Source of the DNA: Selaginella moellendorffii
Taxonomy: Eukaryota; Plantae; Lycopodiophyta
Assembly (NCBI RefSeq): GCF_000143415.4
Contig: NW_003314432.1
Location: 1-64,000 of the forward strand
Length of the DNA: 64,000 nt
Direction of reading: 5' to 3'
Positions 1 through 64,000 of the stretch are shown piece after piece (positions within the stretch are counted from its first letter, which is position 1; every line of letters starts with the position of its first letter). A model generated the notes under the pieces. That model made no database searches. It saw only the letters and a list, made by a program, of their open reading frames with translations, and was not told where the DNA came from. The translations under genes and the position numbers were made by a program.

Positions 1-796
1 GCTGACATCGCCTGCGGTGTTAGCATATGACGATAGGATCAAGCCATACCTAATGGGGGACAAAGGGTACCAACTCCAGCAGCATCTGATGATTCCACAC
101 ACAAGTAAGTCTTCTTCATTCTACTTTCTTTTGTTCACTTGTTTTGGTTGTTGCTCAGCTCCAAACCCGACACCATCCAAGGCAGCTTTCAACCTTCATC
201 ACCACCTTGTTCGGATTGTTATTGAGCAAGCATTTGGACTTCTTAAAATGAAGTTCAGATGCTTGGATCAAAAACAAAGGATCCAGCCAAAGTACCTTCC
301 CAACATCATCAAGAGTTGTTGCATTTTGCACAATTTCTTGATTGATGCTGGGGAGACTGATCTTCAGGCGGAGATCCAAGCTTGGAGGAAAGAGGTGAAA
401 AGGCTCAAGGACCAGGACTTCTTTGTCGATTACGGTGATCCCGAGCAAGCGGAAGGGGAGCCTCGTGAGGAGTTGCACAGTCCAGAGGATGTGAAAGAGG
501 TTAGAGAGAACCTCACGTTTTCCCTCTGTCTTTGCCAGTGGCGTTCGTGTTTGCTTTGAAATTTGCCGGGAAACATTTGAATTTGAATTACGTGAATTTT
601 AAGTGTTCGAATGCATTGTTTTTAAGTGCGAATCCCAGGGTGTTTTTCCACTTAAATCTAAGACATGTGCGAATGCAAAAGTCCTTATAAGTTTACTTTG
701 CAACACAAATATTTTCAATGTGCGAACCCAACTTTCTTAATTTTTAAAGTGGGTCGCTTAAGTTTTTTTTCACTAAATTAATGTTCGAATTGGTCC
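1..796 (+). mobile_element. PIF/Harbinger element, 3' part (DDE_Tnp_4/HARBI1-like transposase C-terminus plus 3' subterminal region)
   Basis: ORF 17-559 has YLMGDKGY, FN..H...RIVIEQAFGLLKMKFRCL and CCILHNF motifs, with a short in-frame GT-AG intron at about 104-158. Repeated TGT(G/T)CGAA motifs at 600-790 end in GTTCGAATTGGTCC (796), a candidate TIR. Paralogous to 48893-49699. Confidence 0.85.
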
Positions 797-1015
797 TTTC
801 TCAACATAAAAGATAATGTTTTGCCAAGCTTACCACAGCCACTGGCAACCTTGATTGCCAATGATGTTGTCCTTGGCTGTGGTATCTATAACCATACAGC
901 TAGGGCCAAAGTTACACCACCAATGGCCCATAGCAAGCACAGCCATGGTGGCACAAGGTCTCGGCCATGGCTAGCACTACCTTGGCTGGCCTTAGCCGTG
1001 GCATAGCCATCTACT

Positions 1016-1861
1016 NNNNNNNNNNNNNNNNNNNNNNNNNNNNNNNNNNNNNNNNNNNNNNNNNNNNNNNNNNNNNNNNNNNNNNNNNNNNNNNNNNNNN
1101 NNNNNNNNNNNNNNNNNNNNNNNNNNNNNNNNNNNNNNNNNNNNNNNNNNNNNNNNNNNNNNNNNNNNNNNNNNNNNNNNNNNNNNNNNNNNNNNNNNNN
1201 NNNNNNNNNNNNNNNNNNNNNNNNNNNNNNNNNNNNNNNNNNNNNNNNNNNNNNNNNNNNNNNNNNNNNNNNNNNNNNNNNNNNNNNNNNNNNNNNNNNN
1301 NNNNNNNNNNNNNNNNNNNNNNNNNNNNNNNNNNNNNNNNNNNNNNNNNNNNNNNNNNNNNNNNNNNNNNNNNNNNNNNNNNNNNNNNNNNNNNNNNNNN
1401 NNNNNNNNNNNNNNNNNNNNNNNNNNNNNNNNNNNNNNNNNNNNNNNNNNNNNNNNNNNNNNNNNNNNNNNNNNNNNNNNNNNNNNNNNNNNNNNNNNNN
1501 NNNNNNNNNNNNNNNNNNNNNNNNNNNNNNNNNNNNNNNNNNNNNNNNNNNNNNNNNNNNNNNNNNNNNNNNNNNNNNNNNNNNNNNNNNNNNNNNNNNN
1601 NNNNNNNNNNNNNNNNNNNNNNNNNNNNNNNNNNNNNNNNNNNNNNNNNNNNNNNNNNNNNNNNNNNNNNNNNNNNNNNNNNNNNNNNNNNNNNNNNNNN
1701 NNNNNNNNNNNNNNNNNNNNNNNNNNNNNNNNNNNNNNNNNNNNNNNNNNNNNNNNNNNNNNNNNNNNNNNNNNNNNNNNNNNNNNNNNNNNNNNNNNNN
1801 NNNNNNNNNNNNNNNNNNNNNNNNNNNNNNNNNNNNNNNNNNNNNNNNNNNNNNNNNNNNN
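1016..1861. other. assembly gap (846 N)
   Basis: Run of N. The flanks match 49918 and 50797 in the paralogous copy. Confidence 0.99.
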
Positions 1862-1964
1862 AAAAGTTCTCCTGGATCTTGCTTGTTAGGCTGGCGTGGC
1901 TAAGACACTGATAAAGGTAAGTTCTGCAAAGATTTAATAAGGTTTTGCTCCTTACTGGGCTTAC

Positions 1965-2230
1965 AGTTAGATCATGGGTGATCAGGAGCTCACAGTTTTG
2001 CACAAGATTTGATCAATCTTGCTTGAGCTAGGATCCTTGATCTGCCATGGGTGGTGATCAATGCATTCACAAAAGGTGCCGGAATGAAATCCAACAGCTT
2101 AAGCACTTTCAAAAGACACCCATTCAGTGATCATTGCATTCCAAGAGACCAAGGTCCTCTTGCTCAAAACTTCCTGCTGTGCTCATGATCACATTTCCAA
2201 GATTGAGCTCCATGTTTCTAGAATTCTTCT
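1965..2230 (-). pseudogene. degenerate PLS-PPR fragment
   Basis: Minus-strand reading gives KRTLVSWNAMIT (P motif) and VNALITTHGRSRILAQAR..DQILCKTVSS (S motif), with stops and frameshifts. Paralog at 50910-51190. Confidence 0.6.
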
Positions 2231-2259
2231 GTGAATCGTCACTTCTTTCTCATACTGCA

Positions 2260-4050
2260 CAGGTCACAAATCACCCAAGAAATCGCCTCATGGAGGCTGC
2301 AACACTCAATAGTTCTAGGACTGGCAGACAAGCCCTGTCCCATGGACAGCCACTGCTTCTTACGTGGGAATGTGCACATTACAGAGGTTCGTTTCTGTTT
2401 TCCAGTCTGTCTTTTAACTCCTCAAATGTCTTGATCATTATGGAGGGAACCCACTGAGAAAATACAGTGTTGGGCACGAGCTAAAATCCTTTCAAAACGC
2501 AAAACCAGCAGAAAACACAGAAATGCTACCACTTTGGATTTATCTCTACGTCCATCTGAGCTTGCAGGTCTGTATGGTGGCCCTTTGAATTAGCTTACTT
2601 ATCATGACTTGCAGGAAACGATGCTGCATGCTCAGTGATTACTTTCGAGACCGTAACCATTGAACAGTCGGTTATCAGATACGTTCAAGAAGTAAAGGAC
2701 AACTGGGCATGGCTAGTCCTCTCACCCCATCTTAAAGGCTGCCTTTTTATACTGGACACGTCTGACGATCCCTCGGAGCTTGAACGTTTTAAAGAGCGCT
2801 TCAAAGTCGGTGACCCGTTCCAGTGCCATATAAGAAGTGTTAACCACGAAAGGAAGCAAGTGGATTTGTCTCTACAAAAACAAGTGACGAACAATTCAAG
2901 AAAGGCGACCTGTTAGGCCGACGGATCACACGAGTTTTTGCTGGTGTTGGCGGACATACTGTGCAAGGCAGATGGGAAAGTTTCGGAAAATTTCAACGAT
3001 ACATGGATTGATGACCCAGCCAGTTTATTTACAGAGGGACAGTTCGTAAGGTCTTGGATTTAAAACGACCAGGGAGGGGAAAGATGGGCTTGGAATTTTC
3101 AGTAAGTTGGTGGACGTGGTGGTTTTGAGTCCCTTCCGAGCTATCAAACACTTGAAAGGTAACTTCCGAGATTTGCATTAAACTCTGCATCCAATGCTCG
3201 TATTGTCAATTCCGTGTTGGAACTTAAGCAAGATATGAAGTGCAAGTAAGCAGAAACCTTGCATGCTGTGGACGTGACTTGTTTTTGTGTTGCAGGGTTT
3301 TGTCAAGAATGTGACGGAGAAAGGTTGTTTTGTGGTCCTGGCACCTTCACTTGAAGCTAGAATTCAACTGAAGAACCTATCGAACTCGTTTGTACAAAAC
3401 CCTGCAGAAATGTTTCCACCAGGCAAGGTGATATTGGGAAGGTATGAACTTTTCTCCGTGTGGAAGTGTTTGCTGATATCTTCTTCTTCGTCAGAATTTT
3501 AAGCATCGAGCCATTGTCTGGGCACATTGAAATGTCTTTGACGGCAACAACATCACAAGATTCAAGTGGCTGGAAGAAGTTTGGTGCTGGAGAGATCGTT
3601 AGTGGCCGCATACACAACATTGAAGCATTTGGGATCTTCATCAGCCTTGCCGAGAGTGATGTGGTAAGCTCTCTCTCTATCTTGGTTTCAAGTTCTTAGT
3701 CTGTGCTCCAGGTTGCTTGTGTCATGTCTCTGGAGTGTCTTACGATTTTATTCAAGACTTGTCAACACTTTACAAAGTCGGCCAATGCGTTCAAGTAAAG
3801 ATTCTAAAGGTGAGAACGAAAGACCACAGGGTTATGATTTCCCTCTACAGGTTGATGCGGAAACCAAACGTATATCTCTTGGAATGAAAGCGTCATATCT
3901 GACCCCTGAGGACATCGAGCTGATGGAGGAAGAAGCTATAAATGAAGAGCCTTCGAACACAAATGTGCTCATGGATAATGATGAGAGGGAGGAGGAGGAC
4001 TACTTGGATCTGGCATCAAAACGATTCCCACAGCTATGCATGTCGATCCA
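2260..4050 (+). pseudogene. RRP5: RRP5 (rRNA biogenesis protein, S1-repeat region), internal fragment with introns
   Basis: Successive S1-domain exons: LRGNVHITEV, TLDLSLRPS, YVQEVKDNWAWLVLSPHLKG..ILDTSDDPSELERFKERFKVG, QGFVKNVTEKGCFVVLA, GEIVSGRIHNIEAFGIFI, VDAETKRISLGMKASY. Frameshifts are present (e.g. about 2870-2916). No N-terminus and no C-terminal HAT repeats. Confidence 0.85.
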
Positions 4051-4159
4051 CTCTCAACAAAGACGTTGAGGATACAGTGCCAATTGACTTGAAAGAGCAG
4101 AGTTACTTCTTGTTTATATTTACTCTTCTCATGTCCTGCTTCTCAACAGGGAGGCTGCA

Positions 4160-4435
4160 TATTTGCTATCAATGGGAGCCCATATTTGCTATCTTCTTGC
4201 ATTTTGAGCCTTTCTCCCCTTCTGCCAGACTTTGTCTTATAGGTGCCGACCATTGTAAGTATCCATGCATGTATGCTAGTCCAGAAGCTATCCAGGTAAG
4301 CTGTGTTCGTCCTCAATAACAATTGTTAACCTTTTCTTCATCAGCGAATGGAAGTGTACGAATTTGCAAGAGTGACCGGCAATTCTCAGTTTATTTTACT
4401 TCCTTTTCAGCCATAGAAGCTTATTTATGCAACAA
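4160..4435 (+). pseudogene. SEC16: SEC16 fragment (copy 1 of 3)
   Basis: GAHICYL..FEPFSPSARLCLIGADHCKYP..YASPEAIQ, then an intron, then GNSQF-like and KLIYA sequence. Near-identical to 14880-15130. Abuts a Gypsy gag. Confidence 0.85.
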
Positions 4436-7400
4436 TGACAAGTATAAGTCTTACAAGCATTCGAGGAGTCCTTTTGTTGAGAATCATCGTGATGATCGTT
4501 GTGGACACAAGGATGGGAATAAACATCACAAGCTGAAGTCTATGGTGGCTACTTTGGGTACATAGGTGTCAAAGAAGCAAAAATTCTTTGTGAAGAATTA
4601 TAAACAAGGTTGTTATCATTGTGGCAAACTGGGACACTACAAAGCTAATTGTCCATAGTGAAGAGCAAATAACATGGCAACAATAATGGCTAATCTTCTA
4701 CTAAAAGTAAGTCAGATACTAAAAAGTTGCAAACTTTGCAATGTAAGGATGATGGGGATGACTATTTCGGTTGGAGGAAGAGGCTTTCGATTGTTGCTCA
4801 TCAACTTAACTATGTGTGGAACAAGATGAAGGTCAAAGACACTTGTGCATCAACTTTAATACTGAAGGGCATGTTCCGTGGTGGTACTGTGTAAATTTTA
4901 CTGGACAGTGGGAGCAATGACAACTTTGTTTCCACAAAGTTTGTTGAGGAGCATGGCCTACTGACACAAGGAGTTCTTCCATACACGGTAGAAGGTGCAA
5001 CTACCTCTACTCAACATTTTAATACTTGTGTAGAAAGGCTAGAAGTGTTGGTTGGCAAAACCACACTTCTAGTGACTTTTTATCTCACAGATTTTCATCG
5101 TGTGGATTTTATTCTTCGGATGCCGTGGTTAGTGAAGGTGGATCCAGAGATAAAGTGGAGTATTAAGCATGTCTTGTTGGAATACAGTGGCGTTAAAGAT
5201 GTGTGGTTTAGAGAAGGAGTTTAACCTCTAGTTGTTATGCTCTCCGCTACATCTTTGAAATGGACTTGTTGTAATGAAAAAACACTTTCGAGTTACTTGC
5301 TGTTTATTCATGACTTGGGGGACCAAGCCATGTGTGGAGGAGAGGTAGTAGTGCAAACTATACTCGAAGAGTTCTCTGATGTTTTTTCCTCTAAACTTCC
5401 TCATGGATTGCCTTCATTACAAAGTGTGGAGCATGGGATTACGTTGGAGCCGAGGATACGGCCAATTTACCAGTGTCCATTTCAGTTGAGTTATGCTAAG
5501 GAGAAAGAAGTTTAATAACAAGTCAAGGAGTTACTTAAGTTTGGATTTATTCAATTAAGTAAGTCTTCATTTAATGCTTTAGTTTTGCTTGTGAAGAAGA
5601 AGGACGGTTCAATGAGGATGTATATTGACTACCGTGCCTTGAACAAGAAGACCGTGAAAGACAAGATGTTAATGCCGCATGTGGATAATATTATAGACAA
5701 GCTTGGTGAAGCATGAGTGTTTACTAAGATTAATCTGAGGAGAGGATATTATCAGATTGCCATGGATGATGCATCTATCTCCAAGATGGCATTTAATACG
5801 AGTTTTGGGTATTTTGAGTTTATGGTTATGCCATTTGGTTTGATGAATGTACCAGCCATATTTACTCGATTGATGACAAAAGTCTTTAGGTGTTATCTTC
5901 ATGAGTTTGTGGAGATTTTTTTGGATGATATTCTTGTTTTCAGCAAGAATATGGAGGAGTATAAAGTGCATTGTGCAAGGTTCTTTTGTTACTTCATGAC
6001 ATTAAATTTTATGTGAAGAAGAGAAAATGTGAGTTTGCAAAGTTAGGTGGAATATCTAGGCTATATTATGACATCCAAGGGTGTCAAGATGGATCAAAGG
6101 AAGGTGGCTATGGTGGAAAACTAGCCTACACCGACTTCAATGGCTGAGTTACACAATTTCCTTGGTATGGCTAGTTACTGTTGACATTTTTAGCATAAGT
6201 TTGCAAAGGTGGCTATTCCTTTGACACAATTGTTGCACAAGAACGTGCTATTTGAATGGAAAAAGCCATATAAGGATAGTTTTGTGGCATTGAAATAGTT
6301 GTTGAGCGAGGCTCTAGTGCTTCGCATTGCTGATCCCAAAACCTTATGAGGTGACATGTGATGCGAGTGGTTATGCACTGGGAAGAGTTCTCATGCAAAA
6401 GGGACAACTTATTGCATATGAGAGTCAAATTTTGAATCCCACAGAGCAACACTATTCCACATATGAGCAAGAGTTACTCTCCATTGTTCATGCTTTGTGG
6501 ACGTGGCAGCATTATTTTTATGTTGTAGTGTTCACGGATCACAAACCCCTTGTATATCTTTTCACACAAAAAGAGTTGAACACTAGGCAAGTTTGCTAGA
6601 TGGTCAAACTCATGAAGTTTGGGGAATTTCCTATTGAGCATCGTCTGGGAAAATTGAATGTGGTGGCAAATGCTTTATCTTATATTTGCCATGTGATGGC
6701 GTTACAAAACACGGTTTTATCATCATTTAAGTAAGGTGGTTAGCGAGTTTGGGCAGTTGGTTGAGCGTGCTCAAGCTCAAGATGTTGAGGTGGTCTCATT
6801 GTAAGCCCAAATGGAAGCACCTTTCTCATTAGTGGATGGGATTCTTTACTACAATGGCTATGTGTATTTGCTATGGGTGGATGTGTTAATTACTTAGGTT
6901 TTATTTCACTATCATGATCATCCAGAGGCCAATCATTTTGGGGGGAAGAAGACATATGAGTTGATTAAGCATAAAATCTATTGAAGGAATATATAAGCTA
7001 ATATCCTCAAGTATTATAAGTCATGTGAGCTCTATTAGTGGGTAAAGGTGCCACGGGGACTTTTGCAACCTTTATCTATTCCTCAAAGCCATTGGTGTAG
7101 TATCTATATGGACTTCATCACTTGTTTGCCACGAACACAAAAGCAAAAGAAACAAGTATGGGTCATAGTGGATCATTTGACGAAGTATGTGCAATTGTTG
7201 GCTCTTTGGAAGAGTATTATTGCCTTAGACTTGGCTACGGTCTACTTGGAGAAGGTTTTTCCTGATTTTGGTTTGCCAAAGGACATCATTAGCAATCGAG
7301 ATTCAAAGTTCACTAGTGGATTTTGGAAGAGTTTTGTAAAGGCTATACAAGTGATTCTGAAACTCTTGAGTGGAGATCATCTTTAGATGGATGAACAAAT

Positions 7401-8111
7401 TGAGCATGTGAATCAGGTGGTGGAGGATAAACATTGTTTAAAGCTAGAGATAATGTGATTTATATCTTTCGTTAGTACAATTTGCTTATAACAATAGCCA
7501 ACATAGTAGAACCAAGCTAAATCTTTACTTTGCCATATTTGAAAGGCATTCTTAAATAGTGGTGGAGTTGGAATTGCATTTGAGTAAGGATGTTCAAGAA
7601 AAGTTTGATTCAAAGGTGACTGATCTAGCCACGGAACTTGATGAGATTTTGGTGGTGTACAAACGGAATTTGCAAGCAGCTTAAGATAGAGCGGAGAAGT
7701 TTGCTAATGAGCATCATCAATTCCGGGAATATAAGGTGGGTGATTTTGTTTTTATGCAAGTGATTTTTTTGACAAGTGAGCAACAGAACACTTTAATGCC
7801 TTTGTGAAATGGGAAGAGTGATAAACTTTCTCATTGGTATATTAGTCCATATGAAGTGTTGGAGTGCATCAGTAAAGCAGCTTATTGAGTGCGGCTACTA
7901 GCTATGTTAGCCAGTTGAAAAGTGTACTCAGAGTGATGGGCCTAATGCTTCCTTGATGTATACTGTTGTGAAAGATGGATCAAAAGCTCGAGCAAAGTTC
8001 CTTAGAAAGGATGATCACCAATACAACTCATCTTTGGAACAAGGACTTTGTTAGGGGAAGAATCACCAATACAACTCATCCTTGGAACAAGGACTTTGTT
8101 AGGGGAAGAAT
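4432..8111 (+). mobile_element. Ty3/Gypsy internal region, 5'-truncated and degenerate (gag knuckle-PR-RT-RH-INT)
   Basis: CYHCGKLGHYKANCP (about 4610), LLDSGSNDNFVS (about 4900), KINLRRGYYQI/VMPFGLMNVPA/FLDDILVFS (5717-6016), YEVTCDASGYALG (6327-6599), WCSIYMDFITCLPRT (7048-7386), GPY/F-like YISPYEV (about 7840). PPT AGGGGAAGAA at 8101-8110. Confidence 0.92.
8014..8109 (+). repeat. 48-bp tandem duplication including the PPT
   Basis: ATCACCAATACAACTCATC(T/C)TTGGAACAAGGACTTTGTTAGGGGAAGA at 8014 and 8062, 1 mismatch. Confidence 0.95.
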
Positions 8112-8705
8112 TGTTAAGCACCAGCTTTGAGATAGTTAATGTCGGTCAAAGGGAGGCTCAAGGGTTTATGAAGGCATGTTAATGTAAAGAACTTAACCTA
8201 CCCTAGAGCTTATAGTGGAGGTAGCTTGGGGTTAATTGGGTAGTGAAAAACCTCAAGAGGAAGTGTAATCTAGTCTAGGAAGACTAGATCATTGACTTTT
8301 TGTTCCGTGTCATAACACAATTGTTGTTCATGATGTGAGGAATGTCATGGATGGGGACATTATGGAACTTCTGCCAAATGTCAATAATATGCTAAAATAT
8401 ATTCTTATGCTCTTTTGACATTTATGGATAATAGGAATTCTATTTCTTGTGCTTCTTCTCTATCACCAACAAATAACAAAAGTCCTCCTATTCTCTCTCC
8501 TCCACTCTCTTTCATAACATGCAATATAGAATTAATGGAGGATGAGTAGTTTATGTTTGTTTTTGCTGGAGTCAGTAAATAGTATAAATGTGATGATCTT
8601 GGTGGACTTTGGCTTAGCAATTTCCTCTATTCAGTGTTTAATTGTTTAAAGTTTCATTATAGCAAGTCTCTTGTACTTGACCTTTATAACTTGTGGTACT
8701 AATCA
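8112..8705 (+). mobile_element. probable 3' LTR of the Gypsy element (about 595 bp)
   Basis: Begins TGTTAAGCACC right after the PPT and ends GGTACTAATCA (imperfect inverted match). No partner LTR in the window. Confidence 0.55.
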
Positions 8706-8726
8706 CAAGTCATCAGTATAGATATT

Positions 8727-10120
8727 ATGTATGGAAACGCTGGTTGTCTACGCGCAGTGTGGCATTTGGAGGAATCGAGAAGGGTCTTTGATGCATTGCC
8801 GGCCAAGAACATCGCGTCGTGGACGGCGCTCGTGAGCGTGTATGCCGAGAGTGGGCATCCGGGTGAGGCCAAGACAGTGTTCGATCGAATGGCGGTGTGG
8901 GACGTAGCTTCCTCCACTGTGGGTCAAGGCGCTGGGCGATTGCGGGCGGATTGGATCGAGCAAGGCGGTGTTTGATGCGATGCCCAAGAGGAACTGCAAG
9001 ACATGGGCGACATTGCTGCGGGGATTTGCTCGCGGCGGAGAGATTGGGCGAGCGGGAGAGGTGCTGGATCGGATGCCCGAGACGAATGTAGTAGCGTGGA
9101 CGATCCTCGTGCAGGGTTTTTGCGCAGTGCAGGCGAGTGGGCGATGCGAAGGCCGCGTTTGATTCCATGCCCGAGAAGAACAGCATCACTCGCGCGGTGA
9201 TGCTCGTCATGTTTGCGGAGAATGGATTCGTGGAGGAGGCGGAGGATGTCTTCCAGGAGATTGTCCACCGAAACGCGATCCTCTGGGGGGCGATGCACTG
9301 CTGCTATGCCCAAAATGGGGATTTGATTCAAGCCAAGAGTTTGTTTGATAGGATGCCTCTGCACAGCATGCTTTCGTGGACGATTATGATCAAGTCATAC
9401 GCGCAAAAAGGTGACGCTAATCAAGGAAAACAATTGTTTGAAGCAATGCCACACAGAGATCTTGTTTCATGGAACTCGATAATCGCTGTTTATGCCCAGA
9501 GAGGTCGTTTCAAAGACGCTATACGAGCGTTTTCTTTGTGTTGCTGCTGGGATTCCTATTCATGGAACACAGTTCTCGTGGTATACGCTTTAGATGCAAA
9601 TATTTTTGAGGCAAAGAAGACGTTTGATAGAATACCAACTTGGAATTTGGTCTCCTGGAACACGATGCTAGCAGCATATGCCCAGACCGGCCATGCGTAT
9701 TCTGCGATCCAGCTCTTTTGGGCGATGTTTCTTCACGGCTTTGACCCCGACAATGCAGCGTTTGCCATCGTTTTGACGGCATGTAGCCATCTGGGGCTTG
9801 TCAAGGAAGCAGTAAGCTACTTCATGGCAATGAGCTTTGACAATGGATTGGACCCTTTGCAAGACCACTACACCTGCATTGTTGATGCTCTAGGACGGCT
9901 AGGGCGATTGGAAGAGGCCGGGATGTCCTGGAGAATATGCCTTTGCCAGCTGATGGAGTTGCATGGGCAACGTTTCTTACCGCGTGTAAAAACCACGGGG
10001 AGATGAATCGAGGGATGCATGCTGCGGAATTTACGTGCCAGTCCAGCCTTGTGAGTGATGCATTGCCTTATGTGATGCTGGAGAACATCTTCAGATTTGA
10101 TGTGTTGACCCAAACATCGA
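8727..10120 (+). pseudogene. PLS/SS-type PPR gene with E-domain start, frameshifted and 5'-truncated
   Basis: S-type repeats (VFDALPAKNIASWTALV, FDAMPKRNCKTWATLL, FEAMPHRDLVSWNSII), then VLTACSHLGLV, HYTCIVDALGRLG and PADGVAWATFLTACK, spread over at least four ORFs in different frames. Confidence 0.9.
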
Positions 10121-12458
10121 TTGTTGATATCCAGCCATTCCGTGAGCCGCCCCATCCCCCATGGATGGAGAGCGGACGCACAGAGGATTGAGCATAGGAG
10201 AGTCTTCATGAGGAGCATAGTCCTCCGCCTCTCGTGTATGAGTCCGTGGTGTCTTATGCATCTGGAATGTTAAGTGCAGTGGGTTTGCTATAGTCAGCAA
10301 TGCAAGATCCAATGCTGCTGTTGTGAATTTCAGCAGCAGCACTGCGCTCCTCCTGCTCCACATCAGTGCCATGCTAGGCGTGGCAATCCAGATTCTCAAG
10401 ACCATGCCGGTGAGAGTGAGCCGTGCAAGTCTCTCATGAGCTCTTGTTGAAAGTGGGAAGTAGTGGTGTGGAAAGCTTGCGTTTGAGGCGCGGGTGGAGA
10501 TGGGCTCATTGCAGTAAGGTGATAGCTCGTTCCGATTGCCTTCCTTTTGTATCCTATCTCCCTCGTTGCCTCCCGACATGCTTCATATGTTCTCCTCTCT
10601 GTGTTCCATATGTTATCTCCTCTCCGCTTGCGAAGCATTGCACAGCATGTTGCTGGAGCTGGGCCTCAGCCCATTCGTTGATGGCTAGCATTTACGAAGG
10701 CTTCATTGGATGTTGATACAGAGAATTAAGTTTAAAGACAATTGGCCCACTTTTATGATGGGCTTAATCTATGTTGACTGGATTGTTCTTTGTAAAGCAT
10801 GTATGCAAGGCGATTTTACAAGGAAATTTATCAAATCTTCTGCAAAGTCAATGCCATAATCTGTCAAGAACCAAATCCTTGGAGAGCTTTAGGAATTAAT
10901 ATATGCATAATGAAGGATAGTTAAGTAATTTGATGATGAGAAGTTTGACATATGTTATCAAACATATTATCTAGCATAGCAATCAGGGATGCTCAACATC
11001 CCAAACAATTCTTCCAATTGGAAATAAGAAATATCACAAGTGCCATTTCCTACTCATCCATTCCCTTCGAAAACTTTCTTTCTAATCTGCAGGGTGGAGT
11101 TTTATATATAATGTTGTTGTATAGGGCAATATTGCTTCTTCAATGGCAACTAGCACTTGTTCAATGTTTCGTGACCAATCTATTCCCTTCTCTTCCAATA
11201 TCATGGAATATAAGTATATGAAAATTTTCAAAACTAACATATTGGAGTACAATCTTAATTATTCTTAAACTCTGAGGAATACAAGTCTCAACTAGAGATA
11301 TACTTCAGTTCCCTTTAATCTTTCAGTCTAGCATCATTTCAAATCCAGGATTGGTATTCAGATTAGAATATTGCTAGCCTTTTGAGACAAGTATAATAGT
11401 TGTTTTGAATCGTTAGTGATTTTAATCTACATTGAGTTATAATTTAAATAGATTGCTACTTTGTCCTCTATGACATGCTAGATGGAGAAAAATTGTTATA
11501 TAAGCTCATATTTTTAATGCATCAAGTATTCTTTACAAATCAAATATTTTTTTTAATAGCTTTTTTTCTGCAGGCTATTTGCAAAAGAACACAAGGTGTA
11601 TGACCTGTTTAGTATTTGCACACATATCAATTTTATTATATTTATATTCTTTATTTTTCCACAATACCTATCTTTTATGGCTTCAGTTAAGTTATAGTCA
11701 TTTACACCTTTGCGTATTTCTTCAATTTAGGCACTATATATTTGATTTGCTTAAGCAAACCAACATAGGATATACCTGGGTATTCTTGAATATTCTAAAA
11801 TTTAATTGTTGATATTTATTTAGAATAATTTTGTGTTTATAAATTAAAAACATTTTAATAATGGTCATCACATATAGTTGACCAATGGTTTCAGCAAAAA
11901 GCTGTTCTAATTTAGTTTCAAAACTTTTAAATCTGAGAACTATTAATTCAATGTTTGGACATGTAAGTTGCATAGATCCTCGCCTTTATCATTTATCAAG
12001 TGGCCACCGGTCCTTTATAAGCCTTTGTTGTTCTCCACTAACACTTAACATTATCTGCTAAGTATAGTTTAACACATGGGACCTTCTCCAAGCTTAATAA
12101 TAGCAACACTCAAAAGTAATCGTCTATATGCTAAAATTAATCCTTCACCACCTTATAATCACTCATGTTTGCAAGTGTGATTTTGTGGCAAGGAAGCAAG
12201 AGCAACAAAAGGTCATCCAGACAAGTTAACTTCTCAAGTTTAACCAGCTGCCACCTCCATGCAAGGGTACTTTCCACGAGCTCAAATGGTAGAGAGCTAA
12301 CTCTTGATTGTTTTTGGTTGTTCTCTAGGCTCCAATCTTTTAGGAGTGATGAAAAGAGACTGTTATTGATCAGGCTAGGGATTTCCAACCCAAAGCTATG
12401 TTTCCCATACCTGAAAAGTGTATCCATGAAATATACATATCCTCTTGTAGTTTCTCTT

Positions 12459-14119
12459 CTAAATAGAAGACAAGTGCTTGAGGTTGTACATATCGAAGTA
12501 CAAACCAAAGAAGCAGATCAATGGATCTCCCCACGACACGTCAATCAGCAGTCGAATGAGCGAGCAGCACATACTTGATCCTCTTTCAGTCGATCCACTT
12601 TCCTGTAACCAATGGTGCTACCGTTGCTCACCAGGTACCAGCCCAGCTCGCTGTCGCATGCCTCGACGAGATATTCCATGACCCTTTGTCCCATGTTTAC
12701 TGGCTCTCGGATCTCCAGTGTGTTGAACTTTGAGACCTTGCCAAGATCAAGCTCGATCCAGCCGGTCGACTCCCCTTGCATTGGAGCCCAGAAAGTTTCC
12801 ATACACTCGTCAAGGATTTGCTTCGGCCCGAATGAAGAGCTGCGAACGCTGCTTGCTGTCACGGACAAGGCATTCGCTGCTAATTGACGCTGAAGATGGA
12901 ATCTATGGCGGAGCTAAACCGCTCCAGCGTCTGGAAGTCGGATTCGTCAATCAGTCCCGACGAGTTTGGAGGGACGTTGAGCAGGAGCAAGCAGTTCCTG
13001 GCGGATGATTTGTAGAAAACGTCGAGCAGCTGCTCCAGGGATTTTGGAGCCTCGTTCCTGTGCCAAAACCAACCGGGCCTGATGGAGATATCGCACTCCA
13101 GAGGGAGCCAGTCGGTTCCAGCACTCTCTCCAGACATCAAGTACCTGTCGATGTTGCGAATTGGATCGAGTTTCATGAGAACGAAAGTCTCATGGAAGGA
13201 TGGATTTTACGTACTGGCCATCGCTCCTGCCGATCGTAATGGAAGATCTGTTCGCCATCGCCCAGCATGGTTGTCCGGCCTCGCCATACTCGTTCCCAAC
13301 CCATTGGATGTCGGGGCCAGCGTCGGAAAAGATGTTGGCACCGCGGATGAATCGTGTCAAACCAGAGCTCAAAATCGTAGCTCATGTTCACTGCAGTGGG
13401 TGATTTCGCACCATCCAGCCACACCTCGGAGATCGGCCCATATCTGCACGCCGAAACAAAATGCCGCGTCAAGGCATCTGCTGCTAGAGATGAAAACTAC
13501 AAAAGCCCACAGGCTCGCGAGCTCCTAATGCTAAAACCGTTCGATGGGCTGGAGCAAATGCAAACATATCACACAGTGACCATGCCACCAAGAAAAATGC
13601 GTGAAGAAGAAGCAAAGAATGTCTCACTCACCCAGTAAGAAGCTCTCGGAGCTGAGCCAAGTAGAACTCGTTGTAGAGAAGAGTGTCGCCATAGCAGCTC
13701 TCGTGCAAATCCCATGGCGAGAGGTAAAAGCCACATCCACGTCCAATCCACGCTACCACATCCCCCTTCCCTCCTCACGCTAGCCACGGAGAAATTGGTG
13801 TAGGCCGAGGGCCACAGGCAGAACCCGTCGTGGTGATTGACCGTGAGGATCACGAGCTGCGCGCCCGCGGATTGAGCCGCGTCCATCCACTGCGACGCAT
13901 TAGATCGCTCCGGGTTGAAGATGGAGGGCGATTCGTGGCCGGATCCACGCTCCGAGTCCGTGAATGTGTTGACGCCGAAGTGGAAGAGCGGCGCGAGTTG
14001 AACTGGAGCTGGCGCCATGAGGGAATTGGGCGGAGAGGGAGCGGTGGGGGCGAATTTAGGGCGACAGCTCTCAAGAACACTAGTATCTCGAGGAGCAAGA
14101 AAGAGAGATGGAAATTCAT
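12459..14119 (-). pseudogene. FUC1: alpha-L-fucosidase (GH29, FUC1-like), frameshifted
   Basis: Signal peptide plus PPPLPLRPIPSWRQLQ; HFGVNTFTDSE..G.ESPSIFNP; VILTVNHHDGFCLWPS; YGPISEVWLDGAK; IFSDAGPDIQWVGNE; WLPLECDISIRPGWFWH; RNCLLLLNVPPNSSGLI; C-terminal F5/8-like IREPVNMGQRV. Several in-exon frameshifts and deletions. Confidence 0.92.
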
Positions 14120-14340
14120 TGCTATAGAGAATGGAGGAGAGAGCCAATCTTATAAGCCCAGTGGAGTAGAGGAATTCTCACCAGAGAGTAAAATCTTTGC
14201 TTCTTCCAGGGTGTCCTTGTTCTTGCAAGGCAAGATGGATTATCTTCTTCTTCTTAGCCGTGATCTCCAAGCTAGATTGGAATGTTCTTTCTCCGTCCAG
14301 GATTCTCGGATTCTTGCAAGGAATACCTCGCGAATCGCGA

Positions 14341-14650
14341 ATGGCAAAGTTTATGGCATTGCTCTTCCCCAATTTCGTGATTTCCACAGACACCTCAGAG
14401 GATTGCTTGCTCTCCTGGGGAGCACTGCTCAAGAACTGCCGGGATCTGTCACAGGGGAGGCAAATCCACGCCCGCATTGCGCAGAGCGAGCACCACCGCA
14501 ACAAATACCTCGCAAATCTGCAAATGCGGCAGCGTCGATGACGCCCATGCAATCTTCGAATCCATAGAGAATCCTAAGCTCTTCTCCTCCAACATCATGA
14601 TCCAGGCCTACGCACAGGCGAAATATCGAGCGCGCAGAACGTTCGATGGG
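14341..14650 (+). pseudogene. 5' fragment of a PLS-PPR gene
   Basis: WGALLKNCRDLSQGRQIHARI..RNKYLANL, frameshift, KCGSVDDAHAIFESIENPKLFSSNIMIQAYAQ. Cut off and fused into a SEC16 intron. Confidence 0.85.
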
Positions 14651-16672
14651 ATGCTTTTATCAAGCTACTCTCTTGCTTAAGGAGTGCATGTTGACTTGCA
14701 GGACGCAGTAGAAGGAATGCTCGAAGAATGGCAGGAAAACCTGGCTATAATGGCAGCTAACCGAACTAATGCGGATGAGAGAGTGATTATGCATCTTGGT
14801 GATTGTCTCTGGAGACATCGAGATGAGGTATATACATGGTCACACTTTGATGTTTCTCATAGTTTTAACTTGCAGATATGTGGAGCCCATATTTGCTATC
14901 TTGTTGCAAATGCTAGTTTTGAGCCTTTCTCCCCTTCTACCAGACTTTGTCTTATAGGTGCCGACCATTGTAAGTATCCACGCACGTACACTAGTCCAGA
15001 AGCTATCCAGGTAAGCCGTGTTTGTCCTCAATAACAATTGTTAACCTTTTCTTCATCAGCGAATGGAAGTGTACGAAGAGTGACCGGCAATTCCCAATTT
15101 ATTTTACTTCCTTTTCAGCCATACAATTTATGCATCGATAAACGAAGCTTTAGGTTGGTAGTGATTTTTAACTGTATCCTTAAGGTTTCTCTTCGAAGGT
15201 ATTGCCAAGCGGTGTTGAAAACATTGAAAACAGTGGGCCATGCAGCTTATGTGTGCAAAGAAGCGGCTGTAGCCTTGGAAGAGCGTTTTCGTATCCACTC
15301 TCAGGTTTGTAATCGGACACTTGGCTTTTATACTCACTTTCCTGTTATCCAGGGAGGCTTGACGTCAATTGTGCAACAGTTTTTTGGCAATATTGGTCTA
15401 CACAAGATGATAGGCCCTTCTTCCCCGAAAGCTTCTGATAATGCTGATATTAATAACCGTCTCACAACAACTTCTAGCAGAAGCAGTGTATCACTTGCCT
15501 CGTGGGCATCAATAAGTGATAATATGAGAAGATCCAACATGCCAGCAAGAAGCATTTCTGAGCCTGACTTTAGGCCTGCACAGGTAACTCGACTTGCTCT
15601 TGTGTACCTCCGATAAGACTTGTATTCTTTCATCAGATCGTTAGTCCAGCAAAAGGAACACCAAACAGAGGCATCTTTACTTCTTTCGTGCAAAGAGCGA
15701 TGGGCTTCATAAAAACACCTTCAAAGGAGGTTTGTAGAAGCTTTGGAAAGAGCGCTAGCTGATTGATGGTTGGTACGTGATGCAGGCAAAGCTTGGCGAC
15801 AGCAACAAGCTTAGATACGACGAGACACTGAAGCGCTGGGTTGAAGAAGGAGCCGAGGCACAAGCGCCAGAGCTTCCATTGGCTCCTCCTCCCACGGCAA
15901 ACAAGCTCGTCTCGTGCGTGGAGGAGAACGGCACTCCTATTTCCATGTCTCCGGAGAGACCACAGCCAACTCCGGAAAGGCCGCAACCGGTTGTGAGTGG
16001 AATCCCACCAATGCCTCCGAGCAGTAACCAGTACGCAGCTCGCACACGTCAAAACGTTAGATCAAGGTACCGTTTTGGTCATTCCCAGCACTCCAATCTC
16101 ACGAGGTTTTTGCAGATATGTCGATACATTTCAACAAAGGTAGCATAACACCATCCAAGACATCATCTGACTCTCCTCCACTGTTTGGCGTGGTGCCAAA
16201 GGCAAGCGCAAAGCCTTTGGCTCCAGCGAGATTTTTCGTGCCTGCGGCCGCTGCTGCCGCTGCTCCAGATATCAACAGCAACCATTCGGTGGATCCTTCC
16301 TCGGCACTGGCCTTTGTCCCCGACATGGCATTCTCAAACGGGAATGGACCGTTTGCAGCAGCAGCATTCGCTCAGCCGGTTGTACAGGATATGAGAAGTG
16401 ATCCAGGGCCAACGCCTGATCATCTCTCGAGCAGCTCTTTGCCAGCAATGTTCTATTCGAATCACTATCCAGCAGCACCGTTGACCGTCTCGTTGCCGCC
16501 ACCTCCAACTCTGGAAGTCACTCCGCCAGTGATGGTCGAGCAGCAGCAGCAAAACCAACACCAGGAAAGTTCGATTCATGGGCACCACCATCAATAGTCC
16601 GGCACAGTGGGATTCGAAGCTGCCAGTTCCTCCGGAGTGTTTGGAGACGACTTGCAAGAGGTGGAATTGTAA
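14651..16672 (+). pseudogene. SEC16: SEC16 (COPII scaffold, MAG5-like), 3' half with introns and lesions (copy 2 of 3)
   Basis: MLEEWQENLAIMAANRT..VIMHLGDCLW; AHICYLVA..RLCLIGADH..SPEAIQ; GNSQFILLPFQPY; YCQAVLKTLK; RSISEPDF; QAKLGDSNKLRYDETLKRWVEEG; IPPMPPSSNQY..VRSRY-VDTFNKG; ends DDLQEVEL* (TAA 16670-16672). The 5' half is missing and there are deletions near 15070 and 15130. Confidence 0.92.
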
Positions 16673-18463
16673 ATCACACTCCACAAGTAGTAGTAACTGT
16701 TGCTGGGTGGATTTTGGTAGAGCAGTGTAGCGAAGTAGTAGTCGTGGAAGGAGGAATTTTTTTTGGCTGGGGTGATTCTTTGGAGCCACGAGCGAAGCGA
16801 GGAAGCAAGATAAATAAAATGGATCAAACAATATAATTCAGGAATTAATTTCTATAAAACAATGAAATTTAAAATGAAAACGGTAAAATATAACATAGAA
16901 TATAAATAGAATAAAATAGAGTAATAAACTACAACATATGCAACATATACTCTTCAATAATAAATTTCAAGCCCATTATATAATCTTGTAAATAAAATTT
17001 CGAAAAATACTAAAAAAATTCTAGTTATCTCATTGTTTGAAAAAACTTTTTCTGGAGTCTCTTCTTGAACTATAGGACAACATTAAATATCTGTACTACA
17101 TTATTTAATAATCCTGCCTAAATTCAAACAAAACTGATACATGCTATTAGTATCATAACACTACCCTATTGTCAAGCTTGCATTTCAAATTTTCCCCCTC
17201 TTAGCTTTATGGTTTTTTCTTAGGTTTTATTATTTGGGTTCTCTATGGATCACATCTTAGGAGGCATTTTTCCTTCCTCTCTAGCACATCCTAAGCACAT
17301 ATCTCTCTCACACTGTTTTGGTTTGTTTATGGCCATGGTAAGTTTTTCTTTCCTCAAAACATATGGTTTCCATTATTATAAAGAATAAACATTCATATTT
17401 TAGTATTGCTTGGCGTGAGACTATATGATAGTGTAGTGTATTTACAAGAGAGTCATCCCATACTTGTCTATAGGCATGAGAGCACATGCCTAGAAATCTT
17501 AAAACAAAAGAACAAAGATTTACAAGAGAGAGTCATCCAAAACTGGTCTATAGGTGTACAAGTGCATGCCAATAAGTCTCAAGCTTCTTTGGAGAAACTC
17601 AAATTTGAGTTTGGCTAGGCATGAGCCCACACGCTAGCTTAAAAAAGCAAGAGACCATGAGAGAGAGTGTTAGAAATCCTTACATTTTTTAAGAATGAGT
17701 GTGAGACCATGCTTGTTCAAAGTTAAGTAACCCCCATGTCTCTAGTCATTTTACAAACTTGCACTTACTGATCTGTTTCTCTCTTAATTTGACTTTGGTT
17801 TATTGTGAGCTCATATTCTTTCATCAATACATTAAATTGGGTCTTTAGCATGCAAGTGAATGCTGGAAATTCTTTGACTTTGTGTGTGCTTATTTTATGC
17901 ATTTTTTATTATTTTTGCTACATATTTTCATGTTTTGTTTTCTCATATTCACAAAAGGAGCATTGTTTTTTAATTTGCTATTTTCTTGTTTTTTTTTATA
18001 CTTTTTTCCTTTTATTTGTGTTTTGATATTTGTAATTTTCTTTGTTTTTTTCAAGTTGTTAAAAGGAGATGTAGTAGAGATTTATTTGGGATAATGGAGA
18101 ATCAATTGCAAAAGGAAGAATAGAATCTATGATGCTACTTGCATTTGTCATTATGCTTCTTTAAGAGTTAGATGTGTTTTGCTTTGCATTATTAAGGTGT
18201 TTAACTTGAATTACTCCCCCCTTACAGGTGAGTTGGATGTTAGTGGGTTTTCTATATAGAAGCAAAATCACCTGATGTCTCCAATAGAGATATTTCCTAC
18301 CAAAATCTCTTAGGGAAATACAATTGGAACATAAAGGAATAATGATGAAGGTGTTATTCCACAAAAGATAGAGAGTAAAAATATTTCCAAAGGCAAGAAT
18401 ATCCCTAATTTTGCTTATTTTTCTATAGATATAAATGCTTATAGTATATGGTATAAAGCTCTT

Positions 18464-18660
18464 GTGAAGATAGTGAATGCTATATATGCAGTTGTGGCTA
18501 AGGGACTAGTTATTGTTGTAGACCCTCAAGATGCTCTACACAACATAACTTTAGGGTGGGATTATATTGGAATTTCAATCTCTTCTTTTGTTGATGTTTT
18601 AAGTAAGTTGGAAATAGGTAGTCTAGTTAGATGGAAACTATCCCAAACTCTTTTTGGTAA
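18464..18660 (+). mobile_element. possible CACTA (En/Spm) TNP1-like ORF2 fragment
   Basis: VVAKGLVIVVDPQDALHNITLGWDYIGISI...IGSLVRW resembles the VA.G....DP....H...LG.D....I / G..V.W pattern of Transposase_23-type domains. No termini found. Confidence 0.45.
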
Positions 18661-19369
18661 TAGTATACCATCTACTATACTAATAAGCACTTGCATTTCT
18701 TCTTCACATTATTGAATATGAAAATATATATTTATCATATGAGCTATTAAGAAGCAACCAAGCAAATAGAAATCAAATACTAAGGATTTAACAAGTGGAG
18801 GTCCCTTGGGGACAATGGGGAATAGAAATAATAATTAATCAAAGCATGAATAGTGATCGAAGATAAAAAATACAAGAATCAAGAATCTAGAAACATGTAT
18901 CAACAACAACCTTGAGGACAACAACACTTAGAATACAACCACTACTCAGCTCAAACTTTTTGAACATCACCATCAATTGGAAAATGCGGACACTCATAAT
19001 GAGGACATACATGACTTTATACAACACAATTAGAGGTAGACTACAATTACTTTACAACAATTTAACACAATAAGAACTCGTAAAAAGAGTAACCATAATA
19101 TGCACTCCTGTTTGATCTCGAAGTTGGCGAGCAATGACATTGTTGAAAACTGATCAACTTTACCGAGCTGAGTACAACGTAGCAACATAAATACTAATAC
19201 ATAAGATCGTGTTAGTTTACACCACATGATTCTATAACAACACAACATATCCTCGAGAAGAACACAACAAACCAAAGACAACAACAACAAAACCCGGAAA
19301 GCAAATTCAAAAAAATGATAACTCAAAAAAACTCTAGCACAACATCGAATGTACAAATACAATCCTGAT

Positions 19370-20505
19370 TATCGCAAATGTGACTTCGGGTATCAAAAGT
19401 TACCTATTGGCTAGTCCTTTCGGATATTCTTTCTTTACTACCACGACAGCAGGAGGTCGGTATTGTTAAGCTTGTTATCAATTCCCACTTGAGCTAGTTG
19501 AGAAACTGGTTAATGACTGTGCACTTAAATCAGATAAACATAAGGTAGGAACCCTATGTGTTTCTTGCTGAGCATATTCAACCTGGTTTGAGAAAATCCT
19601 GTCATTGGCTTGCACTTACTAGTATCAAAAACCCCTGCGATATCGAGATTGGTCCTTCAATATTCGCTAGATGATAGCTTACCGTGTCTACCAAACACCC
19701 TTGCTATCATGCCCTTTTGTGTTAATCTCATTTCAGTCCCAAATGCTATTTATGGAAAGTGTTTAGATTTGCTCATTTGGCACATCTACAGAATGTAGAG
19801 ATTGTCCTGAACACAATGGTGTTTGTCCCGTGCCTAAATTCACAATCTAGGGACATTCCATATTTAATAAATTTCAAACTTGTCCCAGAGATTAACTCTT
19901 GATAATAAGGGAGGCTTGGGGTGAAAGCCCAAAGCGTATGTTCCTTAAGGGGGGGGGGGGGGGTTTTTGTTTTTTTCCCCAAAATATAAAAAATTTTACA
20001 GGGGGGGGGGGGGGGGGNNNNNNNNNNNNNNNNNNNNNNNNNNNNNNNNNNNNNNNNNNNNNNNNNNNNNNNNNNNNNNNNNNNNNNNNNNNNNNNNNNN
20101 NNNNNNNNNNNNNNNNNGTACCCATATCCTTGCATTAGGCCATAAGTATGCTGAAATAGTGCCAGACTCCGTTTAGCTTTGTTTTGCGTGTTGGTTTTGG
20201 CATTGGGATGCTAGTTACTCTAGGACTGCTTCCAAGTTGCTTCATGCTCTTGTCCCTTTGCTCCTTAGGCTCTATACTCGAAAGTTGCTCTGTGGTCTGG
20301 TTCCGCCACTCCTTGGCTCCATGCTTAGGAGTTTGGCTCCGTACCTTCGTTCAATGGCCCAAAGCCTTGAAACTCAGGTTCCACACCATTGTCCTTGGAC
20401 ATGTGGTATGTGTCACATGGCATAAAGAGGGTTTAGGTTCCACTTCGTGGTGTTATCCTATGGTAAATCACCATATTATAAAGGGTCAAAACCACATGCA
20501 CTACA
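19370..20505 (+). repeat. 5' LTR (contains a 100-N gap at 20018-20117)
   Basis: TATCGCAAATGTGACTTCGGG...CACATGCACTACA, collinear with 25438-26527, differing mostly by transitions. Confidence 0.93.
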
Positions 20506-20507
20506 TT

Positions 20508-20519
20508 TGGTATCAAAGC
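20508..20519 (+). promoter_or_regulatory. primer-binding site (tRNA-iMet)
   Basis: TGGTATCAAAGC vs canonical TGGTATCAGAGC, 2 nt after the LTR-terminal CA. Confidence 0.85.
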
Positions 20520-23500
20520 ATGAGTCTCGGCGAGTACTATCCAATGAGATTGGGCAATTAGTCTTGTTATATATGCAGAGATGAAAATGATGATCCGAGT
20601 GGGTACGCGTTTGGGTGTAAAGACTTTGCAATCGTTCCTTATAGATGTGGTTACTTTTTGTACTATAGTATGTGAGCTTGCTCTTGGGCTCATAAGAGGA
20701 ATTGAGTTATACCGTTTGCACGAGTTTTCACTTGGGCTCATAAGTGAGGCACATTAGCAACTCAAGTTTACACTTTGAGTTGGTAAGATTAATATTAGCC
20801 TATCGGTGGTTCCATGAGTTGTTCTAGTGGTTCTATGAGTTGTTCCATGTACCATGGGTGAAAGTAAACCTTCCCTAGGTTTGCTATGAGTGGCAAATAG
20901 GTTAGTCAGTAGCTATTTAGCATGGCACTGGTGGATCCTTCCTAAGCATGATTACAAGTGGATCAATGAAAACTATAGGGATGAGTCTATTGATTCAAGT
21001 AATCATTGTTGTGCTCTCTCATAAACTTTTTCTTGGATTGGACTGAAGACAGTGGAAAAGCAAACTTGAGGTTTGGTCAAAAATGAGACCGAAAAGAGAG
21101 TTGTCAGGAACGAAGGATCAAATACATAAATTATTTTCTTTTCTTGGAGAGATAATCTGCAACGAGGTGTTTTAACTCATTGCCTATGTTCACATCATGT
21201 AATCAAGAGTCCCTATCTTGATGCATGTTAGAGATGATGGTCTTGCAAGTGGTGAATCGTGGGATGGATAACGGTGAAGTGCTAAACTATTTCGTCTAGG
21301 CTTGCTATTGGAAGACTTGAGTTACAATGCTCAATTCTTTTCCGGGGAACTTTGCTATTGCTCCTTGAGTAGCTTGGTGTTGGATTATTTTTTAGTTTAG
21401 TCAGAAAGAGAGTGGCATGAGTTTGTTCATGTTGTGAACAAAAGTTAGTGGTATTTGGTGTTGTAAATTTCTATTGATGGAGTGTGGCATTTATGTTGCA
21501 TTTATGTTGCATTTTTCGAATTGAGTTGACATTTGATACTATAAACGTTTGAAGTAGTGACATAGGCATTGCTCGTGGTGTTGCTCAATTGATGATCAAG
21601 TCATTGTGATACTTATATCATATCTAAGTGATAGTGAGTAATGTGTTTATGAAATTGCTTGGTTAAATGATGATCAACTCTAAAGCGGTTGATAGAGAAG
21701 CTAGTCTACTTGCAAGTACTAGCATTGTAGTATCTTTGACTTGATTCTTGGTGGTGGTCCATTATGTTAAGCTTAAGTTGGTACTTTGTTTCCTTGAGGG
21801 TATGCCCATAAGGTGTTGAAAAGGGTTATAGCATTCATTTGCTATAACTCATTCGTTGTTCCTTTAGCACTTGGAGTAAATTGTTGGATGGAGAAAGCGT
21901 GTAGTTGAGGTATTGACATCACTAGCATTTGTGTTAGTGGAAGTGGCATTGTTGTTCGAGTGATGAGGAATTTCCTTTAGACCTTGAATTTTCATGTGAT
22001 TTTTTTTGTTAGTGTTTGAGCTTCACATTGGATTTTGAAAGTGGCTGAAGAAGAGTGTTAGTGTAATGTGGATATCCAATGATGTGGTCTTCATGATCAA
22101 GCCTTGGATGTTCATTTTGCATTTTACGGATATTAGTGTTAGATATTGAAAAAATGGGCAAAGATGTTTGATGCTTAGACATATTATGGGTCATGAGAAT
22201 TTATGTTGAGGTGAACCTATGTGAAGTTGTTAATAGAAGGAAGTTGGTTGAGTCTTGAAAGTTGGCATTTCTAGACTGAGAGTCATTCTTTCTCTAGGAT
22301 GGAAATTTTTCACAAATTTTCTTAGACTTTTCCAATAGTTAATTTGTTGATCACCTTACTTGAAAACCATTCTGTTTTTGTAAGCCAATACAAACTAGTG
22401 AAGGGGTTGGAGTTGACTTTGGTTAGTTTAGACTTTAGTAGGTAGTTTGTATGATGCAACTCGAAAAAGATGTTGACTTTTGAGGCTAAGGCAATTGAGT
22501 TGAATAGAGTTTGGAGTTGGTGTAAAAAGTGGCCGTTACGCTTTTCTAAAAAGGTGACCCTTGTGCCTTTCTTCTGTAGTGTTATGCTCGGTGGCAGGTT
22601 GCACTTTGCATTTTGTTAGACTTTATGAGAGTAGTGAGCTCTCACTAATCTTGATTTGTTCTTGGTAGCTTTATGCCTTGGCTGAGGATAGTGCTATCCA
22701 ACTTAGTTGTTTGCAGTTGAGATGTTGGTACCCATACTATAACTTTGTTTATGAGGAGGTTGTGTACCGATATGAGTCCATTTCGTAGTCTTCACATTAG
22801 TTTTGACTAAGTGTTGATTACGCATAGCTAGACTCTTCAAGGCATGCTTAGAGCTATTGACTAGATGTGTTGGTAAGCTTATTGCAGTTGAGTTGGATTA
22901 GAGTAGTCATATGGTTTGTGCTTGTCCATGAACTTTTATTTCATACTTGAGGTATCACGTTCATGCTAGACAAGTATATGACTCAATGGCATGAGTTTAG
23001 TGTTAGGTCTTGTGAAGGCAAGTTGAAGAGTGATTATTGGTTGCTTTGCAACTAGTGATTGTTTGCAAACTTTGTCAAGGACTATTTGACACTTGCCTCA
23101 CTCAATAATGATTTAGCAATGATGGGCTTGCTTTACCGAATGGTGTTGTGGAAGATCGTGTTGTTAGACTTATATGGGTTTTCCATATTAGCATGTCGAC
23201 TCTACCTCTGTCAATGAAGTGTTATCTGTAGCTGAGTATTGTTGAAGAATTGGTCTCAGATACTAACTAAGGTATCTTCGACTGTGGTTAGCTTGATTGC
23301 TAGAGAGTTTTGAGTGGTGATTCACTCTTACTTTCTTCTAGCTTTGTTATGGTGTTGATGGCATTGAAATAATGCCTTGTTGTTGACATTATTGATGTTG
23401 AGATTCGAGTGAAATGAGATGTCTCTCCTTAGGATTGATATTGAGTTTTATTAGTCTCAATGAAAATAGTGTTGATGATTTAGTTATGGTTTTGTGTTAT

Positions 23501-25437
23501 TGGCATTCATGCATTTGCTAGTTAGCAACTATGTTAGTGTTCAAACGAGTTGAGTGGCAAGTTTGAGTTAATTGTGTTCTAGACGAGATTATTTAGTAGA
23601 GGTTGAGCTTTGGTTTTTCCTTGAAAGGTGATTCAGTTGTGAACTATGTTAGCCTTACGAGAGAAAGAGTTAGTGATTGATATTAGAATATTTGAGTCCT
23701 TATTGGATTTGAATTGGGATAAATCAATCATTGATAATTTTTCTTATGTTTGTTATGAAGTGAGTTATGTCCTACTAAAGATGGATTCATGGAGGATTGT
23801 TTAGTGATCACTTGTTGAGCATAACTTCATTGTGCTTAGTTTTTGCATTGATGCAAATATGCTCTTTATTAGCTTTAGCATTATAGAGTTTGGATTATGG
23901 ATATGTTGAGGAGGATATTGTGGGTCGTACCATGATTTCTTCTTTAGCATTAAAGTTAATTCATGCAAAACTCGTGATCATTGTTAGACAAGACTTGGCT
24001 ATAGGCTTCTTTAAGCTTTTGGTTCTTTGAGTTTTATGCTCATTTTTTCATTTGTTAAGGGTTGTTGGGAAAGGCATTTTGGCTCATTAACTTCAATGTT
24101 AAAGTTGGCTCTTTCATTTAGCAATCATTAGTGATGATTGACTATCATCTAGGATAGTTGATTATCCTTGTCAAAAGGTTTTGCTTGATTATTATTGATA
24201 TAGAATGATTTGTTGTTCTTCGGGATGGTGGATTTCTTCTTTGACAATGATTATGCATATCTTTTATTGATGGGATAATTGATGATCTTTCATAATGGTT
24301 AGTTGTTCTCTTTGATGGCTTTTGGTTTTTCGCAATACCACATATTCTTTGTGGTTTGCTCTGGAATGGTCTTTTGAGTTTGAGACATCAGTAAAATGTT
24401 GCTAACACTTGCTTAAACAACTTAAGTTCCTTGGTGTTATTTGCTAGGATTTATTCAAATTGGCTAGTGTGATAGTTAGCATGAACAAGTGTTTGTTGGT
24501 CTTGCCACATTCATTCTATTCTATTGGTTATTGCTTGAGTTAATTTCGATAGATTAGAATGTTATTTCCTTTGAGTAATACATTCGTGAGCATCTTGCTT
24601 GCTAGCCAATGATACTTTGTGTTTTTTGAGTTAATTTTCGTAAGTTGTTTGGCATTCTATCTGCAATCTTTGATAGTTAAATTTTATCATTGAGTTTTCT
24701 TGATGATACACTGACTATTGAATTTTGTTGGATGGTGAATCCTGTGTTTACTGATTATGATGATCTTAGTGGTTCATGTACTATATTACTGGTTTATCGG
24801 ATGATAACTTAATTGGAATACTTTTATGTTCTAATCTAAGATCTAATCACTGATACTTACTTCTCTAAAATATCATTGTTTTTGATTTTGATATTGTCCA
24901 TCTATTAATTTTTAAATTTGGGCTAGTATAGGCAGACTAGCTTGGGCACTTCGTATGCATGGTGAAATCTCTAGTTATGGTACTATCGACTAGTCACATC
25001 ACCTACCTCTCTGTCAATGTTCCTTATTCCGTTCAAAGGGCATCACCATGTAAACAACTCTAATTTCCTATTTACAGTAGTCCATCTAAACCTTATTGAC
25101 GGGTTTAGTTTCTTTGCTCATGAGGGTTGGGGCCTCTGGCTCCTCTCTCTATGTCTCTGCAGGTAGAGGTGTATCACACTTTTGTAAGCTGGGTGACACC
25201 CAGAGCAGCAGGGGTGGCTAACTCTATTGGTCATTTCCTTATCGGTGACGGCCGGAAGGTGTCTGAGCTAGTAGTGCATCTGCGTTAGACAAAGAGGTTC
25301 CCTCCTAACTCATTTAAGTTGGTGCATTTCTCATATAGTGTGAATACTATGAACTTTTTCTGGAGTTGTTTCTTTGGTGGTATTCTAGACTCAAGTATAC
25401 ATCAACGAGGATGTCAATCTTCTCTAGGGGGGGAGAG

Positions 25438-26527
25438 TGTCGCGAATGTGACTTCGGGTATCAAAAGTTATCTGTTGGCTAGTCCTTTCGGATATTCTTT
25501 CCTTACTGCCACGACGGCAGGAGGTCGGTATTGCTAGGCCTATTATCAATTCCCACTTGAGCTAGTTGAGAAACTGGTTAATGACCGTGCACTTAAATCG
25601 GATAAACATAAGGTAGGAACCTAATGTGTTTCTTGCTAAGCATATTCGGCCTGGTTTGAGAAAATCCTATCATTGGCTTGCACTTGCTAGTATCAAGAAC
25701 CCCCGCGATATTGAGATTGGTCCCTTAATATTCGCTAGATGATAGTTTACCGTGTCTACCAAACACCCTCGCTATCATGCCCTTTTGTGTTAATCTCATT
25801 TCGGTCTCAAATGCTATTTATGGAAAGTGTCTAGATTTTTTCATTTGGCACATCTACGGAATGTAGAGATTGTCCTGAACATAATGGTGTTTGTCCCATG
25901 CCTAAATTCGCAATCTAAAGATATTCTATATTTAGTAAGTTTCGAGTTTGTCTGGGTGAAAGCCCAAAGCATATGTTCCTCATAGTTGTGGGGGGTTCTA
26001 AATGTATAATAGGGATAGTGGGTAGGTCGGGCATGGCTGACCAACCTAAGGCATAGTCTAGCTTCTGCTTGCGTGCTTGTCCTTGTTCTGCGTCCGGCTT
26101 GGGTATAAACCCAAGTTCCATTCCATGCTAGTTGGTGGAGTACCTATATCCTTACATTAGGCCACAAGTATGTTGAAATAGTGCCAAACTCCATTTGGCT
26201 TCGTTTTATGTGCTGGTTTTGGCATTGGGATGCTGGTTACTCTAGGACTGCTTCCAAATTACTTCGTGCTCTTGTCCCTTTGCTCCTTAGGCTCTATACT
26301 CGAAAGTTGCTCTGTGGTCCGGTTCTGCCACTCCTTGGTTCCATACTTAGGAGTTTGGCTCTGTACCTTCGTTCAATGGCCCAAGGCCTTGAAACCTGGG
26401 TTCCACACCATTGTCCTTGGACATGTGGCATGTGTCATGTGGCATAAAGAGGGTTTAGGTTCTGCTTCATGGTGTTATCCTATGATAAATCACCATAGGA
26501 TAAAGGGTCAAAACCACGTGCGCTACA
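25438..26527 (+). repeat. 3' LTR (1090 bp)
   Basis: TGTCGCGAATG...CGTGCGCTACA, immediately preceded by the PPT. Confidence 0.93.
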
Positions 26528-29500
26528 CTAATCCACTCAAGAAACAAGAGCAAGATTAAATACAACAAATACGAGAAGAGAAGAAATAGCTCCAACAAAA
26601 ATTAGAAGGAGACAAGCAATAGAAGATTCAAGCTTAAATTGAAATCCTTGAGATTATATTCAAGACTTTTGACAAAACAACACAAGTTGGCAAACCAAGC
26701 AACATCAACACAACCAATGTCGAGGAAGACATAATCAACCAAAATTTAGACTTAGATTAAGATTTACCACCACTCAAAACTCCTGATTACAAAGATTACA
26801 ACACCAACAACTTTCAGTCTTATCCAGCTTCTCTAGAAACTAAACCATCACCAACAGTAGAAAGATGACACTCATCAACCCAGCAACACCCTATGGCATC
26901 ATGATTACATATCCAATCTTCACCAGTAACAAAACTGAAGATGCAGAAAAACATTTCCAGCAATTCAACTAGATTATATAAGTCAATCAGCAAGAAGACA
27001 ACAAAGAACTTCTATCCCTTTCACACTTAAAAGAAAAGCATTAGAATGGTATTATAACCTTAATGAAAAACTTAAGTTTTAGGAAAAAGTTAAGCGATTT
27101 AAAGAGAAGTACCAACCTGGTGGCACAACAACTGAATACCTAGAACATCTCAAGAGCATCAAATAAGGTAGTAAAGAAGATATCGAAGACTATACCCGAA
27201 GATTCAAATATCACGCAAAGTGCTACAAAGATCTACTCACTGAACAAGGTAAAGTATATTTGGTATGTACAAGGATTGAAGAAAATATACTAGCAAATGG
27301 TTGCTCTCACAAGTATGGAAGAACCTTGAGAAACAACTCTAAAAATTTTTAAGAGTAGAAACAACAAGAACAAACAACTCTTCTGATGATAAGGAAGAAT
27401 ACAAACTCGAAGTCATGAAGAAAGACAAGAATCAAGAACTTACCAAAATACTCAAGAAAGTTACAATCAAGAACAACCTTAAGAAAAAAGAGTATAGTGT
27501 ACAAAATGTAAGAACAAAGGACACATCCTAACAGAGTGTAACTACTGATTCCTAAGTGTTAGATTTGTGAAAAAGAAGGATATATAGCAAAGATCTATCA
27601 ATACAAAAGAGCAACTAAAGTCACATGAGTCGAGAACATACCTTGAACTCATACACCAACTAAAAGACATTACAATCAACCTAGATAAGAACCATAGCAA
27701 TGGTACCAGAATCAAGGTACATATAATCCTAACTATAGATGCCATTGACAATACAACAATATATGTCTGGGTTCCACTCTAAAACGGGCGTAAGAGAAGC
27801 CCGGCAAAACAACTATCAACAACAGTACCACAACAATCGACATTGGAGACCACCTCTGCAACAACTAAATTATCAATAGCAAAATCAACAATATGATCCA
27901 CCACCTAGCACAACAACCATCAATAGCAACCTCAAACTCAAGAAATCCGACCCCAATACCAACAACAACAAAATCAAGGAAATCAACCTCCTCAACAAGA
28001 TCAGCAATATTGAAGAGCTCCTCCAACAAGAAGAAATGTCAACATCAACTAAATCAAAGATGAACACTTTGAAGATAAACTTGAGGTAAGAGCTCTAACT
28101 CAAAGTCAGAAACAACACTACACTCTTGAAGATGATCTTGAGGAAAAGTCAAAGAACAAGAACTCCAAGATGAAGTGCAAAAAACCTCAAAGCACAAATG
28201 GCAACAAGGCAAGGAGCTAATCAACACAATTCAGCAAACCCTTCAACAATAACAACTTAAAGTTGAAGATGATCAGGAAATTGTGACTCAAACTCTGTCA
28301 AGAAAAGAGGAACAACCAAAGCCCATCACTAACATTCTTCAACAAAGTATCACACTCACCCTTCTAGAACTTTCATAGGTAGCTTCATACTTGAGAAAAC
28401 AACTTCTCAAGATATATTAAGCTTCTCCACCAAAAAACTTCAGCTCAAGTCAAGAAAAAAACTAACAACTCATCCCATAAGGCAAACATCCAACCTAGCG
28501 ACTATGATGAAGATGTACCATGCATCCCAATCACGATAGGAAAGAACAAAGTTATATAAATAATCATCAACAACAGAGAAAATATCAACATTATCGAGTA
28601 TTCAACTTGCAAAGCAATGGGACTTGGATCAATCCACTCTAAACCCTTCAACGTCAAGATGGCCGACGATCAAAGTGTACAACCATTAGGAATCATGCAC
28701 AACATTCCTATCAAGATTAAAGATCAAGAATTTAAAGTAACTTTCATCGTACTCAAGATGGCAAAAGACCAAAGTTGCTACAAAGTACTCTTCAAATGAA
28801 CTTGGCTCAAGACAATAGACATTATCACATATTGGAGGAATAATACTATCACCCTTGGAGGACATAAAGATGCTCCACAACTATCTACCAATATTGTAAA
28901 GAAGATCATAAAGAAATTTTAACTAACCACAATCAAACAATATGACTAGAATGAAGGACTCGATAGCTATGAAGAAGCTCAAATTCTCAAGGCATACCCC
29001 GAATTAAAAATACTAATCTAAGTTGATCTTAATTGAATTATCCTGAAGAAAAATAGCAATCAAGATCCTCAACTTCAAAATAAAGATTTCCAACACCAAG
29101 ATTTGAAAGAAAAGACAACACCAGCACACATGGAAAAAAAAAAAGAACATTCAAGCATCAAACTTGAATCAGCCTACCGAATGAATCCCAACATACAAAC
29201 CAAAGTCAAGGAAGAATTTGACAAACTCGAAAATGTTAGATTCATCTTCCCAATTCAAAATCCAAAATGGCTATCACCACTAGTCATTGTCCCCAAGAAG
29301 AAGAACAAGCTTAGGGTTTATGTCAACTATAAGAAGCTCAACAATACAACTCAAAAGAACACCTTTTCAATTCCATTCTCTGATGAAATTCTTGATGCAG
29401 TTGTAGGATATGAGATGTACTCCTTTCTCAACGGCTTCAGTAGACACAATCAAGTACACATTGCACCTGAAGATCAATACAAGACAGCTTTCATCAATCT

Positions 29501-31419
29501 ATGGGGAGCATACATCTACCTTTGGATGCCTTTCAATTTCTCCAATGCACCATTCATATTTCAATGAATCATTGACACTTTTTGAGAATACCTCACCGAA
29601 TTTATGCAAGTTTTTATGGATGACTTCAGTGTCTTCAGCAACAAAGAAAATCATCTCCAATGCTTAGAGAAATGCTTCATCAAATACCATAAACACAATA
29701 TCACATTGAACCCTGACAAGTGCATTTTCTTCGTCAAATTAGGAATTCTACTTGAACATGTAGTTTCCAAAGAAGGAATCCTCATTGACAACAACAAGAC
29801 CCTCACAATCACCAACATACAACATCCATTCAACATTTCAAGCTTTTGACATTCCTCGGTAAGATGGGATACCATCGAAGATTCATCAAAGACTACACCA
29901 AGATTGCAAAACTTATCACCGAACTCCTCAAGAAGAATCAAACTTACAATTGGACTTAAGATTGTCAAAATGCCTTCATCAACCTCAAAAATTCCCTCAC
30001 CCAAGCTCCAATACTTGCTCAACAAAATTGGAACAAAGATTTCAACATCCAAGTCGATGCCTCCAACTACGCCCTCAAAGTGATCCTTTTGCAACAACAA
30101 GAAGATCATAAAGACCGACCAATCTACTATGCAAATTGAAGATTCAACTCAGCCAAAATGAACTACACTATAACTGAAAAAGAAGCTCTAGCAATGATCT
30201 ATGCACTCCAAAAGTTTCAATATTACCTACTCGGTAACTTCCTCCACCTTCTTGACAAAACAATCCTCACCGACAGAATTGCATGATGGTTCTTACTACG
30301 TCAAGAATACAACTTCGAGATCATCTACAAGCTTGGAAGAGAACATGAACACCTAAGCCACATTACAACTGATGAACAACCGAAACACAATATGGACGAC
30401 TTTCTTGACTCCAATATCCTTTAAATCCACACATCACCAACCTAAATGGACAACATCTACTACTACCTCACAATAGCAATAATACCAAGTTGATATTCAA
30501 CCTTCGACAAACACAAGCAATTTGTCTTGAGGACAAAACCATATTCAGTCGTGGGAAGACAATTGTATAAACAAGGAAAACATAACATTTTACAAAGATG
30601 TGCAAACTCAGAAGAAACACAAGATCTACTTGAAGAAGCCTACTATGGACAAGTAGGAGGACATTTTGCTGAAAAAATCACAGCTTGAAAAATTTTACAA
30701 GCAAGATTTTGGTGGCCAACACTTTGGCACAACTAAGCCAAGTTCTATCAAAAATGCGACATCTACCAATGAGCCAAGTGTTCACCAAAGAAATAAACTC
30801 AAGAACTTCATCCAAAAATTCCACTCAAACCTTTCAATGATGGGACTTGACTTTGTTAATCCACTTATAACAAGTTCCAAGCAAAACTAGTACATTCTAA
30901 TTGCAATAGACTATATGATTAAATGGGTTGAAGCTCAATTAATAAAGACTGCTACAACAAATAACACAACAAAGTTCATCTATGAAAACATCATCACAAG
31001 ATATGGCTTACCTTGAGAACTCGTCACTGATCAAGGAACACACTTTATGAATGAAACCATCAAGATTCTGACTCAAGAATTCACTATCCAACACAAGGCT
31101 TCAACACCATACTACCCTCAAGGCAAGGGTCAAGTAGAGTTTACAAACAAGACACTCAAAAACATCCTCATGAAAATCATGAAAATAAATCAAAAAGACT
31201 AGGACAATCATATCCACGATGCCTTATAGGCATATCAAACCACATATAAGGTTTCAACAAATTTGACACCATTCAAGCTCACCTATAGTTTGAAGCTTTG
31301 ACACCACTCGAGTACATTATTCCATCACTATGAATGGCAATATAATACAAAATCAACCAAGAAGAATCAATTAAAAGAAGACTAACCATGCTAGAACAAT
31401 TTATTGCTAGCTGAGATCC

Positions 31420-33905
31420 TTTGACTATCTCATTTTGAAGCTTTGGAATGCTCAAGGAGTCTTTTCTAACTTAGCAAAGATGTTGCTTCATATGATATGA
31501 GGCTAACTATTATCAAACAGTTCTTTTGATAAAGTTATGCAATCTCATGTGCGAGGCACTACTTTGATGATGTCTTATGACTAAGGAGGAACATGAGATG
31601 CATGTGAGGCAAATGTTGCCCCTATTGAGGGAGAACAAGCTGTATTATAAACTGTCAAAGCGTGAGTTCTTCTTGGAGGAGATCACCTATTTCAGACATG
31701 TGGTGCCACGAGATGGTGTGTGGGAAGATCCTCAAAAGACTCAGATAGTCATTGACTAGCTTGTTCCCCCTACTGTGCATGGGTTTCCTTGGTATGGTGG
31801 GAGTCTTTTGCCGGTTTGTGAAGGACCTCTCCTTGATTGCTGCTCCTTTGATGGATATTCTTTGAAACACCACCAAGCATGCTAAGTTGGTGTGGGGTGA
31901 AAGTGTCAAGAAGTGTTTGAGTGGTTAAAGCAATCATGTTTATATTCTACAGATATTTGCTTGTGATAAGGCACTTGTGGTAGAAGGCTAAGCCTCATGC
32001 TATGGAGTCTATGCGTTCAGAGGGTATGGCTCATGAGTCCTTTCTCTTTCTGATCCTAGTGAGGCCATGGGTGTCAGTGTGGACCAAGGAGAGAATGTAT
32101 CTACTCGTGTTCTAGCTGACACTGCTGTCACTAAGCTTTCTGAAGGAGTGAAGAAGAATTGTATCAACTCATCTGAGCTGTACAGTTGTTTGTGCAATGA
32201 GTTGTGCATAGCCAAGTGCTCAGTGTCCTCTTTGACTCTGGTGCTACACATACTTTCATTAACAAGGCTAGTGATGAGGGTATAGCTAAGTTGCATCAAA
32301 CTTGTGGCTTATGTAGGCAATAGGACAGCAGTCTTGCACCAAGACAGCTCCTGAACTGCCAACTCGGGATAGGAAGTTGTATGTTGTAGTTGTTGTGGTC
32401 AAAGAGTGGAGGCATTATCTGTATGGTTGGATTTTTCATGTGGATAACTTTACCACTTGTCACTCTTTTCACTTGCCAGATGGAGCTTCGAGGCCGGCTA
32501 GCTCATTGACTGGAGTTTTTGCAGGAAATGGATGTGCATTCCAAACCACTAGAGGAGTTTAGGTCTGGGGTTTAAGGTGACTAAAACTGATTTCCCCAGG
32601 GATTCCCAAGTAAAAGTCAAAGGGTAATTTTGACCACAGATTACTTGGGAATTCAGAAGATTGATGTTTAAAGCAAAGTTACTAGGTTTTCCAAGATCTA
32701 CAACTTTTCTTTAAGACAATTTTCCTGTTTCTAAAAGGAGTAGACAGTAAAGGTGGTTGTTTCTCCATTGTCTAGGATGGTGAACTCTATCTCATTTGAG
32801 AAGCTCTTCAGTGGTTTGCTAGATGAAATTAAGGAGCTTTCTAACTTCGACTCCTTTGTAGTGAAGGCACATGCAGTTGTTTTGAAGGGGGATGCCTCAT
32901 ACTTATACAATAATAAGTATGTGCACAGTTGTTAGACCGGCCAGGCGGTCACAATGGATTGTCAGAAGCATGAAGGTCTCTACCATAGTTAACCTCAGTG
33001 GAAGTGGGATAGCATTTTCTATGAGTTTCATAGAAAGTGCTTCAAGGCAATGTTGCTATCTGGGTTGTTGTGGATTGTGTGATGATGTTGGCTCACTTCT
33101 TCCTTGTGAAGACAAATGCTAAGGCTTTTGACCTTGCTCAGCTGTATTTCTCTATGGGCTGCCTAAGGATGTTGTAAGTGATCGGGATCCCACGTTCACT
33201 TTGGAGTTTTGGCAGACGGTGTTCCAGAAGCTTGAGACAAAGCTGAGCATGAGCATCCACAGTCAAATGGACAAACAAAACGAGTTAATTAGGTGCTGGA
33301 AGACATGCTGAGATCGTTTGTTGGTCATCTGAAGAGGCAAGGTATTTGGGAGAAGTATCTGCCTTTGTTAGAGTTTACCCATAACTGCGCCTTCCATTTG
33401 GCTATTGAGATGGCTCCGTTTATGGCAATGTATGGCTTTCAACCTTGGTCCCCTGTTGGTATGAACTTGGCTGCACCAGGCAAAGGAGTTGGCTGATGAG
33501 CATCATCAGCACAAGTAGTTTCAGGTTGGAGACAAGGTTTTCCTTCGGTTGTCTGAAGCTCAATGAGCTCTTCAAGGTGGAGGTAGTTCTAAGTTGTTGC
33601 CACAGTACTGTGGGCCTTGGATTATTCTCAAACGAATTGGAGACCTTGCCTATCAACTAGACTTGCCTAGTGGTGTGAAGATTCATCCCGTCTTCTATGT
33701 AGGAAGTTGAAGGCGTGTTTGCATTCTGGTAATATCTTGGACCAGTCTGCGATCAAGATTCCAGAGATAGATGTTTGAAGGTTGGCCCTACTTGTGTGTT
33801 ATAGCAATGGCTAGCGCACACACATTGTAAAACTTGGAGAGAGTTACTTATTCAGTGGAATGGTCATTCTCCATATGATGCTACATGGGAAGCTGAGGAT
33901 GATGT
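31420..33905 (+). mobile_element. chromovirus-type Gypsy pol remnant (RT, displaced PR, RH, INT, chromodomain)
   Basis: EEHEMHVRQMLPLLRENKLY.KLSK.EF (RT); VLFDSGATHTFI (about 32222-32262, PR); KEWRHYLYG (RH); VVSDRDPTFT and LEDMLRSFV..WEKYLPLLEFTHN (INT); FIQWNGHSPYDATWE (about 33850-33892, chromodomain). Confidence 0.85.
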
Positions 33906-34074
33906 TGTTTCCTAATTTTGAGTATGACTTGGATGACATTCCAGAGGAAGAGGAGAAGTAGTTGCTTGCTCTTATCCTTTCTTTCTTTTCTGACCCCGTT
34001 GATGGCTGGAGGTGTTGTGTTATGTGAGACAGTTAGTGGTTTTGTTAGCGGGATGCTTTTCTAGCTTCTCCTCC

Positions 34075-34672
34075 TCAGCTACTGTTCATCATAGTTGGAG
34101 CAGAGGGAAAAATGTCACCGTATTTCGTGATGAACCAGCTGATTCTGGACCTAGGTCTCTGATCAAAGAGCCAAATACCAACTGCAAATTTGCATGTAAA
34201 GAGGTGTTCAAGCATCTTCACGGGGTTTTCATTGCATAGAATACACAGTGTTTTGTGAACTGTGAGCCAATCACCAACAGGGATGTTGTCCTGCACAAGA
34301 AGCCAGCTTACCTTAGCTTCCACCAGTGTCTTCCACATATGTACTTCCGATTCTTCAACTTTCGCATAAGCTTGGTGTCAATTTTATCCATCAAAAGCTC
34401 TCTGCCATGCTTAGACCTGTACATAAAAAAAGACACACTGAACTCATTACCTTCCCAGAATAACTGAGCTGGATCCTATATAAGATCAGATATAGGTACT
34501 CCCCAAACTAGTGTATTGCAGAGCATTCTCCCAGTTGAACCTTAGGATCCAGTTCAGTGTATTTCCCTCTCTGATGTATGGTCCTGATCCTTTTACCGAA
34601 GGCAATCCTGGGAACTGGGACCTCCTCGGGAACTATACATGGAAACAGTGCACCACTGTTATGGGGATAAAA
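34075..34672 (-). mobile_element. LINE (L1-like) ORF2 3' end with zf-RVT motif, left part
   Basis: W.LVQDNIPVGDW....CILCNENPVKMLEHLFTCKFAVGIW. Interrupted on the right by the Copia LTR. Confidence 0.75.
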
Positions 34673-34805
34673 TGATGAGAGAAGCCAGGCCTCACGGCCT
34701 AGCGCTCTATAGAAAATGAGAACACTCCCAGAACAATCCCCTGGGATGGATCTCACACAGGATGGGAAAGAAAACTAAGAAAGCCCTAAACTGAAGGAAT
34801 GCGAC

Positions 34806-36947
34806 TTAAGCCAGGTGGCTGTACGCCACGTGGCTGTAACACTGCAAGGACAGGTCGCATACTCCAAGCACTTCTCGATGTTTGCAGAAAACAATAGGTG
34901 GAAAAGCCTTAGTGAATATATCAGCAACCTGGTCCTCAGTTGCCACGTACTTAAGTATCAGCTCTCCTCCCATCACTTGTTTTCTGATGTAGTGGTATTT
35001 TATTTGTATATGCTTCGTCCTGGCGTGATATCTCGGATTCTCTGAAAGAGCAATCGCTGATTGATTATCTGAGAGAATGACCGTGGGTCCTTGTTGCCGT
35101 AGCTGCATACTCGCTACAAGCTCACGAAGCCAGCTCGCCTCTTGTGCTGCCCCTGTCAAAGCTAGATACTCCGCTTCAGTTGTCGACAAGGCTGTCACAG
35201 CTTGCCGCTTGCTGCTCCAAGTTACCACTCCATCACCAAGGAAAAAGCAATAGCCGGATGTAGACTTCCTGTCATCTAAATCCCCTGCTTGCCGCTTGCT
35301 GCTCCAAGTTACCACTCCATCACCGAGGAAAAAGCAATAGCCGGATGTAGACTTCCTGTCATCTAAATCCCCTGCATAATCTGCATCGGCATAGCCTCGC
35401 AAAATAAATGTGTGACCAGAAACCTGCCGTTGATAGCTCAGGCCAAAATTAGCAGTGCCTCTGAGATAGCGCAAGATGTGCTTCACAGCTTGCCAATGTT
35501 GCCAGCCTGGATTCGCCATATACTTAGCCACCTCTCCCACAGAATAAGCAATGTCTGGGCGGGTACAAACAGCCAAGTAGATTAAGCATCCAACGACCTG
35601 GCGATATGGCACAAGCTCCATCTGTTGCTTCTCAGCCTCACTAGGAGACATCTCAGCAGACAAATGAGTACTCGCTTGCATTGGAGTAACGGAAGGATTG
35701 AGGTTCTCGAGCCCAAACCTGTGCAATACTTCCTCCACATAAGCTCGTTGTGAGAGTGTCACAACTCCTGGCCGTGGTCGCTGAACTTGAATCCCAAGGA
35801 AAGTGTGCACGGGGCCAAGATCTTGCATCTCAAACTGGGCTCCTAGTTTTCTCTTGATTTCAGCAAGAAGATCTCTGTTGTTGGAAACAAAGATACCATC
35901 GTCCACATACAAGGCCAAAATGACCAAGGCACCATCCTCAATCTTCATATAAACGTTTGAGTCGGCATGGTTTTTCTGGAATCCAAGAGAAATCAGAAAA
36001 GAATCAGTTTTCTTATACCAGATGCGTGGACTTTGTTTCAGGCCATATAAAGCCTTCTTCAGCCGATAAATCCTTTGGCTCGGATCGAGGCCTGTCGGGA
36101 GCTGGATGTAAACCTCCTCAGGAATTTCTCCATGTAAAAATGCGGTCTTCACATACATTTGCTCCACATAAAGATCATGCTGCGCTGCTAAAGCAAGTAA
36201 CAGCCTGATAGAAGCCATCTTCACGACCGGGCTGAAAGTTTCTGTAAAGTTTATGCCTTCGATCTGAGTAAAGCCTCGTGCCACAAGCCTAGCTTTAAAG
36301 CGCTGCACTTCTCCTGAAGGTCCAGCTTTCACGCAGAAAAGTAGCTTTGTCGAAACTACATTAGCATTGTGAGGAACTTCATCAGGAAGATACCAGGTTT
36401 CATTCTTTGCATGAGCTCGCATCTCAGCATCAATAGCTTCACCCCACGCAGCAGCATAAGGAGATTTCTTAGCTTGTACAAGCGTAACAGGAATCTTCAC
36501 CTCTGCTGCTGTGAACATAGCCGTTCGACTCTGATGATAAGAAGCTCTAGCAGCTACTCGTGCTCGCTTCTCAGCTTGCTCTCGCTGATAAGCTTCACCC
36601 TTCGCTGTATAGGTTAAAGGGCGACCAGAGCGGCTCAAAACCTGGATAACATCAGGATCTCGGTGACGCACAGGTTCAGGAACCATATTCTCAGGTTCAG
36701 GAATATTGTGCTCGGGCTCAGGATCAGGAACCACCTCAGGAACGTGATCAGGCTCTGGAGCTCGTGTCACAGCAGAGGTTGAAGCTCCCGCCAAGTCGAG
36801 GTAGAGGATCATCCTCCTCATCTTCCCATGGATGAAAGAAAACAGGCTGTGAGCTCGCCCTACTTTCTCCACAAAGAAAACCTGTAGAAGGAACTCCTGG
36901 ATCCTTGTGACGTTGAAAATACACACGAGATTCATCAAAGATGACAT
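34806..36947 (-). pseudogene. Copia RT-RNase H segment of pol (frameshifted from integrase)
   Basis: 713-aa ORF with RT motifs and a duplicated RNase H block. Confidence 0.9.
35200..35375 (-). repeat. 87-bp in-frame tandem duplication in Copia RNase H
   Basis: AGDLDDRKSTSGYCFFLGDGVVTWSSKRQ occurs twice; offset 35200 to 35287. Confidence 0.95.
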
Positions 36948-37719
36948 CTCGACTCACAAACTCTTTTCCCGAGTCTAGATGAAGGAGTCGATATCCTCGC
37001 TGCTCATCACTATAGCCCAGAAATACACACTTCTTGGATTTAACATCCAATTTCCGGCGTAGCTCATTAGGAACATGAGAAAAAGCTAGACAGCCAAACC
37101 GTCGGAAGATATCCATGCGTGGACGTTGTCCAGTCCAAGCCTCATAAGGTGTCTTGCCTTGAACAGCTGTGGTCAACACCCTATTACGCACGAAGACAGC
37201 TGTGACTATAGCATGATCCCAAAACCTAGGAGGAAGACCAGCATCGGCAATCATCGTCCTAGCCAGCTCCACCACTGTCCTGTTAAACCGCTCAGCTACC
37301 CCGTTAAGCTCAGGAGTGTATGGAACTGTGAATTGCCGCTGAATTCCTGCTTTCTCGCAGTAATCAGAAAAATGAACGGACACATACTCACCTCCTCCAT
37401 CAGAGCGGAGCACTTTGATGCGTAAATCAAGCTGGTTCTCCACTTCATGCTTATAAGCCTTAAATGCTAGCAAAGCTTCGTCCTTAGTAGCTAAGAACTT
37501 AACAGCCACATACCTCGTAGCATCATCAATAAACGAAATAAAGTACCTCTTCTTACGCTGTGTCATCACTTGAAAAGGGCCACATAAGTCTGAGTGAACC
37601 AGCTGAAGAGGACTTGTCGCCCGAACACTCCCGCCAGAGTTGAACGCCCGACGATGCTGCTTTCCCATTGCATGGCTCGCATAATGGCATTGAAAAAGAC
37701 GTGATGGCCAAGCCATCAA
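36748..37719 (-). pseudogene. Copia integrase segment
   Basis: 323-aa ORF with DDE core and RRKLDVKSKKCVFLGY..GYRL. Confidence 0.9.
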
Positions 37720-38712
37720 CCACGTGGTCTCGCTGCAACTGCTGGATCGTCTTGTGATTCACGTGGCCAAGTCAACGATGCCAAGTTTGGATATCTGCAG
37801 CTCCCCCTAAGATGAACTCGCTGTAGCCACTGTCATCGTAGCTAGCAGCTTCCCTGGAACACACACCTCGCAATCCATCCGGAACAGTCGTCCTATCTTG
37901 CTTGCTGAAGCCACATGTCCAACCTCTGGATGTGTGATCTTGACACGATCACCATGAAATTCCAAGTTGAATCCTTGCTCCATCATTTGTCCAAGGGACA
38001 CGAAGGAGTGTTGAGCCTTGGGGATGTACCACACATGCTTGACTGGAACCACCAAGCCTGTCGGTAGACGCACTTCAATCGTGCCCACACCTTCAACCGC
38101 TAACAAGCTGTTATCTGTGAGTCGCACTTGGCCAGTGCATTTCCTCATCTCCAAAAATAGCTCACCGTTAAAAGTTGAGTGATTCGTTGCTGCCGAATCC
38201 AGCCAAAGAACACGGCTTGTGGTATCCACCTCTACTCCTCGAGTCATCCATGACAAGCCATTAGCCACAGCGGAAGAATCTTCATCGTCACCATCATCTC
38301 GGCGTCGACTTTTAAAATGTGGTGCCGCACCAGAGGAAGATCCACGCTCAGCTTTCAATTTTGTCTCACGACGTTGCTTCTTCACTGGACAATCCCTGCT
38401 CAGGTGCCCACGCTTTGAACACGTCTCACACTTCAAATTAAATTCTCGCTTGGTGGTTGGCTTTTCCTCGGTGCTGTTGGAGTGTTTATTTCCAAGTTGA
38501 TTAAAGACAGAGGAGCGCCCTGCTTGTACTTGCTGATTACCACAAGTCACCATGGCAATCCCATCTTGCTCAACAGCATTGCCTTCACCTATAATGGTTT
38601 TCTCGTGTTGGATGAGCTCAGCAAAAATCTGCCGCTGTGTAATGTCAGGAATCTTCTTGATATAATGAAGATGAGACTTCATAGCATAAGTTGCAAACCC
38701 TTTGAACAGAAC

Positions 38713-39616
38713 CAAGGTTGGTCCTGACCATTCCAAACGCCGACCAGCCGACCGCCCGACTGTGGTTATCGACCAGCTGAAAAAATGCCGAACGGCTAAA
38801 CGGTTCACAAAGTTTTTTTGATTAAAAAAAAATTATTTTTAATAAAACTAGGTCCGGCACTATAAACAGTTGCAATCATTGCATGAAAATATAGACTTTT
38901 CACAACATTAAATGGTATGGCATTCAAGAAAATGAATTTTGATATCACATCATTTAAATTCGTGTTTCTTGTCATCAAGCATTTCCTTAATGTTGCCATT
39001 TCACATTCACTTTTAACCAACAGATAATCCCTCATGACCTATAGAAGCACTCATAAGCTGAAATTGACTAATACTTTGTGTACCAGCTCCAGAAGCAAAT
39101 GCCCCATCAAAATGCCTACTTTGGAAATTTGCTGTAGAAGGTAAAGACAAAAGGGCATTTGCGATTTATTCCACAAACATTCAGCAAGCTTGGTTCTGAA
39201 CATGAAAAATTGCTGGAATCGCTAGAATCACTAAAATCAAATCTCTGGAATTGTAATTTCCATTTGAGGGCAAAATTACAGTTCACGCGTTGCGGGGACT
39301 GGGCGATTTGTGAGGCCTCAGCGAGCTGCTCCACGCTCAATAGAAAGTGGAGGCCGACCGACTGGAGAGTGTCGCCCTAGCTCGGTACGAACGCGGATTC
39401 GATGTAGGCTTGCTGTGGATGGGTGGATCACTCCATAACAGCAGGAGAACAGCAAAGCGGTGGAGATGCAATGGCGATGGCGATAACCTAGCCGCAGCAG
39501 CATCGTTAATCTAGCCCCTACGAGCATGATTCCCGAACAGAATCACCAAATGGGGCTGACCGACCGCGTTCGGCGGCAGTCGGGATTTTGGCCGAACGTG
39601 GTCGCGACCAACAATG
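38713..39616 (-). mobile_element. non-autonomous hAT transposon (904 bp) inserted in Copia gag
   Basis: Perfect 8-bp TSD AACAGAAC (38705-38712 and 39617-39624). Imperfect 18-bp TIRs CAAGGTTGGTCCTGACCA / TGGTCGCGACCAACAATG. CCGAC-rich subtermini. Internal remnant ISKFIFLNAIPFNVVKSLYFHAMI..AGPS resembles hAT transposase. Confidence 0.93.
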
Positions 39617-40285
39617 AACAGAACTGCATTAAACTCTTGATCTGTCACAGCAGCTTCTGGGTCTAGCAGTTGAATCTCCACCACTTTGCACTGAAGCCTG
39701 GTGATGTAGTCTTGCACGCGCTCATGTGGCTACTGCTCCAGGTTCTATAGCTCACTGCGACGAAGAATCACATCCACATCTTCTTGCAGGTCCAGTCCCA
39801 TAATTTCACAAATTGACTTCCAATTCTTAGCAAAACTCTTCTCCACATTCACGTGGACACTCTAGAGAGGGCCAAGTCCTCCTCCTAATGCTCCATTTGC
39901 CCTAGCATCCAGATCTTTCCACTCATTGTATGGATCTGTGTCATCATCGTCCTTGGACAGACATTTTCTTGATCCAGATATTACAGGCCACAGTCCCCAC
40001 CTCATGAACCAGAACTGTGCACGTTCTTTCCAAGCAAGGAAATTCGTCCTATCGAACTGCTCCATGTCTCTGGAGGAAGAAGACGACACCATCCTGTCCT
40101 AGCGTCTATGGGACTGCTCGTGCCAAAAAAAAATCTAACCTATTGCTCTGATACCATGATGAGAGAAGCCAGGCCTCACGGCCTAGCGCTCTATAGAAAA
40201 TGAGAACACTCCCAGAACAATCCCCTGGGATGGATCTCACACAGGATGGGAAAGAAAACTAAGAAAGCCCTAAACTAAAGGAATG

Positions 40286-41250
40286 TTGAGGTGATGGGGT
40301 TGTTTCCATAACAAAGATGATTTGAGTCTCAGCACCATCAAGCATTATCCGATCACGAACCTCAATAACTTCAGTTTGTAAAGCAAGATGAAGGCGATCA
40401 CAAGGGATGCTGCCTTAAGCTTTGATGTGGAGTTTTCATCCTGGGTTGTAATGGGTTGTCATGAGGCCATGTTTGCTCCAAGCGGACGTTAAACAAATAC
40501 CTGACTTTACCTTTTTCATTGTATCATACCTTGTCCACTGCTGAGGAAGAAAAACAAGATCCCAACAAGAACTTTGCTGTAAATGATGGCTTGCTAGCTC
40601 TTTGTAGATCCAATAAGTCTTTGATCAAAGCTCCCACATTTCTATGCCACCTAGGCCAAAAACCTCTACCCAAGCTTGGAGCTGAACAGTCACCTATATA
40701 CTGTTGATTACTGTTCTTATGCGCTACGTTGAAGAACAAGCAATCAGCTAATGCCTCTGTCAGATGGTCTGGTTCTTTCTGACTTAACCTGGGTAGGAGT
40801 GTGACTTCCATATCTTCAACATCTCTTTTGCTATTCCATCCTGGACTTTCTTTGTGTTGAGAGGAGCAATGCCAATCGATTCCTTGTTTATAGTTACCAC
40901 CTTGTCTAGGCAAGATCTTCTGCAGTTGAGCTCTGAAGAGGAGGTGCCAGCTTTGGTTTCGTGGATATAAACCTGACACAAGCACTTTGAAGAGAAGAGC
41001 TTTGGATTGAATTCCTGGGTGTGGCACATTCCGAATAACTGAATTCCACTCTACTTTTGCCCGGACTTTGCACCTGCTGGAGTTTCTAAAGTTTCTACAT
41101 ATGTCGTTGGTGATCAAGTGTTGGTGAGTTATTGGGTGTTGCAGATCCAAGGTTTTTGCTGCGTAGGTCCTTATCACATCGTCCAACAAGTTGGTCCACA
41201 AATCTATGTGGTGACACTCAATGCACAATGTCAAAAGAAGATCCATGTGA
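40286..41250 (-). mobile_element. LINE ORF2 remnant, right part
   Basis: 240-aa ORF 40524-41246 with RAKVEWNSV...PGIQSKALLFK....Y...SWHLL, similar to the post-RT region of plant L1. Same strand as the zf-RVT piece on the other side of the Copia. Confidence 0.6.
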
Positions 41251-41639
41251 AGCAGTTAGCTCAATATTGTGTGTGAACGGATTGATGATATATTCTATGG
41301 TAGATATAGATAAACTCAACAAGATTGGAATACACTAACTTTTTAATAATAATAAATTAACAATTTTTAATGTGTATTTATGGAGCCTACAAGATCAAGA
41401 GTGAGAGGTGTTAATCACATTATTTATATCCTGAGGTTTAGGGATATGAGGGAGTAAGTTTTATGGCCCAGGTAAGTTAGAGGAAGGAAAAAAAAAGAAT
41501 TAATTAGAGTGAAAATGCAAGTTATTGTGAAATTAGAGTATAAATGTGAGTTAAGAGTTAACATGAGCTAAGAGTAAAAACGTGATGTAGCAGCTTAAAA
41601 GAGGGAAGAAGGAATGCTCGGATGGAGTTCCACCAGGTA

Positions 41640-42600
41640 GAAAAGACAAGTCATACCTCAAGCCTCGGATTGCTCCCAACCCCCTGCCTCCACCCGGTTG
41701 CCTACTTTAACCAAGCCCCGAACCACCCAGCAGTCTTGGCGCACAGGGATGACATCAGCCCTAACCTCTTGCTCCACTGCTCCTACTTCTGAGCTGCTAG
41801 CAGCTTCTCCCCTCCTTAAAAAAAAAGGTCTGTTGTTCTCTTGGAGTTCAAGAGGCATCCTCTTCACCGTCTCCTCTGTTTTTGCTAGCTAGTTAGCTCT
41901 TACAAGAAGGAGCACAAGCCAAGTTCAGCTCCATTCTCAGCTCTATCATCTCCTCTTTAAGACACCTCACCTCTTTGAAGCCATTCAGGAGAGCTAGCAC
42001 GCTTCACGTCTAGACGTCCCCCCCTTTTTTTCTTTTTGCGATTGTCTCTTCAAACTCATCATACTTATTTAACTCACCAAACCTTACCAAGCCGAGTGCA
42101 GGTTTTGAAACCCCATGAGTCACCTTGGCCTTTTTCCATCTTCCAGTTGAGCTCTCCAACAATCTTGACGTGTGGATGCGTGCAAACTGCTCCTTGAGCC
42201 AGGACCATTTCTCCAGGAGATAACTTATGCTACAACACTCTCCGCGACGATCTCAATGTGGAAAGATCCACAAAGCTGTCCCACTCATCATAGTTGTAGA
42301 AGAAATCATCCTCATACTGCATCTGCAACCTTGCTCGAGCCCAAGCCTCCGCCATTGCAAGCTTCTCCCTCATCTTGATCACTTGAGGCGGCAAAACAAG
42401 TCCAGGTCCTGAGGAACAACAATGGAATACACCTTTCCCGGGTACCTACAGTGGACGATGTGGTGTTTCAGATCGCAGCGGAATGATAACTTGATGAAAG
42501 CAACAAAACCATCAAGCTCGCTCTGTGGGGATCAATTATCATCTCCTCCTTTGAAGCAATGAGCAGCAGGCCTTGATCACATCCAGAAGTACTAGAGATA
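41640..42600 (-). mobile_element. possible LINE ORF1 remnant
   Basis: Minus-strand coding-like text (YDEWDSFVDLS, GFQNLHSAW, lysine/glutamate-rich tail) upstream of the ORF2 remnant. Weak similarity only. Confidence 0.3.
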
Positions 42601-43605
42601 GTCTGCAAAAGCAAGTTTGACACCAGTTATTTTGGCAACACAGAAAAAAAAGAAGAAAAAGAAGAAAAATAAACTCAAGTTTCAAAATTTATGGAGATCC
42701 ATACAATCCAAATCAAGATCAATCCTCCACGAACTTAATGCCGCTTTCAGCACCTCCAAGCTCTGCCGAAAGACGTAGCCATGGTATGCCACAATCGTTT
42801 GCTTGAAAATCTGAAGATGTCAATCGAAGCATGCAAGCAAAAACATGAAGTAAAGAAGCGCAGGTGGACAACAAAGGAGATGAACTGAGCGAGGCCAAGA
42901 ACACATATAAGGACTGAATGTAAGCACGTGAGGCCTCACGCGGTTTTTTCCTCCGTGCGTGGCTTCATGTGCGAAGAGTTTGGTGTGGTAAGGTATGTTG
43001 CAGAACAGCCAGAAGCCCAGGGTGAATATAAGTACGTGAGGCCTTGTGAGGTTTTACCACCGCCCGAGGACTCCTGTGCATGGGCCCCAGGCGAGAGTCT
43101 TTTGCGAAAGTGTTCTGCATGAAACTGGTGCCCTGAGGCTTCTGGCCGAAGAGCATTTTTTATTTAATTTGTGTAGAGTGTGGTTTATTTTTGCATATTG
43201 AGTGTATCGATATCTTTTAGTTAGCAGATTATATTGAAGAACTGAAGACTACCTACAGTTAAGTGCATGCAGCAACAGATCATATAAAAAATGAATGCAG
43301 AGAATAATAAATCGGGATTTCTAGGAAGTTCGTGCGTGTTGTTAGTAATAATAATAATAATCATAAAAACCTGATGTTCAGCCAGTTAGAAGATTATCTG
43401 AAAATTATGCATGTACTGATTCTTCAGCTCTTGAGCTTGCTGCTGGCTCACTTTCTATATATATCAAAGAGATTTTTTTTTAACAATAAACATCTAAGCT
43501 GCTGCAGTTAAGCTGTGACATTGTAAAGTTTAAAAAGGAAAAGAATTAGAAAAAGAAAAAAACAGAAAACACGAGACTGCAATAACAAATCGGGATTTCT
43601 AGGGT

Positions 43606-46600
43606 ATGCGTGCGGCGCTAGGGTTTGTGTGGTGTCTGTCATTTCTCAACAATCTCATGGAGTGGAAAACGTTTTTCAGGGATCCCACTTTCTGGTGGCA
43701 CAACAGGTTCAAGAAGAAAAACAAGTTCTTCTCAGAGTCCTACCCGGATTTCAAACATGTTTCTACCGGAGAGAGCCTGTGGATCGCCAACAGGAAAACA
43801 TCAACCTGGGTCTCTGCAAAACTCGAGTCGCTCGCTGACCCAGCTGTAGGTAAGGCCACCACGGCCCGCTACAAATCTCCACATGCCCCACCTGTAGCTG
43901 GTGATGAACCGGTGAGTTTCGGGAGGCTGATACACCGCGTGAGACACTCAGCTGAGAGCAGATCCCTTTCTTTGGGAAAACAAGCCCATGAAGCTGTGCT
44001 CAAGAGTGATGAGCACAAAAGCAACATCTACTTGTTGACGGGATTGATCGATATGTACTGCAAGTGTGGCGAGCTTGAGGAGGCTCGCAAGATTTTCGAC
44101 TCCATGGGAACCCGGAGTGTTGTGTCCTACAACGCGATCATCCAGGGCTGCGGCTCGAACGGGCAAGCTGAACTTGCTCTGGAGTACTACTCTGCCCTGA
44201 GAGCTGATAACACCATTCAACCCGACGATTGGACACATGTCGCGGTGATCAGCGCCTGCTCCACACTTGCTACCGAATCCAGCGAGAAGAGGGAGAGAGC
44301 TCTACGCATCGGGATGGAGATCCATTCAATGCTGAGCAAGGAGAAGAAACAGCTAGATCTGTTCGTGGCGAATTGCCTGGTAGACATGTACTCCAAGTGT
44401 GGCGAGCTTGAGGAGGCTCGCAAGATTTTCCACTCCATGGGAACTCGGAGTGTTGTTTCCTACACCGCGATCATCCAGGGCTGCAACACGAACGGGCGAG
44501 CTGAACTTGCTCTGGAGTACTACTCTGCCCTGAGAGCTTGTACCACCATTCAACCCAACAATCGGACTCATGTCGCGGTGATCAGCGCCTGCTCCAGACT
44601 TGCTACCGAATCCAGCGAGAAGAGGGAGAGAGCTCTACGCATCGGGATGGAGATCCATTCAATGCTGAGCATGGAGAAGAAACAGGTAGATCTGTTCGTG
44701 GCGACTTGCCTGGTAGACATGTACTGCAAGTGTGGCGAGCTTGAGGAGGCTCGCAAGATTTTCCACTCCATGGGAACTCGGAGTGTTGTGTCCTACAACG
44801 CGATCATCCAGGGCTGCGGCTCGAACGGGCAAGCTGAACTTGCTCTGGAGTATTACTCTGCCCTGAGAGCTTGTACCACCATTCAACCCAACGATCGGAC
44901 ACATGTCGCGGTGATCAGCGCCTGCTCCAGACTTGCTACCGAATCCAGCGAGAAGAGGGAGAGAGCTCTACGCATCGGGATGGAGATGCATTCAATGCTG
45001 AGCAAGGAGAAGAAACAGCTAGATCTGTTCGTGGCGAATTGCCTGGTAGAAATGTACTGCAAGTGTGGCGAGCTTGAGGAGGCTTGCAAGATTTTCCACT
45101 CCATGGGAACTCGGAGTGTTGTGTCCTATACCGCGATCATCCAGGGCTGCAACACGAACGGGCGAGCTGAACTTGCTCTGGAGTACTACTCTGCCCTGAG
45201 AGCTGATAACACCATTCAACCCGACGATCGGACTCATGTCGTGGTGATCAGCGCCTGCTCCACACTTGCTACCGAATCCAGCGAGAAGAGGGAGAGAGCT
45301 CTACGCATCGGGATGGAGATCCATTCAATGCTGAGCAAGGAGAAGAAACAGCTAGATCTGTTCGTGGCAAATTGCCTGGTAGACATGTACTCCAAGTGTG
45401 GCGAGCTTGAGGAGGCTCGCAAGATTTTCCACTCCATGCGAACTCGGAGTGTTGTGTCCTACAACGCGATCATCCAGGGCTGCGGCTCGAACGGGCGAGC
45501 TGAACTTGCTCTGGAGTACTACTCTGCCCTGAGAGCTGATAACACCATTCAAGCTGATGCTTGCACCTACACCTGCGTCCTTGTTGCTTGCGGGAGTGTG
45601 ATGGCGATCAAGCTCGGGAGGGAGATTCACCAGCTGGCGAAGCATAAAGGGCTGCTGAAAAACAATCCAGTTCTGGGCTCCAGCCTGGTGAGCTTCTACG
45701 GCAAATGCGGCGATGTTGATTCTGCTCAGGAAGCGTTTGACGAGTGCCGAGCTCGGGACAACACGGGTCTCTGGAACTCTCTCCTACAGGCTTACACTCT
45801 CCAGGGCCGATCGATCGAGGCCTTGGAGCGTTTCTATTCCATGACTCAGGAGGAGGGCTGTAAAGCTGACGATGTGAGTTTTGTCTCGGTGTTGAACGCT
45901 TGCAGCCATGGTGGTCTGGTGGGGAAAGGAAGGCAGCTTCTGGATGAAATGCCCAAGCAGTATGGAGTCAAGCCACGTCTGGAGCATTATGTGTGCCTGA
46001 TCGATATGCTCGGGCGAGCTAACCTCCTCGACGAAGCTGTGAGAGTTCTCAGAGCCATGCCTTTTGAACCGGATGCAGTGGTTTGGAGGTCCCTGCTCGG
46101 AGCCTGCCGGAAGTGGAAGAATTACACGATCGGCAAACTCGCGTTTGAGCGTCTTGTGGAGATGGATCCCAAGAGCGGCACGCCCTACGCATTGATGGCC
46201 AATATATTTGGAAACCTGGGGATGCTCAGTGAAAGGGCCACTGTTGTGGAGAGAATGAGAGGTGAAGGCAGCTTCAGGGAGCCCGGGAGAAGCTGGTGGA
46301 CGGATGTTAGCTCAGGAAAAGTGCATTCTTTTTCTGTCGGGGATAGGAGTCACTCACAGAGCGACGAGATTGCAGCCAAGCTCAAGCAATTGTTGCTGAG
46401 AATGAAAGAGGAGGGGTACGCGAGCGATGTGATCAACGTTCTAAAAGACATACCCGAGGAAGAGAAAGAGGATCACCTGTGCGGCCACAGTGAGAAGCTT
46501 GCGCTGGGGTGTGCTCTGGTGAACTCGCAGCAGAAGGAGACCATCAGAATTGTGAAAAATCTCCGAGTTTGTGATGATTGCCATGCGGCCACTGCTCTCA

Positions 46601-46695
46601 TCTCTAAGCTGGAAAAAAGGCTAATCATCTGCAAAGATGCCAGTCGGGTTCATGTGTTCCAGGATGGCAGATGTTCCTGTGACAACTACTTTTGA
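43606..46695 (+). CDS. PLS-class PPR-E1-E2-DYW RNA-editing factor with N-terminal OSB-type PDF motif (1029 aa, intronless ORF)
   Basis: Uninterrupted ORF with about 20 P/L/S motifs, P2-L2-S2 (LNACSHGGLV, EHYVCLIDMLGRA), E1/E2, PG box PGRSWWTD, HSEKLA, IVKNLRVCDDCH, H.F.DG.CSC, ending NYF. The exact start codon is uncertain (43606 or 43657). Confidence 0.95.
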   Translation: MRAALGFVWCLSFLNNLMEWKTFFRDPTFWWHNRFKKKNKFFSESYPDFKHVSTGESLWIANRKTSTWVSAKLESLADPAVGKATTARYKSPHAPPVAGDEPVSFGRLIHRVRHSAESRSLSLGKQAHEAVLKSDEHKSNIYLLTGLIDMYCKCGELEEARKIFDSMGTRSVVSYNAIIQGCGSNGQAELALEYYSALRADNTIQPDDWTHVAVISACSTLATESSEKRERALRIGMEIHSMLSKEKKQLDLFVANCLVDMYSKCGELEEARKIFHSMGTRSVVSYTAIIQGCNTNGRAELALEYYSALRACTTIQPNNRTHVAVISACSRLATESSEKRERALRIGMEIHSMLSMEKKQVDLFVATCLVDMYCKCGELEEARKIFHSMGTRSVVSYNAIIQGCGSNGQAELALEYYSALRACTTIQPNDRTHVAVISACSRLATESSEKRERALRIGMEMHSMLSKEKKQLDLFVANCLVEMYCKCGELEEACKIFHSMGTRSVVSYTAIIQGCNTNGRAELALEYYSALRADNTIQPDDRTHVVVISACSTLATESSEKRERALRIGMEIHSMLSKEKKQLDLFVANCLVDMYSKCGELEEARKIFHSMRTRSVVSYNAIIQGCGSNGRAELALEYYSALRADNTIQADACTYTCVLVACGSVMAIKLGREIHQLAKHKGLLKNNPVLGSSLVSFYGKCGDVDSAQEAFDECRARDNTGLWNSLLQAYTLQGRSIEALERFYSMTQEEGCKADDVSFVSVLNACSHGGLVGKGRQLLDEMPKQYGVKPRLEHYVCLIDMLGRANLLDEAVRVLRAMPFEPDAVVWRSLLGACRKWKNYTIGKLAFERLVEMDPKSGTPYALMANIFGNLGMLSERATVVERMRGEGSFREPGRSWWTDVSSGKVHSFSVGDRSHSQSDEIAAKLKQLLLRMKEEGYASDVINVLKDIPEEEKEDHLCGHSEKLALGCALVNSQQKETIRIVKNLRVCDDCHAATALISKLEKRLIICKDASRVHVFQDGRCSCDNYF
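43663..43833 (+). other. PDF motif (OSB/PTAC9 ssDNA-binding-type) coding segment
   Basis: WKTFFRDPTFWWHNRFKKKN...YPDFKHVSTGESLWI......WVSAKL vs recalled OSB consensus W..FF.NP..WWDNR..K.N...PDFKHK.TGEALW.....WV...L. Confidence 0.85.
44053..45552 (+). repeat. 333-bp tandem array (about 4.5 copies; 111-aa P-L-S unit)
   Basis: TGTGGCGAGCTTGAGGAGG recurs at 44065, 44398, 44731, 45064 and 45397. No indels between units. Confidence 0.98.
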
Positions 46696-47499
46696 AAACA
46701 TGTCAGTGCTCTTTCTTGCAGTTATCCCTGGTTTTAAACCCACTCCGTGAGTCAAGCAGAAACACGGGCCGCTGAGTGAGCATGCCTCGTCAAAGTACCT
46801 CATGTTCCGGGAGCAAGGTGATGGCGGCTTGCGGCATGACCAACTTTGGGTTTGTGCTCCTAGAGCACGTTGAAGACGTGTGGAAGGTGGTAATGACAGC
46901 ATTTGTTTCTTGCAACGTACTCACCAGTTCCTTGGCAACGTCTTCCTTCCTGAGCTTGTCATGAGTGGTGACCTGCTTGCTCTCTCCTGTGACAACTTCT
47001 TCCAGCCTCTGGTGCCCAACCTCAAGGCTCTCTTGTGGATGGAGCTAGCCCTACACAGTGTGTGTGTGTGTATCAACCAGCAGATGCACAAATCGTTGAG
47101 AATTAGCAACAACTGTGTATCAAGTGTACTAGTGTACATGTACATGTGTTTCAGCTAAATATAATGGGCCAAATACACCGAAGAAATGTAAATTAAGAAG
47201 TGCAAAAGAAATGAAAATAAAAATTGTCCATCCTCATCAGTTTGCTGAAATTAAGTTGGATTCAATTCTTCCAGCTCCAAATATTGTCTGATTGAGTTGT
47301 AAGTTAATTAATAGTAGAAAATAAGAAAAAAACAAACATTGAAAAAATAGTGTTTGATAATATCTTCTTTGCTTTTGAACAAATCTAAAGTGTTGGGGTT
47401 ATTTTATTTTAAGGGAAGTTGTTAAAAATTATTCCGGAAATATTCGAGAAGATTCTGTGAAGAAGATCTGATCTCGCGGCACGGCCGGAGAATTAAAAC

Positions 47500-49699
47500 A
47501 TGGCAGCAGCCGCGGAGATTTATGAGGAGAGGCCTGAGGAGGTGGAGGAAGCAGGTAATCCGATTTTAGGGTTGGAAGAGGAAACAGAGCTCTGGGAAAT
47601 GGGGCCAATCGAGCTGGATCTGGGCCTGCTTGTGCTCTATCTTCACCAACACGAGGAGGAAGAGGTGCCCATGGAGGGAGAGGTGGCCATGGAGTGGGAG
47701 GAGCGCGCGGGGTGGCCGGGGTTGGCCGCGGATCTCTGAATCTGGCCCCGGGAGGATTAGGCCATGGTGCCCCGGGAGGAGGAGGCCATGGTTCTACTCT
47801 AGGAGGAGGACGCCGCGGTTCTTCTCCGGGAGGAGGAGGCCATGGATCATCGCCAGGACAAGCCTCGGTGGGAGGAGCCGAAGCCACAGCGGGAGGAGTC
47901 CAAGCCGCGCCCGGAGGAGCCCAAGCCACGTCTGGAGGAGTTCCCCTGGAGGGAGCTCCAACTGCTTTGAGAACCAGAGATGGCGGTGAGTTTACATTTC
48001 TTAGGTTGCATGCATGCATGAGTGATTGAGAGCTCCCGGCAGGGTCATGAAGAAGAGGGAGATGACACCGTCCCCGATCTGGAACAAGACCCGGATGGAT
48101 GCTCACATGGAGGAGCTCGACCACGAGGCTGTCCAGTTTGTGGATACCTCGGGTTTTGCTGCACCTGCTGCTGCGAAGAGAACCCGGGGAAAGAACTGGA
48201 ACCATGCTGAGACCATGCTCCTGATTGATCTCGTTCGGGAAAAACATCTCGCGAAGATTGCGGGGGAGGGAGGAGCAGCCAGCATGTTCTCATGACGAAG
48301 ACACAGCGCTGGAATCTCATCTTTCACCCTTTTGCTTTAGGGTTTAAATGCACATTGCGGATGACAAGAGCCCCGCTGCCTGAGGAAGAAGACCGTGAAC
48401 TTGAGGTTCGTCGGGCTGTGATTGGGAGGAGGTTTTGCATCGGCCTGTGGTGGGTGAAGCCTCGAAATGTCACCACCTGGAGTAAGTTTTCTTTGGAGTA
48501 TTACGATGTGGGGAGGTGGAAGAGGAAACTTCAGATGGAGAAGAGGACCTTCTTCACCATTTGTGGCATGCTGGAGAGTGAAATCCGGAAGCAAGATGAG
48601 TGTGGTGCCGGTGGATGTTCGACTGGGGGTGACTTTGTACAAGCTTTTCAAGAACACAGATTACTTGGACCTAATGTTGCTGACTAGACTGGACGGTGAG
48701 AGCTACTACGACCGGAAGCAGCGGTACTTGGTCATCTTGCAAGGGGTTTGTGATGCCCAGAAGAGGTTCCTCAGTGTCTACGCTGGGTGGCCAGGATGGT
48801 TCTAAAATGTTCTTTTTGCTTTCAGGACGCATCCACGACATGAGAGTTTTTTGTAATTCAACCCTCAGGAACAAGATTGTAGCAAGGGAGCTGCTGACAT
48901 CGCCCGTGGTGTTAGCATATGATGATAGGATCAAGCCATACCTAGTGGGGGACAAAGGGTACCAACTCCAGCAGCATCTGATGATTCCACACACAAGTAA
49001 GTCTTCTTCATTCTACTTTCTTTTGTTCACTTGTTTTGGTTGTTGCTCAGCTCCGAACCTGACACCATCCAAGGCAGCTTTCAACCTTCATCACCACCTT
49101 GCTCGGATTGTTATTGAGCAAGCATTTGGACTTCTTAAAATGAAGTTCAGATGCTTGGATCAAAAACAAAGGATCCAGTCAAAGTACCTTCCCAACATTA
49201 TCAAGAGTTGTTGCATCTTGCACAATTTCTTGATTGATGTTGGGGAGACTGATCTTTGGGCGGAGATCCAAGCCTGGAGGAAAGAGGTGAAAAGGCTCAA
49301 GGACCAGGACCTCTTTGTCGATTATGGTGATCCTGAGGAAGTGGAAGGGGAGCCTCGTGAGGAGTTGCACAGTCCAGAGAATGCGAAAGAGGTTAGAGAG
49401 AACCTCACGTTTTCCCTCTGTCTTTGCCAGTGGCGTTCGTGTTTGCTTTGAAATTTGCCGGGATATAATTCTAAACATTTGAATTTGAATTTGAAATTTC
49501 AAAATTTGAATTAAGTGAATTTTAAGTGTTCGAATGCATTGTTTTTAAGTGCGAATCCGAGGTGTTTTTCCACTTAAATCTATGACATGTGCGAATGCAA
49601 AAGTCCTTATAAGTTTACTTTGCAACACAAATGTTTTCAATGTGCGTTCTTAATTTTTAAAGTGGGTCGCTGAAGTTTTTTTTCACTGCGAATTGGTCC
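47500..49699 (+). mobile_element. PIF/Harbinger element with Myb/SANT-like gene remnant and internally deleted transposase
   Basis: Gly-rich exon, then KRTRGKNWNHAETMLLIDLVREK..KTQRWNLI (Myb/SANT-like, 48170-48320). Transposase WWVKPR..W, MEKRTFFTIC, YYDRKQRY..ILQGVCDAQKRF..AGWPG, intron, IHDMRVF, GDKGY, EQAFGLLK, CILHNF. The GAIDG segment is missing. Candidate 3' end AATTGGTCC at 49699. Confidence 0.88.
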
Positions 49700-49919
49700 T
49701 TTCTCAACATAAAAGATAATGTTTTGCCAAGCTTACCACAGCCACTGGCAACCTTGATTGCCAATGATGTTGTCCTTGGCTGTGGTATCTATAACCATAC
49801 AGCTAGGGCCAAAGTTACACCACCAATGGCCCATAGCAAGCACAGCCATGGTGGCACAAGGTCTCGGCCATGGCTAGCACTACCTTGGCTGGCCTTAGCC
49901 GTGGCATAGCCATCTACTA

Positions 49920-50225
49920 GAGGAGCTAGAGGAGAGCTGTTGTAGGAGGAGTGCTAGAGGAGTTGGAGGAGAGCTGTTGCAGGAGAAGTGCTGGAGGAGC
50001 TGGAGAGCTGCTATAGGAGGAGTGCTGGAGGAGCTGGAGGAGACTCAATGCACAAGGGGTTTTGGAGCAGCTAGAGGGTGAGAAAGAATGATTTCATGAA
50101 AATAAAAAAAAACTGAAAAATCCAAGAGTAGGATTGGCAAAAGTACAATGTGGAAGAGAGTTGTTGCAGGAGGAGCACTAGAGGACATGGAGGAGAGTTG
50201 CTACAGGAAGAGTGTTGGAGGGAGG
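49920..50225 (+). repeat. 37-bp purine-rich minisatellite (3 copies plus 2 dispersed)
   Basis: GGAGAGCTGTTG(T/C)AGGAG(G/A)AGTGCT(A/G)GAGGAG(T/C)TGGA at about 49931, 49968 and 50002, with looser copies at about 50152-50225. Confidence 0.75.
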
Positions 50226-50909
50226 AGATATGTTGCATTGGAGGAAAGTAAGAGCCACTAGAGGAGCCACTAGCCACTAAGGGCACTAGCCGTCACACTC
50301 GTGGCTTCGCCACTAACTAACCCTAACCGAACTCAAATAGATATAATTTTCTGCATTGCACTATGCAACAACGTTTGGTTTGCTTTGATATTGTCAATTT
50401 TTACATAAATAAAAAATTTATATGATGTACTCATTTTAATACATTTTTTTATTCATATGTACTTCTTGTTTATCTCTCAAAGAGTTCAATTAATGTTTTT
50501 TTATCAATTTTATTCTTCCTATAGCAAGCTTAAAGCAAATAGTGAAGAATATAAGGAAGAAGTCCTACACTCTACTAAAATCTTGCAAACTTTCCTTTAA
50601 GAACATTATTACTAGTCAAAAAGTTCACTTTTTTTGAGTAGTCTGATGTGTTTGTCTTTATAGCATGTCCATAAACAGAAAACAAGGAACTTTTTACTTG
50701 CTCCTCATAGTAGAGTATCACAGTGATAGAAGAAGTTTGAGCTTCTTCTCCATGCAATGGGCAACAATATAATCAAGTGGCTGTAGTGATTGATACAAAA
50801 GTTCTCCTGGATCTTGCTTTTTAGGCTGGCGTGGCTAAGACACTGATAAAGGTAAGTTCTGCAAAGATTTAATAAGGTTTTGCTGGATTGTCCTTACTGG
50901 GCTTACAGT

Positions 50910-51376
50910 TAGATCATGGGTGATCAGGAGCTCACAGTTTTGCACAAGATTTGATCAAACATGTTTCTTGCTTGAGCTAGGATCCTTGATCTGCCATGGG
51001 TGGTGATCAATGCATTCACAAAAGGTGCCAGAATGAAATCCAACAGCTTAAGCACTTTCAAAAGACACCCATTCTAGGCATTTGCAGTGATTATTGCATT
51101 CCAAGAGACCAAGGTCCTCTTGCTCAAAACTTCCTGCTATGCTCATGATCACATTTCCAAGATTGAGCTCAATGTTTCTAGAATTCTTCTGTGAATTGTC
51201 ACTTCTTTCTCATACTGCACAGGTCACAAATCACCCAACATGGAGGCTGCAACACTCAATAGTTCTGGGACTGGCAGACAAGCCCTATCCCATGGACAAC
51301 CACTGCTCCTTATGTGGGAATGTGCACATTACAGAGGTTCGTTTCTATTTTCCAGTCTGTCTTTTAACTCCTCAAA
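50910..51376. pseudogene. paralog of the minus-strand PPR relic and first RRP5 exon fragment
   Basis: Collinear with 1965-2426. Minus strand RTLVSWNAIITANA*NG; plus strand GNVHITEV. Confidence 0.7.
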
Positions 51377-53952
51377 GTTGAATGCTAGAATCTTATTGTC
51401 GATGCTGGTGCCAATGATGGTGCCGACGGAGCTGCAGAGGTTTGGACCATGGAAGATGTTGTTCACGAGCTGCGAGCAATTAGCAAGAGATGCAAGACAA
51501 GATGCATGGCATGTTGGGTACCTTGCATGAGTGTGTTGAGGCACTCCAAGTAAACCTTCTTTGGTGGATCAATTCAAGATTCCAACCTTTTCTGGTAATG
51601 GTGGTGTGGATGAGTGTCTACCTTGGCTAGCGAATGTGAAAAAGTTCTTGGTTGTTAAAGGAACTTCGGATGCAAAGGCTTTAATGGCTATTCCAATGGT
51701 TTTGTGTGATGCGGGTCTTTGGTGGTGGAATTGGCTTAAGGAGTCTTGTGCTATGAATAAGAAACCATTAGTGTTTACGATGGATGAGTTTGAAGCTGCT
51801 TTCCATTTACTTTTTGCCCCTCACTATGACATGAAGAATACTTACACTAAACTTTGACATTTTCAGCAAGGGAAAATGAAGCTTGGGGACTATATTGAGA
51901 AGTTGACTCACTTGATTAGCTGTGTTCCAACAAAGGATCTAGATCAAAAAAAATCCTACTTCATTGATAGCCTTTATAATGAGAGCATACGGCAATACTT
52001 GTGTCATTCTCAGCTTACAAAGAGTTTGGAGGAGCTCTTTGATGCTGCTCGTCGATTTGACAATGACAAGTATAAGTCTCACAAGCATTCGAGGAGTCCT
52101 TTTGTTGAGAATCGTCATGATGATTGTTGTGAATACAAGGATGTGAATAAACATCATAAGTTGAAGTCTATGGTGGCTACTTCGGGTATATAGGGGTCAA
52201 AAAAGAAAAAAGTCTTTGTGAAGAATTATAAACAAGGTTGTCATCATTGTGGCAAGCTAGGACATTACAAGGCTGATTGTCCATAGTGAAGAGCAAACAA
52301 CATGGCAACAAGAATGGCCAATCTTCTACTAATAGTAAGTTAGATATTAAGAAGTTGCAAACTTTGCAGTGCAAGGATGACAAGGAAAACCATTTCAGTT
52401 GGAGGAAGAGGTTTTCGATTGTTGCTCATCAACTTAACTAGTGAAACAAGGTCAAGGACACTTGTGCATCAGATTTAATATTGGAGGGCATGTTCTGTGG
52501 CGGTCCAATGTGGATTTTACTGGATAGTGGGAGCGATGACAACTTTGTTTCCACAAAGTTTGTTGAAGAGCATGGCTTGGTGACACGAAGAGTTCTTCCA
52601 TACACAGTGGAAGGTGTAGCTACCTCTATTTAGCATTTTGATACTTGTGTAGAAAGGTGTAAGCTCCTGAGTTCGAACTTCCCGCGAGGTCACGCAGCCC
52701 AATACTATTCAAACCCAAGGATGTTTAACCTTAAATATCCCAAGACCTTTAACCAATTGGAAAAGGGGGTGCACTTTTATTCATGGGCCCTTTCCCTTTA
52801 TATTTGAACCCTTATAAATCGCCTCTCGAGTCATTCTCTTTGGTTGTTTACAAAAAACTAGAAGTGTTGGTTGGCAAAACCACACTTGTGGAGACTTTTT
52901 ATCTCACAGATCTTTATCATGTGGATCTCATTCTTGGGATGCCATGGTTGGTGAAGGTGGATCCGGAGATAAAGTGGAGTATTAAGTGTGTCTCGTTAGA
53001 GTACGATGACATTAAAGATGTATGGTTTGGAGAGGGAGTTCAACCTTTAGTTGTTATACTCTTCGCTACATCTTTGAAGTGGGCTTGTTGTAATGGAAAA
53101 GCACTTTCGAGTTACTTGCTGTTTGTTCGTGATTTGGGGGACTAAGCCACATATGGAGGAGAGGCAGCAATGTGGACTATACTCGAAGAGTTCTTTGATG
53201 TTTTTCCCTCTAAACTTCCTCATGAATTGCCTCCATTATGAAATGTGGAGTATGGGATTATATTGGAGCCAGGGACGCGGCCCATTTACCAGTGTCAATT
53301 TTAGTTGAGTTATGCTGAAGAGCAAGAAGTTCAACAACAAATCAAGGAGTTACTTGAATTTGGATTTATTCAACCAAATAAGTCTTTGTTTGGTGCTTCG
53401 GTCTTGCTTGTGAAGAAGAAAGACGGTTCAATGAGGATGTGCATTGACTACTATGCCTTGAACAAAAAGATTGTGAAGGACAAGATGTCGATACCGCATG
53501 TGGATAATATCTTAAACATGCTTACTAAAATTGATCTAAGGAGTGGATATCATTAGACTGCAATGGATGATGCATCTATTTCCAAGATGGCATTCAACAT
53601 GAGTTTCAAGCATTTTGAGTTTACGGTTATGCTATTTGGTTTGACGAATGCACCAGCCACATTTACTCGGTTGATGACAAAGGTCTTTGGGCATTATTTT
53701 CATGAGTTTGTGAAGATTTTCTTGGATAATATGTTTTTTTTTAGCAAGAATATGAAGGAGCATAAGATGCATTTGCACAATGTTCTTTTGTTACTCCGTG
53801 ACAACAAACGTTATGTAAAGAAGAGCAAATGTGAGTTTGCAAAGTCGGAGGTGGAGTGTCTAGGCTATATTATGACATTTAAGGATGTCAAGACGGATCC
53901 AAGGAAAGTGGCTATAGTGGAGAACTGGCTTACACTAACTTTAGTGGCTGAG
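51377..53952 (+). mobile_element. Gypsy gag-PR-RT remnant, same family as 4432-8111
   Basis: KIPTFSGNGGVDECLPWL..GLWWWNWL (gag), CHHCGKLGHYKADCP, LLDSGSDDNFVS, VLLVKKKDGSMRMCIDY, KIDLRSGYH. 52060-53952 aligns with 4432-6148. Confidence 0.92.
52658..52852. mobile_element. 195-bp solo LTR
   Basis: TGTAAGC...GTTTACA. Absent from the paralog (GTAGAAAGG|CTAGAAG at about 5030-5045). Degenerate TSD AAAGG/AAAAA. Confidence 0.75.
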
Positions 53953-54151
53953 TATAGTGCATGTGGTTTTGACCCTTTATCCTATGGTGATTTACCATAG
54001 GATAACACCATGAAGTGGAACCTAAACCCTTTTTATGCCATGTGTCACATGCCATGTGTCCAAGAATAGTGGTGCGGAACCCGAGTTTCAAGGCGTTGGG
54101 CCATTGAACGAAGGTACGAAGCCAAACTCCTAAGCATGGAGCCAAGGAGTG
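53953..54151 (-). mobile_element. inverted 3'-terminal fragment of the 19370-26527 family LTR
   Basis: Reverse complement of about 20306-20505, starting exactly at the LTR terminus. Confidence 0.9.
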
Positions 54152-55559
54152 TTGAGGGAAGGAGGGGTGCCTCCCCCAAGATTCACTCAAACACGAGAAA
54201 TGCTTCATTGTTCTCCGCAAAATGCCCCCCTTTGCCCTTGTGGGGCAAGGGTTTTATACAAGAAAGATAGGGAATATTTTGAGGACCAGAATATTCCCTC
54301 TCTCTCTCTCACTCTCTCGGTGGCCATGCCCTAACATGCAACTACCATGGATCACGTTGGCTCCAGATGCGCGAGAACTTGCCGAAGAGTGTAGAGTGTA
54401 CCTATGCTACTGATGCCAAGTGCTGGTAGCTACGTGAAATAGTAGAAACTCTAGAAAACAAAAGGGAAAAGAAAGAAAAAAAGTAGGTGTGATGTTTAAA
54501 GATAGGGAGGAAAACCTGGTGGGAAACCTTATAATCAAACTGGACCCTAAAGTTGAAGAAAAAGTGCAAAAAAAGTGTGAAATGAGGAGGAAAATAGAGG
54601 AGAAAGAGTGAGTACCCAAAGAACTTAACCTGTACCTAGATTTCGGCTCAGGAAAGTGTAATATGCAAATGTAGCCTCTTGATGACTTCTGGTATGCTCC
54701 AAGGATTGGCCGAAATCAAAAAAAAAAGAGAGGTAGAAGAGGGGATGCATTGCCCAAGAGTGGTAAGTGTGAAAATGATAAAAGATGGAGTGATATGGTG
54801 GAGCACCAATATGGTGATAGCACTTTGAGAAGGTGGCCATCTCTGAAATAAGAGTAATAAGGGTGAAAATGGAAGGAGATGTAGGCCTCAAGCACACATA
54901 ACCGTTGACTTGTAGAGTAAGCACTGACCTCTCGGAGTAGCCAGTAACTGGTAACCAGTAACTAGTAACCAGTAACTGGGGACCTGTAACCGGTAGCCAC
55001 CTGCTCTCGCTCCTACCCCTACGCCTACTCCAGCACCGATATGGTGGAGCGCCAAGAAAGTGGGCATCTCTTAAAGTGTTAGGCCAATGGTATAATGTGT
55101 CGGACTGAAGAAAACAACAGCTGAAAAGGATGTCGTAGTCACTAGGTTGCAAGTAAAGGGAGGTGGCATGTGTCCACTGAGTGCTAGAGTAAAAGAAAGT
55201 GGCTTTGGCTTATGTGGCCTCGCCTAAAGATCCACCTAAGTGCCTTGAGTGAACAGGTTCACTTGGTTGGAAGAAAGTTGCTCTAGAAAAGCTAGTGCGT
55301 CGTCGGCAAATGGTCATAAAGATATCTCAGAAACAGCACGTCTAAATGAGGTGGTGTCATTTGCTGTTGGTGCACGTATATGTGTCCGTGGTATGGTGTA
55401 AATGTGACCTCAAATGAAGATGTGAATGATAATGAAAGAATGAAAGATGCAAGATGGGCATCTAGAGATAAGTGCAAGCAATGTTGTTGGAAGTGATTGG
55501 TGATGGAATTGTGAGTGTAGATGATATGGAATGAGTGAGGGGAATGTGTGGGGTGTGTT

Positions 55560-55905
55560 GTTAATAGTTGTTTTGCCGGGGTGGTGGTCTCCATTGTTGG
55601 TTGTCTCGATAAGGCTGCTGATAAGCCTATTGGCATGGTTGTTGATACTAATTGTTTTGGTTGCCATTGTTGTATAGAATTATATGTACCTTGATATTGG
55701 TAGTTCAGCTACCACTGTTGTGGTTCTTGTTTGGGTTGATTGTAATGTCTTTTAGTTGGTGTAGGAGTTCAAGGCATGTTCTCGACTCGTGTGACTTCAA
55801 TTGCTCTTTTGTATCAATAGATCTTTGCTATATATCCTTCTTTTTCATAGATCTAACACTTATGAATCAGTAGTTACACTATGTTAAGATGTGTCCTTTG
55901 TTTTT
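55560..55905 (-). mobile_element. inverted fragment of the Gypsy gag region at about 27515-27870
   Basis: Shadow ORFs 55652-55873(+) and 27542-27751(-) are nearly identical. Confidence 0.85.
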
Positions 55906-56387
55906 ACTCGGTAATGTATATGATAATGTAGTCTCACGCTAAGCAATACTGAAATATGAATATATATTCTTTATAATAATGGAAACCATATGTTTTGAGG
56001 AAAGAAAAACTTACCATGGCCATAAAAAAGCCAAAACAGTGTGGGAAAGATATATGCTTAGGATGTGCTAGAGAGGAAGGAAAAATGCCTCCTAAGATGT
56101 GATCCATGAACCAGTAGTGGCAAACCCTAGAGAACCCAAATAATAAAACCTAAGAAAAAACCATAAGGCTAAGAGGGGGAAAATTTGAAATGCAAGCTTG
56201 ATAAAGAATTTGAAATGCAAGGGTAGTGTTATGATACTAATAACTTGTATAAGTTGTTTGAATTTAGGCAGGATTATTAAATAATGTAGTACAGATATTT
56301 AATGTTGTCATATAGTTCAAGAAGAGACTCCATAAAAAGTTTTTTCAAAAAATGAGATAACTAGAATTTTTAGTATTTATCAAAATA

Positions 56388-58055
56388 CTTGCCTTTGGCA
56401 CCACGCCAAACAGTGGAGGAGAGTCCGATGATGTCTTGGATGGTGTTATGCTACCTTTGTTGAATGTATTGACATATCTGCAAAAACCTCGTGAGATTGG
56501 AGTGCTGGGAATGACCAAAACGGTACCTTGATCTAACGTTTTGACGTGTGCGAGCTGCATACTGGTTACTGCTCGGAGGCATTGGTGGGATTCCACTCAC
56601 AACCGGTTGCAGCCTTTCTGGAGTTGGCTGTGGTCTCTCTGGAGACATGGAAATAGGAGTGCCGTTCTCCTCCACGCGTGAGACGAGCTTGTTTGCCATG
56701 GGAGGAGGAGCCAATGGAAGGTCTGGCGCTTGTGCCTCGGCTCCTTCTTCAACCCAGCGCTTCAGTGTCTCATTGTATCTAAACTTGTTGCTGTCGCCAA
56801 GCTTTGCCTGCATCACGTACCAACCATCAATCAGCTAGCACTCTTTCCAAAGCTTCTACAAACCTCCTTCGAAGGTGTTTTTATGAAGCCCATCGCTCTT
56901 TGCATGAAAGAAGTAAAGACGCCTCTGTTTGGCATTCCTTTCACTGGAGTAATGATCTGATGAAAGAATACAAGTCTTAATCGAAGGTACACAAGAGCAA
57001 GTCGAGTTACCTGTGCAGGCCTAAAGTCAGGCTCAGAAATGCTTTTCGCTGGCATGTTGGATCTTCTTGTATTATCACTTATGGGTTCCATTGATGCCAA
57101 CGAGGTAAGTGATACACTGCTTCTGCTAGAAGCTGTTGCGGGATGGTTATTAATATCAGCATTATCAGAAGCTTTCGGGGAAGAAGGGCCTATCATCTTG
57201 TGTAGACCAATATTGCCAAAAAACCGTTGCACAATTGATGTCAAGCCTCCCTGGATAATAGGAAAGTGAGTATAAAAGCCGAGTGTCCGCTTACAAACCT
57301 GAGAGTGGATACGAAGACGCTCTTCCAAGGCTACAGCCACTTCTTTGCACACATCAGCTGCATGGCCCGCTGTTTTCAATGTTTTCAACACCGCTTGGCA
57401 ATACCTTCGAAGAGAAACCTTGTGTTAACGAAGCATACAGTTAAAAATCACTACCAACCTTAAAGCTTCGTTTATCTTTCCAGCTTCAGCAAGCATCGAC
57501 ACATAAATAAGCTTGTATAGCTGAAAAGGAAGTAAAATAAACTGGGAATTGCTGGTCACTCTTGCAAATTCATACACTTCCATTCACTAATGAAGAAAAG
57601 GTTAACAATTGTTAGGACAAACATGGCTTACCTGGATAGCTTCTGGACTAGTGTATGTGCGTGGATACTTACAATGGTTGGCACCTATAAGACAAAGCCT
57701 GGCAGAAGGGGAGAAAGGCTCAAAACTAGCATTTGCAAAAAGATAGCAAATATGCGCTCCACATATTTGCAAGTTAAAACTATGAGAAACACCAACGTGT
57801 GACCATGTATATACCTCATCTCGATGTCTCTAGAGACAATCACCAAGATGCATAATCACTCTCTCGTCCCTATTAGTTCGGTTAGCTGCCATTATAGCCA
57901 GGTTTTCCTGCCATTCTTCGAGCATTCCTTCTACTACGTCTTGCAAGTCAGCATGCACTCCTTAAGCAAGAGAGTAGCTTGATAAAAGTATTTCACCTAT
58001 GTTGCACCATCTATAACAAATGCTAGAACTGGTTGAGGTTGAAGTGCTGTTAATC
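56388..58055 (-). pseudogene. SEC16: SEC16 partial copy (copy 3 of 3), inverted
   Basis: Reverse complement of 14651-16206. Retains YKLIYVSMLAEAGK, which is damaged in copy 2. The last about 810 bp of gene and 3' flank are deleted. Confidence 0.92.
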
Positions 58056-58059
58056 TACT

Positions 58060-61000
58060 AAATTGATTTGCTCAAGTGGTTGATCATAAGCAATATGCGA
58101 AACATAGTTTTTTTGTTGATCAATTTTATAAGCAAATCCTCCTTTAAGGAAAAATCTTTTACATCCGAACCGATTTCTGGTTTAAGGGTTTCTTGTCTAA
58201 GTATTCTTTTGAATATTGAATAAAGATTGACTTCTGAAATTGGCTGAATTTCAAGGAAATTTTCTAAGATTTGTTCCTCCTAATTATAATTGAGTTTTGA
58301 GGGTCGATTTTTCTTTTTTATATGGTGGTATAGACCTTTTTTGGTTGCTTTGCTTTATACATAAGAAATCATTTTTCCAGTTTTGGTTTGTGCAAGTAGT
58401 TTTTAGCCAAAGTTTGCATAGTAGAGCTTTATAGGCATAATCTTGTTGTGTTATTTTAAGCATAACATATTTGAGTTTGTATTTTAGGCCAACCACATTG
58501 GTTAAGACATTTCTAATAATTCTAATGGGTTTAACATTTCAGTCATGAGCTATTTGTATATTAAATGGGGCTGGTTGAATTGAGCCTAGGCCTAATTCTT
58601 TACAAATACTCTTTTCTATAATATTTATGCTTGAGCCACCATCAGTTCTATATAATAGATTTTTACCAATCTTTATATCAATTGTAAAAATTTCATCATC
58701 ATAATCTCTTAGCTCAATTACAATGGTTATAGATGGGATTAAAGTTTCTTCCTTTTTAGGTAAGAGCTTTTTGAGCAATATAGCTCTAAGGTAAGGTGTT
58801 ATAATGAAAAGTTGGCTTAGAGTGAGTGTAATTCTGACATTCAAAGTGCCTTTCACTACCTTCTTTTTATCTTTGCCATCTAGCTTTAATATAGGATTTT
58901 CCTTTTGTGCTAATGATAAAATTTGTGTCAGCTTGTAAAGGTGTGAGACTCTTTGTGTTAGAATCATTATTCTCCAAATCGACTTGTGGTTGCAAATCCT
59001 AGAATTATTGAGTGATTTTTGTATTGATATTTTTCTTTTGGTGCCGTTAAGAGTTGAGGATGATTTTTACTACTTAACATCTATGTCATGATTAAAGCCT
59101 AATGAAGAAAGGTTGAATCTGAAAGCCAAGATAAAGAGAGTGAAGTAACTCTTCTGTATTTGACCATTCTACCTCAACATGCCTAGTTGTAGGTTTTGTA
59201 TCTTCATAAAGTTTATCATTCTTGCTTGATGATTCAACTTGATTGTATAGCATAGGATCGCGAGTAGGAGTCTTAGCTTGGTCATACTATAGCGCATGTG
59301 ATCATGGGATGAGATTTGGATATACTGTCACAATGGATCTTTGGAACCTTGGGGGATAAATGGGGATAAAATAGCCACTAAAGGCTCTCTCATCAAGCAA
59401 TTGCCTCTTTTCCAGTTGGTTTAAGGGGAAAGATGCGCTGACTTTTCATATTCTTTAAGTCTATTATAACCTTTGAATTAATCATATTTTTTAAACTGAT
59501 TATAGTTTTTAGACCTATTTTCCTCATGGCTAGGTGGATAATCCCGAAGGTCATCTAGCCTTTTAGCACATGAGTATTCATGTTTGGCACTTCGATTATC
59601 ATTGTAATTGTTCCTCGTTTATTAACTTTTATTGTTAAATGGATAGCTTTGCCTACATGTTATTTTATTAATTCAGGCTGCCTATTAGCCTCCTAGTTGT
59701 TTAAACAAGGTTTTACACTCCTTAGCTGAATGCCTTTATTTTTCACAAAATTAGCATTTGATCAGTTGAACTTCGCATTCTTCTTTGCTATGGCCTTTAT
59801 TTTTGCATGTAGTACACCAAATCCCTTGTTTGATATTGGTTTGCAATTTGAGGCTCCTTAAACGACTAGTTTTTTTGTCTATAGAAGTTGTCTTTTTGTT
59901 TGACTTCACTATATGTACCATGTCATATTATTTTATGAGATCTTAGTAGGCAATCATGGTTTTTTTCAAACCATTGAAATCTGCATGAGCTCTCTTTATC
60001 GCATGTTCACGATAAATTTTCTTAAGGCTTTATATGTATAGGTGTAGACGCATTTTGTCTATAACACTAATACTTATAACACTTGTTAAATCGAGTTGTA
60101 TATTTCTCCATTGTCTCAGATTTTTCTTGAAGTTTTTGCAACTCATCATAGTTTTTGCTTGGGTTTGTTTCATGGAGAAAGCTTTTAGGAAAAATTTTGT
60201 TTGCTCATCAAATGTGCCATGATTTTTGACATCATTATCATAGTACCAGTTTTTGACTTTGTTTTTGAGTGTATAGAGGAAAAAATTCTTTTTTTGCGTA
60301 TCTGCTTGATTGAGCTTAATTGCTTCTATGTATTGCTTAATATGTAGTTGTGGGTCCTTTCTTTTAATTTCAGGAAAGGATGAATATGTAATAACAGTGC
60401 TTATTGCTGTTTCTGCAATTGCTATTATGCTCATTGCAATTTGACGGGAAATGCTTTGTTTGGTAAATAGTATAGGCAAAACAAGTGTTTGGTTCGTAAG
60501 GAAACCTAGATCACCGTCAAAAGGTAAGGGTTGTAAATTTAGTGTTTTTTCTTCTTATAAGGAATCATTCTAGTTATTTTGTGTTCCACTATTCTCAGTT
60601 GAAGTAGAGATATTTTGTATATGCTGATGCTATTAAAAAGGAGTAATGTATGGATTCATATATTCTAGATGACCATCAAAGTTGTATTTAGATTTTTTAT
60701 CTCCTCTTCATTGAGGTGTACCTAATATGCTTTTAGTTCGCTCTCTTTCAAGTTTTTCTCTAGCTTGATTAAGCAATGATTTAGTTTTTTCTGAAGGGAG
60801 GTTTAAATCACAAATATCACGAGCAAGTGCTTTATAATTTCATTCTAGATCTTGTGAATACTTTTATTTAGACTATCTTTTGCTCATTAGATTGTGAGAG
60901 AAATATTGTATATCTATTACTTTTTTTGGTATAGATAGTGAAAATTTTATACATAGGGATTATGCCATTTAAAGCTTTATAAGTAAGATCAATTGTTGGT

Positions 61001-61200
61001 CTATGCCTATATATTTTGAAGTTTGTTGGTGTTGTTACTATAGCAAGCCTAGTTATTATGCTTCGTTTGTGGAATGAGTGGTATGAGGTTTTGGTATGCA
61101 ATGTATCCCTCTTATAAATTGGCCTATCAGTCACTTTTAGGAGTAAGTATCTAGCTTTTCAACCAATTTCAAAATAGAGATTGCTTTCCTCTAGAGGCCA
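58060..61200 (-). mobile_element. Gypsy gag-protease remnant, lineage related to 26.5-29 kb element
   Basis: DPQLHIKQY..TLKNKVKNWYY (gag), WCTTCKNKGHSKEEC..KC.FCEK..H (double knuckle, about 59720-59825), DGGSSINIIEKSICKELGLGSIQPAPFNIQIA (PR). Confidence 0.8.
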
Positions 61201-62434
61201 AATGCCTAGAATATTTTTTATACAAAAGTCCTAAAAATTTCTTGAGCAACAAACATTATTTTTTAGAGCATATCTATTCTTCTCAAATGTGGTCCACCTT
61301 AAAAGATGTTTACTCCATAAAATTTTGTTGCCTACCAATTCAAATTTGGAATTGATCCAACGTTTATTAACCCAATTATCACCAAATGTATTTCTGCCTA
61401 TGGGTATCCAAGCTTTATTGTGAACTATTAAAGTTCCCATAATAGCCTTTTTTCTTAAAGATTGCATAAAATTTAGCAATTGTTTAGAAGGCAAAATTTT
61501 ATAAATCCTTTACAAATTATAATACTCAGGATTTGCATTTAGCTCAAATAAGCAAACTATCTCTCTATCTAGGAAGAATCTTAGTTCTATTTTCTTTTTG
61601 TATAGGTAACTCCACAGATATAAGTTTTATTTATTTTGTATACCTATAAAGTATTATCACACTTTCTTTGACAATAGTAAAAATACAAGAGGTTAGACTT
61701 CTGTATACCTTGAGCAGAATATTGTCAAGTATTTCACTTAATAATTCGTTGAACTATTTAAGCAATTTTGTTAAATTTATCATTCGTTGGCCTAATTAAG
61801 CACACAAGATAGTTTAGTTTTTGCTTTCTTATACTTTTGCTTAGACACACAGAGTGGGGATTAACCAACTTTTGTCTGGGTCTATAAGCAAAATATATTT
61901 TTTGATAGGTGTGATGGATCGTTGATAAACATTTTTATTTTGTCTACCCCAATTCCCTTATTCAACTTCTATTAGAAATATAGAGGGTTGTTAATTCTTA
62001 ATCTCTTCACCTAGGTGTGTAAGAAGATCTTCCCTTTTTGCCCATACCTAGTATGGTTAAGATTAATTCAATGCAAGGACTCTAGTGTGTGATAGTTAAT
62101 TCCAGAGTAACTTATCTGCTTCATAGTGGGTTTTACCCTCTAGCTTATAGCAAACCTTACTTTTACAATTATGAAATTAGAAAGAGTGGCTTATTACTCT
62201 TGGCAAATTTAGGCAAACTAAATCAACACTAGAGACTAATTTGAATGGGGCGTGGAGACCATTTCGTGAAATTGCCCAGTGGAATCAACACAAAAGTCAA
62301 ATTGTCTAGTGTATGATAGCCTGTTGTAGATCAATTTACTTATGGAATGATGTTAAGTAGCTTTTCAAACATATAATAACTAATTTATGGAAGACTTTGT
62401 TTTAAATCTAGACAAAAATTGTTTTTTAAAGCAA

Positions 62435-63071
62435 ATCGACTGGAAGAGGATCAAGTATGTGCTGCTCACCTCGTTCGACTACTGATTGATGCGTCATGGG
62501 GAGATCCATTGATCTGCTTCTTTGGTTTGTACTTCGATATGTACAACCTCAAGCACTCGTCTTCTATTTACAAGAGAAACCACAAGAGGATATATATATT
62601 TCATGGATACACTTTTCAGGTATAAGAAACATAGCTTTGGGTTGGAAATCCCTGGCCTGATCAATAACAGTCTCTTTGCATCACTCCTAACAGATTGGGC
62701 CTAGAGAACAACAAAAAAAAAATCAAAAGCTAGCCCTCTACCCTTTGAGCTCATGGAAAGTACCCTTACATGGAGGTGGTAGCTCATTAGCTTGTTAGCT
62801 TGTCTGTTAGCTTGTCTGGAGGACCTCCTGTTGCTCTTGCTTCCTTGCCACAAAATCACACCTACAAACCCATGTCCAAATATTGAACTACAATGTAGTT
62901 CTGAAAACAATATCTTTTTGCTGAAACCATCAGTCAACTACATAGTCAACTCTTTGTAGTCAATGTGATGACCATTATTAAAATGTTTTGAATTTATAAA
63001 CACAAGATTAGTCTAAATAAATATCAACAATTAGATTATAGAATATTCAAGAATACCCAGGTATATCCTAT
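62435..63071 (+). pseudogene. FUC1: alpha-L-fucosidase 3' end and downstream flank, inverted duplicate of 11765-12594
   Basis: RLEEDQVCAAHLVRLLIDASWGDPLICFFGLYFDMY followed by a collinear 3' flank. The stop TAG is changed to TAC. Confidence 0.9.
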
Positions 63072-63169
63072 CACTGTCATTTTCTGTGCGGTGACGGTGA
63101 TAAAATGCTGTACATGTAACCATTATCCACATCAAATTATTCTAGAATATTCTAAAATCAAGTTACTAT

Positions 63170-63940
63170 TGAGTCAGTGCTGATTTATCATTGATTAAAG
63201 TTTGATAGAGCATTTTGGTGTTTCTAAAGCAATTGTCCAGAAGTATTGTTAGAAGTTCTCTAACTCAACATTCCAGCATCTAGGACAATTTCTTGTGTGG
63301 CTAGTAGATCTGACAGTAGTAAAAATAGGTTTCGAGAGTTTTTGTGGCTTCTTGAATTGCTATGGTGCAATTGACTGCACATATTTCGAAGTTGAACTTC
63401 CTAGAAACACTTTTGCAAGTGATTATTACAACAAGGACAAAGATAACTCAATTGTCATGCAAGCAATCATTGATAGTGAAGCAAAGTTCTTGGATATTTG
63501 AGTTGGAGATCCTAAAAGTTGCAATGACATAACTATTTTGAGGAAGAGTTCATTCTACAGAAGAGCTCAATTAAGTGAAATTCTTAACGGACCAATAGTC
63601 TTAAGAGGCCAATACCACTTTTGGGAGTATATCATTGGAGACTTAGGATACTACGAGCTTCCGTGGTTGGACCATTTCCAAATGCAAATGGAACTAAATT
63701 GAGGGAAGCATTCAACTTTTATTTGTTGTCTTTGAGGATAGTTGTGAGAGAAGTTTTGGATTGCTTAAAGGTCATTGGAGGATGTTTAGGAAGCTGATTA
63801 AAGTTGAGACCATCACTCAGTTAACATTTGCCATAAAAACAACTTGCATTTTGCATAACTTCATTATTAGTATAGGTGACATAGGGGAAATAGACATTGA
63901 GCCTGAGCTAGTGACTAATCAACTACAAGGCTGGTGACCA
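63170..63940 (+). pseudogene. degenerate PIF/Harbinger (ALP1/HARBI1-like) transposase, different family
   Basis: NCYGAIDCTY..DYYNKDKDNSIVMQAIIDSEAKFLDI, ILRKSSFY..ILNGP, YIIGDLGY..LPWL, FGLLKGHWR, CILHNF, with stops and frameshifts. Confidence 0.85.
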
Positions 63941-64000
63941 GAGCCTCATGTCGCTACTACGGAGGTTAGAAACATTCTCATTACTTATGTAGTAGACTTA

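What the first reader, a model, noticed from the sequence alone, without database searches (positions are those of the whole stretch)
43606..46695. OSB-type PDF ssDNA-binding motif fused to an intact PPR-DYW cytidine deaminase
Seen: residues 20-76 of the 1029-aa ORF (nt 43663-43833) read WKTFFRDPTFWWHNRFKKKN..YPDFKHVSTGESLWI..WVSAKL, in frame with about 20 PLS repeats, E1/E2 and a DYW domain with intact HxE and CxxC. Established: the PDF motif is the hallmark of plant organellar ssDNA-binding OSB proteins, where it follows an SSB-like OB fold and contributes to ssDNA binding. PLS-DYW proteins are sequence-specific organellar C-to-U editors and normally have only a transit peptide upstream of the repeats. 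Here there is no OB fold and the PDF motif is N-terminal. Inference: this architecture could tether an editor to nucleoids or transcription bubbles for co-transcriptional editing, add non-specific single-strand affinity, or allow deamination of ssDNA. I am not aware of a characterised PDF-PPR-DYW protein, but uncharacterised homologs may exist in lycophyte and fern proteomes.
Basis: partly seen in the sequence, partly recalled or inferred. Interest (0 to 1): 0.88.

Follow-up and report, generated by a model that had tools for sequence, protein, structure and literature searches.

The report
PPR-DYW editing factor with OSB-type PDF domain
This Selaginella gene encodes an organellar RNA-editing-type protein (PPR repeats plus a DYW deaminase) that carries at its N-terminus the small single-stranded-DNA-binding "PDF" domain known from plant OSB proteins. 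The same unannotated architecture is found in dozens of genes of lycophytes, ferns and a moss.

Summary
Window 43606-46695 (+) is an uninterrupted 1029-aa ORF with about 20 PLS-type PPR motifs, E1/E2, E+ and a DYW deaminase domain with HSE and CDDCH intact. Residues 19-83 are a genuine OSB-type PDF motif. They score 37 bits (E 5e-14) against a profile built only from the three PDFs of a Sinapis OSB, and 66 bits (E 1e-22) against 408 PDFs from non-PPR proteins. The AlphaFold model of the segment finds Arabidopsis OSB1-4 as its only Swiss-Prot matches. There is no OB fold.

The gene is not a one-off:
- It belongs to a multi-copy Selaginella moellendorffii family. A collinear locus has the same intact ORF, and first-stage readers noted five other pieces of this genome.
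- PDF-PPR proteins also occur in Diphasiastrum (about 70 clusters, 17 with DYW), Adiantum and Sphagnum.
- Pfam has no PDF model, and no searchable paper links PDF to PPR.

RNA contigs join the PDF to the first PPR motifs without an intron, but they come from a near-identical sister copy. This copy has substitutions at two nearly invariant PDF positions (D32H, P66S).

The most likely function is an accessory single-strand nucleic-acid-binding module on an editing factor. That function is untested.

The parts
43606..46695 (+). Complete 1029-aa ORF (stop included): PDF, linker, PLS PPR array, E1/E2, E+, DYW
   Evidence: The collinear S. moellendorffii locus L001 has an equally uninterrupted 1029-aa ORF.
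43600..43602 (+). In-frame TAG directly upstream of ATG 43606, so the ORF cannot extend 5' without splicing
43606..43656 (+). 17-aa hydrophobic leader (one R, no acidic residue). It contains an indel-prone GT-rich run at about 43624-43639 and may not be translated in all copies.
   Evidence: The X4 RNA contig has +GT after 43631. Paralogue P0151 is frame-shifted here, and the RefSeq models P0152 and P0172 start at M18.
43657..43659 (+). Alternative start codon (M18) immediately before the PDF motif
43660..43854 (+). PDF motif (aa 19-83; core 19-76 = nt 43660-43833). WWHNR at 43693-43707, PDFKH at 43744-43758.
43837..43995 (+). Pro/Ala/Ser-rich linker (aa 78-130) between the PDF and the PPR tract. 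Predicted disordered where modelled: model residues 72-90, that is aa 82-100, have pLDDT below 50.
43996..46110 (+). PLS-class PPR array (about 20 motifs, counted by eye from the translation; Pfam hits from aa 135 to about 835)
44053..45552 (+). In-frame tandem repeat inside the PPR array: 333 nt (111 aa, one P-L-S triplet) x 4.5 copies, 94% matches
   Evidence: L001 holds the same array length.
46120..46404 (+). E1/E2 (Pfam E_motif aa 839-897) and E+ (aa 906-933)
46414..46689 (+). DYW cytidine-deaminase domain (aa 937-1028). HSE at 46486-46494, CDDCH at 46570-46584. The C-terminus reads CSCDNYF.

Best explanation
The ORF is one copy of a multi-copy Selaginella family of PLS-class PPR-E-DYW proteins. 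This is the protein type that performs site-specific C-to-U RNA editing in plant organelles. The protein carries a genuine OSB-type PDF domain at its extreme N-terminus, joined to the PPR tract by a roughly 50-aa linker predicted to be disordered where modelled. This much is shown. What follows is inferred. PPR tracts bind RNA in parallel, with N-terminal motifs on the 5' nucleotides and the DYW domain at the edited C. The PDF domain would therefore sit 5' of the PPR footprint. There it most likely acts as an accessory, sequence-non-specific binder of single-stranded nucleic acid, rich in aromatic and basic residues. It would raise local affinity and help capture an unfolded substrate, either the RNA itself or single-stranded DNA next to it, while the PPR code and the DYW domain give specificity and catalysis. 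The architecture is old and recurrent in non-seed land plants (moss, lycophytes, ferns) and has gone unnoticed because Pfam has no PDF model.
For: Identity of the parts.
One transcript: RNA-type contigs from four studies run 43586/43632-44082 without a joint, across the PDF, the linker and the first PPR motifs. A second block, 45523-46799, covers the 3' part.
Not an accident:
- The collinear locus L001 keeps the full 1029-aa ORF at 96% nt identity.
- A second Selaginella family (P0075/P0155, 910 aa) has a PDF at aa 4-77 with a canonical 70-nt GT-AG intron inside it. Its PDF is sister to the window's (99/97 support).
- Diphasiastrum has about 70 PPR clusters with 1-3 N-terminal PDFs, 17 with DYW ending in ...CSCGDYW.
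- Sphagnum and Adiantum have PDF-PPR proteins too.
- A 4755-nt contig (P0020) holds three PDFs plus a PPR tract in one ORF.
Constraint in the PPR context: among 51 Diphasiastrum paralogues the PDF is the best conserved N-terminal segment, at 77% mean identity against 55% upstream and 68% downstream. 97 of 107 PPR-linked PDFs keep PDF[KRE]H.
Chemistry: 13 aromatic and 11 basic residues in 59 aa.
Literature: the PDF motif is the ssDNA-binding element of OSBs (PMC6963530, PMC4166229). N-terminal PPR motifs dominate RNA affinity and initial contact (PMC13324415).
Against: No binding or editing data exist for any PDF-PPR protein. Recombinant AtOSB1 and AtOSB2 prefer ssDNA to RNA (PMC4166229, citing Zaegel 2006), which favours the DNA-tether rival over RNA assistance. 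In this copy two nearly invariant PDF residues are replaced (D32H, P66S), and aa 1-130 differ from L001 by 7 non-synonymous and 0 synonymous changes. Two paralogues (P0151, P0173) have frame-disrupted PDFs but keep the PPR-DYW part. The RNA contigs represent a third, near-identical variant, so expression of this exact copy is not shown. Both Selaginella families start essentially at the PDF, leaving no obvious transit peptide, so organellar location is unproven.
Confidence: 0.55

Rival explanations
1. Nucleoid or ssDNA tether. The PDF binds single-stranded DNA, as it does in OSBs, at displaced strands of transcription bubbles, R-loops or replication and recombination intermediates. This concentrates the editing factor on organellar nucleoids so that editing occurs co-transcriptionally.
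For: The PDF is the ssDNA-binding element of OSB1, and OSB1 and OSB2 prefer ssDNA over RNA (PMC6963530, PMC4166229). The long linker, predicted disordered where modelled, fits a tether. The lineages with many PDF-PPRs are heavy editors: Selaginella uncinata has more than 3400 chloroplast sites (reference cited in PMC13324415).
Against: There is no localisation or binding data. Nothing in the sequence distinguishes DNA from RNA preference. The Selaginella copies lack an evident presequence.
Confidence: 0.25
2. In this particular copy, and perhaps in the young Selaginella DYW subfamily, the PDF is a decaying or dispensable relic. It was inherited from an ancestral PDF-PPR gene, and the protein works, if at all, as an ordinary PPR-DYW factor.
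For: D32H and P66S fall at positions that are at least 90% invariant. There are 7 non-synonymous and 0 synonymous changes in aa 1-130 against L001, and overall omega is 0.82, against 0.35-0.41 for E-DYW and the non-repeat PPR part. Paralogues P0151 and P0173 have frame-broken PDFs. The RNA contigs carry D and P, not the window's H and S.
Against: The ORF is fully open through the PDF in the window and in L001. Most paralogues (P0001, P0152, P0153, P0154, P0172) keep an intact consensus PDF. The window PDF still scores 66 bits. Counts of 7 against 0 are too small for a selection test.
Confidence: 0.2
3. The PDF redirects the DYW deaminase to single-stranded DNA, making the protein an organellar DNA C-to-U mutator or editor.
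For: Only the co-occurrence of an ssDNA-binding motif with a cytidine deaminase.
Against: The PDF is at the end of the protein opposite to the DYW domain, with about 20 RNA-code PPR motifs and E1/E2 between them. Many family members lack DYW altogether: E-only proteins in Diphasiastrum and Sphagnum, and P0075. The PDF therefore cannot be specifically linked to deaminase targeting.
Confidence: 0.03
4. The PDF acts mainly as a protein-protein or oligomerisation module, or as part of an unconventional import signal, rather than as a nucleic-acid binder.
For: AtOSB2 is a tetramer (PMC6963530). The Selaginella proteins start at the PDF with no separate presequence. The segment is basic and the model begins with an amphipathic-looking helix.
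Against: Diphasiastrum and Sphagnum members have long presequence-like N-termini in front of the PDF, so the PDF is not needed as a signal there. No evidence assigns OSB oligomerisation to the PDF.
Confidence: 0.07

Closest known systems
[quoted passage not shown]
   Same: A roughly 55-aa motif with the W..ff.nP..WWDNR...PDFKH..TGeaLW....P.WV signature. 33-39% identity, with a predicted fold superposing at 1.4-4.1 A on OSB1 181-254, OSB2 306-358, OSB3 371-426 and OSB4 294-342.
   Different: No OB/SSB-like domain. The motif is N-terminal instead of C-terminal, occurs as a single copy, and is fused to a PPR-E-DYW protein. D is replaced by H in WWDNR, and P by S before the final W.
PLS-class PPR-E-DYW RNA editing factors (e.g. 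Physcomitrium PPR56/PPR65, which edit alone in E. coli; PMC6397227, PMC10482289)
   Same: A P-L-S motif array, P2-L2-S2, E1/E2, a PG box, and a DYW domain with HxE and CxxCH.
   Different: An additional N-terminal PDF domain. A 4.5-fold near-identical tandem duplication of one P-L-S triplet. The C-terminus reads NYF instead of DYW. No evident transit peptide.
Unnamed PDF-PPR proteins: Diphasiastrum complanatum (e.g. KAJ7568880.1 = P0146, and P0181, P0187 with DYW), Sphagnum fallax and S. magellanicum (P0245-P0247), Adiantum capillus-veneris (KAI5061374.1, KAI5060681.1), and S. moellendorffii XP_024517303.1 (P0075)
   Same: The same architecture: 1-3 PDFs N-terminal to a PLS PPR tract, with E or E-DYW. 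A single origin of the PPR-linked PDFs is not rejected (AU p = 0.28).
   Different: Most have presequence-like N-termini of 20-140 aa before the first PDF. Many have two or three PDFs. Many end at E, without DYW.
PPR proteins with other accessory domains (PPR-SMR, PRORP = PPR-NYN) and the trans-acting MORF/RIP editing helpers (from general knowledge, not tested here)
   Same: The concept of a PPR RNA-recognition tract combined with an extra module that alters nucleic-acid handling.
   Different: The extra module here is a PDF motif, is N-terminal, and has not been described in the papers I could search.

Membership tests
PDF motif (as defined in OSB proteins) | A roughly 50-aa motif with the conserved Pro-Asp-Phe signature and flanking W/WWDNR/LW/P.W residues, significant against a PDF profile | tested here: met
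   PDFKH at aa 47-51. 37.4 bits (E 5.5e-14) against a 3-sequence Sinapis OSB profile and 66.4 bits (E 1.1e-22) against a 408-domain non-PPR profile; shuffles reach at most 8.4 bits. The invariant R, K, P, D, F and W columns are all present. Two nearly invariant positions differ: D to H and P to S.
PDF motif (as defined in OSB proteins) | Same fold as the PDF regions of reference OSB1-4 | tested here: met
   AF2 model with pLDDT of about 90 over aa 21-60. The only Foldseek matches in Swiss-Prot are OSB1-4 PDF regions at probability 1.00. AFDB cluster hits include proteins named OSB1/2/3. Both sides are predictions, because no solved PDF structure exists.
PDF motif (as defined in OSB proteins) | Binds single-stranded DNA | not testable with these tools
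   Needs EMSA or fluorescence polarisation with recombinant protein.
OSB protein family | An SSB-like OB-fold domain N-terminal to the PDF motif(s). PMC13393729 requires both domains. | tested here: not met
   No SSB/OB Pfam hit anywhere in the 1029-aa ORF at E<=10. The PDF starts at aa 19. True OSB-like hits do give weak SSB hits. The protein is therefore not an OSB.
PLS-class PPR-DYW RNA editing factor | Tandem P/L/S PPR motifs followed by E1/E2 | tested here: met
   PPR_2 at 4.7e-76, PPR at 6.2e-68, E_motif at aa 839-897, Eplus at 906-933.
PLS-class PPR-DYW RNA editing factor | DYW deaminase domain with the zinc-binding HxE and CxxC(H) signatures | tested here: met
   DYW_deaminase at 1.4e-31 over profile positions 1-92 of 93. 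HSE at 961-963, CDDCH at 989-993, CSC at 1023-1025. The terminal tripeptide is NYF, not DYW.
PLS-class PPR-DYW RNA editing factor | Import into mitochondria or plastids | not testable with these tools
   No targeting predictor is available. The N-terminal leader is only 17 aa and is unstable among paralogues.
PLS-class PPR-DYW RNA editing factor | Site-specific C-to-U editing activity on a defined organellar target | not tested
   I made no PPR-code-to-target prediction. The near-identical triplet repeats make target prediction ambiguous. An experiment is needed.

The most novel reading that the evidence does not exclude
PDF-PPR(-E/-DYW) proteins form an unrecognised ancient class of organellar editing factors in bryophytes, lycophytes and ferns. 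A built-in OSB-type single-strand-binding domain couples the editor to nucleoid ssDNA, R-loops or unfolded nascent RNA. This would make it a cis-acting counterpart of the helper proteins that seed plants supply in trans. It may be one of the features that allowed the massive editing loads of lycophytes.
Probability: 0.3. Interest if true: 0.8.

Novelty: new variant of a known kind. Interest (0 to 1): 0.65.

Why it matters
PPR-DYW proteins are the catalysts of plant organellar RNA editing and are being engineered as programmable base editors. How they find unfolded substrates, and whether editing is physically coupled to transcription on nucleoids, remain open questions. A natural, recurrent fusion of these editors to the ssDNA-binding PDF domain, in dozens of genes of lineages with thousands of editing sites, offers a directly testable handle: delete or transplant the PDF in the established E. 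coli or in-organello editing assays. It also enlarges the known range of the PDF motif, which until now was treated as a hallmark of OSB proteins only. Finally, it shows that a Pfam-type model for PDF is missing, which hides this architecture from routine annotation.

Tried and rejected
Ideas considered and rejected:
- Chance resemblance. Rejected on profile scores, shuffles and fold matches.
- The PDF belongs to a separate upstream gene or exon. Rejected: the ORF is continuous, a stop lies directly upstream, and RNA contigs cross the PDF-PPR junction without a joint.
- A single accidental fusion. Rejected: there are paralogues, a second Selaginella family with an intron inside the PDF, and homologues in three other genera.
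- The RefSeq 497-aa model (P0001) shows real introns that remove the repeats. Judged a likely artefact, because both loci have an uninterrupted 1029-aa frame. I cannot exclude it, because short-read contigs break inside the repeat.
- Zero read depth in the flanks proves the runs are RNA. The small contig totals (12-31 Mb) still point to RNA.

Searches that led nowhere:
- Word-indexed searches with the window's and P0075's PDF regions returned only close paralogues.
- The ESM Atlas feature search gave only sub-threshold phage hits, score at most 0.72.
- PDB sequence and fold searches found nothing.
- Zaegel 2006 and Gutmann 2020 are not held in the library.
- No encoding contig is on record for P0146.

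The PDF tree and AU test could neither show nor reject a single origin of the PPR-linked PDFs.
Full report
**1. The observation**

Window 43606-46695 (+) is an uninterrupted 1029-aa ORF, with an in-frame TAG three codons upstream of the ATG.

Pfam assigns the following:
- many PPR repeats (PPR_2 at 4.7e-76, PPR at 6.2e-68);
- an E motif at aa 839-897;
- an E+ motif at aa 906-933;
- a full-length DYW_deaminase domain at aa 937-1028, E 1.4e-31.

The catalytic signatures are intact: HSE at 961-963, CDDCH at 989-993, and the PG box at 893-897. The C-terminus reads CSCDNYF. Reading the motifs off the translation gives L-S, then five P-L-S triplets, then P2-L2-S2.

Pfam finds nothing in the first 120 residues and no SSB/OB domain anywhere in the protein.

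**2. Is the N-terminal segment really a PDF motif?**

Yes, on three lines of evidence.

An exhaustive phmmer search of aa 1-100 against 1.84 billion representative proteins gave 336 hits at E<=1e-3 and 80 at E<=1e-10. All aligned to query residues about 19-77. Most were 250-500-aa proteins with one to several copies of the motif near the C-terminus. Where sources give a name, these are OSBs, for example "organellar single-stranded DNA binding protein 3" of Euphorbia peplus. P0017 of Sinapis alba shows the textbook layout of a weak SSB/OB hit followed by three PDFs.

To avoid circularity I built a profile from those three Sinapis PDFs alone. The window's aa 19-76 score 37.4 bits (E 5.5e-14 for one sequence), while the best of 500 shuffles of the N-terminus scores 8.4 bits. 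A profile of 408 PDFs from 144 non-PPR proteins scores aa 19-83 at 66.4 bits, E 1.1e-22.

An AlphaFold2 model of aa 11-100, made with a 99-sequence PDF alignment, has pLDDT of about 90 over aa 21-60. Its elements are a helix, three short strands and two further helices, followed by a low-confidence tail. Against the AlphaFold models of Swiss-Prot, its only significant matches are Arabidopsis OSB1, OSB2, OSB3 and OSB4. Each aligns at its PDF region with probability 1.00, 33-39% identity, and rmsd of 1.4-1.5 A for OSB2-4. AFDB fold clusters give the same picture.

No solved structure resembles the motif by sequence or by fold.

Pfam has no PDF model. Even bona fide OSBs and PDF-rich N-termini get no hit over their PDFs. 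That explains why the architecture is invisible to routine annotation.

The protein is not an OSB, because the OB-fold-like domain that defines OSBs (PMC13393729) is absent.

**3. Is the fusion real?**

The ORF is continuous. Contigs of four RNA-type runs from four studies cover 43586 or 43632 to 44082 in one piece without any joint. That stretch spans the leader, the PDF, the linker and the first PPR motifs. A second block, 45523-46799, covers the 3' part. The assemblies break only inside the tandem repeat.

The contigs are not from exactly this copy:
- They share 15 of 16 listed differences with a collinear S. moellendorffii locus, L001 (GL377592.1:365321-380410).
- They agree with the window at eight other positions where L001 differs.
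- They therefore represent a third, near-identical family member.

L001 aligns with the window from 40286 to 46799, at 96.2% identity over the gene, and contains an equally uninterrupted 1029-aa ORF. The 497-aa RefSeq model for that locus, which splices out the repeats, is probably an artefact.

**4. The family**

*S. moellendorffii, DYW subfamily.* RefSeq holds at least seven near-identical PDF-PPR-E-DYW proteins on several scaffolds.
- Five have an intact consensus PDF.
- Two (P0151, P0173) have the first half of the PDF thrown out of frame.
- First-stage readers independently flagged the same architecture on five other pieces of this genome, one "half hidden by offset frames". I did not inspect those loci.

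*S. moellendorffii, second family.* P0075/P0155 (910 aa; PLS PPR repeats and no Pfam DYW or E-motif hit) has a PDF at aa 4-77. It is interrupted by a canonical 70-nt GT-AG intron. Its PDF is sister to the window's with 99/97 support. The fusion therefore predates the split of two Selaginella PPR lineages.

*Outside Selaginella.*
- A search with the Diphasiastrum PDF returned 72 proteins of 607-1930 aa, every one a PPR protein.
- About 69 are Diphasiastrum complanatum clusters, and 17 of them carry the DYW domain.
- Three are Sphagnum PDF-PPR-E proteins.
- These proteins have one to three PDFs, always N-terminal to the PPR tract and usually behind a presequence-like N-terminus of 20-140 aa. The DYW members end in the canonical ...CSCGDYW.
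- Adiantum capillus-veneris has two further PDF-PPR proteins.
- A 4755-nt Logan contig encodes three PDFs plus a PPR tract in one ORF.

*Conservation and origin.* Among 51 Diphasiastrum paralogues the PDF is the best conserved part of the N-terminal region, at 77% mean pairwise identity against 55% upstream and 68% downstream. The hallmark residues are kept in about 90% of 107 PPR-linked PDFs. A single origin of the PPR-linked PDFs is neither shown nor rejected (AU p = 0.28).

No PPR protein appeared among the Swiss-Prot or AFDB-cluster fold matches, and I saw none from seed plants. The searches were not exhaustive.

**5. Peculiarities of this copy**

The window reads WWHNR and KTSTW where at least 90% of 99 aligned PDFs, L001, and the expressed variant all have D and P.

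| Region compared with L001 | Result |
|---|---|
| aa 1-130 | 7 non-synonymous, 0 synonymous changes |
| Whole ORF | omega 0.82 |
| Repeat region | omega 0.87 |
| Non-repeat PPR part | omega 0.41 |
| E-DYW | omega 0.35 |

The counts are small. The pattern allows relaxed constraint on the N-terminus of this young subfamily.

A GT-rich run lies between ATG 43606 and ATG 43657 and is indel-prone. One RNA contig has +GT there, and P0151 is frame-shifted at the same place. Two RefSeq models start at M18. The real start may therefore be M18, immediately before the PDF.

Both Selaginella families thus begin essentially at the PDF, with no obvious transit peptide. The Diphasiastrum and Sphagnum members do have one. 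How the Selaginella proteins reach organelles, if they do, is unexplained.

**6. Mechanism**

*Shown:* the parts, their order, the low-confidence linker (pLDDT below 50 from model residue 72), and an aromatic and basic PDF with 13 W/F/Y and 11 K/R in 59 aa.

*Established elsewhere:*
- The PDF motif is the ssDNA-binding element of OSBs (PMC6963530, PMC6451138).
- AtOSB1 and AtOSB2 prefer ssDNA over dsDNA and RNA (PMC4166229).
- In PPR-DYW proteins the N-terminal PPR motifs dominate affinity and make the first contact with the 5' part of the target (PMC13324415).
- Single PPR-DYW proteins can edit on their own in E. coli (PMC6397227).

*Inferred:* the PDF sits 5' of the PPR footprint and adds sequence-independent single-strand binding.

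I rate the two main versions as follows:
- Assistance in capturing unfolded substrate: about 0.4 for the mechanism alone.
- Tethering to nucleoid ssDNA or R-loops for co-transcriptional editing: about 0.25.

For this specific copy, a decaying or dispensable PDF is a real possibility (0.2). ssDNA deamination is unlikely, because many family members have no DYW domain and the PDF lies at the end of the protein opposite to the deaminase.

**7. Novelty**

Full-text searches found no paper that connects the PDF motif or OSB with PPR proteins. A 2026 survey of OSB evolution required both the OB and PDF domains, so it would have excluded these proteins. Zaegel 2006 and Gutmann 2020 could not be read, so an earlier passing mention cannot be excluded.

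I classify the finding as a new variant of a known kind: a PPR-DYW editing factor with a previously unremarked accessory domain that defines a large, old family in non-seed plants.

Noticed in passing
window 44053-45552: In-frame tandem repeat inside the PPR array: 333 nt (one 111-aa P-L-S triplet) x 4.5 copies at 94% identity. The collinear locus L001 has the same total length but a differently shuffled set of variants, and omega across the repeat is about 0.87. This fits ongoing unequal exchange or gene conversion. Another first-stage note (s1-361228) covers it.
   Followed up: partly
window 34672-40286 (minus strand ORFs 34806-36947, 36748-37719, 37807-38808): Ty1/copia-type retrotransposon: gag zinc knuckle, Pol beta-barrel, integrase and RVT_2, split over three ORFs. 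It is inserted upstream of the gene and absent from the collinear S. moellendorffii locus L001, so it is a polymorphic or copy-specific insertion.
   Followed up: partly
L001 6001-9090 (GL377592.1) and RefSeq XP_024536012.1: The RefSeq 497-aa model removes the whole tandem-repeat region and a second 39-aa stretch as introns, although the locus has an uninterrupted 1029-aa frame. This is probably a gene-model artefact caused by the repeats.
   Followed up: partly
L003 4079-4148 (GL377648.1): The second Selaginella PDF-PPR gene (P0075) has a canonical 70-nt GT-AG intron inside the PDF-coding segment, after aa 26. The window's gene has none there. Comparing this intron position with OSB genes could reveal how the fusion arose.
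   Followed up: no
window 43624-43639: A GT-rich microsatellite-like run between the two candidate start codons. +GT variants occur in an RNA contig and in paralogue P0151, shifting the frame of the 17-aa leader.
   Followed up: partly
proteins P0041 (Coptis chinensis, 1526 aa) and P0018 (Striga hermonthica, 1063 aa): PDF repeats appear in a kinesin-motor protein model and in an 'ICR2' model that also has an SSB-like domain. These are most likely gene-model fusions of an OSB gene with its neighbour. I did not check them.
   Followed up: no
window 47429-48247 (minus): A 272-aa proline-rich ORF with no Pfam hit. A gene with a product of the same length is called about 5 kb downstream of the PPR gene in L001, so the spacing differs between the two loci. 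L001 also has an insertion of about 200 nt at the position equivalent to 46799.
   Followed up: no
window 1-2000: Very low GC (25%) compared with 35-54% elsewhere in the window. Not examined.
   Followed up: no

What the first reader, a model, noticed from the sequence alone, without database searches (positions are those of the whole stretch)
44053..45558. TALE-like shuffling of half-repeats yields all four PPR code pairs in one array
Seen: five near-identical P motifs spaced exactly 333 bp apart are mosaics of two left-half and two right-half haplotypes. Left A = N5 (AAC) with GSNG(Q); left B = T5 (ACC) with NTNGR. Right X = ADNT..D-last (linked to STL and MYSK downstream); right Y = ACTT..N-last (linked to SRL and MYCK). 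The order is AX, BY, AY, BX, AX. Position-5 codons are at 44131/44464/44797/45130/45463 and last codons at 44224/44557/44890/45223/45556. The halves are separated by a nearly invariant 39-bp stretch (GCTGAACTTGCTCTGGAGTA(C/T)TACTCTGCCCTGAGAGCT). Established PPR code: ND=U, TN=A, NN=C/U, TD=G. Inference: two ancestral units (AX and BY) plus crossover or conversion in the invariant core generate the reciprocal recombinants AY and BX, re-programming specificity without new point mutations. This would be a simple mechanism for making new editing specificities quickly in a lineage with very many editing sites.
Basis: partly seen in the sequence, partly recalled or inferred. Interest (0 to 1): 0.88.

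Follow-up and report, generated by a model that had tools for sequence, protein, structure and literature searches.

The report
Recombination-shuffled PPR triplet array, Selaginella
A spikemoss RNA-editing gene contains 4.5 nearly identical copies of a 111-residue RNA-reading module; their few differences include the base-choosing residues and were reshuffled by recombination among the copies and at least six sister arrays, much like designer PPR or TALE arrays, but whether this retargets editing is untested.

Summary
Window 43606-46695(+) is an intact, intronless 1029-aa PLS-class PPR-DYW gene of Selaginella moellendorffii. It holds 4.5 tandem 333-bp units at 44053-45552. The five P motifs read ND, TN, NN, TD, ND at the stated codons.

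Recombination is certain if the assembly is right. In the window alone, 30 of 55 site pairs fail the four-gamete test (Rm=3).

I found six more arrays of the same unit in the public S. moellendorffii assembly, with 3.5-8.5 units, plus two fragments. Five of the six lie in open reading frames that reach the DYW end. All four cassettes (AY, AX, BY, BX) recur there, often in that order, so they are inherited rather than made in this array.

Breakpoints are spread along the unit (Rm>=12 over 36 units), not confined to the "invariant core". Diversity is concentrated in short islands that contain specificity residues. Common differences are almost all amino-acid-changing (19 nonsynonymous to 1 synonymous). 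Every array has a different code string.

Functional retargeting remains an inference. Unit order could not be checked with reads, because only k=31 contigs were available. I found no prior description. The closest known case is recombination-driven evolution of Rf-like PPR genes.

The parts
43606..46695 (+). Intact intronless ORF (1029 aa plus stop) of a PLS-class PPR-DYW protein
   Evidence: ORF list. Pfam hits: PPR_2 4.7e-76, PPR 6.2e-68, E_motif 1.5e-09, Eplus 8.5e-06, DYW_deaminase 1.4e-31.
43663..43785 (+). N-terminal W..FF.DP..WW.NR...PDFKH..TGE.LW motif (OSB 'PDF'-like), upstream of the PPR tract
   Evidence: Read from the translation. The same motif is visible in P0003, P0008, P0021 and P0157. 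No Pfam hit. Also flagged by other scan notes.
44053..45552 (+). Tandem array of 4.5 units of 333 bp. Each unit (111 aa) is the last 22 aa of an S motif, a 36-aa P motif, a 44-aa L motif and the first 9 aa of the next S motif
   Evidence: TRF, the repeat finder, unit translations.
44053..44385 (+). Unit 1, type AX, P code ND. A mosaic: its 5' part carries the first-unit markers (D16, C at offset 60) and its 3' part matches second units of the paralogs
   Evidence: Segment-wise nearest neighbours and difference lists.
44386..44718 (+). Unit 2, type BY, P code TN. The following S motif has T at position 5
   Evidence: A 60-nt stretch (44531-44590) is unique to this unit among all fetched loci, and a public-run contig matches it exactly.
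44719..45051 (+). Unit 3, type AY, P code NN
   Evidence: Its nearest relatives are AY units of L006 and L001.
45052..45384 (+). Unit 4, type BX, P code TD. Carries the C12 ('EEACKIF') marker shared with unit 4 of L001 and L002
   Evidence: 5 nt differences from L001 unit 4.
45385..45552 (+). Unit 5, partial (offsets 1-168), type AX with R at P16, P code ND. Repeat homology ends inside the P-motif loop
44132..44165 (+). Left diversity island of unit 1 (unit offsets 80-113: P positions 5, 12, 13, 16). The same offsets recur at +333, +666, +999 and +1332
   Evidence: pi 0.108 versus an array mean of 0.050. Internal r2 0.70-0.89.
44166..44205 (+). Low-diversity core (offsets 114-153, helix B of the P motif) between the two islands
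   Evidence: pi 0.012. The similar value at offsets 213-266 (0.018) shows the core is not unique.
44206..44226 (+). Right diversity island of unit 1 (offsets 154-174: P positions 30, 31 and the last residue)
   Evidence: pi 0.116. Internal r2 1.00, and r2 to the left island 0.00-0.03.
44371..44373 (+). S-motif position-5 codon (offsets 319-321), dimorphic N/T among units. It reads N, T, N, N in window units 1-4
   Evidence: 16 N: 20 T over 36 units.
45553..46413 (+). Non-repeated tail: L, S, P2, L2, S2, E1 and E2 motifs
   Evidence: Translation. Pfam E_motif at aa 839-897 and Eplus at aa 906-933. dN/dS versus paralogs is 0.28-0.40.
46414..46692 (+). DYW-type cytidine deaminase domain with HSE and CDDCH signatures. 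The C-terminus reads DNYF
   Evidence: Pfam PF14432 at aa 937-1028, E 1.4e-31. Signatures read from the translation.

Best explanation
The array is a real feature of an intact PPR-DYW (C-to-U RNA-editing type) gene. The gene belongs to a young Selaginella moellendorffii subfamily in which one 111-aa PLS triplet has been amplified to 3.5-8.5 nearly identical copies per gene.

The copies evolve in concert, by two processes acting within arrays and between paralogs. Unequal crossing-over causes copy-number change, unit fusion and a perfect 3-unit duplication. Short- and long-tract gene conversion causes patch replacement.

This keeps the helical scaffold almost uniform. A few short islands stay dimorphic, namely P position 5 with its neighbours, the P last residue with its neighbours, the end of the L motif, and S position 5. 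These islands are reassorted almost freely.

Position 5 (N/T) and the last residue (D/N) together specify the base. The four island combinations therefore give the four canonical pairs NN, ND, TN and TD, and each gene ends up with its own string of them.

Shown here: the mosaic structure, the recombination, the family, the clustering of diversity at code positions, and constraint on the C-terminal part.

Inferred: that the different strings make the proteins read different upstream nucleotides (about -9, -12, -15 and so on from the edited C), and that selection favours this diversity.
For: Structure and gene identity:
- The array and gene architecture are established.

Recombination:
- Window alone: 30 of 55 site pairs are incompatible, Rm=3.
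- 16 units from three loci: 236 of 465 pairs incompatible, Rm>=7, and compatible sites cluster spatially (PHI-like permutation p<1e-4).
- 36 full units from seven arrays: 326 of 903 pairs incompatible, Rm>=12.

The family:
- Arrays of the same unit occur in L001 (6.5 units), L002 (6.5), L003 (3.5), L005 (4.5), L006 minus strand (8.5) and L006 plus strand (5.5). All are from GCA_000143415.2.
- All but the L006 plus-strand gene lie in open frames of 919-1491 codons that end in the DYW domain.
- 24 of 36 units have their nearest relative in another locus.
- L006 minus-strand units 3-5 equal units 6-8 with 0 differences.
- L001 and L005 differ by only 0.4% in the C-terminal 1140 nt, yet their arrays differ in length and order.

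Documented exchanges are listed.

Diversity and selection:
- Diversity islands are shown.
- Amino-acid heterozygosity at the six code positions is 0.344 versus 0.085 elsewhere (permutation p=0.0007).
- Common differences are 19 nonsynonymous to 1 synonymous, versus 32:19 for rare ones (Fisher p=0.007).
- pN/pS is 1.30 in the P motif, versus dN/dS 0.28-0.40 in the C-terminal part.
- Sixteen other sampled S. moellendorffii PPR proteins show only 19-55% triplet self-identity, versus 92% here.
- Seven arrays give seven different P-code strings.
Against: - Unit order in the window could not be checked with reads. The public runs are held only as k=31 contigs. These break inside the array and cannot link sites 41 bp apart.
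- Sites within an island are linked. At the level of about 10 independent blocks, the excess of nonsynonymous common variants is not significant (my estimate p about 0.14).
- The units are related by descent, so the permutation p-values overstate independence.
- pN/pS near 1 over whole units (0.86) also fits relaxed constraint.
- One family member has a broken C-terminus and two loci are fragments. The family therefore also decays.
- No RNA target, no binding data and no locus-specific expression evidence was obtained.
- The L-motif 'code' positions are not known to follow the code.
Confidence: 0.7

Rival explanations
1. Assembly artefact: the AY and BX units, or the unit order, are chimeras produced when reads from near-identical repeats, haplotypes or paralogs were collapsed.
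For: The units are 93-96% identical. At least seven similar arrays exist in the genome. The window is a scaffold with N gaps elsewhere. The reads available to me could not phase the islands.
Against: There are no Ns in the gene. All four cassette types recur in six other independently assembled arrays, partly in the same order. Each window unit carries private differences, 5-9 nt from its nearest relative elsewhere, so the array is not pasted from other loci. A 60-nt stretch unique to window unit 2 is matched exactly by a contig of an independent public run.
Confidence: 0.07
2. Neutral churn: the array and its mosaicism are real, but they are a by-product of unequal crossing-over and gene conversion in a young, partly decaying gene family. 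The code differences have no selected role and may have no effect on editing.
For: Whole-unit pN/pS is 0.86. One member is frame-broken and two loci are fragments. The block-level test for an excess of nonsynonymous common variants is not significant. No target is known.
Against: Six of the seven arrays lie in long open frames, with only one 3-bp in-frame indel in 43 units. C-terminal dN/dS is 0.28-0.40. Diversity is concentrated at four of the six code positions. Common variants are 19 nonsynonymous to 1 synonymous.
Confidence: 0.22
3. One reading: two parental units (AX and BY) in this array recombined in the invariant 39-bp core and produced the reciprocal products AY and BX in place.
For: The window shows exactly the four combinations, with a clean switch between offsets 113 and 154.
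Against: AY and BX units exist in all or most paralogous arrays. Window unit 4 (BX) is 5 nt from L001 unit 4. Window unit 3 (AY) aligns along its whole length with AY units elsewhere. Site 183 breaks the two-half model inside the window. Breakpoints are not concentrated in the core.
Confidence: 0.06
4. Convergent point mutation: the four code pairs arose by independent substitutions at positions 5 and last, without any exchange of sequence.
For: One such case exists: L003 unit 2 has N5 encoded by AAT on a B-type background.
Against: Position 5 is linked to four further substitutions and the last residue to three. These multi-site haplotypes reassort as blocks. At least five identical parallel changes would be needed in the window alone.
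Confidence: 0.02

Closest known systems
Restorer-of-fertility-like (RFL) P-class PPR gene clusters of angiosperms (for example the Oryza chromosome 10 cluster; radish Rfo)
   Same: Both are PPR genes whose RNA-recognition repertoire changes by homologous recombination, unequal crossing-over and gene conversion. Whole motifs are duplicated, deleted or inserted, and diversity is high at positions 5 and 35 (PMC5075784).
   Different: RFLs are P-class proteins without E/DYW domains. They act on CMS transcripts, and their motifs are divergent. Exchange is mainly between clustered genes. Here the gene is a PLS-DYW editing-type protein of a lycophyte. The exchanged unit is a whole PLS triplet about 95% identical to its neighbours, and the variation is reduced to a minimal 2x2 cassette set.
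TALE repeat arrays of Xanthomonas/Ralstonia (my own knowledge, not tested here)
   Same: Both have tandem near-identical repeats and one nucleotide read per repeat. Variation is concentrated at the specificity residues, and arrays differ by repeat number and order.
   Different: The fold and the ligand differ (33-35-aa repeats binding DNA, versus PPR helical hairpins binding RNA). In TALEs the two specificity residues are adjacent (12/13), so recombination moves them together. In PPR motifs they lie about 90 bp apart, so exchange between them creates new pairs. This is an analogy, not membership.
Synthetic consensus PLS-DYW / designer PPR editing factors (for example dsn3PLS-DYW, 9S-DYW)
   Same: Both use an identical scaffold repeated several times, with only the fifth and last residues changed, using the canonical ND/NN/TN/TD pairs. 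Both end in P2-L2-S2-E1-E2-DYW (PMC8110955 abstract; PMC8809517).
   Different: The synthetic ones are engineered. The array here is natural. Its L motifs are 44 aa long, its S motifs use N/T plus S, and its activity is untested.
Canonical natural PLS-DYW editing factors (for example Physcomitrium PPR56/PPR65)
   Same: Same domain order, intronless gene, and DYW domain with HxE and CxxCH signatures.
   Different: In canonical factors the PLS triplets of one protein are only distantly similar. The 16 other S. moellendorffii PPR proteins I sampled show 19-55% identity over 100 aa, versus 92% here.

Membership tests
PLS-class PPR-DYW RNA-editing factor | Tandem PPR motifs arranged as P-L-S triplets | tested here: met
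   Pfam PPR_2, PPR, PPR_1 and PPR_3 hits along aa 135-830. My manual parsing gives a 36-aa P, a 44-aa L and a 31-aa S per 111-aa unit.
PLS-class PPR-DYW RNA-editing factor | E1/E2 motifs followed by a DYW cytidine-deaminase domain with HxE and CxxCH zinc-binding signatures | tested here: met
   Pfam E_motif 1.5e-09, Eplus 8.5e-06 and DYW_deaminase 1.4e-31 at aa 937-1028. HSE and CDDCH are read in the translation. The C-terminal tripeptide is NYF rather than DYW.
PLS-class PPR-DYW RNA-editing factor | Site-specific C-to-U editing of an organellar transcript | not testable with these tools
   No organelle genome, editing-site list or assay was available.
PLS-class PPR-DYW RNA-editing factor | Organellar targeting | not tested
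   The N-terminus carries a PDF-like motif. No targeting prediction was run.
Rf-like (RFL) PPR genes | P-class architecture (only 35-aa P motifs, no E/DYW domains) | tested here: not met
   L and S motifs and E/DYW domains are present. The gene evolves like an RFL but is not one.
Rf-like (RFL) PPR genes | Sequence evolution dominated by recombination or unequal crossing-over, with high diversity at code positions | tested here: met
   Rm>=12 and copy number 3.5-8.5. Code-position heterozygosity is 0.344 versus 0.085 elsewhere.
TALE-type repeat arrays | 33-35-aa near-identical repeats with a repeat-variable diresidue at positions 12/13 that binds DNA | tested here: not met
   The repeat is a 111-aa PPR triplet, and the specificity residues are position 5 and the last residue of each motif. 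Only the evolutionary logic is shared.
Tandem repeat array under concerted evolution | Head-to-tail copies more alike than expected from their age, with copy-number variation among loci and mosaic units | tested here: met
   Units are 93-96% identical. Unit pS is 0.056 versus paralog dS 0.03-0.04. Copy number ranges from 3.5 to 8.5. There is a perfect 999-bp internal duplication.

The most novel reading that the evidence does not exclude
This subfamily is a natural 'programmable' PLS scaffold. Selection keeps a minimal set of code cassettes (N/T at position 5, D/N at the last residue, N/T in the S motif) dimorphic, while conversion homogenises everything else. Reassortment of cassettes by unequal crossing-over and short-tract conversion, rather than point mutation, is then a main route by which Selaginella generates editing factors for new sites.
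Probability: 0.3. Interest if true: 0.85.

Novelty: new variant of a known kind. Interest (0 to 1): 0.66.

Why it matters
Selaginella edits thousands of organellar cytidines and has one of the largest PPR families known (3,861 genes counted in PMC13386178). How so many specificities arise is an open question.

The usual account for editing factors is gene duplication followed by point mutation. Recombination-driven diversification has been described for Rf-like P-class genes only (PMC5075784).

This family shows editing-type PLS-DYW genes whose RNA-reading tract is built from near-identical triplets that differ mainly at the code residues and are visibly reshuffled. Three things follow.

1. 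It gives a concrete, testable system. There are six open-frame natural variants on one scaffold, each with a different code string and a nearly identical deaminase end.
2. It is a natural counterpart of synthetic PLS-DYW designs, and could inform them.
3. Current gene models splice these arrays out as introns, so such genes are undercounted and mis-described in annotation-based PPR surveys.

Tried and rejected
- Read-level check of unit order. The look-up of sequencing runs failed twice and then listed 24 runs, all held as Logan contigs. Read laying on two runs guessed to be DNA and two guessed to be RNA gave only short pieces inside the array. No piece linked the left and right islands.
- At 12 or more places in the unique gene parts, the contigs carry the letter shared by paralogs L001 and L002 rather than the window's letter. 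I read this as majority-path consensus over paralogs, not as evidence against the window. The contigs therefore cannot tell the loci apart, and locus-specific expression could not be established.
- The window's own protein model was not found in either protein search. I could not place the window on a named scaffold, nor decide which loci are alleles and which are paralogs.
- The C-terminal distances do not pair the window with one partner. It is 1.2% from both L001 and L005.
- L004 and L007 hold only fragments of the array and were left out of all statistics. The terminal half-units were used only up to offset 168.
- The five full units of the frame-broken L006 plus-strand gene were kept, which may add rare variants.
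- A recombination 'hotspot' in the 39-40-bp core was considered and rejected.
- Six literature searches found no description of near-identical PLS triplet arrays. The library lacks most subscription papers, for example Gutmann et al. 2020 in Mol Plant, so prior mention cannot be excluded.
- Target-site prediction was not attempted, because no organelle sequence was available.
Full report
**1. What is at the coordinates**

Window 43606-46695(+) is one uninterrupted ORF of 1029 codons. Pfam finds PPR motifs along most of it, then E and E+ motifs, then a DYW deaminase domain at aa 937-1028 with E=1.4e-31. The HSE and CDDCH zinc-site signatures are present in the translation. This is the architecture of a plant organellar C-to-U RNA-editing factor of the PLS-DYW class.

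Tandem Repeats Finder reports a 333-bp period with 4.5 copies, 94% matches and no indels at 44053-45552. The repeat finder gives five copies spaced exactly 333 bp.

Each 111-aa unit parses by eye as follows: the last 22 residues of an S motif, a 36-aa P motif, a 44-aa L motif, and the first 9 residues of the next S motif.

**2.

They read N/D, T/N, N/N, T/D and N/D.

- Position 5 is linked to P positions 12, 13 and 16 (GS..Q versus NT..R).
- The last residue is linked to P positions 30 and 31 (DN versus CT).
- The 39 bp between the two blocks differ only at one C/T site.

Among the four full units, 11 sites are split 2:2. Of the 55 pairs, 30 show all four gametes, so Rm=3. Recurrent mutation would need at least five identical parallel changes. 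If the assembly is right, sequence exchange among units is therefore certain.

A synonymous site at offset 183 follows the 'left' partition although it lies in the 'right' half. The S motif's own position 5 (offset 320) is also N/T dimorphic.

**3. The array is one of a family**

The closest proteins in the 5.8-billion-protein collection are Selaginella moellendorffii models at 78-98% identity. Everything else is at or below 46%. Scan notes also name this genome as S. moellendorffii.

I fetched the DNA behind those models. The same 333-bp unit occurs in arrays at these loci:

| Locus | Units |
|---|---|
| L001 | 6.5 |
| L002 | 6.5 |
| L003 | 3.5 |
| L005 | 4.5 |
| L006 minus strand | 8.5 |
| L006 plus strand | 5.5 |
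| L004, L007 | fragments only |

Continuous open frames of 919-1491 codons run through all the arrays. All but the L006 plus-strand gene end in the DYW domain. The deposited gene models are much shorter (for example 617, 566, 497 and 506 aa), because they splice most units out as introns.

Sixteen other S. moellendorffii PPR proteins that I sampled have only 19-55% identity between successive triplets, against 92% here. This family is therefore unusual even in this genome.

**4. Cassette orders**

A/B denotes the left island and X/Y the right island. The orders are:

| Array | Order |
|---|---|
| Window | AX BY AY BX AX |
| L001 | AY AX BY BX BX BX BX |
| L002 | AY AX BY BY AX BX BX |
| L003 | AY (hybrid)Y AX BX |
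| L005 | AX AX BX BX AX |
| L006 minus strand | AY AX BY BX BX BY BX BX BX |
| L006 plus strand | AY AY AY AX BY BX |

Three arrays begin AY-AX-BY-BX, so all four combinations predate the divergence of these genes. Window unit 4 (BX) is 5 nt from L001 unit 4. Window unit 3 (AY) aligns along its whole length with AY units elsewhere. The window's AY and BX units are thus inherited, not reciprocal products made in this array.

**5. Recombination is pervasive and not confined to the core**

- With 16 full units, 236 of 465 site pairs are incompatible and Rm>=7. Compatible sites cluster along the sequence (permutation p<1e-4).
- With 36 full units, 326 of 903 pairs are incompatible and Rm>=12. The intervals are spread over the whole unit.
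- LD is high inside the left island (r2 0.70-0.89) and complete inside the right island. It is 0.00-0.03 between the two, 41 bp apart.
- LD also collapses over 6-11 bp next to the right island.
- The 40-bp core has pi 0.012, but offsets 213-266 have pi 0.018, so the core is not special.

**6. Concrete events**

- (a) L005 unit 1 equals the first units of other loci except for a patch between about offsets 149 and 201. That patch matches L005 unit 3 and converts the first P motif from NN to ND.
- (b) L001 unit 4 and L002 unit 4 share their 5' 153 nt, including a private marker. They differ at 11 sites from offset 154 onward, which switches TD to TN.
- (c) Window unit 1 has first-unit markers up to offset 60 and second-unit sequence downstream. 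This is the product expected of an unequal crossover that deleted one unit.
- (d) L006 minus-strand units 3-5 and 6-8 are identical over 999 bp, a very recent three-unit duplication.
- (e) L003 unit 2 has N at position 5, encoded by AAT, on a B-type background. This is a point mutation, so not all code change is by exchange.

L001 and L005 differ by only 0.4% in the C-terminal 1140 nt, yet have arrays of 6.5 and 4.5 units with different orders. Either the arrays change faster than the rest of the gene, or the tails are being homogenised.

**7. Where the differences lie**

Nucleotide diversity among units is 0.108 and 0.116 in the two P-motif islands and 0.079 at the end of the L motif. The scaffold stretches have 0.012-0.026.

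Of the six code codons per unit (position 5 and last of P, L and S), four are strongly polymorphic. Mean amino-acid heterozygosity is 0.344 at code codons versus 0.085 at the other 105 (permutation p=0.0007).

Variants with minor-allele frequency of at least 0.2 are 19 nonsynonymous to 1 synonymous, plus 2 mixed. Rare variants are 32:19 (Fisher p=0.007).

pN/pS is 1.30 in the P motif, 0.74 in L and 0.54 in S. dN/dS in the non-repeated C-terminal part is 0.28-0.40, with dS 0.03-0.04.

These numbers fit selection for, or at least tolerance of, amino-acid differences between units on a constrained protein. Sites within an island are linked and the units are related, so the p-values are optimistic. 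At the level of about ten independent blocks, the nonsynonymous excess is not significant.

**8. Mechanism I commit to**

Concerted evolution of a recently amplified PLS-triplet array proceeds by unequal crossing-over and gene conversion, within arrays and between paralogs. A small set of code-bearing islands is kept dimorphic and reassorted.

By the established PPR code (N/D for U, N/N for C over U, T/N for A, T/D for G; my own knowledge, and consistent with the use of positions 5 and last in PMC5075784 and PMC8809517), the seven arrays carry seven different strings. With S2 aligned to -4, the array P motifs would face nucleotides -9, -12, -15 and so on. The nearly identical P2-L2-S2-E-DYW end would face a shared proximal element.

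That last step, and any adaptive value, is inference.

**9. What could not be done**

The only read data offered were k=31 contigs. They fragment in the array and cannot link the islands. They also follow the letter shared by paralogs at 12 or more places.

One contig from an independent run, labelled 'RNA?', does match exactly a 60-nt stretch that is unique to window unit 2 among all fetched loci. At least that unit therefore exists outside this assembly.

An assembly chimera remains possible but unlikely. All cassette types recur in independently assembled arrays, and each window unit has private differences.

**10. Comparison with what is known**

Recombination, unequal crossing-over and motif-level duplication or deletion that alter predicted RNA recognition are documented for Rf-like P-class PPR clusters (PMC5075784). 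I found no paper describing near-identical PLS triplet arrays, or cassette reassortment, in DYW editing factors.

The resemblance to TALE arrays and to synthetic consensus PLS-DYW proteins is one of logic, not of family. I therefore rate this as a new variant of a known kind, of moderately high interest.

Noticed in passing
L001:2003-5596; L002:6001-9705; L005:10001-13090; L006:8001-12150: The deposited gene models (P0001 617 aa, P0002 566 aa, P0124 497 aa, P0128 506 aa) span 3.1-4.2 kb but remove most 333-bp units as introns. Continuous ORFs run through the arrays, so these PPR genes are mis-modelled and their repeat arrays are hidden from protein-based surveys.
   Followed up: partly
L006:3354-6185 (minus strand) and L006:9176-11008 (plus strand): Two family members lie head to head about 3 kb apart. 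The minus-strand gene has 8.5 units, including a perfect 999-bp (three-unit) duplication. The plus-strand gene has 5.5 units, but its frame is broken downstream of the array, so it is a likely pseudogene.
   Followed up: partly
window:43663-43785: The N-terminus of the ORF carries a W..FF.DP..WW.NR...PDFKH..TGE.LW motif, like the 'PDF' motif of OSB ssDNA-binding proteins. The same motif is visible at the N-termini of P0003 (Calypogeia), P0008 (Diphasiastrum), P0021 and P0157 (Selaginella). There is no Pfam hit. Other scan notes treat this as their main finding.
   Followed up: partly
window:34673-40285: A stretch of about 5.6 kb is present in the window but absent at the collinear position in paralogous loci L002 and L005. 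The flanking matches at 32913-34672 and 40286-40920 are adjacent in those loci. This is probably a transposon insertion. A 136-bp direct repeat (34666-34801 and 40150-40285) sits at its two ends.
   Followed up: no
window:48696-49451 and window:1-2430 vs 48893-51376: There is a DDE_Tnp_4 (PIF/Harbinger-type) transposase ORF (Pfam 2.6e-19). About 2.4 kb around it is duplicated at 96-100% identity at the start of the window. These are two copies of one element family.
   Followed up: partly
window:43699-46575 (12 or more single places): In four public runs the laid contigs carry the letter shared by paralogs L001 and L002 instead of the window's letter, at every place where the window is the odd one out. 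This looks like majority-path consensus of the k=31 assembler over paralogs. Such contigs cannot be used to call alleles or editing in this family.
   Followed up: yes
L003:9119-9451: Unit 2 of L003 combines N at P position 5 (codon AAT) with the B-type NTNGR context. This is the one clear case where a code residue changed by point mutation rather than by exchange.
   Followed up: yes
P0005, P0007, P0013, P0020, P0058, P0062 and others: Other S. moellendorffii PLS proteins have triplet periods of 108-127 aa rather than about 101 aa. The long (about 44-aa) L motif with an acidic insertion therefore seems general in this species, not special to this family.
   Followed up: no
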